In this document: piece after piece, positions 1-64,000 of the stretch
Layout: each line of letters starts with the position of its first letter
Position numbering within the stretch: the first letter of the stretch is position 1
Assembly: GCA_038851075.1 (NCBI GenBank)
Contig: JAWCLG010000005.1
Location: 2,308-66,307 of the forward strand
Source: Candidatus Hadarchaeales archaeon
Lineage (GTDB): Archaea > Hadarchaeota > Hadarchaeia > Hadarchaeales > Hadarchaeaceae
Length of the DNA: 64,000 nucleotides
Direction of reading: 5' to 3'
Notes under the pieces: generated by a model
Seen by the model: the letters and a program-made list of their open reading frames with translations, nothing else
Told to the model about the DNA's origin: nothing
Database searches by the model: none
Program-made: the position numbers and the translations under genes

Positions 1-2
1 TA

Positions 3-980
3 CCGTACGATCTTGAGGAAGACGGTGTTAGGGCGTTCATAAGGGGAACCGGTGCGAAAAGGGTCGCCCTGCAGCTCCCGGCCGGCCTCAGGCCCATGCT
101 CCGCACGATACGCGAGACGGTGGAGGACGCGGGTGCGGAGCCCGTGTTCCTGGGAGATCCGTGCTACGGCGCCTGCGACCCGGGCGATGAAAGGGCAAGG
201 ATGGCTGGATGCGATGCCCTGGTTCACTACGGGCACTCCGACATGGGGTTGAAAACGTCAGTACCGGTGATGTACGTTGAAGCCAGAATGACGATCGATC
301 CGGTTGATCACGTGAGAAAATCGCTCGACCTCATCAGTTTCAGGAGGGTCGGGCTGATCAGCAGCGTTCAGCACGCGTGGTCCCTCGAAAGGGTGGCTGC
401 CGTGCTTGTGGAAAACGGCATGCAACCGGTGATCTCCGCACCAGGGCCGAGGACCAGACATCCCGGGCAGGTCCTTGGGTGTGAATTCTTCTGCGCGCGG
501 TCAATAGCTGACAGGGTCGATGGGTTTCTCTACATCGGTACCGGCGCCTTTCACCCTCTGGGGTGCCTGCTCGCCGCGGGCAAGTCAACGGTCTCAATTA
601 ATCCTGTTTCGGGATTGTTCACGGATTTCTCAGCGGATGACCTTCTCAGGAGGAGGGCGGCGGCGGTATCGCGCGCTTCCTTCTGCGACAGTTTCGGAGT
701 CGTGGCCAGCACGAAGCCCGGGCAGATGCGGCTGGGGCTCGCTGAGAAGATCGCGGAGGAGCTGAGGAATGCTGGAAGGGATGCCCACGTGATATCTGTG
801 GACCGGGTGACTCCGGAGGAGCTGGACGACTTCGGCCTTGAGGCGTTCGTTTGCACAGCCTGTCCCAGAATAGCCCTTGATGACTCAGAGAGGTTCAGGG
901 GTCCGGTCCTCACCCCGTTCGAGTGCAGGGTGATGCTGGGGTCCGAAGATTTTGGGAGGTACAGGATGGATGAGCTGTGA
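3..980 (+). CDS. dph2: Diphthamide biosynthesis enzyme Dph2 (5'-truncated by window edge)
   Basis: Frame is open back to the window start (PYDLEEDGVRAFIRGTGAKRVALQLPAGL...). Motifs GDPCYGACD, HYGHS, GQVLGC, YIGTGAFHP and ACPRIALDD are typical of archaeal Dph2, and it sits upstream of csl4-rpoL. Confidence 0.95.
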   Translation, partial: PYDLEEDGVRAFIRGTGAKRVALQLPAGLRPMLRTIRETVEDAGAEPVFLGDPCYGACDPGDERARMAGCDALVHYGHSDMGLKTSVPVMYVEARMTIDPVDHVRKSLDLISFRRVGLISSVQHAWSLERVAAVLVENGMQPVISAPGPRTRHPGQVLGCEFFCARSIADRVDGFLYIGTGAFHPLGCLLAAGKSTVSINPVSGLFTDFSADDLLRRRAAAVSRASFCDSFGVVASTKPGQMRLGLAEKIAEELRNAGRDAHVISVDRVTPEELDDFGLEAFVCTACPRIALDDSERFRGPVLTPFECRVMLGSEDFGRYRMDEL

Positions 981-1051
981 CCGCCGGACAGGGCACGGAC
1001 CCGTCAGCAAAAGGATATAAATCACCGAATGTGAATGTGGGTGAGATTGAT

Positions 1052-1630
1052 ATGGTCGAGGTTAAAACCGGAGACTTTGTGGTGCCGGGGGATCTGCTCG
1101 GCACCGCGGAGGAGTTCGTGCCAGGTGAGGGAGCGTACGAGGAAGGAGGAAAGATATACTCATCTTCGACAGGAGTGGTCCTCCTGGACTCCAGGAAGAA
1201 GCACGTTTCAGTTTTCCCCAGGGTCCGCGGCCCGCCCATCCTGAAGAGGGGGGATGTGGTGATAGGGGTGGTGGAGGATGTGAGGGAGCAGTTCGCGAAC
1301 GTTTCAATAGCATTCCTGCGCGGCAGGGAGGACAGGGAGCTCCCGATACCGGGGTACGGGATGGTGCACATCTCCCAGACCAGCACCGGATACGTCAGGG
1401 ACCTGAGCAGACAGTTCAGACCAGGGGACATCATAAGGGCGAAGGTTATAAGCGCTGAAAGAGAGCCGGTCCAGCTGACCACTGTGGGAGACGATCTGGG
1501 TGTCCTGTTCAGCAGATGCAGCAGGTGCAGGAACGTGCTCGAGTCCGACGGCAAAAGGTTAAAGTGTCCGAACTGCGGAAGGATCGAGATGAGAAAGACC
1601 GCCAGCGATTACAGAGGAGGGACGGCGTAA
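1052..1630 (+). CDS. csl4: Exosome complex RNA-binding protein Csl4
   Basis: VVPGDLLG N-terminus, S1 domain and C-terminal Zn ribbon (CSRC...CPNC...RK). ATG at 1052 is preferred over the ORF-track start at 977. Confidence 0.95.
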   Translation: MVEVKTGDFVVPGDLLGTAEEFVPGEGAYEEGGKIYSSSTGVVLLDSRKKHVSVFPRVRGPPILKRGDVVIGVVEDVREQFANVSIAFLRGREDRELPIPGYGMVHISQTSTGYVRDLSRQFRPGDIIRAKVISAEREPVQLTTVGDDLGVLFSRCSRCRNVLESDGKRLKCPNCGRIEMRKTASDYRGGTA

Positions 1631-1648
1631 GCGGTCTCATAAGGTGAT

Positions 1649-1939
1649 TTGATGGAGATTGAAGTTGTTGAGAAGAAGGGGGACACTCTGAGGATACGCA
1701 TCGAGGGAGAGGGGCACACCCTCTGTAACCTGTTGAAGTCGGAGCTTGTGAGGAGCGATGTCACCGAGGCGGCTGCATACCGCATAGATCATCCCCTTAC
1801 AGAGCCCCCCGAGTTCTACCTGAAGACGAGCGGCAAGAGCCCGAAGAGCGTCATGGCCGGCGCTGCGAAGAGGATCGCCGAGGAGAGCGCGGAGTTTGCA
1901 GAGATTTTCCAGAAGGCAATTAAAAAGAAGCAGCAATAG
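1649..1939 (+). CDS. rpoL: DNA-directed RNA polymerase subunit L (Rpo11)
   Basis: GEGHTLCNLL and AAYRIDHPL motifs; conserved position after csl4. Confidence 0.97.
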   Translation: MMEIEVVEKKGDTLRIRIEGEGHTLCNLLKSELVRSDVTEAAAYRIDHPLTEPPEFYLKTSGKSPKSVMAGAAKRIAEESAEFAEIFQKAIKKKQQ

Positions 1940-1954
1940 TTCAACCGGTGTTCC

Positions 1955-2551
1955 TTGAGGCAGAAACCCATTCACCTGAAGCCCGAGATAAGAATACTCG
2001 GAGTCGACGACGGCCCTTTTGATCCAGATCACACAGGAGAAGTGCCGCTCGTCGGCGTCGTGATGAGGGGGGGCAGGTGGGTGGACGGGATTATGAGGAC
2101 CTCCGTGATGAAGGACGGCACCGATTCGACCGAGCGTCTCATCGGGATGGTCCTCGGGAGCAGGCATTTTGAGCAGCTGCGGGTGATAATGACCGAGGGC
2201 ATCACTTTCGCCGGATTCAACGTTATGGACGTGAGCGAGGTCCACGTGAAAACAGGTCTGCCGGTGGTGGTGCTGTCGCGCGAGCTTCCCAGCATGAGGG
2301 ACATAAGAAAGGCGATAGCGAACGTTCCGGGCTGGAGGGAGAGGTGGGAACTGATAAAAAACGCGGGAAGGATACATCCAGTTGATCTGAAGGGAGGCAG
2401 GGTCTACGTGCAGGCCACCGGGATGAGGCTCGAGGACGCGGTGAGGCTGGTCAGGCTCAGCTCAACGAGGAGCATCATGCCGGAACCTCTCAGGATAGCG
2501 CACCTGATCGCGACAGCCATTGTGAGGGGTGAGAGCTACGGCAGGGTCTAG
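1955..2551 (+). CDS. DUF99 (UPF0215, endonuclease V-like) family protein
   Basis: RILGVDDGPF...DGTDST...GITFAGFNV...PEPLRIAHLIA pattern; conserved neighbour of rpoL. Confidence 0.9.
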   Translation: MRQKPIHLKPEIRILGVDDGPFDPDHTGEVPLVGVVMRGGRWVDGIMRTSVMKDGTDSTERLIGMVLGSRHFEQLRVIMTEGITFAGFNVMDVSEVHVKTGLPVVVLSRELPSMRDIRKAIANVPGWRERWELIKNAGRIHPVDLKGGRVYVQATGMRLEDAVRLVRLSSTRSIMPEPLRIAHLIATAIVRGESYGRV

Positions 2552-2630
2552 AAGGTCACGCGGCAGGTCCCGGGCACTCAGCACGCGCAGAAAGAGATCA
2601 CCGCGCGTGCAGAGAAAGCGTGAGCTGGAT

Positions 2631-3128
2631 ATGCTGAAGAGGGGAGCGAGGGCCCTGGTCGAGCTGCTGCTTATGGTTGGGTTCTTCTACTTTCTTATAT
2701 CAGGATCGCTCACCGTGGCGCTGAACAACACGTCTTTCTGGATGGCCGTCACGTCGAACAGCATGCGCCACTCAGGAGAGGACTGGCGCCTTGACTACAG
2801 CTCTCTTGGTTACGACACCTCATCCTTCCCGATGCAGGGCGGATTCGAGCGCGGGGACCTGCTGATAGTGCAGGGGGTCGGTTCGCCATCGCAGATCTCG
2901 GTGGGGGACGTGGTGATAGTTGACCTGGGAGCGGATCGCCTCCCGCTCGTGCACAGGGTCATCGATATGTGGGAGGAAAACGGAGAGATAAGGATCAGGA
3001 CGAAGGGCGATGCCAACTTTGCGTCACTTCCGGGAGAGATTTCGATAGAGCCGGAGCGGATAATCGGCAGGGCGGTTTTCGTCATACCGAAGATAGGGCA
3101 CATATTCCTGTGGGTTCAGGGCAGGTGA
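2631..3128 (+). CDS. Signal peptidase I (Sec11/S26 type)
   Basis: N-terminal TM segment, catalytic Ser in TSNSM, GDLLIV, VHRV and TKGDAN (Ser-His-Asp). ATG 2631 preferred over the overlapping ORF-track start. Confidence 0.85.
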   Translation: MLKRGARALVELLLMVGFFYFLISGSLTVALNNTSFWMAVTSNSMRHSGEDWRLDYSSLGYDTSSFPMQGGFERGDLLIVQGVGSPSQISVGDVVIVDLGADRLPLVHRVIDMWEENGEIRIRTKGDANFASLPGEISIEPERIIGRAVFVIPKIGHIFLWVQGR

Positions 3129-3134
3129 GAGGGC

Positions 3135-3521
3135 TTGAGGTGTCCGAGGCTCGCGGCGGACGTGATCATAGAGCATGAGGGCGGAGTGGTGCTGGTGAGG
3201 AGAAAAAACGAGCCTTACCGGGGAAGGTGGGCGATACCGGGCGGGTTCGTGGAGTACGGTGAGAGGGTCGAGGAGGCTGCGGTGAGGGAGGCCGCCGAGG
3301 AGACAGGGCTCAGGGTTAGGATAGAGCGGATCGTTGGGATTTACTCTGATCCAAACCGCGATCCCAGGGGACACGTGGTCAGCATCTGTTTTGCAGCCAG
3401 AAGCGTGGGTGGAGCGCTTCTTCCGTCCAGTGATGCATCTGAGGCGAGGGTGTTTAGAAGGCCACCGCGCAGGCTTGCTTTCGATCACGGCAAAATTTTA
3501 AAGGATTACGGACTTATCTGA
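3135..3521 (+). CDS. NUDIX hydrolase (ADP-ribose pyrophosphatase-like)
   Basis: Nudix box GGFVEYGERVEEAAVREAAEETGL; RDPRGHVVS and LAFDH motifs. Confidence 0.93.
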   Translation: MRCPRLAADVIIEHEGGVVLVRRKNEPYRGRWAIPGGFVEYGERVEEAAVREAAEETGLRVRIERIVGIYSDPNRDPRGHVVSICFAARSVGGALLPSSDASEARVFRRPPRRLAFDHGKILKDYGLI

Positions 3522-3525
3522 AAAC

Positions 3526-3849
3526 ATGCAGTTCTGTCCCAAGTGCGGCTCCATGATGATTCCCCGGAAGAGGAGTGGCAAGGTCCAGCTGGTCTGCATG
3601 TCATGCTGCCACGTTCAGGAGGGAGCCGCAGAGGGCTACAGGGTGGTCAGGAAAAACAGGGAGGAGAAGGATGTCACGATCATCGATGAGAAGCGGGGAG
3701 AGGCGCTTCCCACCACGAAGACAAAATGTCCGGCATGCGGACACGACCAGGCTTACTGGTGGATGCGCCAGACGAGGGCGGCCGACGAGCCTTCCACCAG
3801 GTTTTACAAGTGCGTGAAGTGTGGTAAGGTATGGAGGGAGTACAGCTGA
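3526..3849 (+). CDS. tfs: Transcription factor S (TFS)
   Basis: Two Zn ribbons (CPKC...CMSC and CPAC...CVKC) with the acidic hairpin QTRAADEP. Confidence 0.96.
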   Translation: MQFCPKCGSMMIPRKRSGKVQLVCMSCCHVQEGAAEGYRVVRKNREEKDVTIIDEKRGEALPTTKTKCPACGHDQAYWWMRQTRAADEPSTRFYKCVKCGKVWREYS

Positions 3850-4208
3850 ATTTTTTCGAGGATCAGGGCGGCTACAGGCCCCCTCCAGCAAAGCCGCGCA
3901 TGATCTCCGGGATAAGGGCGGGCGACAGAAGGGTCCGCGTTGTGGGGGTCGTGAGCGACATCAAGAGCTCCGAACTCACGCTGGACGATAAGTCGGGCAG
4001 GATCCAGGTGATATTCGACGACAGTTCGACGGTGTTGGGAGTCGACGTGGGGTCCAAGATATGCGTCATAGGCACGCCTCTGACGGTCTCTGGGAAGACG
4101 GAACTCCGCGCCGAGATTATAAGGAAGGTAGATGGTCTGGATCTAGAACTCTACGATGAGTTTATGAAGGTCCTCGATGAAATTGAGAGGAGGGGATTCA
4201 GCTGCTGA
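3831..4208 (+). CDS. Single OB-fold protein, replication protein A small subunit (RPA14/RPA3-like)
   Basis: PAKPRMISGI...RVRVVGVV...LDDKSG...ICVIG...AEII...DLELY pattern resembles Thermococcales RPA14 (recognised by eye). Confidence 0.75.
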   Translation: MEGVQLNFFEDQGGYRPPPAKPRMISGIRAGDRRVRVVGVVSDIKSSELTLDDKSGRIQVIFDDSSTVLGVDVGSKICVIGTPLTVSGKTELRAEIIRKVDGLDLELYDEFMKVLDEIERRGFSC

Positions 4209-4957
4209 GGATAAAGACAAAGGACGCGAAGGTTTGGAAGACGTGCATCGGCATGATGGTAAACCTCGTGGATGAGGCGGCGTTCAAGCTGACGGAGAGC
4301 GGACTGAAGACAAGGGCCATGGACCCATCTCGCATTTCGCTGATCGATCTGGACATACCCGCCTCCGCGTTTTCAGAGTACCATGTCAGGGAGCCGGTGG
4401 TCCTCGGCGTCAAGCTTTCTGAGATGGAGAAGGTCGTGTCCAGGGGAAAGCCGGACGATGAGATGGTTCTGGAACTGGACCAGAACGCCAGCCGGATGAT
4501 CGTGACTTTCATTGGCTCCTCGACCAGGAAGTTGACGATGCCGCTCGTGGATATCGGTGAGTCCGAGCTGCCGGATCCCAAGCTGCAGTTCCAGGCAGCG
4601 GTCGAGGTGCTGGCGGGAGTGATTCAGGATGGTATCAAGGACGCCGAGATGGTGGCGGATAAAGTGAGGTTCGAAGTAAAGGAAGATGCGCTGATAATGA
4701 CTGCTGAGGGAGACAAAGGAAAAACCGAGTTCACGCTGCGGAAGGGTGATAAGGGCCTTTTGAAGATCTCGGCGAAGGAGCAGGTCAGGTCTTCGTTCAA
4801 CCTGAAGTATCTTTCAGACGTTCTGGGGGAGGCTGGATCCGGAGATACGGTGATCATAAATCTGGGCGAGAAAATGCCGATCCAGCTAGATTTCCCGGTC
4901 GCTGATGGAAAGGGAAAGCTGAGGTTCATCCTTGCGCCGGTAGTTGAATCGGACTGA
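4202..4957 (+). CDS. pcna: DNA polymerase sliding clamp PCNA
   Basis: NLVDEAAFK, RAMDPSRISLIDL, FNLKYL and LRFILAP motifs. The conserved N-terminal strand (LRIKTKDAKVWK) lies upstream of the first ATG (4253), so the start is probably CTG at 4202 or 4205. Confidence 0.95.
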   Translation: MLRIKTKDAKVWKTCIGMMVNLVDEAAFKLTESGLKTRAMDPSRISLIDLDIPASAFSEYHVREPVVLGVKLSEMEKVVSRGKPDDEMVLELDQNASRMIVTFIGSSTRKLTMPLVDIGESELPDPKLQFQAAVEVLAGVIQDGIKDAEMVADKVRFEVKEDALIMTAEGDKGKTEFTLRKGDKGLLKISAKEQVRSSFNLKYLSDVLGEAGSGDTVIINLGEKMPIQLDFPVADGKGKLRFILAPVVESD

Positions 4958-4981
4958 CATTCGGAAGAGAAATAAGCGCGC

Positions 4982-6274
4982 ATGATAATTACATCACCGG
5001 ACCCGAGGAGATGTTTGACCTTGTTTCAGCAGAACCTCATAACCGCCCTGAATCCATTTTCGGAAGAGGCGAGGGAGATAGTGAGCTCGTCGCCTCCTCT
5101 CGATAACATGCCCGAGGATATAGTGGAGCTGGCGGTCAGGAGGATAAGCTGGAGTACCGGAGAGATGAGGATCGGGCAGGGCGAGGATGACGTTAGAAGG
5201 GACGTTCTCTCTTTTTACCTGATGTGCCAGGGTGTTGCCGCGGTCTCCTATCCTTACTCCAGAGAGGTCAGGGCGGTCAGCGATGTGACCAGGAACACGA
5301 TCAGGTATCGCATGTACGACCTTTTCAGGAGGGGGATGGGCGATGCTTGTCTGGAGGCGGTGAGAAGGTCGATAAACGTGATCGGGCTGGGGGAGGACAT
5401 GAGGCTCCCTGGGGGCGCTGAGATACCCAGGTCTGACATCATGAAGATACGCGCGATCGAGCTTCAGGAGGACGAAGTCGATATCGCGGACAGAGTGGCG
5501 GATCAGTACAGCCCGGCTTATGCCGTGAGATGGAGCGACATGACTCCGCTGCTGAAGCACAGACGCGCGGAGCTCGTGAAGATGTACATCGTTGGGGGCT
5601 GGGTCGTGATAACGCTCAGGGACCTGTGGAACATCTATGCGGGCCTGATCGCGGTCAGGACGGAGGAGTACATTCAGTCCGTTTACGAGAGAATCCTCGA
5701 CTCCGGAGTGCCGCGCTCGTCGCTGATAAACGTGGGCAGCAGGATAGTTTCATCGCTTCCGAGGGCACCCGCAGCAGCCGAGTTCGTTCCGAGGTTTGCG
5801 TCGAGAAGGTTGGACCCGGAATTCTTCCCACCCTGCGTGAGGGCAGCTCTTGCTGGAACGGGATCCGGGCTCAGGAACTACGCGATAACAGTCCTTCTGA
5901 CATCGTTCCTCTCCTACGCCAGGCTCTCTCCACCTTCTTCTGCGGTGAAGATAACGGACGTAACGAGCGACATCTCGGTCGTGAGCGAGGAGATAGCGCC
6001 GCTGATATTCGAGGCCGCCGAGAGGTGCAATCCGCCGCTGTTCAAGGATCAGCCACAGGAAAAGGCCAGCATATTTTATCATCTGGGTTTCGGCATGGTC
6101 GAGCGTCCGACCCCGGCCGATTCCGGGAAGTCCAAGTGGTACAGGCCACCAAACTGCTCGAAGATCCAGATGTCGGCTCCTCCACTCTGCGTTCCGGACG
6201 AGCTGTGCAGAAAGGTGAAGAATCCGCTGACCTACTACTTCAGGAGGATGGCCGAGGGCCGTGCGAGGGGGTAA
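4982..6274 (+). CDS. priL: DNA primase large subunit PriL
   Basis: FFPPCV...GLRNYAITVLLTSFL, RCNPPL and YRPPNCSKI...LC...C..VKNPLTYY Fe-S domain; located between pcna and priS. Confidence 0.92.
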   Translation: MIITSPDPRRCLTLFQQNLITALNPFSEEAREIVSSSPPLDNMPEDIVELAVRRISWSTGEMRIGQGEDDVRRDVLSFYLMCQGVAAVSYPYSREVRAVSDVTRNTIRYRMYDLFRRGMGDACLEAVRRSINVIGLGEDMRLPGGAEIPRSDIMKIRAIELQEDEVDIADRVADQYSPAYAVRWSDMTPLLKHRRAELVKMYIVGGWVVITLRDLWNIYAGLIAVRTEEYIQSVYERILDSGVPRSSLINVGSRIVSSLPRAPAAAEFVPRFASRRLDPEFFPPCVRAALAGTGSGLRNYAITVLLTSFLSYARLSPPSSAVKITDVTSDISVVSEEIAPLIFEAAERCNPPLFKDQPQEKASIFYHLGFGMVERPTPADSGKSKWYRPPNCSKIQMSAPPLCVPDELCRKVKNPLTYYFRRMAEGRARG

Positions 6275-6284
6275 AACTTTGAAC

Positions 6285-7232
6285 ATGAGGGAGTCGACAC
6301 CTGAGGAGAGGAGGAGGTTCTACGCCGAGGAGTGGAGGCCTGAGGATCTTCCCGGTTTCATCACGCGCACGATCGGTTCGAGGGAGTTCGGGTTCGACAT
6401 GGACGGGACCGGCCCCAGCAACAGGTACAACCAGTTCCAGAGCCCCGCGGACCTCGAGAGGTTTCTGAGGAGGTGGAGCCCTTACTCCGCGTACGCGAGC
6501 GTGGCGATGTACACCAGGCCATCGGCCAGGGAGGGTTGGATGAAGTCCGAGCTCGCGATGGACATAGATGCCAAGGACCTTCCGATCAGGACATGCGGAT
6601 GCCGGGAGGGCAGTGTTTGTGAGGTGTGCATCGAGGAGGCGAGAAGGGTAGCGATCGAATTCTCGGAGACGCTCGGCGGTGACCTTGATCTCAAGGACAT
6701 TCACATGGTATACTCGGGCAGAGGTTTCCACGTCAGGGTCATGGACGAGAGGGTGATGCCGCTGGAGCAGACCGAGAGGGGGCAGATAGTTGAGTACGTC
6801 ACTGGCGGTGTTTTGCCAACGGATCTCACGCTCAGCCTGGGGTACTCCCGTGTTTTCAGGGAGCGCGCGGCGAGAACCCTCAGCATGATCCCGGAAGAAA
6901 AGCTCCTCAGCTCCGGGATGAGGCGGAGCATCGTTGAGAGGATTTTTGCGGAGAGAGATAAAGCGGTCGCCGCGATGAGGGCGGGGAGGTTCGACGAGAT
7001 ATCCGAAATCGAGGGTATGGGGAAGAGGACCTTCATGAGGTTCCTGGAGTTGCTGGCAAGGGTGAACATGGAGTGCACCGACGGAAAGGTCACCGTGGAC
7101 ACAAAGCGCATACTCAGGCTTCCTTCGAGCCTGCACTCGGGCGTTAGCATGAAGTGCATCGAGGTCAGAGATATTGAAAGGTTCAGGCTCGATGACGCGG
7201 TTCCAAAGTTCATGCGGGAGGCCGGAGCTTGA
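6285..7232 (+). CDS. priS: DNA primase catalytic subunit PriS
   Basis: REFGFD, ELAMDIDAKDL, YSGRGFHV and VTVDTKRILRLPSSLH motifs. Confidence 0.96.
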   Translation: MRESTPEERRRFYAEEWRPEDLPGFITRTIGSREFGFDMDGTGPSNRYNQFQSPADLERFLRRWSPYSAYASVAMYTRPSAREGWMKSELAMDIDAKDLPIRTCGCREGSVCEVCIEEARRVAIEFSETLGGDLDLKDIHMVYSGRGFHVRVMDERVMPLEQTERGQIVEYVTGGVLPTDLTLSLGYSRVFRERAARTLSMIPEEKLLSSGMRRSIVERIFAERDKAVAAMRAGRFDEISEIEGMGKRTFMRFLELLARVNMECTDGKVTVDTKRILRLPSSLHSGVSMKCIEVRDIERFRLDDAVPKFMREAGA

Positions 7233-7777
7233 GCGGGTTCTCGCTGGATGAGCTCAGAGAGGTCCTGGACGCTGAGAGGAGAAGGATGGACCTCGTCGAA
7301 CTTCCGGGGAACTTTTTCAGGGACGCGGCCGACTACATGTCCAGGCTTATCTTCGAGGCTCAGAACTCTAGTGGGATCAGGGAGGAGATACTGCGAGCCG
7401 AGCTGGCCGGGGTGTCACGTGCGCTTGAGGAGCTGTACCTCCTCAGGCGGTCCAAGGTTCTGCGCATGCTCTCGCGCGGAGTGAAACCTCAGTTTTCAGA
7501 GGATGAGGAGGGATATGAGGAGATCGACAGGGTTCTGAAGAGGATGGAGATTGAGCTCCTCCACTCAGCGGCCATCAGACCGAGGGTCGCGCACCCGTCC
7601 GGACCGGTGAGATCCGTCTGCCTCTTTCTTATAGACATTCCCGAGAGGATAATATGCGAGGACAGGAAGGCGTACGGACCATTCGTCAGGGGGGACATTG
7701 CGAACATTCCAAAGAAGAACGCCGAGATACTGAGCAGACATGGAGCCGTGGCTATCCTCATCGAGGACAGACCGTAA
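7229..7777 (+). CDS. GINS complex subunit (Gins51/Gins15 type)
   Basis: ERR..DLVELPGNFF helical A domain and C-terminal B domain (YGPFVRGDIANIPKKNAEIL); conserved priS-gins-rpl44e synteny. Confidence 0.85.
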   Translation: MSGFSLDELREVLDAERRRMDLVELPGNFFRDAADYMSRLIFEAQNSSGIREEILRAELAGVSRALEELYLLRRSKVLRMLSRGVKPQFSEDEEGYEEIDRVLKRMEIELLHSAAIRPRVAHPSGPVRSVCLFLIDIPERIICEDRKAYGPFVRGDIANIPKKNAEILSRHGAVAILIEDRP

Positions 7778-7834
7778 AACGCGTGAGCGATACTCTTTTT
7801 GAGTTGTAGTTAAGATTGTTTCCGAGGGATATCT

Positions 7835-8113
7835 GTGAAGATACCGAAAAAGATAAGGACTTTCTGTCCCAGATGCAGGAAGCACACCCAGCACACGGTT
7901 TCGCAGCTCAAGAAGAGGTCCGCGAGGCCGCTCAGCTGGGGTCAGCGCCAGTTCGCCAGGGTAACCGCGGGTTACGGGAGCCAGCCGAGGTCGGAGCAGA
8001 AAAAGTTCTCAAAGACCACCAAGAAGGTCGTACTGATGTTAAAATGCGGAGAGTGCGGAAAGTCACATCCGAAGAGAGGATTCAGGAGCAAGGGAGTGAA
8101 ATTCGGTGAGTGA
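7835..8113 (+). CDS. rpl44e: 50S ribosomal protein L44e
   Basis: MKIPKKIRTFCPRCRKHTQH...GYGSQP...KTTKKVVL..KC.ECGK. Confidence 0.98.
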   Translation: MKIPKKIRTFCPRCRKHTQHTVSQLKKRSARPLSWGQRQFARVTAGYGSQPRSEQKKFSKTTKKVVLMLKCGECGKSHPKRGFRSKGVKFGE

Positions 8114-8291
8114 TAAGATGCCTGAGCAGAAGTTCGTGCTGGTCAGGTGTCCCGACTGCGGCAACGAGCAGCCCGTTTATGTTCGTGCCAGCACCCCGGT
8201 GAAGTGTCAGGTATGCGGAAAGACGCTCGCTTCGCCCAGGGGCGGAAGGGCCGAACTGAAGGGCAGCGTGGTCAGGGCCCTGGAGATCTAG
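8106..8291 (+). CDS. rps27e: 30S ribosomal protein S27e
   Basis: FVLVRCPDCGNEQ...VKCQVCGKTLASPRGG. Confidence 0.97.
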   Translation: MSDKMPEQKFVLVRCPDCGNEQPVYVRASTPVKCQVCGKTLASPRGGRAELKGSVVRALEI

Positions 8292-8299
8292 GTGGTGAT

Positions 8300-9082
8300 T
8301 TGGTCAGGCGCAGGTCAGAGTGGCCCTCCGTCGATGAGCTCGTCATATGCACCGTCAGGGAGATCTTCAACCAGGGCGCCTTCGTGACGCTCGACGAGTA
8401 CGGGGGCAAGGAGGGGATGGTCCACATCTCGGAGGTGGCGTCCGGCTGGATCAAGAACATAAGAGATCACATCAGGGAGAACCAGAAGGTCGTCTGCACG
8501 GTGCTGGACGTGAACCCCGAGAGAAAAAAGATAGACCTCTCGATAAGGAGGGTCAAGGACAATGAGAGGAAGTGGAAGATCCACAGGTCGAAGCTGGAGC
8601 AGAGGGGTGAGAAACTGCTCGAGCTCGCGGCTCAGAAGCTGAGAAAGGACCTGGATACCGCCTACGCCGAGGTCGGTTTCACGTTGCAGGAGAGGTACGG
8701 TGACATATACTCCGCACTTGAGGTGGCGGCAAAAAACAGGGAGGAAATTGAGAAGATTGTCGGGAGCGAATGGGCAGAGGTGCTGCACGAGGTCGGCAGC
8801 AGCAACATAGAGGCGCCCTCATACAGGGTCACGGGCAGGCTGGCCCTGACGTGTCCGCTTCCTAACGGGATCGAGGTGATAAAGTCGGCTTTGGCATCTG
8901 CGAAGTCCATGACAATAACGGAGGGGGTTGATATAGACTTCCGCTACGTGGGAGCCCCATTCTTCATGATCGAGGCGCGCGGGCCGTCTTACAAGGTCGC
9001 GGATGGAGCGATGAGGAAGGCGGCGGGAATCGCGATCGATGCGGTCAAAAAGGCCGGAGGCAGCGGCGAGTTCAGGGGATGA
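8300..9082 (+). CDS. eif2a: Translation initiation factor 2 subunit alpha
   Basis: EWPSVDELV, GAFVTLDEY, GMVHISEVASGWIKNIRD and YVGAP motifs. TTG start at 8300 follows a GGTGA Shine-Dalgarno-like site. Confidence 0.97.
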   Translation: MVRRRSEWPSVDELVICTVREIFNQGAFVTLDEYGGKEGMVHISEVASGWIKNIRDHIRENQKVVCTVLDVNPERKKIDLSIRRVKDNERKWKIHRSKLEQRGEKLLELAAQKLRKDLDTAYAEVGFTLQERYGDIYSALEVAAKNREEIEKIVGSEWAEVLHEVGSSNIEAPSYRVTGRLALTCPLPNGIEVIKSALASAKSMTITEGVDIDFRYVGAPFFMIEARGPSYKVADGAMRKAAGIAIDAVKKAGGSGEFRG

Positions 9083-9086
9083 AGAA

Positions 9087-9248
9087 ATGAAGATGAAAAA
9101 GTGCAAACCCTGCGGGATATACACCCTGAAGGAAGTCTGTCCCAGATGCGGAAAGAAAACGGTTTCACCGCATCCGCCACGCTTTTCACCTCTTGACCCG
9201 TATGGGAAATATAGGCGAATGACCAAACGGTGTGCGGAGGTGCTGTGA
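9087..9248 (+). CDS. nop10: H/ACA RNP protein Nop10
   Basis: KCKPCGIYTLKEVCPRCG...PHPPRFSPLDPYGKYRR. Confidence 0.97.
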   Translation: MKMKKCKPCGIYTLKEVCPRCGKKTVSPHPPRFSPLDPYGKYRRMTKRCAEVL

Positions 9249-10009
9249 TGAACTCAACCCTCGTCAGGATGTTAAGTGAGCCGGTCGTGACCAACCCGAT
9301 ACTCATCGAGGGACTGCCTGGAATGGGGTTCGTCGGAAAGCTGGCCGCGGATCACCTGATTGAGATATTCAAACCGCAAAAGTTCGCAGAGATACTTTCA
9401 CCGCACTTTCCTCATCACGTTCTTGTGGACGAGCAGGGAATACTCAGGCCGATGCTGAACTCCATGTACCACACGAGGGTTGGCGAAAAGGACCTGATAA
9501 TCTGGACCGGGGACACACAGTCGGTGACCACCGAGGGCCACTATGAGGTCGTGGAGCGCGTTCTCGACGTTGCGGAGAAGCTTGGGGTGAAGACCATATT
9601 GACGCTGGGCGGCTACGCCACCGGAAAGTATGTCGAGGGCACTCCTAAGGTGATGGGAGTGGGAGACCTCAGGGTGATAGAGGACCTTAGGAAAAAGGGG
9701 ATCCAGGTTGAGGTGGCCGGTGGTCCGATCGTGGGCGCCGCCGGACTGGTTCTCGGGCTCGGTAGCTTCAGGGGCATGAGCGGGCTCTGCCTGCTGAGCG
9801 AGACACACGGGATACTGATTGACCACAGAGCCGCGCAGGCGGTTCTCGAGGTCCTCGGAGCTATACTCGGCCTGAAGCTGGACCTCACGAATCTCGAGGA
9901 AAAGGCGAGAAAGACTGAGGAGGCGATCGCGCGCCTGCGCAGGGAGATGGAGGCGCGGGAGATGAGGAGCAGAATGCGCGAGGAAGAGGAGTCCTGGTAC
10001 ATAGGATAA
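9245..10009 (+). CDS. Proteasome assembly chaperone (PAC2 family)
   Basis: LIEGLPGMGFVGKLAADHL, TLGGY, GPIVGAAGL and CLLSETHG motifs; C-terminal YIG. Confidence 0.93.
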   Translation: MMNSTLVRMLSEPVVTNPILIEGLPGMGFVGKLAADHLIEIFKPQKFAEILSPHFPHHVLVDEQGILRPMLNSMYHTRVGEKDLIIWTGDTQSVTTEGHYEVVERVLDVAEKLGVKTILTLGGYATGKYVEGTPKVMGVGDLRVIEDLRKKGIQVEVAGGPIVGAAGLVLGLGSFRGMSGLCLLSETHGILIDHRAAQAVLEVLGAILGLKLDLTNLEEKARKTEEAIARLRREMEAREMRSRMREEEESWYIG

Positions 10010-10052
10010 TGGGCTAGGGAGGAGTTGAAAGAGCTCAATTTTTCCGCTGGAT

Positions 10053-11297
10053 GTGGTGACGTTGAGAATATTTGACGCTGACTTTCACCTCCACTCAAAG
10101 TACAGCGGAGCAACATCGAGCAGGATGGATATTGACACGATAGCCCAGCAGGCCAGGCTGAAGGGGCTGAGCATAGTCGGAACCGGTGACATCTTTCACC
10201 CGAAATGGTTCGACAGCGTGAGGTCAGAGCTCGAGGAGGTCGCCGAGGGAACTTTTGAGCACAGGGTTTATGGGACGAGGTTCATCCTGACGGTCGAGGT
10301 TGAGGACGCGAACAGGGTGCACCACCTCCTTTTCTTTCCATCGATAACAGCCGTGGAGGATCTGAGAAACGTGTTTTCCGGCAAGTCGTCTGACATCGAC
10401 ACTGACGGGAGGGCCAGGGTGAACATGAGCGCGGTTGAGATAGCAGAGGCCGCATCAGATCACGATTGCATGATCGGACCATCGCATGCGTTCACTCCCT
10501 GGACCAGCATGTACAAGGAGTTCAACAGCCTCGGAGAATGCTACGGGGACAGGGCGGGAGACGTAAAGTTTCTTGAGCTCGGCCTCAGCGCGGACACCGA
10601 CATGGCTGACAGGATAGGTGAGCTTCAGGATATCACCTTCATCAGCTGTTCGGATGCCCACAGCCCCTGGCCCGACAAGCTGGGCAGGGAGTTCAACCGG
10701 CTAGAGCTGGAGGAGCCCACTTACCGGGAGGTAGTGATGGCGATAAGCAGGAAAAACGGGAGACGCATAGCGATGAACGTTGGGTTTGACCCAAGGCTCG
10801 GCAAGTACCACATATCCGCCTGTTCGAGGTGCTTCCATCAGTATGAGCTGAAAAGGGCGATCGAGCTTAACTGGAGGTGTGAGAAGTGCAGGGGATGGAT
10901 AAAGAAGGGAGTGTGGGACAGGGTCAACGAACTCGCCACATATCCCGAGCCGAGACATCCGGAGCACAGACCGGCGTACCTCAGGATCGCCCCCCTGGCG
11001 GAGGTCATATCTCTGGCGCTCGGGACGCAGGACCTTCACTCACCCGCAGTTGAATCGGTGTGGAAGAAGCTGGTTGAGAGATTCGGCAGCGAGATAGGGG
11101 CCTTGGTTGACGCTCCGGTCGACGAGATCGAAAGGATAGCGGATGTAAGGGTCACCGCTATGGTTAAAGCCTTCAGAGAAAACGGATTAAGAGTTGTTCC
11201 AGGTGGAGGAGGAAGGTATGGTCATCTTGAGGTCCCTGAGGAGCTGGTCGGCATCCTGCAGCCAAGGAGCCAGAGAAAGCTCACGGAGTTTGAGTGA
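10053..11297 (+). CDS. TIGR00375 PHP-domain nuclease (endonuclease Q family)
   Basis: DFHLHSKYS, GTGD, GPSHAFTPW, ELGLSAD, SDAHS...KLGREFN, LGKYH..ACSRC...CEKC and GGGGRYG motifs. Confidence 0.92.
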   Translation: MVTLRIFDADFHLHSKYSGATSSRMDIDTIAQQARLKGLSIVGTGDIFHPKWFDSVRSELEEVAEGTFEHRVYGTRFILTVEVEDANRVHHLLFFPSITAVEDLRNVFSGKSSDIDTDGRARVNMSAVEIAEAASDHDCMIGPSHAFTPWTSMYKEFNSLGECYGDRAGDVKFLELGLSADTDMADRIGELQDITFISCSDAHSPWPDKLGREFNRLELEEPTYREVVMAISRKNGRRIAMNVGFDPRLGKYHISACSRCFHQYELKRAIELNWRCEKCRGWIKKGVWDRVNELATYPEPRHPEHRPAYLRIAPLAEVISLALGTQDLHSPAVESVWKKLVERFGSEIGALVDAPVDEIERIADVRVTAMVKAFRENGLRVVPGGGGRYGHLEVPEELVGILQPRSQRKLTEFE

Positions 11298-11471
11298 ATG
11301 AAGGTCGATTCAGATGTCTGCATGAGGTGCGGCGCCTGCGCGGGCGTTTGTCCATTCGACGCGATTGATGCCACCGATGGTTATGTCAGGGCAAACGAGC
11401 GCTGCACGGAGTGCGGGCTGTGCGGAAAGATATGTCCTGTGGGGGCGATCACGGTTGGAAAAAGAGTATGA
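11298..11471 (+). CDS. 2x[4Fe-4S] ferredoxin (57 aa, below the ORF-track cutoff)
   Basis: Manual translation MKVDSDVCMRCGACAGVCPFDAIDATDGYVRANERCTECGLCGKICPVGAITVGKRV gives two CxxCxxCxxxCP motifs. Confidence 0.95.
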   Translation: MKVDSDVCMRCGACAGVCPFDAIDATDGYVRANERCTECGLCGKICPVGAITVGKRV

Positions 11472-12642
11472 CGTCATAGTGGTCGGAGCGGGTCCCGCGG
11501 GTTCAACGGCCGCCTGCTCGGCTGCGATGGGGGGAGCAAGCGTGCTCATGATAGACAGGAGAAGGGAGCTCGGAGTTCCGGTCCAGTGCGGTGAGGCCCT
11601 GGCGGAAGACGCGCTCAACGAGCTGAAGATCAAGCCGGATCCCAGATGGGCGGTGTGCAGAACAAACGCCGTTAAGATAGTCTCGCCTTCGGGCATAGAG
11701 GTCAACGTGGCTGAAAGGAGCATCGCCGGCAAGGTCGGCTACATCCTGGACAGAAAGGTGTTCGACAAGTTTCTCGCGATGAGGGCGGCCAGGGAGGGAG
11801 CCGAGATTCTCGTGAACACGTACGTGGACGGTCCTGTCATGGAGGACGGGAGAATGGTTGGAGTCAGGACAACCGGGCCGTGGGGAAGAAACGAGTTCAG
11901 GGGCAGGATTATAATCGCGGCTGATGGCGTCGGCTCAAGGGTCGCTAGATGGGCCGGCATCAGGACCGCCCTTAAGCTCGACGATATAGAGTCCGGGATA
12001 CAGTTCCAGATGGTCGGAGTTGAGATCAAGGACACATCAGTCATGGAGTTTTACTTTGGCAGCAAAGTTGCTCCGGGAGGTTACGCATGGGTTTTTGCGA
12101 AGGGCGAGGACACAGCGAACGTCGGGCTCGGCGTTCTGGGGAGCAGGGCCGATCGCAGACCAATTGAGTATCTCAAGGACTTCGTGAAAAAGATGCCGCA
12201 CGTGAGCTGCGGGAAGGTGGTGGAGATCAACGCCGGAGGAGTTCCGGTGAGCGGCCCGATCAAGCAGACGGTGAGGGATAACCTTCTGGTTGTCGGAGAC
12301 GCGGCGAGGCAGGTGAATCCGCTGACCGGAGGAGGAATAGACTCAGCGATGCGTGCGGGAACGATAGCCGGAGAGGTCGCGGCAAAGGCAGTCAAGGAGA
12401 AGGACTGCTCCGAGAAAAGACTGATGGAATACGAGAGGAGATGGAGAGAGGCGATCGGGAAGAGACTGGAAAAGTATCTAAAGGGAAAGGAGGTTCTGCT
12501 CAGGCTCTCAGATAAGGAGCTGGATCAGCTGGCCAAGACGCTGAGTTCGGTGCGGTTCGACAGGATAAGCCTCACCGACATGCTCAAGGTGATATCGCGA
12601 GCCCATCCGAAGCTGCTCTGGAAGCTTAAAGGGTTGTTCTGA
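11455..12642 (+). CDS. Digeranylgeranylglycerophospholipid reductase (GGR)
   Basis: YDVIVVGAGPAGS FAD motif, PVQCGEA, AADGVGS, PGGYAWVF and GDAARQVNPLTGGGI. TTG start at 11455 overlaps the ferredoxin gene. Confidence 0.93.
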   Translation: MEKEYDVIVVGAGPAGSTAACSAAMGGASVLMIDRRRELGVPVQCGEALAEDALNELKIKPDPRWAVCRTNAVKIVSPSGIEVNVAERSIAGKVGYILDRKVFDKFLAMRAAREGAEILVNTYVDGPVMEDGRMVGVRTTGPWGRNEFRGRIIIAADGVGSRVARWAGIRTALKLDDIESGIQFQMVGVEIKDTSVMEFYFGSKVAPGGYAWVFAKGEDTANVGLGVLGSRADRRPIEYLKDFVKKMPHVSCGKVVEINAGGVPVSGPIKQTVRDNLLVVGDAARQVNPLTGGGIDSAMRAGTIAGEVAAKAVKEKDCSEKRLMEYERRWREAIGKRLEKYLKGKEVLLRLSDKELDQLAKTLSSVRFDRISLTDMLKVISRAHPKLLWKLKGLF

Positions 12643-12679
12643 CCCGGAGGCGGTCGGGGAGAGGGGGTGCGGTGATGGG

Positions 12680-13192
12680 ATGCGGAGGTCAGGTCACATC
12701 GGAGGCGCGCTTGTGTTTTCTACTGCGGTATCGGTCCAGCTCGGGCTCCCGCAGATATATGCGTTGCTTCTCTGCATCTTATCTGCATCCGTGGCAATGA
12801 TCCCGGATGAGGACATCAGGCTTCACTCCCACCGCGGTTTCACGCACTCGGTGGCATTCCTGATCCTGGTCTCTGTGTCGTCCGGTATGGCCTCATGCGC
12901 TTTGTGGGCGGTTCTCCCCCAGCAGCTCGGCCTCACTGAGATGCCGGATTTCCTCGGGGGCATAACTTACCCTCAGGTGTTTCTTGCCGGTTCGATTCCG
13001 GTTGCGCTTGGGATCGGGTCGCATATTTTCTTTGACCTGATGACGAGTGGCGGGGTTGCTCTCATGTGGCCCCGCGGGAAGAAGTACTCAATGGGGTTCT
13101 TCAGCGCTTCAAACCCTCTTGCCAACTACGGGCTGGCGGCGCTGGGATTTTTCCTGTTCGCGTTTTTCATCCTCGGGGCCCCTAGGGTGTGA
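12680..13192 (+). CDS. Membrane-bound metal-dependent hydrolase (YdjM/DUF457-like)
   Basis: GH...PDED....HRGFTHS...SHIFFDLMT..GV motifs within hydrophobic helices. Confidence 0.85.
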   Translation: MRRSGHIGGALVFSTAVSVQLGLPQIYALLLCILSASVAMIPDEDIRLHSHRGFTHSVAFLILVSVSSGMASCALWAVLPQQLGLTEMPDFLGGITYPQVFLAGSIPVALGIGSHIFFDLMTSGGVALMWPRGKKYSMGFFSASNPLANYGLAALGFFLFAFFILGAPRV

Positions 13193-14489
13193 GCCTGTTT
13201 CTGTCCCTCGGAAAGAGCACGCATTCTCTGACGTTTGAGTTACCTGTGAGGATCATTGTAAGCCGATCAAGTCCCAGACCCCATCCCGCGTGCGGCGGGA
13301 GCGCGCCGTATCTGTAGTTCATCAGATGTGATTCAAAGCTCTCCGGATTCAGTCCTTTTTCCCTGAGTCGCTTTTCCAGCATCTCCGCCCTGTGGATGCG
13401 AGTCCCCCCGGATGAGAGCTCCAGATCCCCATACATGAGATCAAAGGATTCGGAGAGTTCCGGGTTTTTACCGTGCGGCATGGTGTAGAAGGGCTTTATG
13501 GCGAGCGGCCAGTCGGTTATGAAGTACGGCCCGCTGAGCATCTCGCCTAGCTTTTTCTCAGCAGGTGTGGGAAGGTCTTCTCCCCATGGGACCTTTATCC
13601 CGGCGCCTTCAAGGATGCTGAGCACCTCGTCGTACGTTATTCTCCTGAAAGGCCTGGCGGGGACCTCTAGCTCGTGTTTCAGTATCTCGAGTTCCCCGGC
13701 GCACCTCTCCGCTACCCTCTCAAACACATTTGAGATTACGTCCTCCAGCACCTTCATCACGTCATCCGCTGTTGCATACGCTGCCTCTATGTCCACAGAT
13801 GTTGCCTCGTTGAGATGTCTGGGAGTGTCGTGCTCCTCGGCCCTGAATATCGGGCCGACCTCGAACACCCTGTCAAAGCATCCGGTCAGTACCTCTTTGT
13901 AGAGTTGCGGGCTCTGACTCAGGAAAGCCTCCCTCTCGAAGTACGCGACAGGAAAGAGCGCGGCCCCGCTTTCGGTCGCGGTTGCCACTATCTTCGGGGT
14001 CTGGACCTCGATGAAGCCTTTTGATACCAGGCACTCCCTCACGGCCTGCAGCGCCTCGTGCCGTATTCTGAAGATCGCCAGGCACTCTGGTCTCCGGAGG
14101 TCAAGCCCCCTCGCGTCCAATCTTGTGTCAAGATTTGCCTTCACCCTGCCCAGCGGGTCAAGCGGAAGCGGTACGGATGCGAGGTTCAGGACCCTTATCT
14201 CTGAGGGCACGACCTCAACCCCGCGCGGTGCCTGCGGTGCGGGTGTTACCCTTCCCCTCACCGCGACCGATGACTCCTGGGTCAGCGAGTCGATTCGTGA
14301 CAGGATTCCGGGATCAACCTTAACCTTCGGAGCTGTGACCTGCACCGACCCTGACACGTCGAAAAGCGTGAAGAACTTTATTCCGCCGAGGTCCCTGACG
14401 TCACCGACCCTTCCCATCAATACGACCTCGGCTCCGGAGAGCTCCTTTTTTATCTGGGAACACATGTGCGTTCTTCTCAGTTCTCCCAT
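13182..14489 (-). CDS. aspS: Aspartyl-tRNA synthetase, probably non-discriminating (Asp/Asn)
   Basis: RTHMCS, DLGGIKF, FLSQSPQLYK, FRAEEH and PPHAGWGLGLDR motifs. Pro in the anticodon-domain loop (QAPRG) and GatCAB in the window both fit a non-discriminating enzyme. Confidence 0.96.
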   Translation of the reverse strand: MGELRRTHMCSQIKKELSGAEVVLMGRVGDVRDLGGIKFFTLFDVSGSVQVTAPKVKVDPGILSRIDSLTQESSVAVRGRVTPAPQAPRGVEVVPSEIRVLNLASVPLPLDPLGRVKANLDTRLDARGLDLRRPECLAIFRIRHEALQAVRECLVSKGFIEVQTPKIVATATESGAALFPVAYFEREAFLSQSPQLYKEVLTGCFDRVFEVGPIFRAEEHDTPRHLNEATSVDIEAAYATADDVMKVLEDVISNVFERVAERCAGELEILKHELEVPARPFRRITYDEVLSILEGAGIKVPWGEDLPTPAEKKLGEMLSGPYFITDWPLAIKPFYTMPHGKNPELSESFDLMYGDLELSSGGTRIHRAEMLEKRLREKGLNPESFESHLMNYRYGALPPHAGWGLGLDRLTMILTGNSNVRECVLFPRDRNRLTP

Positions 14490-14614
14490 CTCGTCCAAGC
14501 GTCGTCCCCCGCTCAACTAGAACCCCTTTTGTTATAAAACATTCCAGCAAACCTTAAAATGTCGGTCAAAGTTCAGAATAAAAAAATAAAAAAAAGGCGC
14601 GTTGAACCCTGATT

Positions 14615-14905
14615 TCACTTCGCCAGCGTTATCTCTATTGTGGATACGTTCACCGCGCCGCTTTCGCCCTGGACCTCTTCGGTCCCGATCGCAATGTTTT
14701 TGACCTGCAGCCCCTGCAGGAACCGGTTCCTGACTATCTCTGCGACATCCACTGCCCTGCTGATTGCCTTACCACGTGCCTTCAGGGTGACAGTTCCGAC
14801 ACCCTCGTTGAACTGCGTAATCGCTGCCAGAACGTAGTTCATCACTGGTTTGTTTCCGATGAAAACCACGTTGTTGGCGCTTTTCTCGGTTTTTGCTTCA
14901 GCCAT
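14615..14905 (-). CDS. albA: DNA/RNA-binding protein Alba
   Basis: [14 protein letters not shown]...[16 protein letters not shown]...VSTIEITL. True ATG is at 14905, after a GGAGG site; the 281-aa ORF is an upstream extension. Confidence 0.98.
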
Positions 14906-15026
14906 TTCATGCCCTCCTTTTTGTTTTTGTTGGTCGGTTTTTCTCGGTTTTGAGCCAATAAATACCTTCCGGTCGGTCCAGTTAGGATAAAGAGGTGCGC
15001 CGTCGATTTCGGCTTCGAGGTGCCGA

Positions 15027-15575
15027 ATGCCGGTTAAGAACTTTCTGGTGACCGGAGCTCCTGGAAGCGGGAAGAGCACGGTGATCGCCCGTGCGGTAGA
15101 AATCCTTCGCCTCAAGGGGATGAAGGCCGCAGGCATAGTCTGCCCGGAGATAAGGGATGGTGCGGTGAGGGTCGGTTTCAGAATGGTGAACATCTCAACC
15201 GGCGAATCAGCGGTGCTTGCCCACATCGGGATCAGGGACGGGCCTTCGGTCGGCAGATACGGCGTAAACCTGGCCGGGATCGATCTGATGAGCAGGACCG
15301 CGATAGAGGAGATGCTTCCCGGCTCGGACTTCGTTGTCATAGATGAGATAGGTCCGATGGAGATAGCCAGCGAGAGGTTTAGAAAAGCCGTGCTTGCCGC
15401 GCTGGATTCCGGCAAACCAGTGATCGCCGCGGTCCACATGATGACGAAGGGCGGGTTCATAGGAAGCGTGAAATCAAGGAGCGATGTGAGAATTTTCAGC
15501 GTGAACGCATCAAACAGGGATACGCTCCCGCACGAGATATCCGGGTGTGTCGAGAAGGTTCTTGGGGGGATCTGA
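15027..15575 (+). CDS. Nucleoside-triphosphatase (THEP1 family)
   Basis: [25 protein letters not shown] and VIDEIGPME motifs. Confidence 0.93.
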
Positions 15576-16732
15576 TGGGTAGAAAGCTTGCTGAGGAGGG
15601 CAGCGTCAGGTTTGAGATACCTGATCCAGAGGAGTACAGGACCGCCTCCGGGGACTACGCCCCCTCTCTCTCAGAGGTGTTCTACAACCCGCGGATGGAG
15701 TTCTGCAGGGACATATCTGTCTCTGTCGCTCAGACTCTGGCCGACGAGCTCGGTGAGCTGAAGATCTGCGATCCTCTAGGAGGTGTTGGAATAAGAGGGA
15801 TTAGATACGCGAAGGAGGTCAGGGGTGCTGTGGATGTTCTGATAAACGACAGGTCTCCTGCAGCGCACGAGCTCGCGTCCAAGAATATTCAGCTCAACTC
15901 TCCAGACATTCCCGTGTCCGCTGAAAATGAGGATGCTAACATAGTGATGTTGAGAAACCGTGGAAGGTTTAACTTCATAGACATCGACCCCTTCGGCTCC
16001 CCGGCCAGATTCGTTGAGGCAGCGTGCGCTTCGATCTCCAGGAAAGGAATGATCGCGCTGACCGCCACCGACACTGGTCCGCTGTGCGGCTCATATCCGC
16101 GCGCCTGCCTGAGGAGATACGGAGCCAGACCTCTGCGCACCGAATACTGCCACGAGCTGGGCATCAGAATCCTCATCGGCTTCTGCCAGCGCGTGGCCGG
16201 AAAGCATGACCTTGCGCTTGAGCCGGTGCTGGTCCACTCCACCCTCCATTACTTCAGGGTTTATCTTCGTGCGATCAGAAGGAGTTCGCTTGCCGATAAG
16301 ACGGTTGCGGGGCAGGGCTACATCTCGCACTGTTTCCGGTGCGGGGGCAGGAGGGTTCAGCCGGAGGCGTTATCAGGCGAAAGATGCGCGTGCGGTGGAT
16401 CGCTCCATCACTCCGGACCGCTGTGGACAGGAGAACTGTGGAACAGGGAGTTTCTCCAGAAGACCATCTCAGACATATCCTCAAGGAGCTTCAGACAGAG
16501 GGCGGTCGAGGTTGAACTTCTCTCCATCTGTCTTGAGGAATCAGGAGGCCCTCCCACTTTTCACGACGTAAACAGGATCGCGAGCATGGCCGGTTCATCG
16601 CCGCCAAAGATGAGGCGCATTATGGACAGCCTGAGAAATTCCGGCAGGTTCGCGTCCAGAACCCACTTCTCCCCGACCGGAATAAGGACAGACGCGGAGA
16701 TGGACGATCTCTTGGCGCTTTTCAGGGGTTAG
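15575..16732 (+). CDS. trm1: tRNA (guanine(26)-N2)-dimethyltransferase Trm1
   Basis: [39 protein letters not shown] and [13 protein letters not shown] motifs. Confidence 0.97.
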
Positions 16733-17354
16733 CGTTTTCCGTCTTGCGCATCCCCATCGCCACAATGTATATCTCAGCACTTCCGGATCTAGACGCTGCG
16801 GGTTTGGATGCCTTAACGAACTCGAACCTTTTTTTCACATCTTTCAGGAACTCGCTGAAAAACTCCCCCTGGAATACCTTCACGATAAAGTTACCGCCCG
16901 GCCTGAGCAGTTCGCCCGCGACGGAAAGCGCGGTTCTCGACAGCTCAACTGACCTCATGTGGTCCACGTCCCATACTCCCGATATCTGAGGGGACATGTC
17001 TGACATAACGAGGTCGGCCTTCTGGGGCAGCCTGTTTCTTATCATCTCAACTGTTGACGGATCGCGCACGTCTCCTTTAATGATCGCAACATTTTTTGTG
17101 GGCGGGAGCCTCACCGGCTGCAGGTCCACGGCCACAACGAGCCCCGAGACCCCAACCCTTTCTGATGCGATCTGGGTCCATCCTCCCGGAGCCGCACCCA
17201 GATCAACAACAACGTCACCGCTCCTGATCAGCCTGTAGCGGTCGTCGAGCTGTTTGAGCTTGAAGGCTGCCCTGCTTTTGAGCCCCAGCTCTTTTGCCAT
17301 GCGATAGTATCCGTCTGCCGTTGCGCCCCTTTTGGCCCTACCCAGATAAATCAC
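16722..17354 (-). CDS. rlmE: 23S rRNA (uridine-2'-O)-methyltransferase RlmE/FtsJ
   Basis: KSRAAFKL, DLGAAPGGW, SDMSP, KVFQG and KPAASRSGSAEIY (K-D-K-E tetrad). Confidence 0.97.
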   Translation of the reverse strand: MIYLGRAKRGATADGYYRMAKELGLKSRAAFKLKQLDDRYRLIRSGDVVVDLGAAPGGWTQIASERVGVSGLVVAVDLQPVRLPPTKNVAIIKGDVRDPSTVEMIRNRLPQKADLVMSDMSPQISGVWDVDHMRSVELSRTALSVAGELLRPGGNFIVKVFQGEFFSEFLKDVKKRFEFVKASKPAASRSGSAEIYIVAMGMRKTENANP

Positions 17355-17760
17355 CTCTGGGCTTCAACCCGGCATCCCTGAAGGCGCCGATAACCGCCGT
17401 TAGAAGGAGATTCCTGTCCTGATGGTAAAACAGGTGGCTGGCACAGCTGCAGTCGCTCGATCCGAAACCTTTCACCCCCTTCAGCCCCTTTGCCAGATTC
17501 CCGGCGACCTCGCACTCCTTTTTTTCTTCGCACTCTGCGGCCACGACATCCACGGCGCGCGCGTGAAGCATCAGGTGGTCTATGTGCCAGTGCAGCTTCT
17601 TCTCAGACTTAAGATGTCTGCTGACCCTTGCCTCCAGTCCTCCGAGGGCGGATCCTATATAGGCGTAGTAACCTGCACCAAAGTCAACTCTGCCCAGCTC
17701 ACCCACGCTGAGAGAAATGTCGTACGGAACGTGCAAGATGATGGCGTAGGTTCCGCGCAT
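17338..17760 (-). CDS. GIY-YIG nuclease family protein (DUF123)
   Basis: GTYAII...GYYAYIGSA...RVSRH...LHWHIDHL...EC...GFGSSDCSCASHL. Confidence 0.9.
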   Translation of the reverse strand: MRGTYAIILHVPYDISLSVGELGRVDFGAGYYAYIGSALGGLEARVSRHLKSEKKLHWHIDHLMLHARAVDVVAAECEEKKECEVAGNLAKGLKGVKGFGSSDCSCASHLFYHQDRNLLLTAVIGAFRDAGLKPRGDLSG

Positions 17761-17769
17761 TTTGCCCTC

Positions 17770-18237
17770 TTACCTCAAGACCTTTTCCTGGGTGGCGCTT
17801 TCTCCTGGTGACTCTTCAACGACCACGGTGATCCTTTTGACATTCCCGTAACCCGATAGTCCTTTCGCCACCTCCTCCGCTATGACCCTCGCCAGCTCCT
17901 CAACTGTGGTGTTTACAGACGGTATCCAAACAACGTCCTCGGATGGAAACTCGAACTCCCTGCCCTGGACTGATATCCTCACGCTCCTGCCCTTCGAGAG
18001 AACTCTGATGGATTTACTTTTGGATGGGAGCAGGACCCTGTGGTCGTAGGCCTCGCACATTGCTTTGAGGATCCTCTTGAGCTCCATAAAGTCGACCACG
18101 AGGCCCCTCTCATCCGGGTCCCCCTCCACGGTGACGCCAACCTTCCAGTTGTGTCCGTGGAGATGTTCGCACTTCTGGTGCCCTATTATGAAGTGGGCTC
18201 CGGAGAAACCGAGCCCCTCGTTCAGGTCTATCCTCAT
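17770..18237 (-). CDS. queD: 6-carboxy-5,6,7,8-tetrahydropterin synthase QueD
   Basis: FSGAHF...CEHLHGHNW...VVDF...DHRVL...TTVE...VEESPG. Confidence 0.9.
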   Translation of the reverse strand: MRIDLNEGLGFSGAHFIIGHQKCEHLHGHNWKVGVTVEGDPDERGLVVDFMELKRILKAMCEAYDHRVLLPSKSKSIRVLSKGRSVRISVQGREFEFPSEDVVWIPSVNTTVEELARVIAEEVAKGLSGYGNVKRITVVVEESPGESATQEKVLR

Positions 18238-19001
18238 CAGCGCACCCCCATCAGCCTGTGCACCTGAGGTATTATTGCTATTTCCCTTATACCCGCGCGC
18301 ACTGCGGTTTCTGAGATCCTGCAGAGCCTCTCGAATGGCGGGGGTTTCACCCTGCCGGTCCCGGTAACTGGCTGAAGGACCAGTGGCACGTTTAGCCTGG
18401 CCAGCCTCGAGAAGACGTTGGCGAGGTCGCGGTCACTGCTGGAGGCCAGCACCACGACCTTGGCGAACACATCCACCGAGCGCCTCGCGGCCATATCTAT
18501 GCATTTCATCTCCTCCTCAAAGATCCTTTTCCATCCTGTTTCAGGGACGGCGCGGTGATCCGGGAGCTTGATGTCGATCGCCGCGATATCTATGTGGGGG
18601 AGCACGATCTCCATGGCGTCGCTCGAGCAACCGTTCGTTTCAAGATAGGTTTTGAGACCGTTACGCCCGCATATCCGCGCAACATCCGCAATAAAATTTG
18701 CCGAGAGCAGGGGCTCGCCTCCGGTGATGGAAACGCTGTGCACGTCTTCGGTCCAGAGCCCTTCCAGATGCTCGAAGACCGACTCGGCTGAGAGCGGGTT
18801 TTTCACGGGCCTGAACCTACCGCTGCCCGGTTTTATCTCGACCATGCAGTTCGCGGGCCTGAAATCCCTGAATCTCCTCGTGTCGCAGTAGACGCAGTTC
18901 CAGATGCATCCGGCCATCCTCAAAAAGAGCTGCCTTACTCCGACGTAGAGCCCCTCTCCCTGTATGGAGCTGAATATCTCTCCGACATATCCATCGGCCA
19001 A
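18237..19001 (-). CDS. queE: 7-carboxy-7-deazaguanine synthase QueE (radical SAM)
   Basis: EIFSSIQGEG...FLRMAGCIWNCVYCDT, SITGGEP, LETNG and PQVH motifs; adjacent to queD (archaeosine precursor pathway). Confidence 0.9.
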   Translation of the reverse strand: MADGYVGEIFSSIQGEGLYVGVRQLFLRMAGCIWNCVYCDTRRFRDFRPANCMVEIKPGSGRFRPVKNPLSAESVFEHLEGLWTEDVHSVSITGGEPLLSANFIADVARICGRNGLKTYLETNGCSSDAMEIVLPHIDIAAIDIKLPDHRAVPETGWKRIFEEEMKCIDMAARRSVDVFAKVVVLASSSDRDLANVFSRLARLNVPLVLQPVTGTGRVKPPPFERLCRISETAVRAGIREIAIIPQVHRLMGVR

Positions 19002-19142
19002 GGCTCTCCCCAGAGATTATTGTTTCCTAAGGGTAAAAACGGGCGCAGTTAAACATGTTCTCGGCCAGCATGGATGATTTTACCGTAAATCTTCGTGATC
19101 AGCCTTTTAAAAAGTTTCAATATTATAGATTATTGTGGGCGG

Positions 19143-28358: not shown

Positions 28359-28610
28359 ATGGCTGAAAAAATGAAGGAGATCGAGCGCAGCGCTGAGGAG
28401 ATAGTCCAATCTTTTGTGGAGGCCGAGAAGGGGCTGCCACGGCTTGAGGAGGCCTACTACAGTCACAGTGTTTACAACATCGTTCGCGCGGACGGCAAAC
28501 CAACGTCTTCAGCGGAGAGGAAGGTGTTTCGTGAGATATTCATCTCAAACATGCCCTCATCAGACGATAAAGGAAATCTCAAGGTGGAGGTGGCACGTTG
28601 GGTGAAGTGA
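28359..28610 (+). CDS. gatC: Asp/Glu-tRNA amidotransferase subunit C
   Basis: IERSAEEIVQSF...LEEAYY...NIVRAD...N.P...GNLKVE..W resembles Methanothermobacter-type GatC; directly upstream of gatA-gatB. Confidence 0.85.
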   Translation: MAEKMKEIERSAEEIVQSFVEAEKGLPRLEEAYYSHSVYNIVRADGKPTSSAERKVFREIFISNMPSSDDKGNLKVEVARWVK

Positions 28611-29968
28611 CTATGGAGAAGATGAGGCGGATAAGGCAGGGGGAGCTCTCCGCCGCTGAAAATTTGAGCGGGATGCTGGATCGCATAAAAAAACTTGATG
28701 GAGAGATAAGAGCCTTCATAGAGCTCAACCCTAACGCACCTGCGGAGGCCGAACGCATCGACAGAAGGATACAAAAGGGAGAACGGGTCGGGAAGCTCGC
28801 CGGGCTCGTGATAGGCATAAAATCCAACATCAACGTTTTTGGGCTCAGGGCCACCTGCGCCTCACGTACCCTTGAGAACTATATCTCGCCCTACGACGCG
28901 GAGGTTGTAAGGAGAATAAGGGCTGAAGATGGGATCATCGTCGGCATGACAAACATGGATGAGTTCGCGTGCGGTTCCAGCGGAGAGACCAGCGCGTTCG
29001 GCCCGACGGATAATCCCGCGGCCCGTGGATTCATTCCGGGCGGGTCGAGCAGCGGATCGGCCGCAGCGGTTGCGGCAGGATTCTGCGACTTATCACTCGG
29101 ATCGGATACTGGAGGGTCTATCAGAAATCCGGCAAGCCACTGCGGAGTCGTTGGGCTCAAGCCCACCTACGGGCTTGTTCCGAGGCAGGGTTTGATAGAT
29201 CTGGGAATGAGCCTTGATCAGATCGGACCTTTTTCTCCGGATGTCAGCGGTGTGGCCCTCATGTCGGAGGTGATATGTGGCAGATCCGAAAACGAGTGTG
29301 CAATGCTGGACGCAGAGAAGCCTGAGTACCTGAATAATCTTGAAGGCGGCATAAAAGGATTGAAGGTTGGGATCAGTCCAAAGTTCGCAGAACTCACAGA
29401 CTCCAGGATAATGGACGTTGTGGATGCGGCCGTTGAAAAGCTCGAAGACCTTGGCGCCGAGGTGATTGAGGTCGACCTTCCCAACCTCGAGCGAGCGCTT
29501 TCTGCGTATTATCTCATAGTTTCGGTTGAGTTCTTCTCAGCAACGAGGAAGTTCGATGGAAGAAAATACGGTAAAAAGATTGAGGAAGTATGCGGCGAGG
29601 AGGTGCTCCGCAGGATCATAAGGGGCAGCTACATAAGCAGGAAGGAGCACCGCGGCAGGTTCTACCAGAGGGCGCTTCAGGTCAGGACACTCATCAGACA
29701 GGAGCTGCTTGCTGCAGTTGATAAGGTCGATGTGCTTGTAGGACCCACCGTTCCAAAGCTTCCCCACCGCCTTGGAGAAAAAATATCGGTGTCGGACATG
29801 TATGCGTACGACTATCTCACCGTGCCCGCCAATCTGGCAGGAATATGCGCAGGAGTGGTGAGGGCCGGTGATGTAAATGGAATTCCGGTCGGGGTTCAGA
29901 TCCAGGGAAAAATCCTGGGAGAGCTGAAGGTGCTCAGAGCTATGAAAGCGCTGGAGGAAGCTGGATGA
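28598..29968 (+). CDS. gatA: Amidotransferase subunit A
   Basis: Amidase signature: GIKSNI, TNMDEFACGSSG, PGGSSSGSAAAVA and GSDTGGSIRNPAS. Confidence 0.96.
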   Translation: MGEVTMEKMRRIRQGELSAAENLSGMLDRIKKLDGEIRAFIELNPNAPAEAERIDRRIQKGERVGKLAGLVIGIKSNINVFGLRATCASRTLENYISPYDAEVVRRIRAEDGIIVGMTNMDEFACGSSGETSAFGPTDNPAARGFIPGGSSSGSAAAVAAGFCDLSLGSDTGGSIRNPASHCGVVGLKPTYGLVPRQGLIDLGMSLDQIGPFSPDVSGVALMSEVICGRSENECAMLDAEKPEYLNNLEGGIKGLKVGISPKFAELTDSRIMDVVDAAVEKLEDLGAEVIEVDLPNLERALSAYYLIVSVEFFSATRKFDGRKYGKKIEEVCGEEVLRRIIRGSYISRKEHRGRFYQRALQVRTLIRQELLAAVDKVDVLVGPTVPKLPHRLGEKISVSDMYAYDYLTVPANLAGICAGVVRAGDVNGIPVGVQIQGKILGELKVLRAMKALEEAG

Positions 29969-31335
29969 AGGTGAAAATAGGCTTTGAGATACACCTGCAG
30001 CTTGCGACCGACAGGAAGATGTACTGCAATTGTCCGACCAACTATCAGGAGGCCAAACCCAACACCAACATATGCCCGATATGCACCGGCACGCCGGGCG
30101 CAAAGCCTCTTCCTCCAAACGAGAGCGCGATTAACTCGGCAATAGAGATCGCACTGATGCTGGGGTGCAGGGTGCACTCTGGCGAGGTGATATACATACA
30201 GCGTAAGCACTACGATTATCCTGATCTGCCATCGGGTTATCAGCGCACCAGTCTTCCGATATCTTCCGGAGGAGAGCTTGAGGGAGTCAGAATAAGGGAG
30301 CTTCATTTTGAGGAGGACCCGGGCCAGTATGATCCGGTTTCAGGAACCGTGGATTTCAACAGATCAGGGGTTCCTCTTGTTGAGATAGTGACCGAGCCCG
30401 ACATAGAGTCCCCGGAACACGCCAGGCGGTTTTTGCGATCTCTGATGAGGGCACTTGAGTACACAGGAAAGGTCAGGCCTGAGGCCGGAGGTGCAATGAG
30501 GGCGGATGTTAACATATCGGTTGAGGGTGGTGGAAGGGTGGAGATAAAGAACATAAATTCGGTGAGGGGGGCCTACAGAGCGTTGAAGTATGAGATAATG
30601 AGGCAGGGCAAAATGTTCAGGAGGGGTGAGAGCGTTGTTAGGGAGACGAGGGCTTATCTTGAAAGTCAGATGGTGACGGTGCCCATGAGAACCAAGGAGA
30701 CTGAGGAGGACTACCGCTATATCCCTGACCCTGACATCTATCCGATCATAATCGAAAAATCAAAGGTGGATGAAATAAGAAGTAAGATGCCCGAGCCTCC
30801 AATCATGAGGGAGAAGAGACTTTCACAGCAGTATGGCATTCCCTCAAACGTTGCGGAGGTCATTTCGAGCGAGCGTGAGCTGGCAGACCTTTACGAGGCA
30901 GTGGCCATAAAGGTCGATCCGGGGCTTGCAGCCACATGGTTCAGAACAAAGCTGAAGAAGATCATGAACTATATGGGCATCCGTGCGGTTGATTTGAAGT
31001 TCACGCCTGATCAACTCGCCAAAGTTCTGAATATGGTACAGTCAGAAAAATTGACTCCGGAGCAGGGTGAGCTTGTGCTCAGGGAACTTGCCAGAAATCC
31101 AGATGAGCCGGAAAGGATCGTGAAGAGGCTGGGGCTTGCGCCTGTTGGTGAGAACGAACTGAGGGCAGAGGTCGAAAGAGTGATTGCGGAGAATGGCAGG
31201 GCCGTGCAGGACTATATTTCCGGTAAAGATGAGGCCCTCAATTTCCTGACCGGGAAGGTTCTAAAAGCGGTGAAAGGGAGAGCAGACCCGAGAGTTGTCG
31301 GGGAAATGATAAAGAAGGCGTTGGATCGAGTTTAG
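29965..31335 (+). CDS. gatB: Amidotransferase subunit B
   Basis: KIGFEIHLQL, RKHYDYPDLPSGYQ, DFNRSGVPLVEIVTEPD, RADVNIS, VEIKNINS and YRYIPDPD motifs. Confidence 0.97.
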   Translation: MKVKIGFEIHLQLATDRKMYCNCPTNYQEAKPNTNICPICTGTPGAKPLPPNESAINSAIEIALMLGCRVHSGEVIYIQRKHYDYPDLPSGYQRTSLPISSGGELEGVRIRELHFEEDPGQYDPVSGTVDFNRSGVPLVEIVTEPDIESPEHARRFLRSLMRALEYTGKVRPEAGGAMRADVNISVEGGGRVEIKNINSVRGAYRALKYEIMRQGKMFRRGESVVRETRAYLESQMVTVPMRTKETEEDYRYIPDPDIYPIIIEKSKVDEIRSKMPEPPIMREKRLSQQYGIPSNVAEVISSERELADLYEAVAIKVDPGLAATWFRTKLKKIMNYMGIRAVDLKFTPDQLAKVLNMVQSEKLTPEQGELVLRELARNPDEPERIVKRLGLAPVGENELRAEVERVIAENGRAVQDYISGKDEALNFLTGKVLKAVKGRADPRVVGEMIKKALDRV

Positions 31336-32540
31336 CCGTACATCTTCTCCGCTTTCAGAGAAAATTCGGTAACCTCGGTTAACCTCGCGGTGGGCAGCAC
31401 TTTTTTTATTGCCTTTTCGAAATCAGACTGCTCGACAACCTCTCGGCCGTTTCTTATCGCGAACATTCCAGCTTCAGTGCATATCGCCTTTATGTCCGCG
31501 CCTGTTGCTCTTTCCGTGCCCTTAACAAGCGCTTCGAGGTTGACGTTTTTCGACAGGTTCATGTTCCGCGTATGTATGCCGAATATCGATCGACGAGCTT
31601 TTTCGTCTGGTATCGGGAAGTGTATCAGACGGTCGAACCTTCCAGGTCTGAGAAGTGCGGGGTCAAGTATATCGGGCCTGTTCGTGGCTCCCAGTATCCT
31701 CACCTCTCCCCGCGGATCAAAACCGTCTATCTCCGCTAGGAGCTGCATGAGGGTCCTGTGCACCTCCCTGTCACCGCTTGTCGATGTGTCCAGTCTTCTG
31801 GCTCCTATGGCGTCAAGCTCATCAAGAAAAACTATGGATGGCGCCCTTTCCCTGGCTAGTTCAAACATCTCACGCACCATCCTTGCGCCCTCGCCTATAT
31901 ACTTCTGAACCAGTTCGGAACCTATGGCCCGTATGAAGGTGGCCTTTGTTTCATGGGCAACCGCTCTCGCAAGCAGCGTTTTTCCGGTACCTGAGGACCC
32001 GTACAGCAGTACTCCTCTGGGAGGGTCTATCCCGACCTTTTGGAACAGTTCCGGTTTGAGAAGGGGGAGCTCCACGGTTTCCCGTATCTCTCTTATCTGA
32101 TCCTCCAACCCGCCGACATCAGAGTAAGTCACGCTTGGGGCCTCTTCGACCTCCATTCCGAGAACAAACGGGTCTTTTTTGGAAGGCAGCACCTCGACTA
32201 TGCTCAGGCTTCTCTGGTTGAGAGCGACCCTGGTCCCCGGCGTCAGCTCTTCACGCTTCATGAACTGCGACACGGTGACCACGAAGTGAGGACCCGCGCT
32301 GCTTCTCACAATCGCCCTCCCATCGGGCAGCGTTTCCACTATCGTGCCGGCGATCAGAGGTGGCGATCTCATTCGCTCGAACTCCGCCTTCAGTCCGGCG
32401 AGTTCGCGATCGAGCTTGAGGTAGCGCCCCTCCATCATTCGTTTTTCGTGCTCCAGATCCCTTATGCGTCGCTCGAGACTCTGTATATAATCGGCGACGT
32501 AGTTGGTTTCCCCGCTGCCATCCGCCCTTGACTCAGACAA
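31332..32540 (-). CDS. pan: Proteasome-activating nucleotidase PAN
   Basis: N-terminal coiled coil plus OB domain (SPPLIAG), Walker A GSSGTGKT, QKYIGEG, LDELDAIG and RPGRFDR; HbYX C-terminus MYG. Confidence 0.97.
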   Translation of the reverse strand: MSESRADGSGETNYVADYIQSLERRIRDLEHEKRMMEGRYLKLDRELAGLKAEFERMRSPPLIAGTIVETLPDGRAIVRSSAGPHFVVTVSQFMKREELTPGTRVALNQRSLSIVEVLPSKKDPFVLGMEVEEAPSVTYSDVGGLEDQIREIRETVELPLLKPELFQKVGIDPPRGVLLYGSSGTGKTLLARAVAHETKATFIRAIGSELVQKYIGEGARMVREMFELARERAPSIVFLDELDAIGARRLDTSTSGDREVHRTLMQLLAEIDGFDPRGEVRILGATNRPDILDPALLRPGRFDRLIHFPIPDEKARRSIFGIHTRNMNLSKNVNLEALVKGTERATGADIKAICTEAGMFAIRNGREVVEQSDFEKAIKKVLPTARLTEVTEFSLKAEKMYG

Positions 32541-32584
32541 TTTTTCACACCGATTATTAATTTCACCCTTTCTGCTAATAAGCC

Positions 32585-34348
32585 TTAGAGTACCTGCGCT
32601 CTCCTCTTTGCGAGGTAAACGGCAAATGCCAAGACGACGACGGCAGCGGTAACGAACGCCACGGGCATCAGCGGCGACTGTTCTGTTTCCTCAATATTGC
32701 ACAGCGATTCGATGACTGCATAGGAATTCCAAAGCGAATTTTTGGAGTGAATAAGGACAAGCTGATAGTTTCCGGAGCCCTTCGCCAGCGATATCTCATC
32801 AACTGCGGATTTGAGGAGGGCGGCAGTGTTCTCATCGCCGTATTTTTTGACCAGGTTATCCGCAGTGCCACATGCGAGTTCCGCCGCTTTTAAAAGGCTC
32901 ATCGCGTATTCCTGAACGCTCAGGGTTCTCATGGTGACATTTTCAGAAAACGAGATCGATTGTCCTCTGTATGCAACGTTCACGCATGATTCCCCAGAGC
33001 TCAGCCCTCTAATGCAGCGCGCCAGATGGATGGAGTCCTGCCTGGAAAAATAGTTCTCGCCCCTGTTTCCCCAGGTCGGGTCCGTGACCAGCCATCCCAC
33101 CCCTGGAGCGTAGAACTGGGCCCACGCGTGCCCGGTAACGTTTTCTTCGGAATATCCCCAGCCGTAGATCGCTCTGGCAGGAACACCTGACGCCCTGCAG
33201 AGCGCTATGAAGAGATCCGTGAACTCGCTGCAGTCTCCCCTCAGGTTACTGAGCGTCCAGAGCGCCCCCATTCTTGCGTCCTGCTTTTCGTACTCCAGAT
33301 TTGAACTCACGAAGTTGTACATCTCTCTGGCTATCAGAAATGCGTTTACAGCGGTCCCCGCGAGTTCCCGGGCCTTGGTCGATATTTGTGGGTCGGAGAC
33401 CTCCCAGCATTCATCAGGTTTCAGATATCCCCCGAGGCTTTCCCCAACCTCGGATATGGTACCAGAGTCCTCCGGGGATATTTCAGGGTCATAAACCGAT
33501 TCCTCATAAAGAACTCTTATCTCCAGAATTTTTGTTTCTCCGGCTTTCAGCGTTCCGATCTTGAACACGCCGTGATAGTTGTTCTCCTCATCTGTGTACA
33601 TCCTGGACAGGGGAAAGTTTGACTCCAGGAGGGCTGAAAATTGCCAGTCGACTTTGGGGAACAGCACCGAGTCCAGAGACACGTCAGTTGCGTCCCCCAA
33701 GCCGCTGTTGTACAGCTCCGTGGTCATTGTCACTGCATAGAAAACTTTGGGCACGTAGAAGCTGACCAGCAGGCCTTCAAACTTTCCAGGGGCGCTCAGC
33801 CTCGTTTCGTATCTGACTGAAGGCGGATCGGTGGAGGTCTGTTCAATGCCGGGCGAGGACGTGAATAGCGCCGTTCCGGGCGGACCGGTTACCTCAACGA
33901 CGTAGTTCTCGTAGGGGTAGCTTTCGTCCCCGAGTTCAATCGAGCCGAGTTTTGCGACATAACCCGGTCCCGCTCCGGAGACCATCCCGCGTGCCGTACA
34001 TGATATCGTGTAGGTGATATCGTCTCCGCGTCTGAGCGTGAAACTCAGTTCTACACTCGTATAATTGTTCTCCTTTTTAACGCTGTAGCTGAGTTCCGGT
34101 GGCCCCCTCACCGTCACCCCTTCGGTTTTCTCGGTCGGTATGTAGTGTTTTATCGTGTAGATCACCGTCCTCGGGAACGGGTTCACCAGTGTGTACTCAT
34201 GACTCAGCAGAACGCTCCGGTCCTCGTTTATCGTGTATGATGCCACGACCCTTCTGTAATAGGGCGTCGGGCCAAGCGCGGAGCACGGTTTCACACAGGC
34301 GGTGATCAGGAGAAGCAGAAGAGCGATCGCAGCGGACCTTCCGTACAT
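32585..34348 (-). CDS. Secreted, C-terminally anchored transglutaminase-like protein
   Basis: Signal peptide, GDCSEF...ALCRASGVPARAIYG...HAWAQ...W...DPTW (Cys-His-Asp), and a C-terminal TM followed by KRR. Confidence 0.88.
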   Translation of the reverse strand: MYGRSAAIALLLLLITACVKPCSALGPTPYYRRVVASYTINEDRSVLLSHEYTLVNPFPRTVIYTIKHYIPTEKTEGVTVRGPPELSYSVKKENNYTSVELSFTLRRGDDITYTISCTARGMVSGAGPGYVAKLGSIELGDESYPYENYVVEVTGPPGTALFTSSPGIEQTSTDPPSVRYETRLSAPGKFEGLLVSFYVPKVFYAVTMTTELYNSGLGDATDVSLDSVLFPKVDWQFSALLESNFPLSRMYTDEENNYHGVFKIGTLKAGETKILEIRVLYEESVYDPEISPEDSGTISEVGESLGGYLKPDECWEVSDPQISTKARELAGTAVNAFLIAREMYNFVSSNLEYEKQDARMGALWTLSNLRGDCSEFTDLFIALCRASGVPARAIYGWGYSEENVTGHAWAQFYAPGVGWLVTDPTWGNRGENYFSRQDSIHLARCIRGLSSGESCVNVAYRGQSISFSENVTMRTLSVQEYAMSLLKAAELACGTADNLVKKYGDENTAALLKSAVDEISLAKGSGNYQLVLIHSKNSLWNSYAVIESLCNIEETEQSPLMPVAFVTAAVVVLAFAVYLAKRRAQVL

Positions 34349-34393
34349 TGCTCACCTTTTTGATTTATGTGGATTAGAATATATCCGGTTCGC

Positions 34394-35440
34394 ATGAGGG
34401 TCGTTCTTGTGGAGCTCAGATCGAAAGGGGAGCGGTCGAGAATGGATGAACTGAAAGCGCTGGTGAAGACGCTGGGGCATGAGATTATAGGTGCAGTTCA
34501 GCAGATCAGAGATCCGGACCCGGCTTATCTGATTGGAAGGGGAAAAGCAAGGGAACTTGCTGATCTGGTAAGGTCAGCGGGCGCGGATCGTGTCGTGTTC
34601 TGGAATCAGCTCACACCGTCCCAGGCCCACAAGCTTTCGAGGTTGGTTGGAAAAGAGGTCATTGACAGGTTTCAGCTCATCCTGGAGATATTTGCCATGC
34701 GCGCGTCTTCCCCTGAGGCAAAGCTTCAGGTTGAATACGCCAGGCTCACCTATGAGCTTCCGAGAATACGTGAGCGTGTTCGTGAGGCGCTCTCCGTTGA
34801 ACAGCCAGGCCTGATGGGAGGAGGAGAGTACGAGGTTAACGTGTATTTCGACATGGTCAAACGGAAGCTGGCGAACCTCAGGAAGAAGCTTGCAGAAATA
34901 AGAAAGGCACGCGAGCAGAGGCGGAAGCTTAGGAGGAGAAGAGGTTTCAGGTTAGTTGCAATCGCAGGTTATACGAATTCTGGCAAGTCGACCCTTCTGC
35001 AGGCGCTCACATCTGCACGTACCGAAATAGACAACATGTACTTTACCACTCTTATGCCAAGAACAAGGGCGGTGAGGGGCGCGAGCAAGGTTCTGGTTAC
35101 GGATACGGTTGGTTTCATGGATGGTCTGCCACCATGGCTGTTCGAGGCTTTTAAGGCCACTCTTGAGGAGGTGTACACTTCCGATCTTGTCCTGCTTGTC
35201 GTTGATGCTTCGGATCCTCTTCCGGAGATGATACGGAAATTCAGGGTCTCGAGAAATGTGATTTCAGAGTACCGGACAAGATCGTTGTTGGTGCTGAACA
35301 AGGTCGACCTGATTGATGATGAGGAACTCGACGAAAAGGTGAATGTTATGCAGGGTCTTTCCGATAGCGTCATACCAATTTCTGCTCTTAGAGGTACAAA
35401 TTTGAACATTCTGGTGGAAAAGATAAGATCCAGCATTTAA
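34394..35440 (+). CDS. hflX: GTPase HflX
   Basis: YLIGRGK, LILEIFAMRA...EAKLQVEYARL.Y, GYTNSGKST, DTVGF, NKVD and SAL motifs. Confidence 0.96.
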   Translation: MRVVLVELRSKGERSRMDELKALVKTLGHEIIGAVQQIRDPDPAYLIGRGKARELADLVRSAGADRVVFWNQLTPSQAHKLSRLVGKEVIDRFQLILEIFAMRASSPEAKLQVEYARLTYELPRIRERVREALSVEQPGLMGGGEYEVNVYFDMVKRKLANLRKKLAEIRKAREQRRKLRRRRGFRLVAIAGYTNSGKSTLLQALTSARTEIDNMYFTTLMPRTRAVRGASKVLVTDTVGFMDGLPPWLFEAFKATLEEVYTSDLVLLVVDASDPLPEMIRKFRVSRNVISEYRTRSLLVLNKVDLIDDEELDEKVNVMQGLSDSVIPISALRGTNLNILVEKIRSSI

Positions 35441-35610
35441 AAGCATAAAAAATGCTTATTTTTATGAAAAACTGTTTTTAAATGAATATTATCAAAAAAT
35501 ACCTATTATACTTATATTTTCAATCATAAATTTAAAATCGGAAAAATTTTTTAAATTTACCCCATTCAAAAATTTTATTAACAAGTTAGAATACAGTTAG
35601 TTGGTAAAAG

Positions 35611-36156
35611 GTGGGGGAAAATTTGGCGAAAAAGAATTCCAACGGGTCTGACCAGCCCTTTGGAGACCCAGTTCTGCTTGAGATTCTGGGGCAGGTTGGC
35701 GGAGTCCATGGGCATGAGGTAGCCAAGACAATAGCCAAGGGAGAACTCACTGACGAGGAAATAGCAAAAAAGACAGGCCTCAGGATAAATCTGGTGCGCA
35801 GGATCCTCTACGATCTGTACGAGAACAGGGTTGTGAACTACAGAAGGGTGAGGGACGAGAACACCGGATGGTACGTTTACTACTGGCAGCTTCAGCCGGA
35901 TAGGGCAATCGACTACGTTAACACAAACCGCAGGCAGCTGCTGAAGAAGCTTGAGGAACAGCTGGAGCGCGAGAAAAATACGATGTTCTTCAGCTGCTCC
36001 AACGGCTGCGTAAAGCTTTCCTTTGAGGAGGCAACCGAAACGGACTTTAAGTGTTCAAAGTGCGGGGAGAGTCTCGAGCAGTACGACAACTCGAACGTTG
36101 TAACGTCTCTGGAGAACAGGGTTAGGGCCCTGAGGGCGCAGCTTCAGGAGAGCTGA
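35611..36156 (+). CDS. tfe: Transcription factor E (TFE alpha)
   Basis: Winged helix TDEEIA...INLVRRILYDLYE...R.RDENTGWYVYYW and Zn ribbon CSNGC...FKCSKCG. Confidence 0.96.
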   Translation: MGENLAKKNSNGSDQPFGDPVLLEILGQVGGVHGHEVAKTIAKGELTDEEIAKKTGLRINLVRRILYDLYENRVVNYRRVRDENTGWYVYYWQLQPDRAIDYVNTNRRQLLKKLEEQLEREKNTMFFSCSNGCVKLSFEEATETDFKCSKCGESLEQYDNSNVVTSLENRVRALRAQLQES

Positions 36157-36177
36157 ATGCGGGCCAGCAGTTACTGG

Positions 36178-37830
36178 CTATCTCTCACCGTCGATCTTTT
36201 GCAGCGAAATTTCAAATGCTGACACGGGATACTCCAGCTCGAATCCAGAGATCACTTTCGGATGTATCTCACCGAGCACTCCAGTTCCATTGCCTTCCAG
36301 CACGATTTCCGCGCATCTCCCATCGATGAAGCTCGGGTGGTCGCATGGTCGAAATTCCGCCGCTGCACCAAGTTCTTTTGTCAGCGCACTCACGACCGAT
36401 TTCATGTAGGCGAGTCCCAGGCCCTCACCTATTGTCACCGCTGAGACCATTCGCTCTTCCATCGCCCCGGTTTCTGCCCCGCTGTTCAGTTTGATTGCAT
36501 CTCCTATCTCAAAAATACTCTGGGGCAGCGGATTTCTCCTGTTTTCTCTCAGGACCTCCATGAGTGATGGGAGTATGGATGTCCTCAGTATTTCATGATC
36601 CTCGGATATGGGGTTCTCTATCTCCACAGCCTCTCCGTGGGTTTGCATCGCATCGAAGTTGCGCTTTTTGCTGGTCAGCGTGTACGTTATCACCTCGGTG
36701 AAACCAAGTCCTACCATCGTCCACCTGATCTTTTCGCACAGTGTTTCGATTTCAAGTTTTTCCCCGGTGGTCGGCACTCTCGGAAGAGTTGGTTGGATTT
36801 TTCCGTATCCGTACCCTATCGCCAGATCTTCGATTATGTCGATCGGGTGGAGTATGTCAGACCGGTATGGCGGTATGGTTATCTCAACCTTATTTCCGCG
36901 TGCTTTTGATCCGTACCGCATCCTGGCTGCGAGTCTAGCCACCGATTTCGCGTCCAATCCGAGTTTCAGAACGCGATTAACATCTTCCACTTTCAGGTTC
37001 AGTTTGACAGGTCTCAGATTCGGGGTTACGACAGTTCTGTTCGGATATTTCACCGCGACGGATTCCAGTTTGAATCCCCTCTCCGCGAGGCCCGTCATCA
37101 CAATGGACAGCGCCCTGTTAACTATTTTTTCGTCTGTCCCAGTTACATCGATGAATAGGTTTTTCGTGCTCTTCTTCACCCTGGTGTCTTCGCTGTTAAC
37201 TATCGGCGGCATGGAAAGAACGGTTCCCTTCGAGTCGATGAGGATCGGATAGGCGCCGAGGCCTTCGAGCAGCTTCCCGTATTCCAGGCCCTTCGGGTGT
37301 TTTGAGAGAACCTCTCTGGGAGTCAGGTCCACCTGAAAGTCGAGTGGAACGAACCTGATCTCATCCGGCCCCACCGTGGTGTACTTTACCGGAGGTTTTA
37401 TTGTGTCAAGATCGTAAACACCTATTGAACCTTTTCTTCGCGATCTGCAGAGGGATGAGTGAAGCTTTTCTTGAACCTGCATCAGCGATGCCACAGCATC
37501 ATCGTTCAGCCTGACGCCCCTGACCACTCCGGCCGCTATGAATTGTCTTACTCTTCTAACACTCCTGTCCACAATCACCTTCAGCCTCGGCGCTCCCGCG
37601 CTGTACTCCGGTAACCCCGCGCGAATTCCGAGGAATCCAGACAGCGCCCGCGCTACTCCCTCAGGGCCGAGCAAATCCGGTCTGTTGTGGAATATGTCAA
37701 GCTTTATGTTTTTTCCAGAGATCTCTGCTTCCATGCCCAGCATCATAAGCGATTCCTGCAGACTGGCGGGACTTATTCTTTTACCGATGAGCGAGCACAG
37801 GTCCCGGTAGCCCAGTTCTATGGTCGGCAT
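36178..37830 (-). CDS. pheT: Phenylalanyl-tRNA synthetase beta subunit
   Basis: MPTIEL, NRPDLLGPEG, LMQVQEKLH, SMPPIVNS, PPYRSDILHPIDIIED and ENPIS motifs. Confidence 0.97.
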   Translation of the reverse strand: MPTIELGYRDLCSLIGKRISPASLQESLMMLGMEAEISGKNIKLDIFHNRPDLLGPEGVARALSGFLGIRAGLPEYSAGAPRLKVIVDRSVRRVRQFIAAGVVRGVRLNDDAVASLMQVQEKLHSSLCRSRRKGSIGVYDLDTIKPPVKYTTVGPDEIRFVPLDFQVDLTPREVLSKHPKGLEYGKLLEGLGAYPILIDSKGTVLSMPPIVNSEDTRVKKSTKNLFIDVTGTDEKIVNRALSIVMTGLAERGFKLESVAVKYPNRTVVTPNLRPVKLNLKVEDVNRVLKLGLDAKSVARLAARMRYGSKARGNKVEITIPPYRSDILHPIDIIEDLAIGYGYGKIQPTLPRVPTTGEKLEIETLCEKIRWTMVGLGFTEVITYTLTSKKRNFDAMQTHGEAVEIENPISEDHEILRTSILPSLMEVLRENRRNPLPQSIFEIGDAIKLNSGAETGAMEERMVSAVTIGEGLGLAYMKSVVSALTKELGAAAEFRPCDHPSFIDGRCAEIVLEGNGTGVLGEIHPKVISGFELEYPVSAFEISLQKIDGER

Positions 37831-37831
37831 A

Positions 37832-39358
37832 TCAGTCCTCCTCCCCGCGAATCCATCTCAGATCCCCGCTGAACAGCTTCCGGATATCATCGACCCCGAG
37901 CCTTATCGCTATAAGTCTGGTGAGGCCTATCCCCCATGCCAGAACAGGATGTCTTACGCCTAGCGGACGGGTTACCTCCGGCCTGAACAGTCCTGCCCCC
38001 AGAATTTCAATCCACTCCTTTCTGACAGGATGGTATACGTCCGCTTCAACGGAGGGTTCGGTGAAGGGGAACATTCCGGGCCTGAACCTTACCCTCTGGA
38101 AGCCGAGCGTGTTGAGGATGAGTTTCAGATATCCGAGCATGTCTCTGAAAGACAGCCCCTCCTCCATGACTATCCCCTCGGCCTGGTAGAACTCCGCCAA
38201 ATGCTTGTAGTCTATCTTTTCCCTCCTGTAAACGCGGTGTATGCAGAAGACCTTGGCCGGAGGGTCAGGGTTGTATGCGAGGTACCTTATGGTGGCTGCG
38301 GTGGTCTGCGAGCATAGCACGGGTCTGGCGCTTATTCGAGGGTCGAACCTGTAACCCCAGCCGGTTGATCCATCTACCCCGCGTTCATGCGCGCTGGCCA
38401 CTTTCAGAAGGAGAGAGCGCGGGATTTTTGTGATCTCTGGAGCTGAAAGTGAGAGGCTGTCGTGTATCTCCCTTGCAGGGTGGTCCTGTGCCTGGAAGAG
38501 AACGTCAAAGTTCCAGAACTCTGACTCGACCGTTCTCCCCTGTATCTCCTTGAACCCGAGCCTGACCAGAAGATCTCGGAGTTCGTCAATGACCTTCTGC
38601 TGCGGGTGTTTTTTTGCAGGATACACTGGAACTCCTGGGAGCGTCACGTCGTATCTTTTCAGTCTCGCTTCACGCCATTTTCCAGTTATCAGCATTTCAT
38701 GCGTCAGCTCCGTGACCTCTTCGACCTCTTCCAGTCCCTTCTCGGCGAGCCTTCTTCCGTCCTCCGTGAGCTCAATCTCCCTCACGGTTTTTTCATCAAG
38801 CCTCGCTATTCCTCTCCTCTCGAGTTCCTTCAGCGCCTGCAATCTTTCGGCATCGGCCTCATCGCACCGGATCGGTCCGTTTAACATCTCCTGAATGATG
38901 TTCTCTTCGATCCAGACCCTGCCGATGTTGGAGCGTCCGGCGGGTGTGATCCTGATGAAAACCTTATCGTTTTTTTTCTCGAATTCGGCCAGCCCTTTTT
39001 TTCTGAGCCATATCGCAGCAACGCTTTTTTCCTTTTCATTTAGTCCGGCGTTCGATGCCGCACAGTTGATTTCAGATCCCCCAGACTCGATCGCGGAGAG
39101 CATCCGTCTCTCAGGAAGGCCCGTCTGCGCGTACCTGAGCCCCTCATGCGTCAGCGTTGCCCGGTATTCCTTTCTCTCGAAAATCCTTATCAGACCGTTT
39201 TCGGAAAGCAGCAGCGATGCCCGCATTGTTGCCGACTGGTCGATCCCTGCCGAGTCCGCCACCTGATAGACGCTTCTTCTCCCTCCGAGGCGCATCAGCG
39301 CTTTAAGGACCCTTATTTCGTTCGCACCGATCTTTTCTTCAATTTTCTCCAACAGCAC
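37832..39358 (-). CDS. pheS: Phenylalanyl-tRNA synthetase alpha subunit
   Basis: FWNFDVLFQAQDHPARE, FCIHRVYRRE, HLAEFYQAEG, FPFTEPS and GAGLFRPE motifs. Start is probably GTG 39358 or TTG 39352 rather than 39514. Confidence 0.96.
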   Translation of the reverse strand: MLLEKIEEKIGANEIRVLKALMRLGGRRSVYQVADSAGIDQSATMRASLLLSENGLIRIFERKEYRATLTHEGLRYAQTGLPERRMLSAIESGGSEINCAASNAGLNEKEKSVAAIWLRKKGLAEFEKKNDKVFIRITPAGRSNIGRVWIEENIIQEMLNGPIRCDEADAERLQALKELERRGIARLDEKTVREIELTEDGRRLAEKGLEEVEEVTELTHEMLITGKWREARLKRYDVTLPGVPVYPAKKHPQQKVIDELRDLLVRLGFKEIQGRTVESEFWNFDVLFQAQDHPAREIHDSLSLSAPEITKIPRSLLLKVASAHERGVDGSTGWGYRFDPRISARPVLCSQTTAATIRYLAYNPDPPAKVFCIHRVYRREKIDYKHLAEFYQAEGIVMEEGLSFRDMLGYLKLILNTLGFQRVRFRPGMFPFTEPSVEADVYHPVRKEWIEILGAGLFRPEVTRPLGVRHPVLAWGIGLTRLIAIRLGVDDIRKLFSGDLRWIRGEED

Positions 39359-39399
39359 CCCAAAAAAAGAATGATGCGCAGGGGTAAAAATGACTTGGT

Positions 39400-40380
39400 T
39401 TACCTGAAGTGCTCGTAGCCGCGGTCTGGAAGCTTTTCTGCTTTTCCGTTTCTCACAGCGAATACTCCTCTGCCCCTCTCCACCTTTCCAATCGCAGTCA
39501 GCGGAGTTTGGCATCCGGCGAGCACAGCGCGCGCCTTTCGCAGTTTATCCTGTCTTACAGTCACCAGAAGTTCCAAGTCCTCCCCTCCGAACAAGGCGAA
39601 CTCCAGCGGGTCTTTCCCCGTTTCCCTTCCGTATCTCTCAAGAGCAGGATGGATGGGGACCCTCTCCACATCCAGGGTGATTTTTACCCCGCTTTCCCTC
39701 GAGATCTGCCAGAGATTCGATGCCAGACTGTCCGAGATATCGATGGCCGCGGTTACGGTGCCGCTCTCAGCGAGCGCTGTTCCCTCCCTCACCCTCGGCA
39801 CTGGATCAAACAGAGATCTCACGAGCAGCACATGTTTTTTCATGTTTCCTTCTTTTTTAATGACATCGAGCCCGGCGGATGCGTTGCCGACATATCCAGT
39901 TACCGCCAAGACATCCCCCGGTCTCGCTCCTGACCTCCTCATCAGATTTTTCCTGTCGCATATCCCGAAAGCTGATCCTGAGATAACCACCTCGTCTGAT
40001 TCGTCGATGTCTCCTCCGACCACGAACGTGCCGTACCTAGCCGCTGACTCATTCATGCCGATGATCATCTCCCTCGCGAATCTCACGTCGAGGTCCCTCC
40101 TGAGGCCGACCGAGAATATCAACCCGAGCGGTCTGGCCCCCATGGCCGCAAGGTCGCTGAGGTTTACCGCAACGGATTTTCTTCCCATGAGCCGGGGGGA
40201 GGTTCCTTCTGGAAAGTGGGTGCTCTGTACCAGCATGTCCGTGGTCGCGACGATACATTTGCCGTTTATTTCAATCGCGGCAGCGTCGTCGCCTATCCCG
40301 ACCACAATGCGCCCGCCTTTTCTGAAAATCCTGCGGGCCATCTCAACCAGGTTTCTTTCACCAAACTCGCTGAGCCTCAA
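39400..40380 (-). CDS. thiL: Thiamine-monophosphate kinase
   Basis: EFGERNL, GIGDDAA, TTDMLV...HF, VNLSDLAAMGA, GGD, DISDSLA and GGEDLEL motifs. Confidence 0.96.
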   Translation of the reverse strand: MRLSEFGERNLVEMARRIFRKGGRIVVGIGDDAAAIEINGKCIVATTDMLVQSTHFPEGTSPRLMGRKSVAVNLSDLAAMGARPLGLIFSVGLRRDLDVRFAREMIIGMNESAARYGTFVVGGDIDESDEVVISGSAFGICDRKNLMRRSGARPGDVLAVTGYVGNASAGLDVIKKEGNMKKHVLLVRSLFDPVPRVREGTALAESGTVTAAIDISDSLASNLWQISRESGVKITLDVERVPIHPALERYGRETGKDPLEFALFGGEDLELLVTVRQDKLRKARAVLAGCQTPLTAIGKVERGRGVFAVRNGKAEKLPDRGYEHFR

Positions 40381-40388
40381 TGCATCAC

Positions 40389-40781
40389 CTAGAGGAGAGG
40401 GAGGTCTCCGGTGAATTCATCCAGGATTTCGCTGGGAGCTGGCCCTATTGCAAGCGCCGTGGCCGTGCCAGGCGGAATCTCGGTCAGTCCGGCATCGCGC
40501 ACTAGTTCATTGGGGAGTCCTGCCCTTTCCACCCTGATCTTCAGATCGATGAGGTCCTTTTCGCCGCTGACCTTCACGACAACCTTTTTCTGTCCCTCTT
40601 TCAGCCAGCCGTCAAACCATTTTCTGCTGGTCTTTCTAGCGCTTTCTGCCGCGCCGACCGCACCGTGAGCGACCTGGGCGGCCAGCTTCCCTGCACTCAT
40701 CTCGAGATCGCATCTTACCGCGATAACCTGCTTGTACTTGAATTTGTTCCCCTTAACCGGTTTTTTTCTGAGAACGGACAA
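40389..40781 (-). CDS. pth2: Peptidyl-tRNA hydrolase Pth2
   Basis: KQVIAVRCDL.MS.GKLAAQVAH, W...GQKKVVVK and DAGLTEIPPGT...LAIGP motifs. Confidence 0.97.
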   Translation of the reverse strand: MSVLRKKPVKGNKFKYKQVIAVRCDLEMSAGKLAAQVAHGAVGAAESARKTSRKWFDGWLKEGQKKVVVKVSGEKDLIDLKIRVERAGLPNELVRDAGLTEIPPGTATALAIGPAPSEILDEFTGDLPLL

Positions 40782-40787
40782 GACCCC

Positions 40788-41195
40788 TCACCCAGCGGCC
40801 GGCTGGGTTTCTCCACCCGCGCTTTCCTGAGACTCCGGTTTTGTGGCCTGTGCCTCAGTTTTTCGCCTCCCGGAGATCCCAATGATAGAGGCCAGCCCTC
40901 TTAGGTACATTGGGATCAGCCCCAGACCACCCCTGAAGTATGCGATGATGGCAAGCAGGGCGCACACCCCCACAACTGACGTGAAAAACGGGAGCGCTTC
41001 CAGCATTCTGATGTTAGGTTTTGCGAGGAAGTATGCAACATAAATAATGAGCATTATTCCGAGACCCGCGCTGATTCCAATTCTCTTCCATATATCGATC
41101 CCGTCAGGTTTTGGGTAAAGCACAGCCGAGAAAAGAAATCCCGGTACCAGCAGCAGCAAGGCCCCAGCGATCAGATAGATTATCGCATCCAGCAT
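40788..41195 (-). CDS. Small membrane protein (DUF1616 N-terminal-like)
   Basis: LLVPGFLFSAVLYPK...RIGIS.GL pattern with 3 TM helices. Confidence 0.7.
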   Translation of the reverse strand: MLDAIIYLIAGALLLLVPGFLFSAVLYPKPDGIDIWKRIGISAGLGIMLIIYVAYFLAKPNIRMLEALPFFTSVVGVCALLAIIAYFRGGLGLIPMYLRGLASIIGISGRRKTEAQATKPESQESAGGETQPAAG

Positions 41196-41244
41196 ACCAC
41201 CACTTCGTTAGCATTATCATATAGCCGGCATAAAAAAGTGTGAG

Positions 41245-42435
41245 GTGATGGCCGTGAGGGCGGACGTGGTCGTGGTGGGAGGAGGACCCGTGGGGTGCTA
41301 TTCCGGGCTTCTTCTGGCAAGAAGCGGCTTCAGCGTTGTGGTGATGGAGGAGCATCTGGAGGTAGGAAATCCGGCATGCTGTGCAGGAGTGGTCGGTGTG
41401 AGAGGCCTTAAGAAGATGGGAGTCAGTTACTCGCCCCATGTTCTTTCGAAGCTCAGGCGCGCGATCGTTCACTCTCCATCTGGCCACTCGGTCGAAATCG
41501 GAAGAGGAAGGGTTGAGGCAGTGGTGATCAACCGCGCGGGTTTCGACAGGACTATCTCTGAGGATGCTGAGGCGGCAGGGGCCAGGCTGATCACCGGAGC
41601 GAGATGTGTCGGTCTGAAGATCGGAAAAACTGTGAGGGCAGAGTTTCGCGGAAAATGTTCCGGGAGTGTGGAGGCAGATCTCGTCCTCGGTGCAGATGGC
41701 GCGGCGTCCAGGGTGGCCAGGATGGCCGAAATCTCGAAAAAGAGGAGCTACATTCTCTGCGCCCAGACAGAGTTGAAGGGGCAATGTGAGGAAGATGCGG
41801 CCGAGATATTTCTCGGGAGAAAATATGCTCGCGGTTTCTTTGGATGGATGGTGAATGCGGGCGGACGTTGCAGGATAGGTACGGGGACTCTGGAGGGCAG
41901 TCCGCTGACGAGTCTTCAGAATCTTGTCAGAATGAACCCTGCACTTAGAGGAAGGGTGCGCGGTAAGATAGTGCCATGCGCAAGGCCGATTCCTAACTTT
42001 TTCATTCGCAAACCTTTTGGAAGGAAGGTGATGCTAGTGGGCGATGCGGCCGGTCAGGTAAAGCCTCTCACGGGAGGCGGTATATGGATGGGGTTGAGAT
42101 GCGCCCACATTGCGGCGGGGGTTGCGGCAGAATACCTGAGAGATGGACGCACGGATCTTTCCGAGTATGGGAAAGCGGTCGATAAAATTTTTGGCCGAGA
42201 GATATATCTCGGTCAGATTGCCAGGCGAATCTTCAGGGGAATGTCAGATGATGATCTTGATAAGGCAGTCAGGTTGCTGGATGGAGGAATGAAGAAAATT
42301 GTGTGTGAAAATTTCGATTTTGACCATCACGGAAGGCTGATTTCGGCCCTGATGAAAAAAATTCCAGATGTTGTGGCTGAAGTTGGATTAAGAGGAGCTC
42401 TGATTGGAGCAAGCGCGTTCTTTAAAGGCAAATAA
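41245..42435 (+). CDS. Geranylgeranyl reductase family FAD-dependent oxidoreductase (second paralogue)
   Basis: DVVVVGGGPVG, GADGAAS and GDAAGQVKPLTGGGI motifs; ACCAGVV in place of QCGEA. Confidence 0.85.
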   Translation: MMAVRADVVVVGGGPVGCYSGLLLARSGFSVVVMEEHLEVGNPACCAGVVGVRGLKKMGVSYSPHVLSKLRRAIVHSPSGHSVEIGRGRVEAVVINRAGFDRTISEDAEAAGARLITGARCVGLKIGKTVRAEFRGKCSGSVEADLVLGADGAASRVARMAEISKKRSYILCAQTELKGQCEEDAAEIFLGRKYARGFFGWMVNAGGRCRIGTGTLEGSPLTSLQNLVRMNPALRGRVRGKIVPCARPIPNFFIRKPFGRKVMLVGDAAGQVKPLTGGGIWMGLRCAHIAAGVAAEYLRDGRTDLSEYGKAVDKIFGREIYLGQIARRIFRGMSDDDLDKAVRLLDGGMKKIVCENFDFDHHGRLISALMKKIPDVVAEVGLRGALIGASAFFKGK

Positions 42436-42439
42436 AAAA
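42434..42439 (-). terminator. Oligo-T (T6) terminator directly after the candidate ncRNA
   Basis: The plus-strand AAAAAA at 42434-42439 abuts the 3' strand of the terminal helix; oligo-dT is the usual archaeal terminator. Confidence 0.55.
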
Positions 42440-42670
42440 GGCGGGAACTTCGATCCCTTCCCTACTCGCCCGGCGAGCAGACGAATCTCGACCACCTCGC
42501 CCGCCCGCAGTTTTTTCAGGTCAGGATCTTTATCCCGCAGTCGATGTCTCCCTCCGTTCTTCCACGGAGGTTATCCGCGCTCTTCCCCGGTTTTTCGCCC
42601 GGGTTTTCACGCGGGTCCCCGTTGCCCGTAGGCTCCGGTTCGACCTCCTCTGCGGGCTTCCGTTCCCGCC
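42440..42670 (-). ncRNA. Candidate unclassified structured RNA (~231 nt)
   Basis: 9-bp terminal helix GGCGGGAAC/GTTCCCGCC, several perfect internal GC helices, a C(UACG)G tetraloop and purine-rich loops on the minus strand. BRE/TATA lies upstream and T6 downstream. The RNase P CR-I/CR-V and SRP helix-8 motifs are absent. Confidence 0.65.
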
Positions 42671-42697
42671 GGTAATCCATTTGGTCAGGATCCTTAT
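42519..42697. repeat. 15-bp direct repeat (14/15 identical): 42519-42533 and 42683-42697
   Basis: ggtcaggatctttat versus ggtcaggatccttat; one copy is inside the candidate RNA, the other between its TATA box and predicted start. Confidence 0.8.
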
Positions 42698-42710
42698 TTA
42701 TAGATTTTTT
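42697..42710 (-). promoter_or_regulatory. BRE + TATA box for the candidate ncRNA
   Basis: Minus strand AAAAAA-TCTATAAA. Standard spacing predicts a start near A42673 (TA initiator), 3 nt before the terminal helix. Confidence 0.55.
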
Positions 42711-42796
42711 AAAGGATTGAGATATCTCAAAAGTTGAGTTTCTCAGGGTCTGCGATATTGTTGGTCCCGGGTTTGTGATTTATTGGCACCGGTCTT

Positions 42797-42850
42797 TAGT
42801 TAATAATATAACAAAAGATTTATATACTCCTTTTGTTACTAATATAACAA
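42797..42850 (+). promoter_or_regulatory. TATA box (42819-42826) bracketed by two palindromic operator-like boxes
   Basis: TAGTTA-ATAATA-TAACAA (42797-42814) and TTGTTA-CTAATA-TAACAA (42833-42850) are 16/18 identical and 36 bp apart, with TTTATATA between them. Confidence 0.75.
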
Positions 42851-42859
42851 GTGATTACC

Positions 42860-43135
42860 ATGGCCAAGGTTCTGATAATATGGGATGTAAAGGCGAGGGG
42901 CACACCGGCAACGCTGTTCTACAGGGCACTCTGCGGCTATGATTACAAAACAAAGGGCGGAAGGAGACACTCGCCAGGAGTTCTTGATCAGCTTCCAGAT
43001 GAGGTTTGGAATTTCATCAACAGGAGCACGCTCCTTATCGAGGAGGAATATGCGAGGATGGTTGAAAGGATATTTAGGGAATTTGAGGAGTACCTTAACT
43101 GGTTCAGGTTCAGGGTGGAGGAGGTGAAAGAGTGA
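42860..43135 (+). CDS. Small orphan protein with Cas2/VapD-like pattern
   Basis: [10 protein letters not shown] (beta1 ending in Asp), helix [17 protein letters not shown] (like Cas2 R.Q.SV.) and a helix-strand C-terminus. Its TGA overlaps the cdc48 GTG. The fold assignment is by eye; the CDS itself is well supported. Confidence 0.6.
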
Positions 43136-45405
43136 CTCAGAAGGGAAAAGAACTAAAGCTGGTTGTCGCGGAGAACAGGCATCAGACATACGTAAACAGA
43201 GGATTCGCGCTGATCGATGACTCTCTGATGAAACAGATCGGGATAAAGCAGGGAGATTACATTCAGATCACAGGGACAAAGACCACCGGTGCCATTGCAG
43301 TCAGGGGGATGCCCGAGGACAAAGGGCTGGACATAATAAGGATTGATGGTCTGATAAGGCACAATGCCGGTACCTCGATAGGCGAGAAGGTCGAAGTCAA
43401 GAGGGCAGATGTTAAAGAGGCAAAATCCATAACCATAGCTCCGACCGAGCAGGGCATTAGATTCGTGGCGCCGGGAGAGGTAATAAAGAGGAACCTTCTC
43501 GGAAGGCCGCTCACCAAGGGGGACCTGATAACCCCAACTCCTCCTGAGGAGCCGATGCAGATGTCTGGGGATTTCTTCGAGGAGATATTCGGCGGGATAT
43601 TTGGTATGAGGGCGCTTCCCTTTGGGCTTGGAGAGATCAAGTTCGTGGTAACGGCAACGAGTCCTTCAGGGATAGTCCTAGTGACGGATATGACAGAGGT
43701 TCAGGTGATGCCCGAGGCCGTTGAGATAAAGGAGACAAAGGTCCCGGCTGTAACCTATGAAGACATCGGGGGTTTGAAAGATGAGCTGCAGCGGGTGCGG
43801 GAGATGATAGAGCTGCCTCTGAAGCATCCTGAGATATTCGACAGGCTCGGCATAGACCCTCCGAAGGGAGTTCTTCTTCATGGCCCGCCAGGCACCGGTA
43901 AAACTCTCATAGCGAAGGCGGTTGCGAATGAGTCGGGTGCAAACTTTTTCGCGATAAACGGCCCGGAGATAATGAGCAAATTCTACGGTGAGAGCGAGGC
44001 CCGGTTGAGGGAGATATTTGAACAGGCTGAGAAGAGCGCGCCGTCGATTCTATTCATAGACGAGATAGATGCGATTGCGCCCAAGCGTGAGGAGGTAACT
44101 GGGGAGGTGGAGCGCAGAGTGGTGGCAACCCTGAACACGCTTATGGATGGACTTAAGTCTCGTGGAAAGGTGATTGTCATAGGTGCCACCAACCGTCCGA
44201 ACGCCCTTGACCCAGCCCTCCGCAGGCCCGGGCGCTTTGATCGCGAGATAGAGATAGGCGTGCCTGACCGGGACGGGAGAAAGGAGATCCTGCAAATACA
44301 CACTAGGGGAATGCCGCTTTCCAAGGATGTCAATCTGGATCACTACGCCGATGTTACACACGGTTTTGTGGGCGCCGATCTAGAAGCTCTCTGCAAGGAG
44401 GCTGCCATGAGCGCGCTCAGACGTATACTTCCGGAGATAAATCTCGAGGAGAAGGTGATTCCGCCTGAGGTTCTGGAGAAGCTTCAGGTCACAAAGGATG
44501 ACTTTGAAAACGCGCTGAAGATAGTTGAGCCATCGGCGATGCGCGAGGTGTTGGTTGAGGTTCCTAACGTTAAATGGGAGGATATAGGAGGGCTTGAAAA
44601 AGCAAAGCAGGAACTTAAGGAAGCGGTTGAGTGGCCACTGAAATACCCTGATTCATTCAGGAAAGTTGGAATAGAGCCACCGAGAGGAATACTGCTATAC
44701 GGGCCTCCAGGAACCGGAAAGACCATGCTGGCCAAGGCTGTGGCGACCGAAAGCGAGGCTAACTTCATATCTATAAAGGGTCCCGAGCTTTTGTCGAAGT
44801 GGGTTGGGGAATCAGAGCGCGGAGTACGCGAGACGTTCCGAAAGGCGAAGATGGCTGCTCCTTGCATAATTTTCTTCGACGAGATAGATTCGCTCGTGCC
44901 GAGGCGCGGTTCAGGTTTCGGCGATTCTCACGTCACGGAGCGAGTGATAAGCCAGCTGCTTACGGAGATGGATGGACTGGAGAAGCTGGAGAACGTCGTG
45001 GTGATAGGTGCCACGAACAGACCTGACCTTGTTGATCCTGCCCTGCTGAGACCCGGAAGATTTGACAGGCTCGTTTATGTCGGGCCTCCGGATGAGAAGG
45101 CAAGGCTTGATATACTGAAGATACACACCAAGGGAATGCCACTCGCGAAGGATGTGGATCTGAAGCAGCTTGCAAAGGAAACGGAGGGATATTCCGGTTC
45201 AGATCTTGCCGCCCTCTGCAGAGAAGCCGCTATGCGCGTGCTGCGCAAGGATATAAAAGGAGGGGAAATCAAAATGGCCAACTTCAGGGAGGCAATGGGA
45301 GAGATTCGTCCGTCACTGACGCAGGACTTAGTTAAGGTCTATGAGACTTTCGCAGAGAGGAAGGAAAAACAGGTTCTAAAAAATTCTACCAGCATGCACT
45401 ACTAA
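43132..45405 (+). CDS. cdc48: CDC48/VAT family AAA+ ATPase
   Basis: N-domain ([13 protein letters not shown]) and two AAA modules (GPPGTGKT twice, [23 protein letters not shown] twice). Confidence 0.97.
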
Positions 45406-45446
45406 AGTTTTTAAAGTAGGAATAACAACGTAAGGCGGGGAATAAC

Positions 45447-45803
45447 TTGACACAGCTGCTCGCCGGAAGGTTAAGGTCTTTGATTGTTATATCTGACAGA
45501 GGACTTCAGCTTGGCAGGTTGAACGACATACTTTTCGAGGAGGAAAGTGGAAAGATACTGTTTCTCCTGGTGAGGCCGCTGACTAAGGAAACCCTGAAGG
45601 GTGTGCCGCAGGATAACTCCGGCAACGCGATGATACCGTTCAGCGCAGTGATGTCGATACGCGACTTTATAGTCGTTAACGAGCGTGTTCTCGCCATACA
45701 GCAGCTAAAGGGCAGGCAGCAAGAGGTCCCCTCCGATCTTGGAATCCCCGGCTTCGAGCCGAAGACCGGCGAGAGCGGAGTTCCGGGTCCCGGAACTCAG
45801 TAG
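45447..45803 (+). CDS. PRC-barrel domain protein
   Basis: ISDRG..LGRLNDILFEEESGKI..L.V...IPFSAV.SIRDFIVV. Confidence 0.88.
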   Translation: MTQLLAGRLRSLIVISDRGLQLGRLNDILFEEESGKILFLLVRPLTKETLKGVPQDNSGNAMIPFSAVMSIRDFIVVNERVLAIQQLKGRQQEVPSDLGIPGFEPKTGESGVPGPGTQ

Positions 45804-45804
45804 T

Positions 45805-46494
45805 TTACCAGCCGTAAAAGAGCCTGCTCCCCAGTTCCTCCGGAAGGCCGGCTTTCATTATTTTTTTAGCCGTTGTTTTGAAATCGTATTCCACCCTTCT
45901 ATGCTCGACTTCGACGTTTTTTCCGAGCTTGATTATCGCGTAGCTTGCCCTCGGGTCTCTGTCCCTCGGCTGCCCCACGCCTCCCGGGTTGACTACCAGC
46001 TTTCCCAGTATCATCCTTTTCATGGGAACATGCGTGTGTCCGACGATTACGATGTCGGATGCAGCGTCCTCCGTCGCATTCGCGAGTTCATCGTTTGAGA
46101 TGTCAGGGAACAAGTACTCATTGAGGGGGTCTCTCGGACTTCCGTGGATCATCAGGATTTTCCACTTATCCAGCTTGAGCTCGATCTCCAGCGGCAAAGA
46201 TGACAGGAAGTCCGCGGATTCTGTGGTGAGATGTCCGTGTGTCCACTCTATAGCCCGACCTGCGAGAGAGTTAAATCCGATCGAATTGTTAGTCAGAGAG
46301 GCATAATCGTGGTTCCCCATGACGGCCCTGATTTTTTTGGACCTCACCAGCTTCACGATCTCGTTCGGGTTTGCGGCATAACCGACCAGGTCTCCGGCGC
46401 ACAAGACCATGTCGACTTTGGGCATATCCTTAAGAACAGCCACGAAGGCCTCGAGGTTTGAGTGGATGTCGGAGATGACGGCTATCCTTACCAT
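45805..46494 (-). CDS. Metallophosphoesterase (YfcE/MJ0936-like)
   Basis: ISDIHSN, GDLVGY, GNHD, HGSP, GHTH, NPGGVGQPRD and RVEYD motifs. Confidence 0.92.
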   Translation of the reverse strand: MVRIAVISDIHSNLEAFVAVLKDMPKVDMVLCAGDLVGYAANPNEIVKLVRSKKIRAVMGNHDYASLTNNSIGFNSLAGRAIEWTHGHLTTESADFLSSLPLEIELKLDKWKILMIHGSPRDPLNEYLFPDISNDELANATEDAASDIVIVGHTHVPMKRMILGKLVVNPGGVGQPRDRDPRASYAIIKLGKNVEVEHRRVEYDFKTTAKKIMKAGLPEELGSRLFYGW

Positions 46495-46536
46495 CTGCCC
46501 CCTCTGATGAATTCAAGCTTTCGGCGATAAAAGTAG

Positions 46537-47226
46537 TTACCTGTTCATCCTCAGAATCATCCGCGCGGCCTCAACCATTCCGCTGCCGTTCGCTCCCCTA
46601 GTTACGTGAGTGGTCACGCGCTTTACTTCATCAGGCGAGTTGGACACAGCGAAGCTTACACCCGCAGCTTCAAGCATCTCGACGTCGTTCGGTCCATCCC
46701 CAATTGCAGCAATTTCTTCGAGAGGAATCCCGGTTATCTCTGACACCTTCCTGAGCGCGTTCCCCTTGTTAACTGATGGGCTCCTCAGGTGGATTGCAAA
46801 GCCAGAGTCAATGACCGCGAGTCTGAATCCTTTTTCTTCAAGTATCTTCCTTATCCTGTTTATGTCCAAGTTCCGGTTTACGGTGGCGCCGGTGACCCTG
46901 AAGCGGGAGTTTCTGGTCTCCCTAACACCCGGCAGTTCTTTCATGAGCATCGAAAGCGCGCGGTCCACATCCATCCTGTCCCCGAGCACGTATTCAATTC
47001 CGTTCTCCTGGTCGTACACAACTCCCCCGTCCTCCGCTATTATCGGTCCCGATGTTCCTATCATTGTAGATGCGGCCTCGGAGAACTGCAGGATGTTCCC
47101 GGTGGATATTACAACTCTTATCCCGTTTTCCTCAAGCAATCTGATGGCCTCCACGGCAGTTAGGTTGATCCTTCTGTCCGCGTAAGTTATGGTGCCATCT
47201 ATGTCGACGGCGACGATCCTTATCAT
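46537..47226 (-). CDS. Phosphoglycolate phosphatase (archaeal HAD, SPP-like)
   Basis: VDIDGTIT, STGN, AEDGG, DSGFAIHL, NKG and IGDGPNDVEM motifs. Confidence 0.92.
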   Translation of the reverse strand: MIRIVAVDIDGTITYADRRINLTAVEAIRLLEENGIRVVISTGNILQFSEAASTMIGTSGPIIAEDGGVVYDQENGIEYVLGDRMDVDRALSMLMKELPGVRETRNSRFRVTGATVNRNLDINRIRKILEEKGFRLAVIDSGFAIHLRSPSVNKGNALRKVSEITGIPLEEIAAIGDGPNDVEMLEAAGVSFAVSNSPDEVKRVTTHVTRGANGSGMVEAARMILRMNR

Positions 47227-47235
47227 GCGGATTCC

Positions 47236-48186
47236 TCAGTCCTTGATCCCCTGCTCGGTGATGCTGAAAAGGGCCTCCCTCTCCGGGAGATTCGGGCTGT
47301 CGAATATCCTGGCGATCCTCTTCGGCGGTTTTGATTTTCTCAGGTACACCCTAGTGGTCGCGGAGTGCGCCACTATGTGCCCCCCTATCGGCTTTGTCGG
47401 ATCTCCGAAGAAAACGTCCGGCCTGGCCTGAACCTGGTTCGTCACAACAACTGCGAGGTCGTGTATGTCCGCTATCCTGTGGAGGCTCATCAGGTGCCGG
47501 TTCAGCTTTTGCTGTCTGTCCGCAAGCGTGCCCCTCCCCGTGAACTCGGCCCTGAAGTGCGCGGTGAGGGAGTCCACCACTATCAGCTTTATGTTTTCCC
47601 TTTCGACCATCTCCTCGCATTTGTCGGTTATCAGGAGCTGCTGGTCGGTATTGTAAGACCTTATGTAATAAATGTTCCTCAGCGTCTCTGATGGGTCCAG
47701 TCCCGCTCCTATCGCCATGTCCCTTATGCGCTGCGGCCTGAATGTGTTCTCTGTGTCTATGTAGATCGCCCTCGCCGCCAGTCCCTTCTGTTCCGGGGGA
47801 AGCTGAACGTTCACGCAGAGCTGGTGGGCAAGCTGTGTCTTTCCCGAACCGAACTCGCCAAAGAATTCTGTGATTGCTTGGGTTTCGACTCCTCCGCCGA
47901 GAAGGTCATCAAGCTGCTGGCTTCCCGTGGTGATCAACCCTATCTTTTCCCTTTTCTCCAGAACCTTGTCCGCGGTTGTGAAGAGTCCGATCTCCGCGAG
48001 TTCCCTCGCCGCAGATATTATCTTCTTCGCTGTTGATTCCCCGATTTCAGCGGCCTCGTGGAGTTCCGACACCGTGGCAACCGCAATTGACTCTATGGTC
48101 TTGTATCCGGCCTCCATGAGTTTCTGTGCTATTGCCTCCCCGACCCCAGGAAGCGATTCTATCGTGCGTTTCTGTGTTTCGCCCAA
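47236..48186 (-). CDS. radA: DNA repair and recombination protein RadA
   Basis: HhH N-domain, [37 protein letters not shown] and GGHIVAH motifs; no intein. Confidence 0.98.
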
Positions 48187-48198
48187 ATGATGCCTCCG

Positions 48199-50262
48199 TT
48201 ATATTTTTTTCGCCTCCGCTTTTAACTCTTCGATAAGCATCCTGGTTTCATCAACGGGAACCGCTTCTCTGACCTCGTAGGCCCTCAGTTCCGGCTGGTT
48301 TGTGAACCTGTCTTGCCTGACAACTCCGGTCACCACCAGCTCTCTGCTGATCAGATTCAGCCCACCGTAGAACTCCTCGGTGGATTGTGCGGAGTGATAC
48401 ATCCTGTATATCTCCCCGGAGCTCTTTTTCAGGAAATCCTCCACGATCTTTCCGAACATGACGACCCTCAGGGTTTCAGTTCCGTCGTCGAGAAGCAGAC
48501 TCAGCACCGGTCTGTGCTCGGGCGTCACGACCTTTCCGCATTCTCTGCATGTGACCTCTCTCTCTTCGACCCCGAGGCTTCTTCCGCAGCTGGGGCAGAC
48601 CTCAAAAAATGGACGACGGTTGAAAACCTGAACCACGGTGCCGCGTATCTGTACTCTTGCCCCCTCACCGCCGATTTCAGCGATAGGGGTGCGCTTTGCC
48701 CTTTCCCTCATGCCCCTGATGACCTCGACCCGAGGAATCCCTGCATCGTCTTCGACTCTTTCGATTCTACCGGTTTCCTCGAGGTGGACTTCGACAGGCT
48801 CAAAAAGTCCCGGCGCGGTGTAGCAGTCAATAAGCCTCACAATATCTCCCACCCTGAGTCCCGATCCCTCTTCAGCCTTCCGGTGCCAGAGCGATACCCG
48901 TACTGCTCCGCTCTGGTCGCCGATTATCATGCTCATTACTTTCCCGGACCTTCCGCTGGAATCTGTGAAATCCCTTGGAGCAGAGATTTCTATTATTCTC
49001 CCCACGATCTTCAGAGCCTCCATATTCGGCTCGAGTTCAGAGATATTTACCTGGCTCTGTGCGGGTGTTTTTATATCCACTCCTGACGGGTTTATCTCGA
49101 TAGTCGTGAGCGGACCGACGTGAAGTTCGGGAAAACCCCATAATCCTGACCTGGAAGATGCATTTTTCAGCAGGAGGACATCCCCCACGTTTATTCTTTC
49201 TGCGGTTTCCGTGGTCCTGCCCCAGAAGGAGACCCTTATAGTTCCGGTCTCGTCACCTATCACAACGCTTGCGACCTTTCCGGTCGATCCATCGCTTCTC
49301 CTGAAATCTCGAGTCGGAAGCTTCCTCCTGACAGCCCCCATGACATCAACGCTCGGCATGTTCGGCTCCACCTCCCTGATCTTGGCGGGTTTTGTAGGCA
49401 GCTCCGGAATAGCTGGGGCATCCGAAGGATTCTGAAATATGCGCCCCCTTGAGTCGAGTCCGAGCTCAGGTCTACCTCCGGGTCCTTCCTTCACGTAGGC
49501 GTTCTCTATCCTCACCACGTCCCCCCGTTTCAGCCTGCGGGAGATATCTGAGAGTTCCCCCCAGAGCGAGACCCGTATCTGACCCGTTCCGTCGGTAATA
49601 AAGATGCTTGATACCTTTCCCGTACTGCCGTCTGAACGCTCGAATACCTTTGGCTCGCTTATGCCTGTAATTCTTCCGATTACATCCACCTCGGCCATCA
49701 TCGGGTCTACTTCAGATATCCTGGTCGGACCTTCCGGTAGCGCCGGTATATCTCTGCATCTCGGGTCGTCTGGGTTGAGCTCCAGCGTACCTCTTGAGCC
49801 CAGACTGATCTCTGGTTTTCTGTCAAGACCCTCTCTGACGTATCCGTTGGTTACCTTCAATATGTCTCCCTTTTTGATGTCCTGAAGAACCGATGTCTTC
49901 TCACCCCATAGCGTGAGCCTGGCCTGTCCCGTTCCGTCGTAGAGTATGATGCTTCCGACACTGCTGGTGGTCCCGTCGCTTCTTCTGAACTCCTTGACCT
50001 CCTGGACTCTCTGAACCCTGGCGATAACCTCAACCCGTGACATGCCTGGAACGAGGTCCTGCAGCCTCAGGGATCTGGTCTCCGGCTCCGGGCGCTCGAA
50101 AACGATGCCGAGTTCGCGTGCCACAATGTTTGCCGCACCTTCAGGAGTTACAAACCAGTCCAGCTCCCTCTGCTTTTCGTTGACCCTCCTCAGGACCTCC
50201 TCCCGGTTAAGTCCGGTGTCCCTGACTATGCGCTCAATCATCTGATCAAAACTGTGTTCCAA
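48199..50262 (-). CDS. rpa: Replication protein A large subunit (multiple OB folds + Zn finger)
   Basis: Four repeated OB modules (F.RSDG..G.V..I...DGTG..RVSLWG) and a C-terminal OB domain with CPSC...CRECG. Confidence 0.93.
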   Translation of the reverse strand: MEHSFDQMIERIVRDTGLNREEVLRRVNEKQRELDWFVTPEGAANIVARELGIVFERPEPETRSLRLQDLVPGMSRVEVIARVQRVQEVKEFRRSDGTTSSVGSIILYDGTGQARLTLWGEKTSVLQDIKKGDILKVTNGYVREGLDRKPEISLGSRGTLELNPDDPRCRDIPALPEGPTRISEVDPMMAEVDVIGRITGISEPKVFERSDGSTGKVSSIFITDGTGQIRVSLWGELSDISRRLKRGDVVRIENAYVKEGPGGRPELGLDSRGRIFQNPSDAPAIPELPTKPAKIREVEPNMPSVDVMGAVRRKLPTRDFRRSDGSTGKVASVVIGDETGTIRVSFWGRTTETAERINVGDVLLLKNASSRSGLWGFPELHVGPLTTIEINPSGVDIKTPAQSQVNISELEPNMEALKIVGRIIEISAPRDFTDSSGRSGKVMSMIIGDQSGAVRVSLWHRKAEEGSGLRVGDIVRLIDCYTAPGLFEPVEVHLEETGRIERVEDDAGIPRVEVIRGMRERAKRTPIAEIGGEGARVQIRGTVVQVFNRRPFFEVCPSCGRSLGVEEREVTCRECGKVVTPEHRPVLSLLLDDGTETLRVVMFGKIVEDFLKKSSGEIYRMYHSAQSTEEFYGGLNLISRELVVTGVVRQDRFTNQPELRAYEVREAVPVDETRMLIEELKAEAKKI

Positions 50263-50320
50263 TTCCAGTCCCGAAACAACTGTTTTTTTATCCCTTTAAC
50301 TTTTACCGAATCCTGGGAGA

Positions 50321-50944
50321 TCAGAAAACGATGTACTTCATAATGTCTCTGAGGTCCTTGCTGTTAACGATGACGTTGGCGACCTCTCTGACAATCGGCT
50401 GACCGTTGAACGCTATTCTGGTGCCGGCATACCTGAACAGCTTCATATCGTTGGCCCCGTCAACTACCGCCACCACGTTTTCCTTCTTGGCACCGAGACT
50501 GACCAGCAGCTCCTCGATTCCTTCAACCCTGTCGCTCTTCACCTTCAGCGGGGCGATGTCGTGCAGTGCACCGTCGTTGAATATCAGCTCGTTTGAGAAC
50601 AAGTAGTCTATGCCCAGCTCTCTTTTGACCCTCTCGGAGAATATGGTGAAACCTCCGGTCACCGCGATAATCACGTATCCTTTTTTCTTCAGTTCAGAGC
50701 ATACCTCCTTCGCGCCTTTCATGTACGGCATCGAATCAGCCACCTTCTTGGCCTCATCCTCGCTCACTCCCTTGAGCAGCTCGATTCTTTCCTTCAGTCC
50801 GTCCTCCCACTTTATCTCTCCTCGCAGCCCCCTGAGCGTGATATGGTGTACCTCTTTCCCCTTTCCGAACCTTTCTGCCAGCTTGGGCAGAAACTCACCG
50901 TCCAGCAGCACGCTTTCTATGTCGAATATTGCTATCTTGTTCAA
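50321..50944 (-). CDS. serB: Phosphoserine phosphatase
   Basis: FDIESVL..GE, GEIKWE.GL.ER..LLKG, TGGF and DGANDMKLF motifs. Confidence 0.9.
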   Translation of the reverse strand: MNKIAIFDIESVLLDGEFLPKLAERFGKGKEVHHITLRGLRGEIKWEDGLKERIELLKGVSEDEAKKVADSMPYMKGAKEVCSELKKKGYVIIAVTGGFTIFSERVKRELGIDYLFSNELIFNDGALHDIAPLKVKSDRVEGIEELLVSLGAKKENVVAVVDGANDMKLFRYAGTRIAFNGQPIVREVANVIVNSKDLRDIMKYIVF

Positions 50945-50985
50945 TTTCTGACCTCTTTTTACAGAAAAGCTGGACGTTTTTAAAT

Positions 50986-52260
50986 TTAGCGGTCTCCGGT
51001 TTCCATTTTCTTCACAAGCTCGAGCGCTCTGTCGTAGCTGACCCTGCCCTCCGCTATCATCATGCTTGCGATTTTATCGATCGCCTGCCCCTTTGCCCCT
51101 GCAGTCGCTGCGATGTTTCTTGCATGGAGCTTCAGATGTCCCCTCTGTATCCCTTCGGTGGCAAGCGCCCTCATTGCCGCGAGGTTCTGGGCAAGCCCGA
51201 GGGCCGCCATGACCTCCCCAAGCTCCCTCGCGGATTTGACCCCGAGTATTTTTTTACACACCTTGGCAACCGGGTGGGCCGCCGTTGCACCGCCTATCAC
51301 TCCGACCGCCACCGGCAGCTCTATTTTCCCAACGAGATCTCCGTCATCGTTTACTTCCCATGTCGTGAGAGGCCTGTATCTCCCGCTCATTGCGGCATAA
51401 GCATGAGCGCCCGCCTCGATTGCCCTGGTGTCGTTCCCTGTGGCGAGGGCAAGCGCGGTAATGCCGTTCATGATTCCCTTGTTGTGGGTGGCGCACCTGT
51501 ACTGATCCGCAAGGGCAAACGCGTAGGCCTGCATTATCCCCTCCACAACATCGCTTCCGCCGAGCGCGTCCTTTGAGAATACTGCCCTAGCCCTCGCGAG
51601 TCTCCTCGTGGCGAGGTTCGACACTATTCTGAGAAAGACCCTTCCTCCGGTGATTTCCTCCACGAGAGGTGCCACCGCCTCGCACATGGTGTTCACCACG
51701 TTTGCGCCCATAGCATCCCTCACGTCAACGAGCAGGTGCATGATGACCATTCTGCCGCGTATCGTGTCAACTGCCCTTGCCTCAATATCGACGGCTCCTC
51801 CTCCGAGATTTACGAGAAACGGGTCCTTCTCGTTCGCCCGGGCGATTATCCTCTTTTTCTCGCTGGTCAATTTTCGCACCGCTTCATCAGCATCCGCCAC
51901 ATCAACTACCTGCACCTGGCCTATCATCACCGGATCCGTGCTCTCTGCTGTGAAACCTCCCTTCACCCTTGCCATCTTGGCCGCGTTTGATGCGGCGGCC
52001 ACAACCGAGGGCTCCTCGGTAACCATGGGGATAAGATAATCTCTACCGTTGATCAGAAAATTCGTTGCAATGCCAATTGGGAGTTCTGTGGTCCCTATGA
52101 CGTTCTCGATCATGCGGTTGGCGTGTTCTATATCCAGCGCTCCAGTTTTCTTAAGGAGCGCCTTTTCATCCTCGGTCAGCCCGACCAGCTCCGCAACCTT
52201 CTCCAGCCTTTCCTCCGGAGTCAGCCTGTAGAATCCGGATATGTCTGATCTTGCCGGCAA
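50986..52260 (-). CDS. mvaA: Hydroxymethylglutaryl-CoA reductase, class II
   Basis: SGFYRL, MIENVIG, PMVTEEPSVVAA, DAMGANVVNT, THNKGIMNG, GLAQNLAAMRALATEGIQRGH and LHARN motifs. TTG 52260 is the likely start. Confidence 0.95.
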   Translation of the reverse strand: MPARSDISGFYRLTPEERLEKVAELVGLTEDEKALLKKTGALDIEHANRMIENVIGTTELPIGIATNFLINGRDYLIPMVTEEPSVVAAASNAAKMARVKGGFTAESTDPVMIGQVQVVDVADADEAVRKLTSEKKRIIARANEKDPFLVNLGGGAVDIEARAVDTIRGRMVIMHLLVDVRDAMGANVVNTMCEAVAPLVEEITGGRVFLRIVSNLATRRLARARAVFSKDALGGSDVVEGIMQAYAFALADQYRCATHNKGIMNGITALALATGNDTRAIEAGAHAYAAMSGRYRPLTTWEVNDDGDLVGKIELPVAVGVIGGATAAHPVAKVCKKILGVKSARELGEVMAALGLAQNLAAMRALATEGIQRGHLKLHARNIAATAGAKGQAIDKIASMMIAEGRVSYDRALELVKKMETGDR

Positions 52261-52376
52261 GTCAACCGTATAACTTAACCCGGTTTTTAATAAATAGTGC
52301 ACCGCAAAAAAATTAAAAAGCTGGAGATGAAATCTAAACGGAGCCACATGGCGAAGTGTAAGAAAAAGAAGAGCCG

Positions 52377-55364
52377 TTAGGTTGGAATGCGCTTTACGAG
52401 CATTCTGAAGCGCTCATCGTCGATGTTCCAGTCCTTCAGATAGCCTTCTCCCTTTACCTGATCTTGGTGCGCTATTTTCAGTCCCCTTGCTCTGACCTCT
52501 CTGGAGATGTACTGCTGCTGCATGGCAAGGAGGTTCATTGACTCCCGCTCGCTTACTCCGACCTCAACATCCACCTTCTCCTCCATCCCTAGACCCATCT
52601 CCTTTCTCATCATTTGAAGTCGCCTCACCACCTCACGCGCCAGGCATTCAGATCTCAGCTCTGGAGTTATCACCGTGTCCACCGCGATCCTGCCCGATGG
52701 GGTTTCAGCCGTGAGGGACTCCTGCGGTGGCTTGAATTCCTCTCCTGGATTTACGATGATAACCTCCTTTGCGTTGATCTGGGACCCTGCGATGCTTACG
52801 AGGGACTTTATTCTCTGCGCCGAGCCTTCATCGGAGGGCTGGATCATCACCATCCTGACAGGCCAGCGCAGCTTGAGGCCGGCCCTCTGCCTGATGGATG
52901 CGGCGGCTTCAACGAATGCCTTGATGTGCTCCATTCCAATCTCCAGATTTTCATCGATGAGTTCCCGGTCCGGCGCCGGCCAGGGAAGCATGTGCACGCT
53001 TTCCGGAGATCCGGGACAGGACGCCTTTACCAGGTCCCTGTACATCACCTCTGAAAGGTGCGGCATGAATGGTGCCAGCAGCCTGATCAGGACATGCATG
53101 GCCTGATAGAGCGTTACGTACGCAGCAATCTTTTTCGGGTCATCTCTCTCTATCCATACCCTTTCTCTGACCAGCTTCACGTACCATCGGCTCATGTCAT
53201 CCAGAATGAACTTAGACAGCGCTCTCGTCGCTCGGTGCAGGTCATATCGCTCCATGCTTTCCGTGATCTCGCTGATCAGGCTGTTTATCCTGGATAACAT
53301 CCACATGTCCTCAGCGCGCATGTTTCTGCGGACCGCATCCATGTTCACCAGTGACGGATCGAATTCATCCAGCGACATGTAGGTTGTCGCGAATACGTGC
53401 ACGTTCCATAGCACATTCATCATTCTCCTGACGTTCTCCAGCTCTCTCAGGTTGAACTTTAGATCCTCCCAGGGCGGGTTTGTGGAGAGCATGTAAAACC
53501 TGAGAACATCCGCGCCGTGCTTTTTTGCCACTTCCAGAGGATCGATCACGTTACCGAGGGATTTTGACATCTTTCTGCCACGCTCGTCCAGGACGAACCC
53601 ATGCATCAGCGCTTTTCTGTATGGCACGTCGTCAAATGCGACAACCGAGAGAACCTGCTGGCTGTAGAACCACTTTGTGACCTGGTCCTCGCCCTCCGTT
53701 ATAAAGTCGGCTGGCCAGAGCTCTTTGAAAAGTGTCTGGTTATTGGGATATCCGAGGCTGCCCCATGACGCCACGCCGGAGTCGAACCAGACATCGAGGA
53801 CGTCCGGAACTCTTGTGCACCTCCCACCGCAGGACGGACACCTCAGCACAATTCTGTCAACATGCGGCCGGTGAAGATCAATGTCTCCTATCGGCTCAGC
53901 GGCAAGCTCTCTCAGTTCCGACGTTCCCCCCACTACGATCGTTTTCCCGCAGCCATCGCACTTCCACACCGGAATTGGTATGCCCCAGTATCTCTGTCTC
54001 GATATGCACCAGTCGCCGACCGATTCGACGCCGTTCACGTACCTCGTCGCCACCCAGTCTGGATACCACCGCACGGGTGAGTTTCTCTCCAGTATGCGGG
54101 ACTTTATATCTCTGACTCTGAGGAACCATTGCTCGGTGGCGCGGAATATCAGAGGGGTCCCGCACCTCCAGCAGTGTGGATAGGAGTGGAGAACCTTTCC
54201 GGACTTCATCAGCACTCCCTTTTTCCTCAGATCCTCCATGATGATCGGGTCCGCCTTTTTCACGAAAATTCCGGAGTATTTCCCGGCATCATGTGTGAAG
54301 GCGCCGTCCGGTCCCACTGGACTGAATACCGGCAGGTTGTATCTCTTGCCGATCTCAAAGTCCTCTTCTCCATGACCGGGTGCGGTGTGAACGCATCCTG
54401 TTCCCTCCTCGAGCGTGACGTGCTCTCCGCATATTATCCTGTGACTGGAAGTGTACTCCTTCTGTGCGGGAACCTCGTCGAGTAGCGGGTGCTCGTAAGC
54501 GATCCCTTCTAGATCTTTCCCGCGCATCATCTCCTTCGTCTGCCACTCTCCTATTCCAAGTTCGTTCATAACTCTCCCGGAAAGCGCCTCTGCCATTATG
54601 TAGGTGGCACCTCCCGCCTCGACCTTCACGTAGTTGTACTCCGGGTGAACGCATACGGAGATGTTAGCCGGGATAGTCCATGGCGTTGTGGTCCAGATCA
54701 GAATGTACTCGTTTTCACTGCCCCTGATCCTGAAGCGAGCGTACAGCGACGGATCGGTAACATCGCTGTACTCCCCACGCACCTCGTGTTCCGCGAGGGC
54801 CGTTTCGCATCTCGGGCACCAGTGTATCACCCTCAGGGACCTCTCGAGAAGTCCTCTTTCATGCGCCTTTTTCAGAGTCCACCAGGCCGCCTCCATGTAG
54901 TCGTTCTTGAACGTGATATAGGGGTCTTCCCAGTCCATCCAGACGCCGAGTTCCCTGAACTGCTGTGTCATCAGCGCAACGTGCTCCATTGCCCATCCCT
55001 TGCACTCTCTTATGAAATTCTCGACCCCGACCCTCAGCTCGATGTCCTTTTTTGTCTTTATCCCAAGTCTTTCCTCCACCTTGACCTCTATCGGGAGACC
55101 GTGGCAGTCCCAGCCAGGCTGCCTTCTCACGTTGAATCCGTTCATCGTCATGTACCTGATGATGGCGTCCTTGATTATCTTGTTCCATGCCGTGCCCAGG
55201 TGTATCGACCCGCTTGCGTAGGGCGGCCCGTCTAAGAAGTACCATGGCTTTTTCCCCGCGCGGAGCCCCTTCACCTTTTCGTATATGCCGGCGTCTTCCC
55301 ACCATCGCTTTGTTTCCGCCTCTGATTTTACCGCGTCGTACGACTTTGCCGCAGGTTGTATCAT
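52377..55364 (-). CDS. ileS: Isoleucyl-tRNA synthetase
   Basis: DGPPYASGSIHLGT (HIGH), GWDCHGLPIE, WTTTPWT, DWCISRQRYWG and KMSKS motifs. Confidence 0.98.
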   Translation of the reverse strand: MIQPAAKSYDAVKSEAETKRWWEDAGIYEKVKGLRAGKKPWYFLDGPPYASGSIHLGTAWNKIIKDAIIRYMTMNGFNVRRQPGWDCHGLPIEVKVEERLGIKTKKDIELRVGVENFIRECKGWAMEHVALMTQQFRELGVWMDWEDPYITFKNDYMEAAWWTLKKAHERGLLERSLRVIHWCPRCETALAEHEVRGEYSDVTDPSLYARFRIRGSENEYILIWTTTPWTIPANISVCVHPEYNYVKVEAGGATYIMAEALSGRVMNELGIGEWQTKEMMRGKDLEGIAYEHPLLDEVPAQKEYTSSHRIICGEHVTLEEGTGCVHTAPGHGEEDFEIGKRYNLPVFSPVGPDGAFTHDAGKYSGIFVKKADPIIMEDLRKKGVLMKSGKVLHSYPHCWRCGTPLIFRATEQWFLRVRDIKSRILERNSPVRWYPDWVATRYVNGVESVGDWCISRQRYWGIPIPVWKCDGCGKTIVVGGTSELRELAAEPIGDIDLHRPHVDRIVLRCPSCGGRCTRVPDVLDVWFDSGVASWGSLGYPNNQTLFKELWPADFITEGEDQVTKWFYSQQVLSVVAFDDVPYRKALMHGFVLDERGRKMSKSLGNVIDPLEVAKKHGADVLRFYMLSTNPPWEDLKFNLRELENVRRMMNVLWNVHVFATTYMSLDEFDPSLVNMDAVRRNMRAEDMWMLSRINSLISEITESMERYDLHRATRALSKFILDDMSRWYVKLVRERVWIERDDPKKIAAYVTLYQAMHVLIRLLAPFMPHLSEVMYRDLVKASCPGSPESVHMLPWPAPDRELIDENLEIGMEHIKAFVEAAASIRQRAGLKLRWPVRMVMIQPSDEGSAQRIKSLVSIAGSQINAKEVIIVNPGEEFKPPQESLTAETPSGRIAVDTVITPELRSECLAREVVRRLQMMRKEMGLGMEEKVDVEVGVSERESMNLLAMQQQYISREVRARGLKIAHQDQVKGEGYLKDWNIDDERFRMLVKRIPT

Positions 55365-55454
55365 GCAGTCCCCAACCTACATCTTTTTTTCAAATAAAAA
55401 CCATCTCTGGTCAAAGTTTTTATCATAGTAAATATAATCTCTTTTTGCGTTCTG

Positions 55455-55853
55455 GTGATTCGAGTGTTTGGCTGGGCCGAATACAGACCTAAGGAGGAGG
55501 GGCTGGCGACGGTTTTGAGCGGGCTTGAGGCGGAGATAATGAAGATCATGTGGAGGGAGAAGAGGGCGACTGCTAGGACGGTCTACAGCCTTCTGAACAG
55601 CAGGCACAGCGTCTGCAGATCGAAGGTTAACTCGACAATGAACGCCCTCTGCAGGAAAGGGCTGCTTTCCTCAACAATAAGCAAGGGAAAGGGTGGACTC
55701 AGATACATATACAGGGTCAAAGTTTCCAGAAAGAGATTCGAACGCGAGGTCGTACAAACGGTGGTTTGCAGCCTCCTTAAATCGTTCAGGGATTCAAAAC
55801 GTCTTGTCGATGAGATATTGAAGTCGTCTGAATGTGAAAGTAAAAATGGTTGA
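55455..55853 (+). CDS. BlaI/MecI/CopY family transcriptional regulator
   Basis: LSGLEAEIMKIMW...TAR.VY..L...V.STM..L.RKGLL...Y.Y...SR..F winged-helix pattern. Confidence 0.85.
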   Translation: MIRVFGWAEYRPKEEGLATVLSGLEAEIMKIMWREKRATARTVYSLLNSRHSVCRSKVNSTMNALCRKGLLSSTISKGKGGLRYIYRVKVSRKRFEREVVQTVVCSLLKSFRDSKRLVDEILKSSECESKNG

Positions 55854-55891
55854 GGAGGAACTATTCTCATCTGAATGACGGAGGTCAGAAA

Positions 55892-56857
55892 GTGGAAGAG
55901 TCTGTGGAGATATGGATTGAGAAATACAGGCCAAAAAAACTCGATGAGATTGTGGGACAGCAGGAGGTCGTGAAGAGGCTTCAGGGATTTGTTGATAAAA
56001 GATCACTGCCGCATCTTCTGTTTGCAGGCCCGGCTGGAACGGGGAAGACCACAGCCGCGCTCTGCATTGCGCGGGAGCTATTCGGGGATGGGTGGAGGCA
56101 GAACCTGCTCGAGTTAAATGCGTCTGATGAGCGGGGGATAGACACGATAAGGACGAAGGTGAAGGACTACGCGAGGACGCGGCCTATCGGTGACGTTCCG
56201 TACAAGCTGATCCTCCTCGATGAAAGCGACGCGTTAACCGCCGATGCCCAGCATGCGTTGCGCAGGACCATGGAGATGTTTTCCCGGAGCACCAGGTTCA
56301 TACTGGACTGTAATTTCAGCAGCCGCATCATAGAACCGATACAGTCCCGCTGCGCCGTTTTCAGGTTCAGGCGCCTGACGGAGAACGATGTCGAAAAGAT
56401 GGTTAAGCGGATAGAGAAGGCTGAAAAGCTGATGGTTTCCCCCGAGGCGATAAAGGCGATATTTTACGTGAGCGAGGGAGACATGCGAAAGGCGATAAAC
56501 GTTCTGCAGGCCGCCGCTGCGCTTGGCAAGAGGGTATCTGAAAAGGTGATATATGAGGTAAGTGCCGCGGTCAGACCTGAGGATGTGAGGGACATGCTGG
56601 AGCTTGCGCTTTCCGGGAAGTTCATTGAGGCCAGGGAAAAGCTGCATTCCCTGCTCATAGACAGGGGACTGTCCGGGGAGGACGTTCTCGAACAGGTTCA
56701 CAGGGAGATATTCAATCTTAAGGTGTCGGACCAGATGAAGGTGGAGCTCGTTGACAGGGTTGGCGAGTTCTCATTCAGGATCACTCAGGGCGCGAACGAA
56801 CGCCTGCAACTGGAGGCGATGCTTGCGCATTTTTCGCTGCTTGGCGGAAGACAGTAG
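55892..56857 (+). CDS. rfcS: Replication factor C small subunit
   Basis: IWIEKYRP, GPAGTGKT, ELNASDERG, LDESD, ALRRTME and SRC motifs; GTG 55892 follows GGAGG; no intein. Confidence 0.97.
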   Translation: MEESVEIWIEKYRPKKLDEIVGQQEVVKRLQGFVDKRSLPHLLFAGPAGTGKTTAALCIARELFGDGWRQNLLELNASDERGIDTIRTKVKDYARTRPIGDVPYKLILLDESDALTADAQHALRRTMEMFSRSTRFILDCNFSSRIIEPIQSRCAVFRFRRLTENDVEKMVKRIEKAEKLMVSPEAIKAIFYVSEGDMRKAINVLQAAAALGKRVSEKVIYEVSAAVRPEDVRDMLELALSGKFIEAREKLHSLLIDRGLSGEDVLEQVHREIFNLKVSDQMKVELVDRVGEFSFRITQGANERLQLEAMLAHFSLLGGRQ

Positions 56858-56880
56858 TGCGAGTCGAGAAACCTGAATTT

Positions 56881-58986
56881 TCACGGAGCGCTTTTGTCCT
56901 CATTTTCTTGATTCTCACGTTGGCTTTTTCTCGTGTTCCACCCTTCCTTCGTCTCGCAGCTGAGATTCAGGCACATTTTGTAGGGTCTTCTTCCAGGTCT
57001 TATAACTTGGATAACCGGAGCCCCGCACTTCCCGCACGTCTTGTTCAGGGCCGCAATGGTGCCGACCTGCGGAAGCGGAAACGTCTGATCGCACTTTGGA
57101 TAGTTCGAACATCCGGCGAATCGCTTCCGGCTGGTTCTGGAAACGACAACCCTGAGCTCACCGCCGCACTTCTGGCATTTTCCAAGAACCCTCTGCCTGA
57201 TGCGCGTCCGCCTGTATGCCTCTGCCAGTTCTCTTCCGACGCTTATCTGGTTCTCCCTGAACTTTGAAAGGATCCTGTCTAGTTCAGCACGTGCCCTGGC
57301 TATCACCTCGTCCCTGGTCTTCTTGCCCTCCTGTATTGCATCCATCTCGCGCTCAAACTCTGCGGTTAGCTCCTCGCTTGCTATCTCCGGGCAGTATTTG
57401 AGAATGGCCTCCACCACAGCCAGACCCAGATCCGTGACGGTTATCTGTGATCCTTGAATGTAGTCCCTCTCGTAAAGATGCTGAACAATTGCAGCCCTCG
57501 TGCTCTTGGTTCCGATACCGATTTCCTCCATCTTCTTAACGATGGATGCAGGGTTATACCGCGGCGGAGGTTGCGTTTCCTTCTCTTCGAGAACGATGTC
57601 CTTCACCGCCAGCGTGTCGCCCTCTTTCATATTGGGAAGAACCATCTCCTCGGAGGCCCCGTACTGGCCATAGTACTCCAGCCAACCCTCCCGAATTACC
57701 CTGCGGCCGTGAATCAGGAATGGCTCACCTCCGACATTCAGTTCCACCTTCATTCCTTCGAGGATGGCGGGCTCACCGAAAACCGACAGGAAGCGCCTGG
57801 CTATCAGGTCATAGAGCCTGCGGTGCTGGCCGGATATTCCTCCGGGGTTTTCTCCGGTTGGGTGTATAGACGGGTGTGCCGGATCGCTTTTCTTCCCCTC
57901 GTTCGGAATGAGCTTTGGCATCGCGAGGAGGCCATGTGCGAGTTTTTTGTAGTCCTCGATCTCTCCGAGTTTTTTCACTATCTTCTCGTATCCTATTGTG
58001 ACCGGCAGCTTCTGGCTCGAAGTCCTGGGGTAAGAGATAAGTCCGGCAAGGTATAGGTCCTGGGCCAGCTGTTGCGTCCTCATGGGTGTGTACCCGAAGC
58101 ATCTGTAAGCTTCAGCCTGGAGCGTCCCGAGGTCGAACGGTACGGGAGGAAGACGCCTGTACTGCCTGAGATGAACAGATGATACCTTTGCCGGTTTCCC
58201 TTTGCAGACCTCGAGCACCCTCTGAGCCTGCCCCCTGTCAAAGAATCTGGGTGTGGCGTGGGCGGCGGAGATCTCCTCGCCAGAGACGTCAAGCAGAAGC
58301 GTGATCGTCCAGTAGGGTTCCGGCCTGAAAGCGCTTATCTCCTTTTCTCGGTCCGCCAGTATCTTCAGGGTGGGAGTCTGGACCCTTCCGGCTGAGAGCT
58401 TGGCGAAACGCTGTTCTGCAGCCTTCACCGCAGAACTGAGCGCCAGCGAGGTGTTTATTCCCCAGTACCAGTCCATCACGTGTCTGGCGATCCCGGCATC
58501 TATCTGCTCGAAATCCAGCCGTGGCATCGGGTTCTCGTATGAGCACCGGAGTTCCTCCGCGGTCAGAGTTGAGAATTTCATGCGCTTTGCGCGTTTAACG
58601 GCATCTTCACCGCAGAGATACTTCAGAATCATGAAGGCTATAACCGATCCCTCGATGTCGAAATCGCAGGCCGAAATGTAATCCGTTGCATTCGCCGCCA
58701 ACTCTCTTATCGCTTCAACGAAAACCCTTATTCGGGATGCCCTTCTGTCGGCTTCATAAACCGGCACCCAGTCCACATCATAAATCGGATAGTTGCGCAT
58801 TGGCTTGGTGTTCTTGAGGGTGAAGAGGTGTCCGAGCGCGGGCACCACCACACACTGATTTTCATCAATGCTGAATTCATAGTATGGCACGCCTTTCAAT
58901 TTTTTCTCTACGGATTTTCCCCCAGAGATCGCCGAGGCGATCTTCGCGGCGGCCATGGGTTTTTCACATATTATCAGAGTTTTCAT
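56881..58986 (-). CDS. topA: DNA topoisomerase I (type IA)
   Basis: LIICEKP, GHL, ACDFDIEG, SAGRVQTP, ISYPRT (catalytic Tyr) and AHPSIHPTG motifs, plus C-terminal Zn ribbons. Confidence 0.97.
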   Translation of the reverse strand: MKTLIICEKPMAAAKIASAISGGKSVEKKLKGVPYYEFSIDENQCVVVPALGHLFTLKNTKPMRNYPIYDVDWVPVYEADRRASRIRVFVEAIRELAANATDYISACDFDIEGSVIAFMILKYLCGEDAVKRAKRMKFSTLTAEELRCSYENPMPRLDFEQIDAGIARHVMDWYWGINTSLALSSAVKAAEQRFAKLSAGRVQTPTLKILADREKEISAFRPEPYWTITLLLDVSGEEISAAHATPRFFDRGQAQRVLEVCKGKPAKVSSVHLRQYRRLPPVPFDLGTLQAEAYRCFGYTPMRTQQLAQDLYLAGLISYPRTSSQKLPVTIGYEKIVKKLGEIEDYKKLAHGLLAMPKLIPNEGKKSDPAHPSIHPTGENPGGISGQHRRLYDLIARRFLSVFGEPAILEGMKVELNVGGEPFLIHGRRVIREGWLEYYGQYGASEEMVLPNMKEGDTLAVKDIVLEEKETQPPPRYNPASIVKKMEEIGIGTKSTRAAIVQHLYERDYIQGSQITVTDLGLAVVEAILKYCPEIASEELTAEFEREMDAIQEGKKTRDEVIARARAELDRILSKFRENQISVGRELAEAYRRTRIRQRVLGKCQKCGGELRVVVSRTSRKRFAGCSNYPKCDQTFPLPQVGTIAALNKTCGKCGAPVIQVIRPGRRPYKMCLNLSCETKEGWNTRKSQRENQENEDKSAP

Positions 58987-59130
58987 GGTCTTCAGTTTTA
59001 TTTTCAAAGAGCAAATAGATATTGGTGTCGGCTCTCATGGTCTTTCTACTGGGCAGCTTCGGTCCATCAGTCGCAGCAAATAGTCTTTTACCGATTTACT
59101 CCAGATGTTATAATGCAATGATGGGATAAA

Positions 59131-59402
59131 GGCCGCAGGAATCGAGAGCTGGCGTGATCAGTGATCGTCGGTGCATCACTGCGGCGACACCTGAGCGCAC
59201 CCGCCGAGAACCACGCCAAATTGGGTCCTTCGGGGAGTTATTGGCGGGATCGTCTATCGATGACCCTGAAGACAACCCTGGCGTGTAACAGGCGGGCCGG
59301 GCCCCCGGGAAAAACCCTGCCATCGAGGGTTAGCGGGCGGAGTGCGTCGGAACGACAGTCCGTGAGGCTCGCTGTTAGTTGTGCCAGGGACATCGGGGGC
59401 CC
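59131..59402 (+). ncRNA. Candidate structured intergenic RNA element (~270 nt)
   Basis: Multiple 7-9 bp helices, a C(UUCG)G loop and crossing helices. G-U wobbles work only on the plus strand. TTATAA lies upstream. No credible ORF. Confidence 0.45.
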
Positions 59403-59404
59403 GT

Positions 59405-59914
59405 TTAATATTGAATGCCCCTTGTGGTCTGGATCTTCTTCGGATGCTTGATGTCCACAACCTCGTTCACGAATTCAGCCCTTTCAATCAGCTCCTTGGG
59501 GGCGTATCTGCCGGTGAGAAATACGTCCGTTCCCTCAGGTAGCCGGTCCAAAAACTCTATAACTTCTTTCACGTCGATGAGTTTGCAGTGCACCGCCAGG
59601 TTTATTTCGTCCAGGATGAGAAGATGCGGTTTTTTCTCCTCCACGATTTTTTTTGCGAACTCGAGCCCTTTTCTCACAAGCTTTTTGTCTCTCTCATCCA
59701 GGTTTTTGAGGCCGACCCACCCCCTCCTTCCGAACTGATATATCTCGTAATACGGTTTGAGCCTGTCCCTGATTTTGTATTCTCCGACGTTTTTCCACCA
59801 CTTCATGAACTGTATCACGACAACCTTCCGACGATGTCCGACGGATCTCAGTGCGGCGCCGAGAGCGTTTGTGGTCTTTCCACCTCCGGTTCCGGTGTAG
59901 AGATACACTGCCAT
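59405..59914 (-). CDS. cobO: Cob(I)yrinic acid a,c-diamide / cob(I)alamin adenosyltransferase (CobO/BtuR type)
   Basis: YTGTGGGKTTNALG.ALR..GH, IQFMK, LDEINLA and TGRYAP motifs. Confidence 0.92.
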   Translation of the reverse strand: MAVYLYTGTGGGKTTNALGAALRSVGHRRKVVVIQFMKWWKNVGEYKIRDRLKPYYEIYQFGRRGWVGLKNLDERDKKLVRKGLEFAKKIVEEKKPHLLILDEINLAVHCKLIDVKEVIEFLDRLPEGTDVFLTGRYAPKELIERAEFVNEVVDIKHPKKIQTTRGIQY

Positions 59915-59918
59915 CCCA

Positions 59919-62030
59919 TCACCCGCTTGTGGGACACACTCCGGCCATGCACCCGCCCGCGTATTCAGGGTCGGCTGACGAGTATCCTGATTTTTTCTCG
60001 AGCCCCCCGATGTAAAGAACCTGCTCCGTCCTGCTTCCGTATCTGTACACGGTTATCCCTTTGCACCTGAGTTTCCACGCCATCATGTACACCTTTTTCA
60101 CGTCTTCTGGTGTCGCGCTGGGGGGCAGGTTTATCGTCTTCGAAACGGCGTTATCTGCGTATTTCTGGAAAGCCGCCTGCATCCTGACGTGCCATTCCGG
60201 GGCCATGTCCAGAGCAGTTACAAAAATCCTCCTGATGTCCCTCGGTATCTCTCTGATCTTCTGAACCGAACCGCTTCTCGCTATCTTTTCAAGCAGCCTT
60301 CCGCTGTATATCCCTCTCTCCTTGGCGATCTTTTCGAACATGGGATTTATCTCGAAAAGCCTGCTGCCCTCCAGCACCTTCCTCATGAAACTTACTGCGA
60401 AAAGCGGCTCTATCCCGGAAGAGCACCCGGCTATTATTGAGATGCTCCCTGTTGGGGCAATGCTGGTCACGGTCGCGTTTCTCATTGCATCGTGTGATTC
60501 CCGCCAGACGCTTTTCTCAAAGTTTGGAAATGAACCGCGTTTTCTTCCCAGCTCCGCGGATTTTTCGCGCGCTTTTTGTGATATGAACTTCATTACCTTC
60601 TCCGCGAGACGCACGGCTTTATCGGAGTCGTATGGAATCTCGAGCCTTATCAGAAGATCGGCCCACCCCATCACGCCCAAGCCTATCTTCCTGTTATCCT
60701 TGGTCATGCGCTCTATTTCGGGCAGCGGATATCTGTTGGCATCTATAACGTTGTCCAAGAAATGCACTCCGATTTTTACCGTGCGCTCTATTTTTTCCCA
60801 GTCAATCCCGTTTTTTCCGTCTTTAACCTTCACCATTTTTGATAGATTAATGCTTCCAAGGTTGCATGATTCATTGGGAAGAAGGTTTACCTCTCCACAT
60901 GGATTTGTTGCCTCTATCCTCCCTATCGATGGTGTGGGATTCCGCCTGTTAATCTCGTCTATAAATAGCACTCCAGGATCCCCGCAGCTCCAGGCGCTCT
61001 TCACCATCAGCTCCCATATGTCCCTGGCCCTGATTTTTTTGACGTATTTTCCGGTTCTCGGGTTGATGAGCGAATATTCTCCGTCATTTTCGACGGCTTT
61101 CATAAAATCGTCCGTCACGGCCACGGACAGGTTAAAGTTCTTCAGGTAGTTTTCCCTGAGCTTTGCCGTTATGAACTCTTCGATGTCGGGATGGTCAACC
61201 CGGAGGATGCCCATCATTGCACCCCTCCTCTTCCCGCCGGCCTTGATCGTCTCCGTGACGGTGTCGAACACCCTCATGAATGAAACGGGCCCCGAGGCGA
61301 CTCCTTTTGTGGACCTTACTAGGTCTCCCTTCGGCCTGATTTTAGAAAAGTCGAACCCGACACCGCCACCGCTCTTTTCTATTATGGCGGCGTTCTTCAC
61401 CGCAGTGAATATGCTTTCGAGTGAGTCCTCGATCGGGAGCACGAAGCACGCGCTCAGCTGTCCCAGGGGAGCTCCGGCATTGAAAAGCGTCGGAGAGTTA
61501 GGCAGGAATTCCAGTCTGCTCAGCGCTCCGTAGAATTCCCCGTAGCTTTTCTTCCAGTCCTCACCGTAGAGGGAATCAACCTTTGCAATGGTTTCGGCAA
61601 CCCGGTGGAACATCTGGGAAGGGGTCTCGATTATTTCTCCGTCCTCGTTTCTCAGCAGATATCTGTTTCTCAGCACCTCGAGGGCATTTACCGTCAGCTT
61701 CGGTTCCCTGTCGATCCCGAGCTTCTCCCTGAGGGCCCTTATCTCCTCCTTTTTCTTCCTGTACGCGAGGTACTCGGCGGCGACCTTCCCGTATCCGTTT
61801 TTTTTCAGCGCCTCGATTACCGCGTCCTGCGCGTCCTCGACCGAAGGTATCTTTCCGGCGGATTTTTTCTCAAGAATCCGCACGGCCTCATCAGAAAGCC
61901 TCCTAGCGATGCGTCCGTTCTTTTCGGCAACGGCCAGCATCGCCCTGTGTATCGCGTCTGTTATCCTGCTCTGGTCGAACTTTACGTTCCTGCCGTCGCG
62001 CTTTTTTATCATGCGTATGGGCAAGCCCAC
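59919..62030 (-). CDS. nrdJ: Adenosylcobalamin-dependent (class II) ribonucleotide reductase with ATP cone
   Basis: IKKRDGR ATP cone, FLPNSPTLFNAG, LSACFV, GGGVG, RRGAMM, TNPCGE, ESCNLGS, IAPTGSIS and YRYGSR motifs. Confidence 0.96.
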   Translation of the reverse strand: MGLPIRMIKKRDGRNVKFDQSRITDAIHRAMLAVAEKNGRIARRLSDEAVRILEKKSAGKIPSVEDAQDAVIEALKKNGYGKVAAEYLAYRKKKEEIRALREKLGIDREPKLTVNALEVLRNRYLLRNEDGEIIETPSQMFHRVAETIAKVDSLYGEDWKKSYGEFYGALSRLEFLPNSPTLFNAGAPLGQLSACFVLPIEDSLESIFTAVKNAAIIEKSGGGVGFDFSKIRPKGDLVRSTKGVASGPVSFMRVFDTVTETIKAGGKRRGAMMGILRVDHPDIEEFITAKLRENYLKNFNLSVAVTDDFMKAVENDGEYSLINPRTGKYVKKIRARDIWELMVKSAWSCGDPGVLFIDEINRRNPTPSIGRIEATNPCGEVNLLPNESCNLGSINLSKMVKVKDGKNGIDWEKIERTVKIGVHFLDNVIDANRYPLPEIERMTKDNRKIGLGVMGWADLLIRLEIPYDSDKAVRLAEKVMKFISQKAREKSAELGRKRGSFPNFEKSVWRESHDAMRNATVTSIAPTGSISIIAGCSSGIEPLFAVSFMRKVLEGSRLFEINPMFEKIAKERGIYSGRLLEKIARSGSVQKIREIPRDIRRIFVTALDMAPEWHVRMQAAFQKYADNAVSKTINLPPSATPEDVKKVYMMAWKLRCKGITVYRYGSRTEQVLYIGGLEKKSGYSSADPEYAGGCMAGVCPTSG

Positions 62031-62058
62031 GCACCACTATAAGTCGGTTTCATGTGGT

Positions 62059-62715
62059 TTAATCCTTCTTTTTCGGATTCAGGCGCTGAGAGGTCACCCA
62101 GGATTTTCTGGCAAATGGCGGAAGCTCTCCGTGCTCCTCCACCCATCTGCTGATGAATGAGATGGTTCTGGGATCTGAGGGATATCCGGACCCGAAGTCC
62201 CCATATTTCTCGCGAAGCTCCGATATTCTCGCGTCACGCCTGACCTTGGCCACTATCGAAGCCGCGCCGACAGCGGTGTACTTCCTGTCTGCGGCGTTCT
62301 CCACCACCAGCTCCGTTCCGCTTTTCATGTTCTTTCTAATCCTTCGCTCGAAAGTTGATGGATCCGGATCGGCGGCGTCAACGTATGCGATGTCGGGTCT
62401 CAGCGCGTCTATTATGCCTGCGAACTTCATCGCCTCCAGCTCGTTCAGGTTCACGTTTTCTTCCATTCTTAGTCTGTCTATCTCCTGAGGCTGTATCTCC
62501 ACGATTTCAATCCTTCTTGCGATGCTTCTTATCTCTCGGTCCAGCATCTCTCTCCTGCGCGGAGTCAGGAGCTTGGAGTCCCTTACACCAATATCGCCAA
62601 GCTTTTTCAGGTTCTCCCGGTCAAACATGGCTCCGCAGATAACCATGGGGCCAAAAACAGGTCCGCGTCCGGCCTCGTCCAGACCAGCTATGATCTTTTT
62701 TGATGGGTCGTACAT
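62059..62715 (-). CDS. rnhB: Ribonuclease HII
   Basis: GLDEAGRGPVFGPMV, DSKLL, YVDA, AASIVAKV.RD and GSGYPSDPRT motifs; ATG 62715 is the likely start. Confidence 0.97.
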   Translation of the reverse strand: MYDPSKKIIAGLDEAGRGPVFGPMVICGAMFDRENLKKLGDIGVRDSKLLTPRRREMLDREIRSIARRIEIVEIQPQEIDRLRMEENVNLNELEAMKFAGIIDALRPDIAYVDAADPDPSTFERRIRKNMKSGTELVVENAADRKYTAVGAASIVAKVRRDARISELREKYGDFGSGYPSDPRTISFISRWVEEHGELPPFARKSWVTSQRLNPKKKD

Positions 62716-62811
62716 CGGGTTCCAAGAAAAATATCCTCGTGGTGCGTAAAAGGTGCCCGGTTTCCAGTGACAAGCATCTTTTTTATCCGTCAGACCACCT
62801 GTAATGAGGAG

Positions 62812-63474
62812 ATGGTTTTGAGGGTCCAGGACATCGGCGTTCTGGCGCTGGGCTCGCACAGGGAAAGACACGGCTCCGCGCTACCTGAGGACATAGATGC
62901 GAAGCTGGCAGCCCATGTCGCCCTGGAGGCCGCAAAGCGCACTGGCGCGAAATTCATCGGCATAGTGCTGAGCTCTTATGAGTTGCCGGGAATAGATACG
63001 GGAACGCACAATTCGCTTGACGAGGTTGTTGGCGAGCTTACCGATGTCCTGAAAAGGGCGGTCCTGACGCTGGGCCTGAGGGCGGCTGTTGTTGTTAACG
63101 GTCATGGTGGAAACAATCCTGTCGGTGGGAGAATTCCGGAGTTGGAGCGGGAGGTCGGCATACCGCTCAGGTTCAACTCCAGGATAATAGAGCTGGAGGG
63201 CCCCCACGCTGGCACCGGAGAGGCCAGCATGGCAGCCGCGATTGGAATCGCCGACGAGAAAAAGCTGAAGGAGCACTGTGACCCCGACAGATATCCCGAG
63301 GTCGGATTTGTGGGGCTCAGGGAAGCGAGAGAGCGATATGGATGGGCGGAGAAACAGGCGAGGGAGGTCGAGTCGAAAGGAGTGGAAATAGACAGGAGAA
63401 TGGGAACCAGAATGGTTGAAGATGCGGTACGCTCTGTTGTCAGGGATGTGGAGCACCTCAAGAAGGGGGATTAA
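62812..63474 (+). CDS. arfB: 2-amino-5-formylamino-6-ribosylaminopyrimidin-4(3H)-one 5'-monophosphate deformylase (creatininase family)
   Basis: IGVLALGSH.E.HG.ALP.D.DAK.A..VAL.A..RTGAKFIG, NGHGGN, HAG..E and YPEVGFVGLREAR resemble Methanocaldococcus ArfB (recognised by eye). Confidence 0.85.
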   Translation: MVLRVQDIGVLALGSHRERHGSALPEDIDAKLAAHVALEAAKRTGAKFIGIVLSSYELPGIDTGTHNSLDEVVGELTDVLKRAVLTLGLRAAVVVNGHGGNNPVGGRIPELEREVGIPLRFNSRIIELEGPHAGTGEASMAAAIGIADEKKLKEHCDPDRYPEVGFVGLREARERYGWAEKQAREVESKGVEIDRRMGTRMVEDAVRSVVRDVEHLKKGD

Positions 63475-64000
63475 CCTGGGAACGGGGTTACTGGGAAAAG
63501 TGAAGGTTGGAGGCAGCGAGCCTGTCGCCGTGATGGGAGTGATAAACCTCAGCAGCGATTCGTTTTTTCGCGGTTCGGTTGTAAGAACAGATGAGGTTCT
63601 TCCGCGCGCCAGAGAGATGGTTGAGGAGGGCGCGAAGATCGTCGATGTTGGAGCAATGGCCACGGGGCCCAGGTCAAGTCCGGTTCCGCAGGAACTCGAA
63701 CTAAAGCTTCTCATCCCGGCAGTTAAAAGTATAGCGAAGGAGCTCGACGTCACGGTATCGGTTGACACTCAAAGGTCAGAGGTCGCAGCGGCTGCGATAT
63801 CTGCCGGAGCTTCCGTGGTGAACGATGTGACCGGGCTGAAGGGAGATCTGGGCATGGTTGAGGTTCTAAAGCGCACCGGGTCATCGGCGATTCTGATGGC
63901 CGCAAGGAGGCTCCCCGGTGACGTTCTGGGCATTGCAGAAATAAAGAATGCCTTGAGAAGGAGCCTGGACATATGCAGTGAACATGGAGTAAGCCTCAGG
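63446..64000 (+). CDS. folP: Dihydropteroate synthase (3'-truncated by window edge; start uncertain)
   Basis: Not in the ORF track because it has no stop. Manual translation gives LGKVKVGGSEPVAVMGVINLSSDSFF...GAKIVDVGAMATGP...SVDTQRSEVA...GASVVNDVTGL...ILMA. Confidence 0.88.
   Translation, partial: MWSTSRRGINLGTGLLGKVKVGGSEPVAVMGVINLSSDSFFRGSVVRTDEVLPRAREMVEEGAKIVDVGAMATGPRSSPVPQELELKLLIPAVKSIAKELDVTVSVDTQRSEVAAAAISAGASVVNDVTGLKGDLGMVEVLKRTGSSAILMAARRLPGDVLGIAEIKNALRRSLDICSEHGVSLR

Follow-up and report, generated by a model that had tools for sequence, protein, structure and literature searches.

INTRODUCTION

Few RNAs are both large and intricately folded around a conserved, unpaired core, and the examples that are understood (ribosomal RNAs, RNase P RNA, SRP RNA, group I and group II introns, and riboswitches) carry out basic biochemical tasks. 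Several described systems come close to the RNA reported here. The expanded 5S rRNA of Halococcus is 231 nt long. Y RNAs and the bacterial YrlA RNAs are small RNAs bound by Ro60, and the Y RNAs of vertebrates have been linked to DNA replication. RNase P RNA and SRP RNA in archaea belong to the 200–330 nt size class, and the OLE, ROOL, GOLLD and raiA RNAs were found by comparative genomics as lineage-restricted RNAs with complex folds and strong covariation.

We describe a minus-strand RNA gene in a 64,000-nt stretch of the genome of a Candidatus Hadarchaeales archaeon (contig JAWCLG010000005.1, positions 2,308 to 66,307; hereafter the window, whose own numbering is used throughout). It is highly probable, in our judgement, that the locus is a real gene of a new, uncatalogued RNA family, whose members are structured RNAs of 200–235 nt confined to Hadarchaeales.

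As in 5S rRNA, a terminal helix formed by the two ends of the molecule closes a three-way junction, one arm bears a loop-E-like AGUA/GAA module, and there are several gene copies; the length is close to that of the Halococcus variant. Unlike 5S rRNA, the RNA has the AGUA and GAA strands in reverse order and a four-way junction on one arm; the 5S model RF00001 gives no match at E ≤ 10, and a normal 120-nt 5S rRNA is encoded elsewhere in the genome. That genuine gene and the strand order of loop E rule out an expanded 5S rRNA of the Halococcus type. The Y and YrlA RNAs resemble our family in being small, stable and non-coding, with a long terminal helix, a terminal U-run and several paralogues that combine a common stem with variable loops, and the replication link in vertebrates parallels the linkage to the DNA polymerase gene polB reported below. 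However, the present RNA is twice as long as a Y RNA, is much more branched and has no match to the Rfam Y_RNA model. With archaeal RNase P and SRP RNAs it shares the size class, high G+C, a terminal helix, purine-rich conserved junctions and a BRE/TATA promoter of its own, but it has neither the P4/CR-I–V signatures nor the SRP helix 8 signature, and it is multi-copy and lineage-restricted rather than universal. The manner of discovery, complex fold, strong covariation and restricted distribution recall OLE, ROOL, GOLLD and raiA, from which it differs in being archaeal and smaller, in occurring as multiple diverged paralogues, in its linkage to polB, where theirs is to phage or membrane genes, and in having no match in Rfam 15.

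THE LOCUS AND ITS TRANSCRIPTION SIGNALS

The gene stands alone in an intergenic region that is bounded on one side by a gene for a GGR-like FAD oxidoreductase (41245–42435, plus strand) and on the other by a small ORF and the cdc48 operon (42851–45405, plus strand). The GGR-like ORF, the next gene downstream of the RNA, is thus on the opposite strand and convergent. The RNA segment is a G+C island (about 0.60, versus 0.35 just upstream). Its features are as follows.

42717–42730, minus strand: palindrome TTGAGATATCTCAA; the BRE follows about 6 nt downstream
42705–42710, minus strand: BRE AAAAAA, read from the sequence
42695–42704, minus strand: TATA box TCTATAAATA, read from the sequence
42440–42671, minus strand: type A RNA; it spans about 232–234 nt if counted from the predicted start through the last base of the terminal helix, and scores 242.4 bits (E = 1.2e-61) with the covariance model
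42662–42670, minus strand: 5′ strand of terminal helix P1, GGCGGGAAC, pairing with 42440–42448
42440–42448, minus strand: 3′ strand of P1, GUUCCCGCC, pairing with 42662–42670
42434–42439, minus strand: T6 run, an archaeal oligo-T terminator, directly 3′ of P1

The centre of the TATA box lies about 26 nt 5′ of the predicted start (42671–42673), which is the first base of the 9-bp helix P1. All the elements on which the original prediction was built, namely the BRE/TATA, the terminal helix, the T6 run and the hairpins, are present on the minus strand.

BLASTN found homologues in 31 of 41 related genomes. The homology begins at 42670/42671 and ends at 42430–42437, that is, at the ends of the terminal helix, and the flanks cannot be aligned. 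Among the homologues the promoter, the upstream palindrome and the T-run are conserved and the flanking DNA is not: the BRE/TATA stands at an equal distance from the first conserved base in nearly all of 38 homologues and in the copies sampled besides, and nearly all homologues have a T-run 3′ of P1. The conserved signals, the coincidence of the homology ends with the helix ends and the heavy covariation described below support the prediction of an independently transcribed, structured non-coding RNA gene.

In other genera and families, type A genes mostly have the related palindrome GGAGATATCTCC, GGAAATATTTCC or GGAATATCCC at the place corresponding to 42717–42730; within its own genome, the palindrome occurs in a promoter context only at the window locus. 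It is probably the site of a dimeric transcription factor, looks like one belonging to a factor dedicated to this RNA family, and suggests conditional rather than constitutive expression. In family f2 (L277) a dyad like GGAGATATCTCC is present twice, in tandem. Types B and C, defined below, have TATA boxes of their own, and their upstream palindromes are partly different.

The segment 42519–42533, in the linker J2/7 of the RNA, matches the promoter-proximal segment 42683–42697 at 14 of 15 positions. This similarity is at chance level (BLAST E = 43), and its promoter-proximal side is not conserved in homologues.

MEMBERS OF THE FAMILY

A covariance model of the RNA, R1, was applied to 65 genomes of the class Hadarchaeia. 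It found the RNA in 51 of the 65, in 1–6 copies per genome, the matches comprising about 70 full-length type A copies (204–256 bits) and about 50 copies of shorter subtypes (37–145 bits). The genome from which the window comes (about 1.0 Mb in 29 contigs) has a single copy, and in the sole additional genome of the phylum outside the class the RNA is absent. A 27-nt core pattern, searched in 185,579 species with one genome each, matched only genomes labelled Hadarchaeales, Hadesarchaea, Hadarchaeum or Hodarchaeaceae, or unnamed MAGs. A degenerate version of the core pattern matched 96 stretches of metagenomes, where the covariance model confirmed 80 of 80 listed loci, and had no match in 2.9 million viral contigs. 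In total the family numbers more than 190 natural sequences.

Three subtypes share a core consisting of P1, GGAAGCC, GAAC, GGAG, AAAAAC/GGGAAGG, GGAUAAG, GGAAAAAG, GAAAA, GAGUAG and GGUCGAA, and differ in the loop L5 and in P9/L9 (helix names as in the next section). The window copy is of type A, which is about 233 nt long and in which the L9 loop is invariant. Type B measures about 206 nt; one genus has it in tandem with a type A copy, about 85 nt on the upstream side. Type C copies are 200–214 nt long.

SECONDARY STRUCTURE

The sense strand folds with a minimum free energy of −121.6 kcal/mol, versus −89.0 ± 5.0 for shuffled sequences (z = −6.56; 0 of 200 shuffles as good); for the opposite strand z is −4.4. 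P1, P2 and P7 meet in a three-way junction, and the 5′ arm ends in the four-way junction of P3–P6. The parts inside P1 are listed below.

42534–42656, minus strand: 5′ domain, P2–P6; P2 and P3 close the four-way junction
42650–42656 with 42534–42540, minus strand: P2
42642–42644 (GUC) with 42546–42548 (GAC), minus strand: P3, paired in 95.6% of alignment cells
42619–42638, minus strand: P4, with a GA/AA internal loop and a UACG tetraloop; hairpin GCC-UACG-GGC at 42624–42633
42575–42614, minus strand: P5, with a 5×5 purine internal loop and the loop GCGAAAAA
42551–42570, minus strand: P6, with the loop GGAAGA
42452–42528, minus strand: 3′ domain, P7–P8–P9
42524–42528 with 42452–42457, minus strand: P7
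42518–42520 with 42460–42462, minus strand: P8, flanked by GAAAA (42513–42517) and AGUA (42463–42466)
About 42471–42510, minus strand: P9, a long hairpin whose loop (42486–42495) is the type-A-specific GUGGUCGAGA

RNAalifold predicted 62 pairs from 38 sequences, 41 of them with compensatory changes. Across 109 copies aligned to the model, standard pairs occupy 95.5% of cells, versus 35–44% in controls in which the pairing partners were slid by 1–3 columns; double (compensatory) changes occur in 58 of the 62 pairs, and the covariation score is 0.536, versus 0.06–0.11 in the controls. None of 500 shuffles reached any of these measures. The 109-copy alignment is fitted to the covariance model, and an unfitted MAFFT alignment of the 38 sequences gives the same picture; the nested helices were also recovered from mutual information. 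By helix, P1 is paired in 98.3% of cells with compensatory changes in 7 of 7 modelled pairs, helices 2–6 in 93.9–98.6% with such changes in 33 of 34 pairs, and helices 7–10 in 88.0–96.8%.

Conservation extends to unpaired positions. The terminal helix GGCGGGG/CCCCGCC (P1) is kept across all subtypes, as are the junction bases GAA, GGAG, AUAAG and GAGGC; across the family the P4 tetraloop is UACG or UAAG and the P6 loop is GGRRG. The segments GAAAA and AGUA that flank P8 are at least 90% conserved over the 109 copies, and the motif consensus suggests that P8 and its flanks may form a loop E/sarcin-ricin-like module. In the P5 loop an A·G to G·A exchange at RNA positions 64/91 is, on the evidence of the alignment, the mark of a non-canonical pair. 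Positions 44/224, in the P4 tetraloop and in J7/1, also covary, not in Watson–Crick fashion; this is possibly a tertiary contact between P4 loop and J7/1, and it may reflect phylogeny alone. Inspection by eye revealed neither a canonical K-turn nor any other module diagnostic of protein binding.

Some pairings had been placed differently in the original prediction, which also considered the RNA a possible conformational switch. Its helix GUCGA/UCGAC (42640–42644 with 42540–42544) is fully paired in 2 of the 38 homologues; what is conserved is GUC/GAC, shifted by four bases, which is P3. Of the alternative partners then proposed, 42503–42510 pairs fully with GCCCGCAG in 1 of the 38 homologues, and the pairing with 42465–42470 is complete in 2. 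With the alternative pairings fully formed in only 1–2 homologues, a conserved switch is not supported, nor is an alternative structure of the expression-platform kind.

A large and complex multi-junction fold with its conserved bases unpaired would also befit a ribozyme, or an RNA that assembles with itself into a ROOL- or GOLLD-like homo-oligomeric particle and does not need a protein partner. Kissing-loop dimers could form through the palindrome UCGA in the invariant type A loop, and the 44/224 covariation is possibly tertiary. However, no self-cleavage site or substrate is evident, the palindromic loop is absent from subtypes B and C, and the 44/224 signal is neither Watson–Crick nor necessarily more than phylogeny. 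We regard a ribozyme or self-assembling particle as improbable.

KNOWN RNA CLASSES AND CODING POTENTIAL

Searches with the 4227 models of Rfam 15 were made at the gathering score and at E ≤ 10. At the gathering score the whole window gave no match on the RNA; the sole match was a tRNA at 20083–20158 on the minus strand (68.3 bits). At E ≤ 10 the region 42350–42900 gave three chance matches, all outside the RNA. The original view that the RNA belongs to no recognisable archaeal class and is missing the RNase P and SRP helix 8 signatures thus holds, and the corresponding genuine genes were found elsewhere in the same genome: SRP RNA (RF01857) at G000:C10:12374–12702 with 127.6 bits, RNase P RNA (RF00373) at G000:C12:21352–21639 with 208 bits and 5S rRNA (RF00001) at G000:C3:50397–50517 with 94.9 bits. 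None of these three models matches the RNA described here, and the presence of the genuine genes means that it is not a divergent form of any of them.

Other classes were rejected as follows. For tRNA, tmRNA and tRNA-like elements, ARAGORN found no gene in 42300–42800 and no Rfam model of the tRNA clan matched; the GGGUC near the 3′ end pairs with an upstream GAUCC in the covarying helix P7, not in a T-stem. Membership among the Y RNAs fails because a gene for the TROVE/Ro60 protein (PF05731) is absent from all 65 Hadarchaeia genomes, in a search whose Deinococcus and Bacteroides controls were positive. C/D-box and H/ACA guide RNAs were dismissed on finding no UGAUGA in the RNA, no conservation of CUGA and no match to a snoRNA family inside it. 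As for antisense targets, a short-word BLAST search of the window's genome with the RNA as query gave only chance-level matches, and exact matches to the L9 loop in that genome are likewise at chance level. A full-text search of the literature found no description of this RNA.

A 54-codon ORF (42516–42680) overlaps the gene, and its frame is open in 34 of 62 type A copies, as is to be expected because purine-rich and GC-rich sequence has few stop codons. Its ATG (42678–42680), however, precedes the predicted RNA start and falls outside the conserved block. A length incompatible with the frame occurs in 30 of the 62 copies, and in several the frame is closed as early as codon 3–4. What the homologues conserve is base pairing (58 of 62 pairs with compensatory changes) rather than the ORF, and the stem substitutions are compensatory. 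A protein from this ORF can be considered refuted for practical purposes, and so can a highly diverged RNA of the SRP, RNase P, 5S or tRNA-like kind: the motif-level likenesses on which the latter reading could draw (GGAAG, AGUA/GAA and the terminal helix) are outweighed by the genuine SRP, RNase P and 5S genes and by the negative ARAGORN result.

GENOMIC CONTEXT

Copies of the RNA recur at conserved syntenic sites. One lies between a divergent gene for a DRG/Obg-like GTPase and a convergent GGR gene, and the window locus is a site of this DRG/GGR type with the cdc48 operon in the place of DRG. Others are the IscU/SufS neighbourhood and, for type C, the vicinity of glnA, moeA or AOR genes. A functional module with the Cdc48 operon was rejected on finding the arrangement not conserved, relatives having the DRG GTPase gene there. 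Among the conserved neighbours there is no gene for an RNA-binding protein.

Twin dyads TTGTTA-N6-TAACAA (42797–42850) lie over the promoter of the small ORF and cdc48 operon. In one genus a dyad TTGTTAC-N7-GTAACA stands directly upstream of the type C TATA box (L090, L132, L135, L136, L138 and L139); it resembles the cdc48 dyads but is spaced differently, and comparable dyads are found at G000:C2:44198 and C13:21726. On these motifs, the cdc48 operon and the type C RNA genes may be co-regulated. The small ORF (42851–43135, plus strand) would encode 94 amino acids, has no Pfam match at E ≤ 0.001, and overlaps the cdc48 start with its stop codon.

The repeated occurrence of the RNA raises the question of mobility. 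If the RNA came from a mobile element or a virus, as a relic or a copy still active (for instance a MITE or the guide RNA of a transposon nuclease), this might account for the GGCGGGG/CCCCGCC terminal inverted repeat, found in all subtypes and even in the unrelated-looking type D elements described below, and for the several copies per genome. The window's own genome has but one copy, however, and where there are more they are diverged paralogues at sites that are syntenic across genera. Their internal helices evolve by compensatory change, which indicates selection on the RNA; there are no copies in the 2.9 million viral contigs and no transposase, TnpB/IscB or reverse transcriptase gene among the conserved neighbours. 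This origin is largely refuted, and we consider it highly improbable.

In 26 genomes, from three families and nine genera, polB has a type A copy upstream of it and on its own strand, at a distance of 26–295 nt in 23 of them and of about 1 kb in the other 3. Families f2 and f5 have one copy per genome; there the polB-linked copy is the sole copy, 26–45 nt from the polB start. The gap of about 30–40 nt in f2 contains the T-run and a conserved Shine–Dalgarno-like GGAGTGAT before the start codon. This leaves no room for a canonical promoter, so that co-transcription by read-through is the simplest reading; in two families the polB-linked RNA is probably co-transcribed with polB. Family f1 has a motif CAACTTTTAT between RNA and polB that looks like a separate polB promoter.

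The copy just upstream of polB is the ancestral one, and the linkage is frequent and not obligatory. PolB is encoded in 64 of the 65 genomes, including those of family f4, in which the RNA is missing, so that PolB does not depend on the RNA. The adjacency is missing or replaced in several genera, among them that of the window, in whose genome polB has no RNA upstream. It is from the RNA-less genomes and from this polB that we conclude that the linkage is not obligatory.

Where polB has no type A copy upstream, it is often preceded by a different, very stable structured RNA of about 205 nt, which we call type D. An example is:

L299, 561–766, plus strand: type D element with its own TATA box; fold z = −9.6

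Type D is also present in L301, L291, L290 and L292, upstream of polB in genera g10 and g2. With the family it has in common only the terminal helix GGCGGGG/CCCCGCC (22–27 bits with R1), and type D elements have no match in Rfam. Comparison by eye shows the type D copies of different genomes to be homologous to one another, with many compensatory changes between them; BLAST cannot link them. Among the f4 genomes, in L288 and L289 (genera g17 and g19) polB directly follows a gene whose product ends like a replication factor C small subunit; before polB the remaining ones have the AT-rich promoter GAAAGATTTTAACTT but no RNA.

The position next to polB invites a cis-acting explanation, namely that the RNA is a polB leader, either a riboswitch or a protein-dependent attenuator, that controls read-through at the T-run, the stand-alone copies being orphaned duplicates or trans-acting derivatives. 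The proximity of the sole copy to polB in f2 and f5, the f2 gap with its Shine–Dalgarno-like sequence and no space for a separate promoter, the placing of P1 directly before the T-run, and the concentration of the most conserved bases in junctions, as in ligand pockets, all agree with such a leader. A position 5′ of a gene is, however, occupied only by the polB-linked copies of other genomes. The window copy was rejected as a riboswitch or leader, the GGR-like gene downstream being convergent on the opposite strand, and most other copies (those at the DRG/GGR and IscU loci and most of type C) have no downstream gene on the same strand either. In addition, polB of f1 seems to have its own promoter, the window's own genome retains the RNA with none upstream of polB, and the stand-alone copies are conserved equally to the polB-linked ones (230–256 bits). 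We therefore judge a cis-acting leader unlikely.

DISCUSSION

Taken overall, the locus is best explained as a functional gene for a stable, trans-acting RNA that serves as a protein scaffold and is possibly tied to replication or repair, an explanation in which we place slightly less than even confidence. The RNA would be transcribed from its BRE/TATA promoter with the palindromic factor site upstream, beginning at the first base of P1 and ending at the T-run behind P1, so that both ends would be sealed in this helix. The purine-rich invariant junctions and internal loops would form a fixed three-dimensional core that binds at least one protein, and the subtype-specific apical loops L5 and L9 would confer partner specificity. 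The RNA would thus be the scaffold of a lineage-specific ribonucleoprotein.

The window copy itself points to action in trans. It has no downstream gene on its strand, and polB of its genome has no RNA upstream, so that any action must be in trans; it has no gene to regulate in cis and is nevertheless as well conserved as any other copy. A protein scaffold best fits the ends sealed in P1, the invariant purine-rich core, the paralogues with variable loops and the presence of several copies in a 1-Mb genome. The specific proposal of a trans-acting scaffold is nonetheless a tentative one, to which we would give somewhat less than an even chance; protein binding and the roles of the loops are inferred.

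A connection with replication or repair is favoured by the ancestral copy immediately upstream of polB, probably co-transcribed with it in two families. Co-transcription with polB could have been the original state, from which duplication would have produced trans-acting paralogues with specificities based on their loops. In its strict form, this would make the family an RNA dedicated to the family-B DNA polymerase as its partner or regulator, in replication or repair; we hold that to be unlikely, and a direct functional link between RNA and PolB has in our estimation a similarly slim chance of being right.

The family is new to the catalogues and to the literature searched. With genomes of only about 1 Mb, the uncultivated Hadarchaeota nevertheless maintain 1–6 promoter-driven copies of this RNA together with what appears to be a dedicated upstream factor site. 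It offers RNA biology a new fold that is represented by more than 190 sequences, is supported by covariation almost throughout and can now be taken to structure determination. From its conserved pairing with polB comes a concrete and testable hypothesis in a part of archaeal biology in which we know of no RNA player. Should the RNA prove to be a partner of PolB, archaea would have their first RNA of this sort, with a role that parallels that of Y RNAs in the replication of eukaryotes.

Follow-up and report, generated by a model that had tools for sequence, protein, structure and literature searches.

The minus-strand genes topA and cobO of this Candidatus Hadarchaeales genome are separated by a gap of 400 bp whose G+C content lies above that of its flanks. 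In the window, by which we mean the whole stretch of 64,000 nucleotides analysed here, a first-pass annotation had assigned it to one or two unclassified non-coding RNAs with the potential for a pseudoknot or, less likely, to a minus-strand leader of topA. We put the probability at about 0.88 that a plus-strand transcript of ~290 nt (~59114-59405) represents an archaeal box H/ACA guide sRNA with three motifs, as the Hadarchaeal equivalent of Pab40/Pf7/Afu4 (HgcG). On this reading, a known kind of RNA occurs here in a new lineage, with an architectural variant that is well supported.

The locus and its predicted transcript

BLASTN searches with positions 59109-59402 retrieved the element from 32 of 41 relatives at 67-84% identity and, across the phylum, from 49 of 66 Hadarchaeota genomes, with one copy per genome in almost all cases. 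The neighbouring genes differ among relatives, topA being found in some and ribonucleotide reductase (RNR) in others, and among the relatives compared cobO adjoins the element only in this genome. Because the flanking genes vary while the element stays conserved, it is an independent gene. A cobalamin-type regulator of cobO was also considered and discarded, given that cobO is adjacent in this genome only and that no Rfam hit was obtained. None of the three open reading frames overlapping the element matched in a Pfam search, in line with their earlier description as spurious. The strand follows from the many conserved G·U pairs, whose minus-strand equivalents would be C·A; compared with shuffles, the folding energy corresponds to z = -2.83 for the plus strand and z = -1.73 for the minus strand, so that the earlier preference for the plus strand holds. 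By these comparisons, the element is a structured non-coding RNA gene on the plus strand, with predicted limits at ~59114 and ~59405, and constitutes one gene of three modules rather than the "one or two" RNAs envisaged before.

A promoter signature accompanies this gene. In about 30 homologs, AAA..(C)TTTTA or TTTATA is conserved at -36 to -25 relative to GCRAUGA, and in the window the BRE/TATA sequence (AAA..CTTTTAC) is located ~27 nt upstream of this conserved start. Transcription is predicted to begin at ~59113-59115. The sequence TTATAA at 59108-59113 had been taken for the TATA box, a role that is unlikely because a start 25 nt further downstream would fall within the lower stem of motif 1; GTTATAA is more likely a promoter-proximal element. 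The short T-tract at 59404-59406 is the probable transcript end.

A second copy of the element with 84% identity exists in the same genome (C19:10338-10627), where it adjoins a cobO paralogue with 83% identity at the protein level. The duplicated segment comprises only ~800 bp, cobO and the sRNA. Both copies keep the guides of motifs 1 and 2, the motif 3 pocket differs slightly between them (UCGAGGGUUA/UGUUAGUU versus CGAGGGUUA/GGUUAGUG), and the differences in their stems are compensatory.

Structure and family of the RNA

The consensus structure is based on a MAFFT alignment of 29 homologs (A1), for which the nested fold obtained with RNAalifold was completed by hand to 67 pairs (Table 1). 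On A1, the structure is 85.7% paired, compared with 37-47% when the partners are slid; 37 of the 67 pairs change on both sides, and none of 500 shuffles reached the observed pairing or covariation score. Every helix except the lower stem of motif 3 is 76-100% paired and displays compensatory changes, with values of 98-99% for helices 3 and 4 of motif 1 and of 92-94% for helices 10 and 11 of module 3. Stems I and II of the terminal K-turn are 90% paired versus 19-49% in the slid controls, a value reached by none of 500 shuffles. The lower stem of motif 3 is only 55.6% paired in A1, which we attribute to alignment offsets: its two length variants misalign in MAFFT, and module 3 was judged by per-sequence folds. 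In single-sequence folding, nearly all 29 homologs adopt the module 3 architecture unaided.

Several helices proposed in the first-pass annotation recur in this structure with support from covariation. GCCGCAG/CUGCGGC (59132-38 with 59179-85) forms the lower stem of motif 1, and the second GGCGUG (59280-85), formerly listed as an alternative partner of CACGCC (59212-17), completes the lower stem of motif 2. In module 3, the closed domain GGGCCCCCG/CGGGGGCCC, the stem GCGGGC/GCUCGC and the apical pairing GUC/GAC (59346-48 with 59354-56) are all real. Other proposals have to be given up. CAGUGAU/AUCACUG, suggested as an alternative within motif 1, is only 66% paired with covariation no better than that of shuffles, and CC-UUCG-GG is not a hairpin of its own and instead belongs to the 5' strand of the motif 2 upper stem. 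For the crossing helices UGGCGUG (59150-56)/CACGCCA and CCCGCCGA/UUGGCGGG (59241-48), as many as 334 of 500 shuffles attain the pairing observed, and the pseudoknot is thus without evidence.

Table 1. Predicted features of the topA-cobO interval, in window positions
Feature	Position	Strand	Basis or remark
topA	56881-59007	minus	Topoisom_bac/Toprim
Predicted archaeal promoter: A-rich BRE-like stretch and TATA box CTTTTAC (59085-91)	59078-59091	+	conservation
AT-rich stretch GTTATAA just before predicted start	59107-59113	+	AT-rich at -8 to -1 in all homologs
K-turn 5' strand: stem I (A)UGC, 3-nt bulge AAU, sheared GA, U, GG of stem II	59113-59124	+	
Purine-rich 5' linker of module 1, GAUAAAG, opposite ACA	59125-59131	+	alignment
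H/ACA motif 1	59132-59189	+	aligns to motif 1 of Rfam HgcG
Motif 1 lower stem, 7 bp	59132-38 with 59179-85	+	
Motif 1 5' guide	59139-47	+	
Motif 1 upper stem	59148-54 with 59166-72	+	
Motif 1 K-loop UGAUCAGUGA	59155-64, region to U59165	+	10-bp stem from pocket to second G·A pair
Motif 1 3' guide	59173-78	+	
Motif 1 ACA	59187-89	+	invariant
K-turn 3' strand: CC (stem II), U, sheared GA (box D-like CUGA), GCGC (stem I)	59190-59198	+	
Module 2	59200-59296	+	motif 2 core 59212-59290
Module 2 outer stem CCCGCC/GGCGGG	59200-05 with 59291-96	+	6/6 pairs with compensatory changes
Module 2 linker	59206-11	+	
Motif 2 lower stem, 6 bp	59212-17 with 59280-85	+	100% paired
Motif 2 5' guide	59218-27	+	
Motif 2 irregular upper stem	59228-35 with 59264-71	+	
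Motif 2 K-turn: G35·A63 and A36·G62, bulge GAU 59259-61, apical insert	59236-63 (whole region)	+	
Motif 2 3' guide	59272-79	+	
Motif 2 ACA	59288-90	+	invariant
Module 3	59299-59402	+	motif 3 core 59315-59392
Module 3 outer stem GGGCCCCCG/CGGGGGCCC	59299-307 with 59394-402	+	covariation
Module 3 A-rich linker	59308-14	+	
Motif 3 lower stem, 9 bp with one conserved mismatch	59315-23 with 59381-89	+	
Motif 3 5' guide CGAGGGUUA	59324-32	+	
Motif 3 upper stem	59333-38 with 59367-72	+	
Motif 3 K-turn and apical hairpin	59339-66	+	
Motif 3 3' guide UGUUAGUU	59373-80	+	
Motif 3 ACA	59390-92	+	
Short T-tract right after the last helix	59404-59406	+	T-rich sequence after CGGGGGCC in most homologs
cobO	59405-59914	minus	

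The structure contains three hairpins, each with a lower stem, a large internal loop (the pocket) and an upper stem, the layout by which the H/ACA class is recognized. In each of the three motifs, the G·A dinucleotides show no or almost no variation (A1), and the motif 1 K-loop is probably near-identical to that of P. furiosus Pf9. Read off the sequence, the stems between pocket and G·A pairs measure 10, ~9-10 and 9-10 bp for motifs 1, 2 and 3, and the pocket-to-ACA distances amount to 14, 16 and 16-17 nt, respectively. ACA is invariant in motifs 1 and 2 of the 29 sequences; in motif 3 it is present in 22, replaced by AAA in two and absent from five, and in family f2 motif 3 has no ACA loop and the two stems run on without interruption. 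Published rules for archaeal H/ACA RNAs place the ACA 14-16 nt from the pocket and the K motif 8-11 bp above it, and work on Haloferax volcanii sR-h45 indicates that pocket-to-ACA distances of up to 17 nt are tolerated. The predicted K-turn/K-loop spacing, the ACA and the hairpin layout fit these rules.

At gathering thresholds, Rfam gave no match in the window region or at the loci of 20 relatives. In E-value mode, the only meaningful match in the window was HgcG (RF00064, Pab40 H/ACA sRNA) with 30.8 bits and E = 9e-7. The same family matched below threshold (18-30 bits), at the same position and on the same strand, in 15 of the 20 homologous loci, seven of these matches spanning all three motifs; it is the only Rfam family that recurs, always under its gathering score of 77 bits. 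Besides motif 1, motif 3 can be aligned to its HgcG counterpart in the 3' pocket UGUUA and the ACA. By the Rfam criterion the RNA is not a member of HgcG; it is a remote relative outside the reach of the model, and the clear match to a known family, named in the first-pass annotation as a finding that would refute it, is obtained in substance, as an H/ACA identity, and not as a score above the cut-off. SRP RNA and RNase P RNA, likewise considered before, gave no match here even at E <= 10, and both were located elsewhere in the genome and in six relatives above the cut-offs. A nop10 gene is present in the window (~9087-9230, 84.5 bits) and a TruB_N/Cbf5 gene (cbf5/truB) on contig C8 of this genome.

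The architecture was compared with that of Pab40 via the Rfam consensus lines and published descriptions. Pab40, Pf7 and Afu4 from Pyrococcus, Thermococcus and Archaeoglobus likewise comprise three H/ACA motifs in the same order within an RNA of similar size, and motif 2 of the Pab40 family is also irregular in that it contains a large insert and its upper helix is weak. Whereas the Pab40 transcript begins with the first base of motif 1, the Hadarchaeal RNA carries a 5'-terminal C/D-type K-turn before it, and whereas the HgcG consensus shows no pairing upstream of motif 1 or downstream of the motif 3 ACA, the Hadarchaeal modules are closed by helices. Family f2 further differs from Pab40 in the site matched by motif 1 (see below) and in the loss of the motif 3 ACA.

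The analysis shows the structure and how it is conserved, the complementarity and coevolution of guides and targets, and the occurrence of cbf5 and nop10; from these we infer that the RNA is transcribed, where it begins and ends, that it binds proteins and that it directs modification. In each motif, the K-loop or K-turn would bind L7Ae, and the lower stem together with the ACA would bind Cbf5-Nop10-Gar1. Each pocket strand would form a duplex with 23S rRNA, and the uridine left between the two duplexes would be converted to pseudouridine by Cbf5.

Candidate targets in 23S rRNA

Since the 23S gene of this genome is mostly missing, its assembly holding only a 3' fragment, three of the four candidate sites were read in relatives. 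For this purpose, 23S sequences from 18 relatives were each paired with the guide of the same genome, and sites were derived by complementarity first and compared with the literature afterwards. A strict scan for targets with a two-base gap and fixed pocket borders yielded no consistent matches; the search used flexible pocket borders and a gap of 2-4 nt. The pockets most likely target U2496, U2554/2555 and U1915/1917 of 23S rRNA. In E. coli numbering, the sites are U2496 and U2613 for motif 1, U2554/2555 for motif 2 and U1915/1917 for motif 3.

Motif 3 can pair through CGAGGGUUA and GUUA with UAAC-UA-UAACCCUC of helix 69 over 4 + 8 bp, leaving U1915 in the pocket, and the UAUA geometry probably allows it to serve U1917 as well. 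The same geometry is found in sR-h45 of Haloferax volcanii, one hairpin of which guides both Ψ1940 and Ψ1942 of helix 69 (equivalent to E. coli 1915 and 1917) with UVUN unpaired in the target; sR-h45 differs in having two hairpins and another target, Ψ2605, and closing helices have not been described for it. Motif 2 matches the A loop (helix 92), where CAACCCU and UGGGU pair with AGGGUUG-UUC-GCCCA over 7 + 5 bp at U2554/2555, and this site ranked first, alone or jointly, in each of the three complete rRNA operons tested.

For motif 1, AUCGAG and GCA are complementary to UGC-UAC-CUCGAU at U2496 near the peptidyl-transferase centre, forming 3-4 + 6-7 bp. In most of family f1 this duplex is short, with 3 + 6 bp and three target bases unpaired, and a second site in the same family, GAUGC-UA-UCUU (U2613), scores about the same with 5 + 4 bp. 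In family f2 the match to 2496 is lost and motif 1 forms a canonical duplex of 5 + 8 bp with GAUGC-UA-UCUUUCGG (U2613), which looks like a change of target within the order. Several of the duplexes leave three rather than two target bases unpaired, for which Pab19 and sR-h45 provide precedents. One further site, GCGAACCUCGAUGUCCCUCUUGGUG, complements the 5' guide of motif 1 over 8 bp and was rejected as it has no U at the target position.

These sites coincide with those of the known guides. Motif 3 of Pab40 guides P. abyssi 23S position 2016, a conserved pseudouridine of helix 69, motif 1 of Pab40 guides position 2588, and motif 2 of Afu4 has been assigned to an A-loop position equivalent to P. 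abyssi 2647. The Pab35 sites 2549, 2672 and 2697 correspond to the E. coli RluE, RluC and RluB sites 2457, 2580 and 2605, which defines an offset of 92 in domain V; with this offset, 2588 equals 2496 and 2647 equals 2555, exactly the sites found here. Pab40 and Afu4 thereby share all three 23S targets with those predicted for the Hadarchaeal RNA.

Complementarity alone is statistically weak. Of 100 trials with shuffled rRNA, 0-23 equalled the best bipartite score in those cases in which the named site heads the list, namely motif 2 in three genomes, motif 3 in genomes G010 and G008, and motif 1 at U2613 in G011 and G008. Other sites rank first for motif 3 in G011 (reached by 73 of 100 shuffles) and for motif 1 in G010 (87 of 100). 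The stronger argument is covariation between guide and target, with at least one compensatory change at each of the three sites, each change representing only one or two evolutionary events. In the A loop, GCCCG replaces GCCCA in G010 and G023, and the pairing guide base is C in place of U. The 2496 region reads CUCGCU instead of CUCGAU in family f5 (G028, G034), whose guide is AGCGAG instead of AUCGAG. The helix 69 variant of G023, UCUGACCC / UAACUCUGACCC, is accompanied by GGGUCG for GGGUUA in the guide. As exceptions, G002 and G037 each carry a mismatch, and the rRNA fragment of G031, which may be foreign, disagrees with its guide.

Enclosing helices and competing interpretations

An extra helix encloses each motif together with its ACA. 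In all modules, a purine-rich linker of 6-7 nt faces (N0-2)ACA(N0-1), so that the ACA is positioned in an internal loop rather than in a hinge or a free tail. In module 1, closure takes the form of a box C/D-type K-turn made by the 5' end of the RNA. Its 5' strand carries the box C-like AAUGAUGG, in which AUGA and GG are invariant in the 29 sequences, GAGC of its 3' strand is invariant or nearly so, and columns 115-118 of A1 covary with columns 26-29. A limited literature search found no description of such closed H/ACA modules, and the binding mode described for Cbf5 does not involve an ACA within an internal loop, which speaks against the H/ACA assignment. Atypical H/ACA-like RNAs of Pyrobaculum and Sulfolobus islandicus, which act as Cbf5/L7Ae guides and depart from the hairpin-ACA-tail scheme, indicate that Cbf5 tolerates non-classic layouts; by adding a helix beyond the ACA, the Hadarchaeal RNA departs from that scheme in the opposite way.

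Insulation of the modules could matter because the 5' guide of motif 3 is complementary to the 3' guide of motif 2, over 8-9 nt in relatives (L002-L004) and ~6 nt in the window. We infer that the closures keep the modules insulated from one another and shield the RNA ends in a thermophilic organism, the 5' K-turn serving as the site of a fourth L7Ae. The chances are about even that the Hadarchaeales possess a "closed-module" H/ACA form, in which hairpin and ACA are clamped and the K-turn of module 1 holds a fourth L7Ae, combined with retargeting of motif 1 between U2496 and U2613.

The enclosing helices also allow a different interpretation, namely that the primary transcript is a precursor whose closed modules are cut apart, and perhaps circularised, into three single-hairpin H/ACA sRNAs, the outer helices being processing signals and not part of the working RNP. 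Each module is indeed a self-contained closed domain with only 1-2 nt between neighbours, and Pab21 of Pyrococcus occurs both with its attached C/D motif and without it. However, no internal promoters or bulge-helix-bulge-like motifs are visible and Pab40, Pf7 and Afu4 have been reported as three-motif RNAs, which makes maturation of this kind unlikely.

Considerably less credible is a dual-function RNA whose 5' C/D-type K-turn recruits Nop5-fibrillarin and additionally guides 2'-O-methylation. The box C-like AAUGAUGG and the box D-like CUGA are closed by a covarying terminal stem, and a weak C/D-family match was obtained (snoZ152, 17.8 bits, E = 2.1), but a C'/D' pair at the required spacing of ~12 nt is lacking, the nearest K-loop being 31 nt away. 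Moreover, CUGA is not conserved, the D box reading only NNGA in most relatives, and the would-be guide upstream of D is part of the motif 1 lower stem and varies with it. In the Pab21-sR9 composite of Pyrococcus, too, a single transcript carries both an H/ACA and a box C/D motif; there, the two lie next to each other and the C/D part forms a complete guide, whereas the Hadarchaeal C/D-type K-turn wraps H/ACA motif 1 and has no C'/D' partner.

Marginally less probable again is a structured L7Ae-binding RNA of some other function that merely resembles H/ACA guides, as implied by the earlier label of an unclassified non-coding RNA. The Rfam score below threshold, the enclosure of the ACA in internal loops and the short length of some guide-target duplexes would be compatible with it. 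Yet the three pockets match exactly the three Pab40/Afu4 sites and coevolve with them, and the geometry fits the published H/ACA rules. The structured RNA of the first-pass annotation is thus retained and its unclassified status is not, the RNA being in all likelihood an HgcG/Pab40-related H/ACA guide with identifiable rRNA targets. A role as a 3' element of cobO or, on the minus strand, as a 5' leader or cis-regulator of topA has the location between both genes in this genome in its favour and can practically be dismissed, as many conserved G·U pairs work only on the plus strand, the minus-strand fold is weaker, the element has its own conserved plus-strand BRE/TATA and it persists where topA (replaced by RNR) or cobO is not the neighbour; the topA leader had been rated the less likely option from the outset.

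As an H/ACA guide, the RNA would be the first identified for Hadarchaeota, an uncultured phylum of hot springs and the subsurface. It would imply a greater age and a wider distribution of the Pab40/Afu4 guide than the Rfam model can reveal, and alignment A1 could seed a broader model. Pseudouridines are predicted in helix 69, in the A loop and in the peptidyl-transferase region, three sites that are central to ribosome function. Coevolution of guides and targets, together with the apparent switch of the motif 1 target, offers a natural example of guides tracking or changing their substrates. The enclosing helices and the terminal K-turn bear on how Cbf5 recognizes the ACA and how thermophiles stabilise multi-hairpin guides: if the closed-module form is true, Cbf5 would have to read the ACA within an internal loop, and the RNA would represent a third architectural class of H/ACA RNAs beside the classic and the stem-less "atypical" ones, in which closure might serve thermostability, end protection or module-wise processing.

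A core H/ACA protein, a second guide RNA copy and other candidate RNAs

Nop10 is a core protein of the H/ACA RNP, and its gene is present in the window (see table). Elsewhere in the same genome, on contig C19, a duplicated segment of about 800 bp holds a cobO paralogue together with another copy of the guide RNA gene; this duplicate adjoins a Na+/H+ exchanger gene, and the remainder of C19 has no near-duplicate elsewhere in the genome.

The structured RNA on the minus strand of the window, which is the 'first' such element alluded to by the first-pass annotation, is apparently not another guide of the H/ACA kind, because reading its sequence brought out no clear arrangement of K-loop, pocket or ACA. 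In one relative, G006, some 150 nt separate the guide RNA gene from an upstream match to the box C/D family snoZ267; this match, which scores below threshold, may represent a C/D sRNA gene.

Coordinates of the genes, candidate RNAs, rRNA fragments and 23S insertion sites
Feature	Location	Strand	Details
Nop10 gene	window 9087-9230		Pfam PF04135, 84.5 bits
Structured RNA	window 42440-42673	-	
Duplicated segment (L031)	C19:9834-10627		cobO paralogue, 83% aa identity; guide RNA copy, 84% identity
23S fragment, own genome	C4:2071-2514		last ~440 nt only
16S match, own genome	C3:10-831		822 nt for the whole model
snoZ267 match, G006	L005:1275-1345	-	31.3 bits vs gathering score 43
23S insertion site A	directly after helix 69		break following …UAACUAUAACCCUC
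23S insertion site B	within 2496-2503 region		break following …GCUACCUC

rRNA genes of the window's own assembly

The 23S gene of this genome is represented by its 3′ portion only. Upstream of the fragment lies about 2 kb of non-rRNA sequence that begins at the contig end, and the junction between the two falls just past the A loop. Likewise, the 16S match is oddly short. Possible explanations are an intron, splitting of the gene or a break in the assembly.

Target regions in the 23S genes of relatives

Many Hadarchaeota 23S genes (L038 of G025, L039 of G018, and L103-L111) carry insertions of approximately 800-850 nt, presumably introns, which coincide exactly with predicted guide target sites. 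In G025, the sequence past the break in the 2496 region appears, as judged by eye, to be protein-coding. The helix 69 loop of G034 (L107) is interrupted by a far smaller insert of about 31 nt, CGUCAGGUGCCAAGGUACCUGGCGGGUUACA, flanked by GGGGGUAACUAUA on the 5′ side and ACCCUCUUAAGG on the 3′ side, which may be a mini-intron.

The 2496 region of the G028 23S gene (L104) reads UUUGC-AGU-CUCGCU, so that the predicted target position of motif 1 holds A instead of U. The motif 1 guide of G028 still pairs with nine consecutive 23S bases downstream of this position, and it may act here without modifying its target or may act on the neighbouring U.
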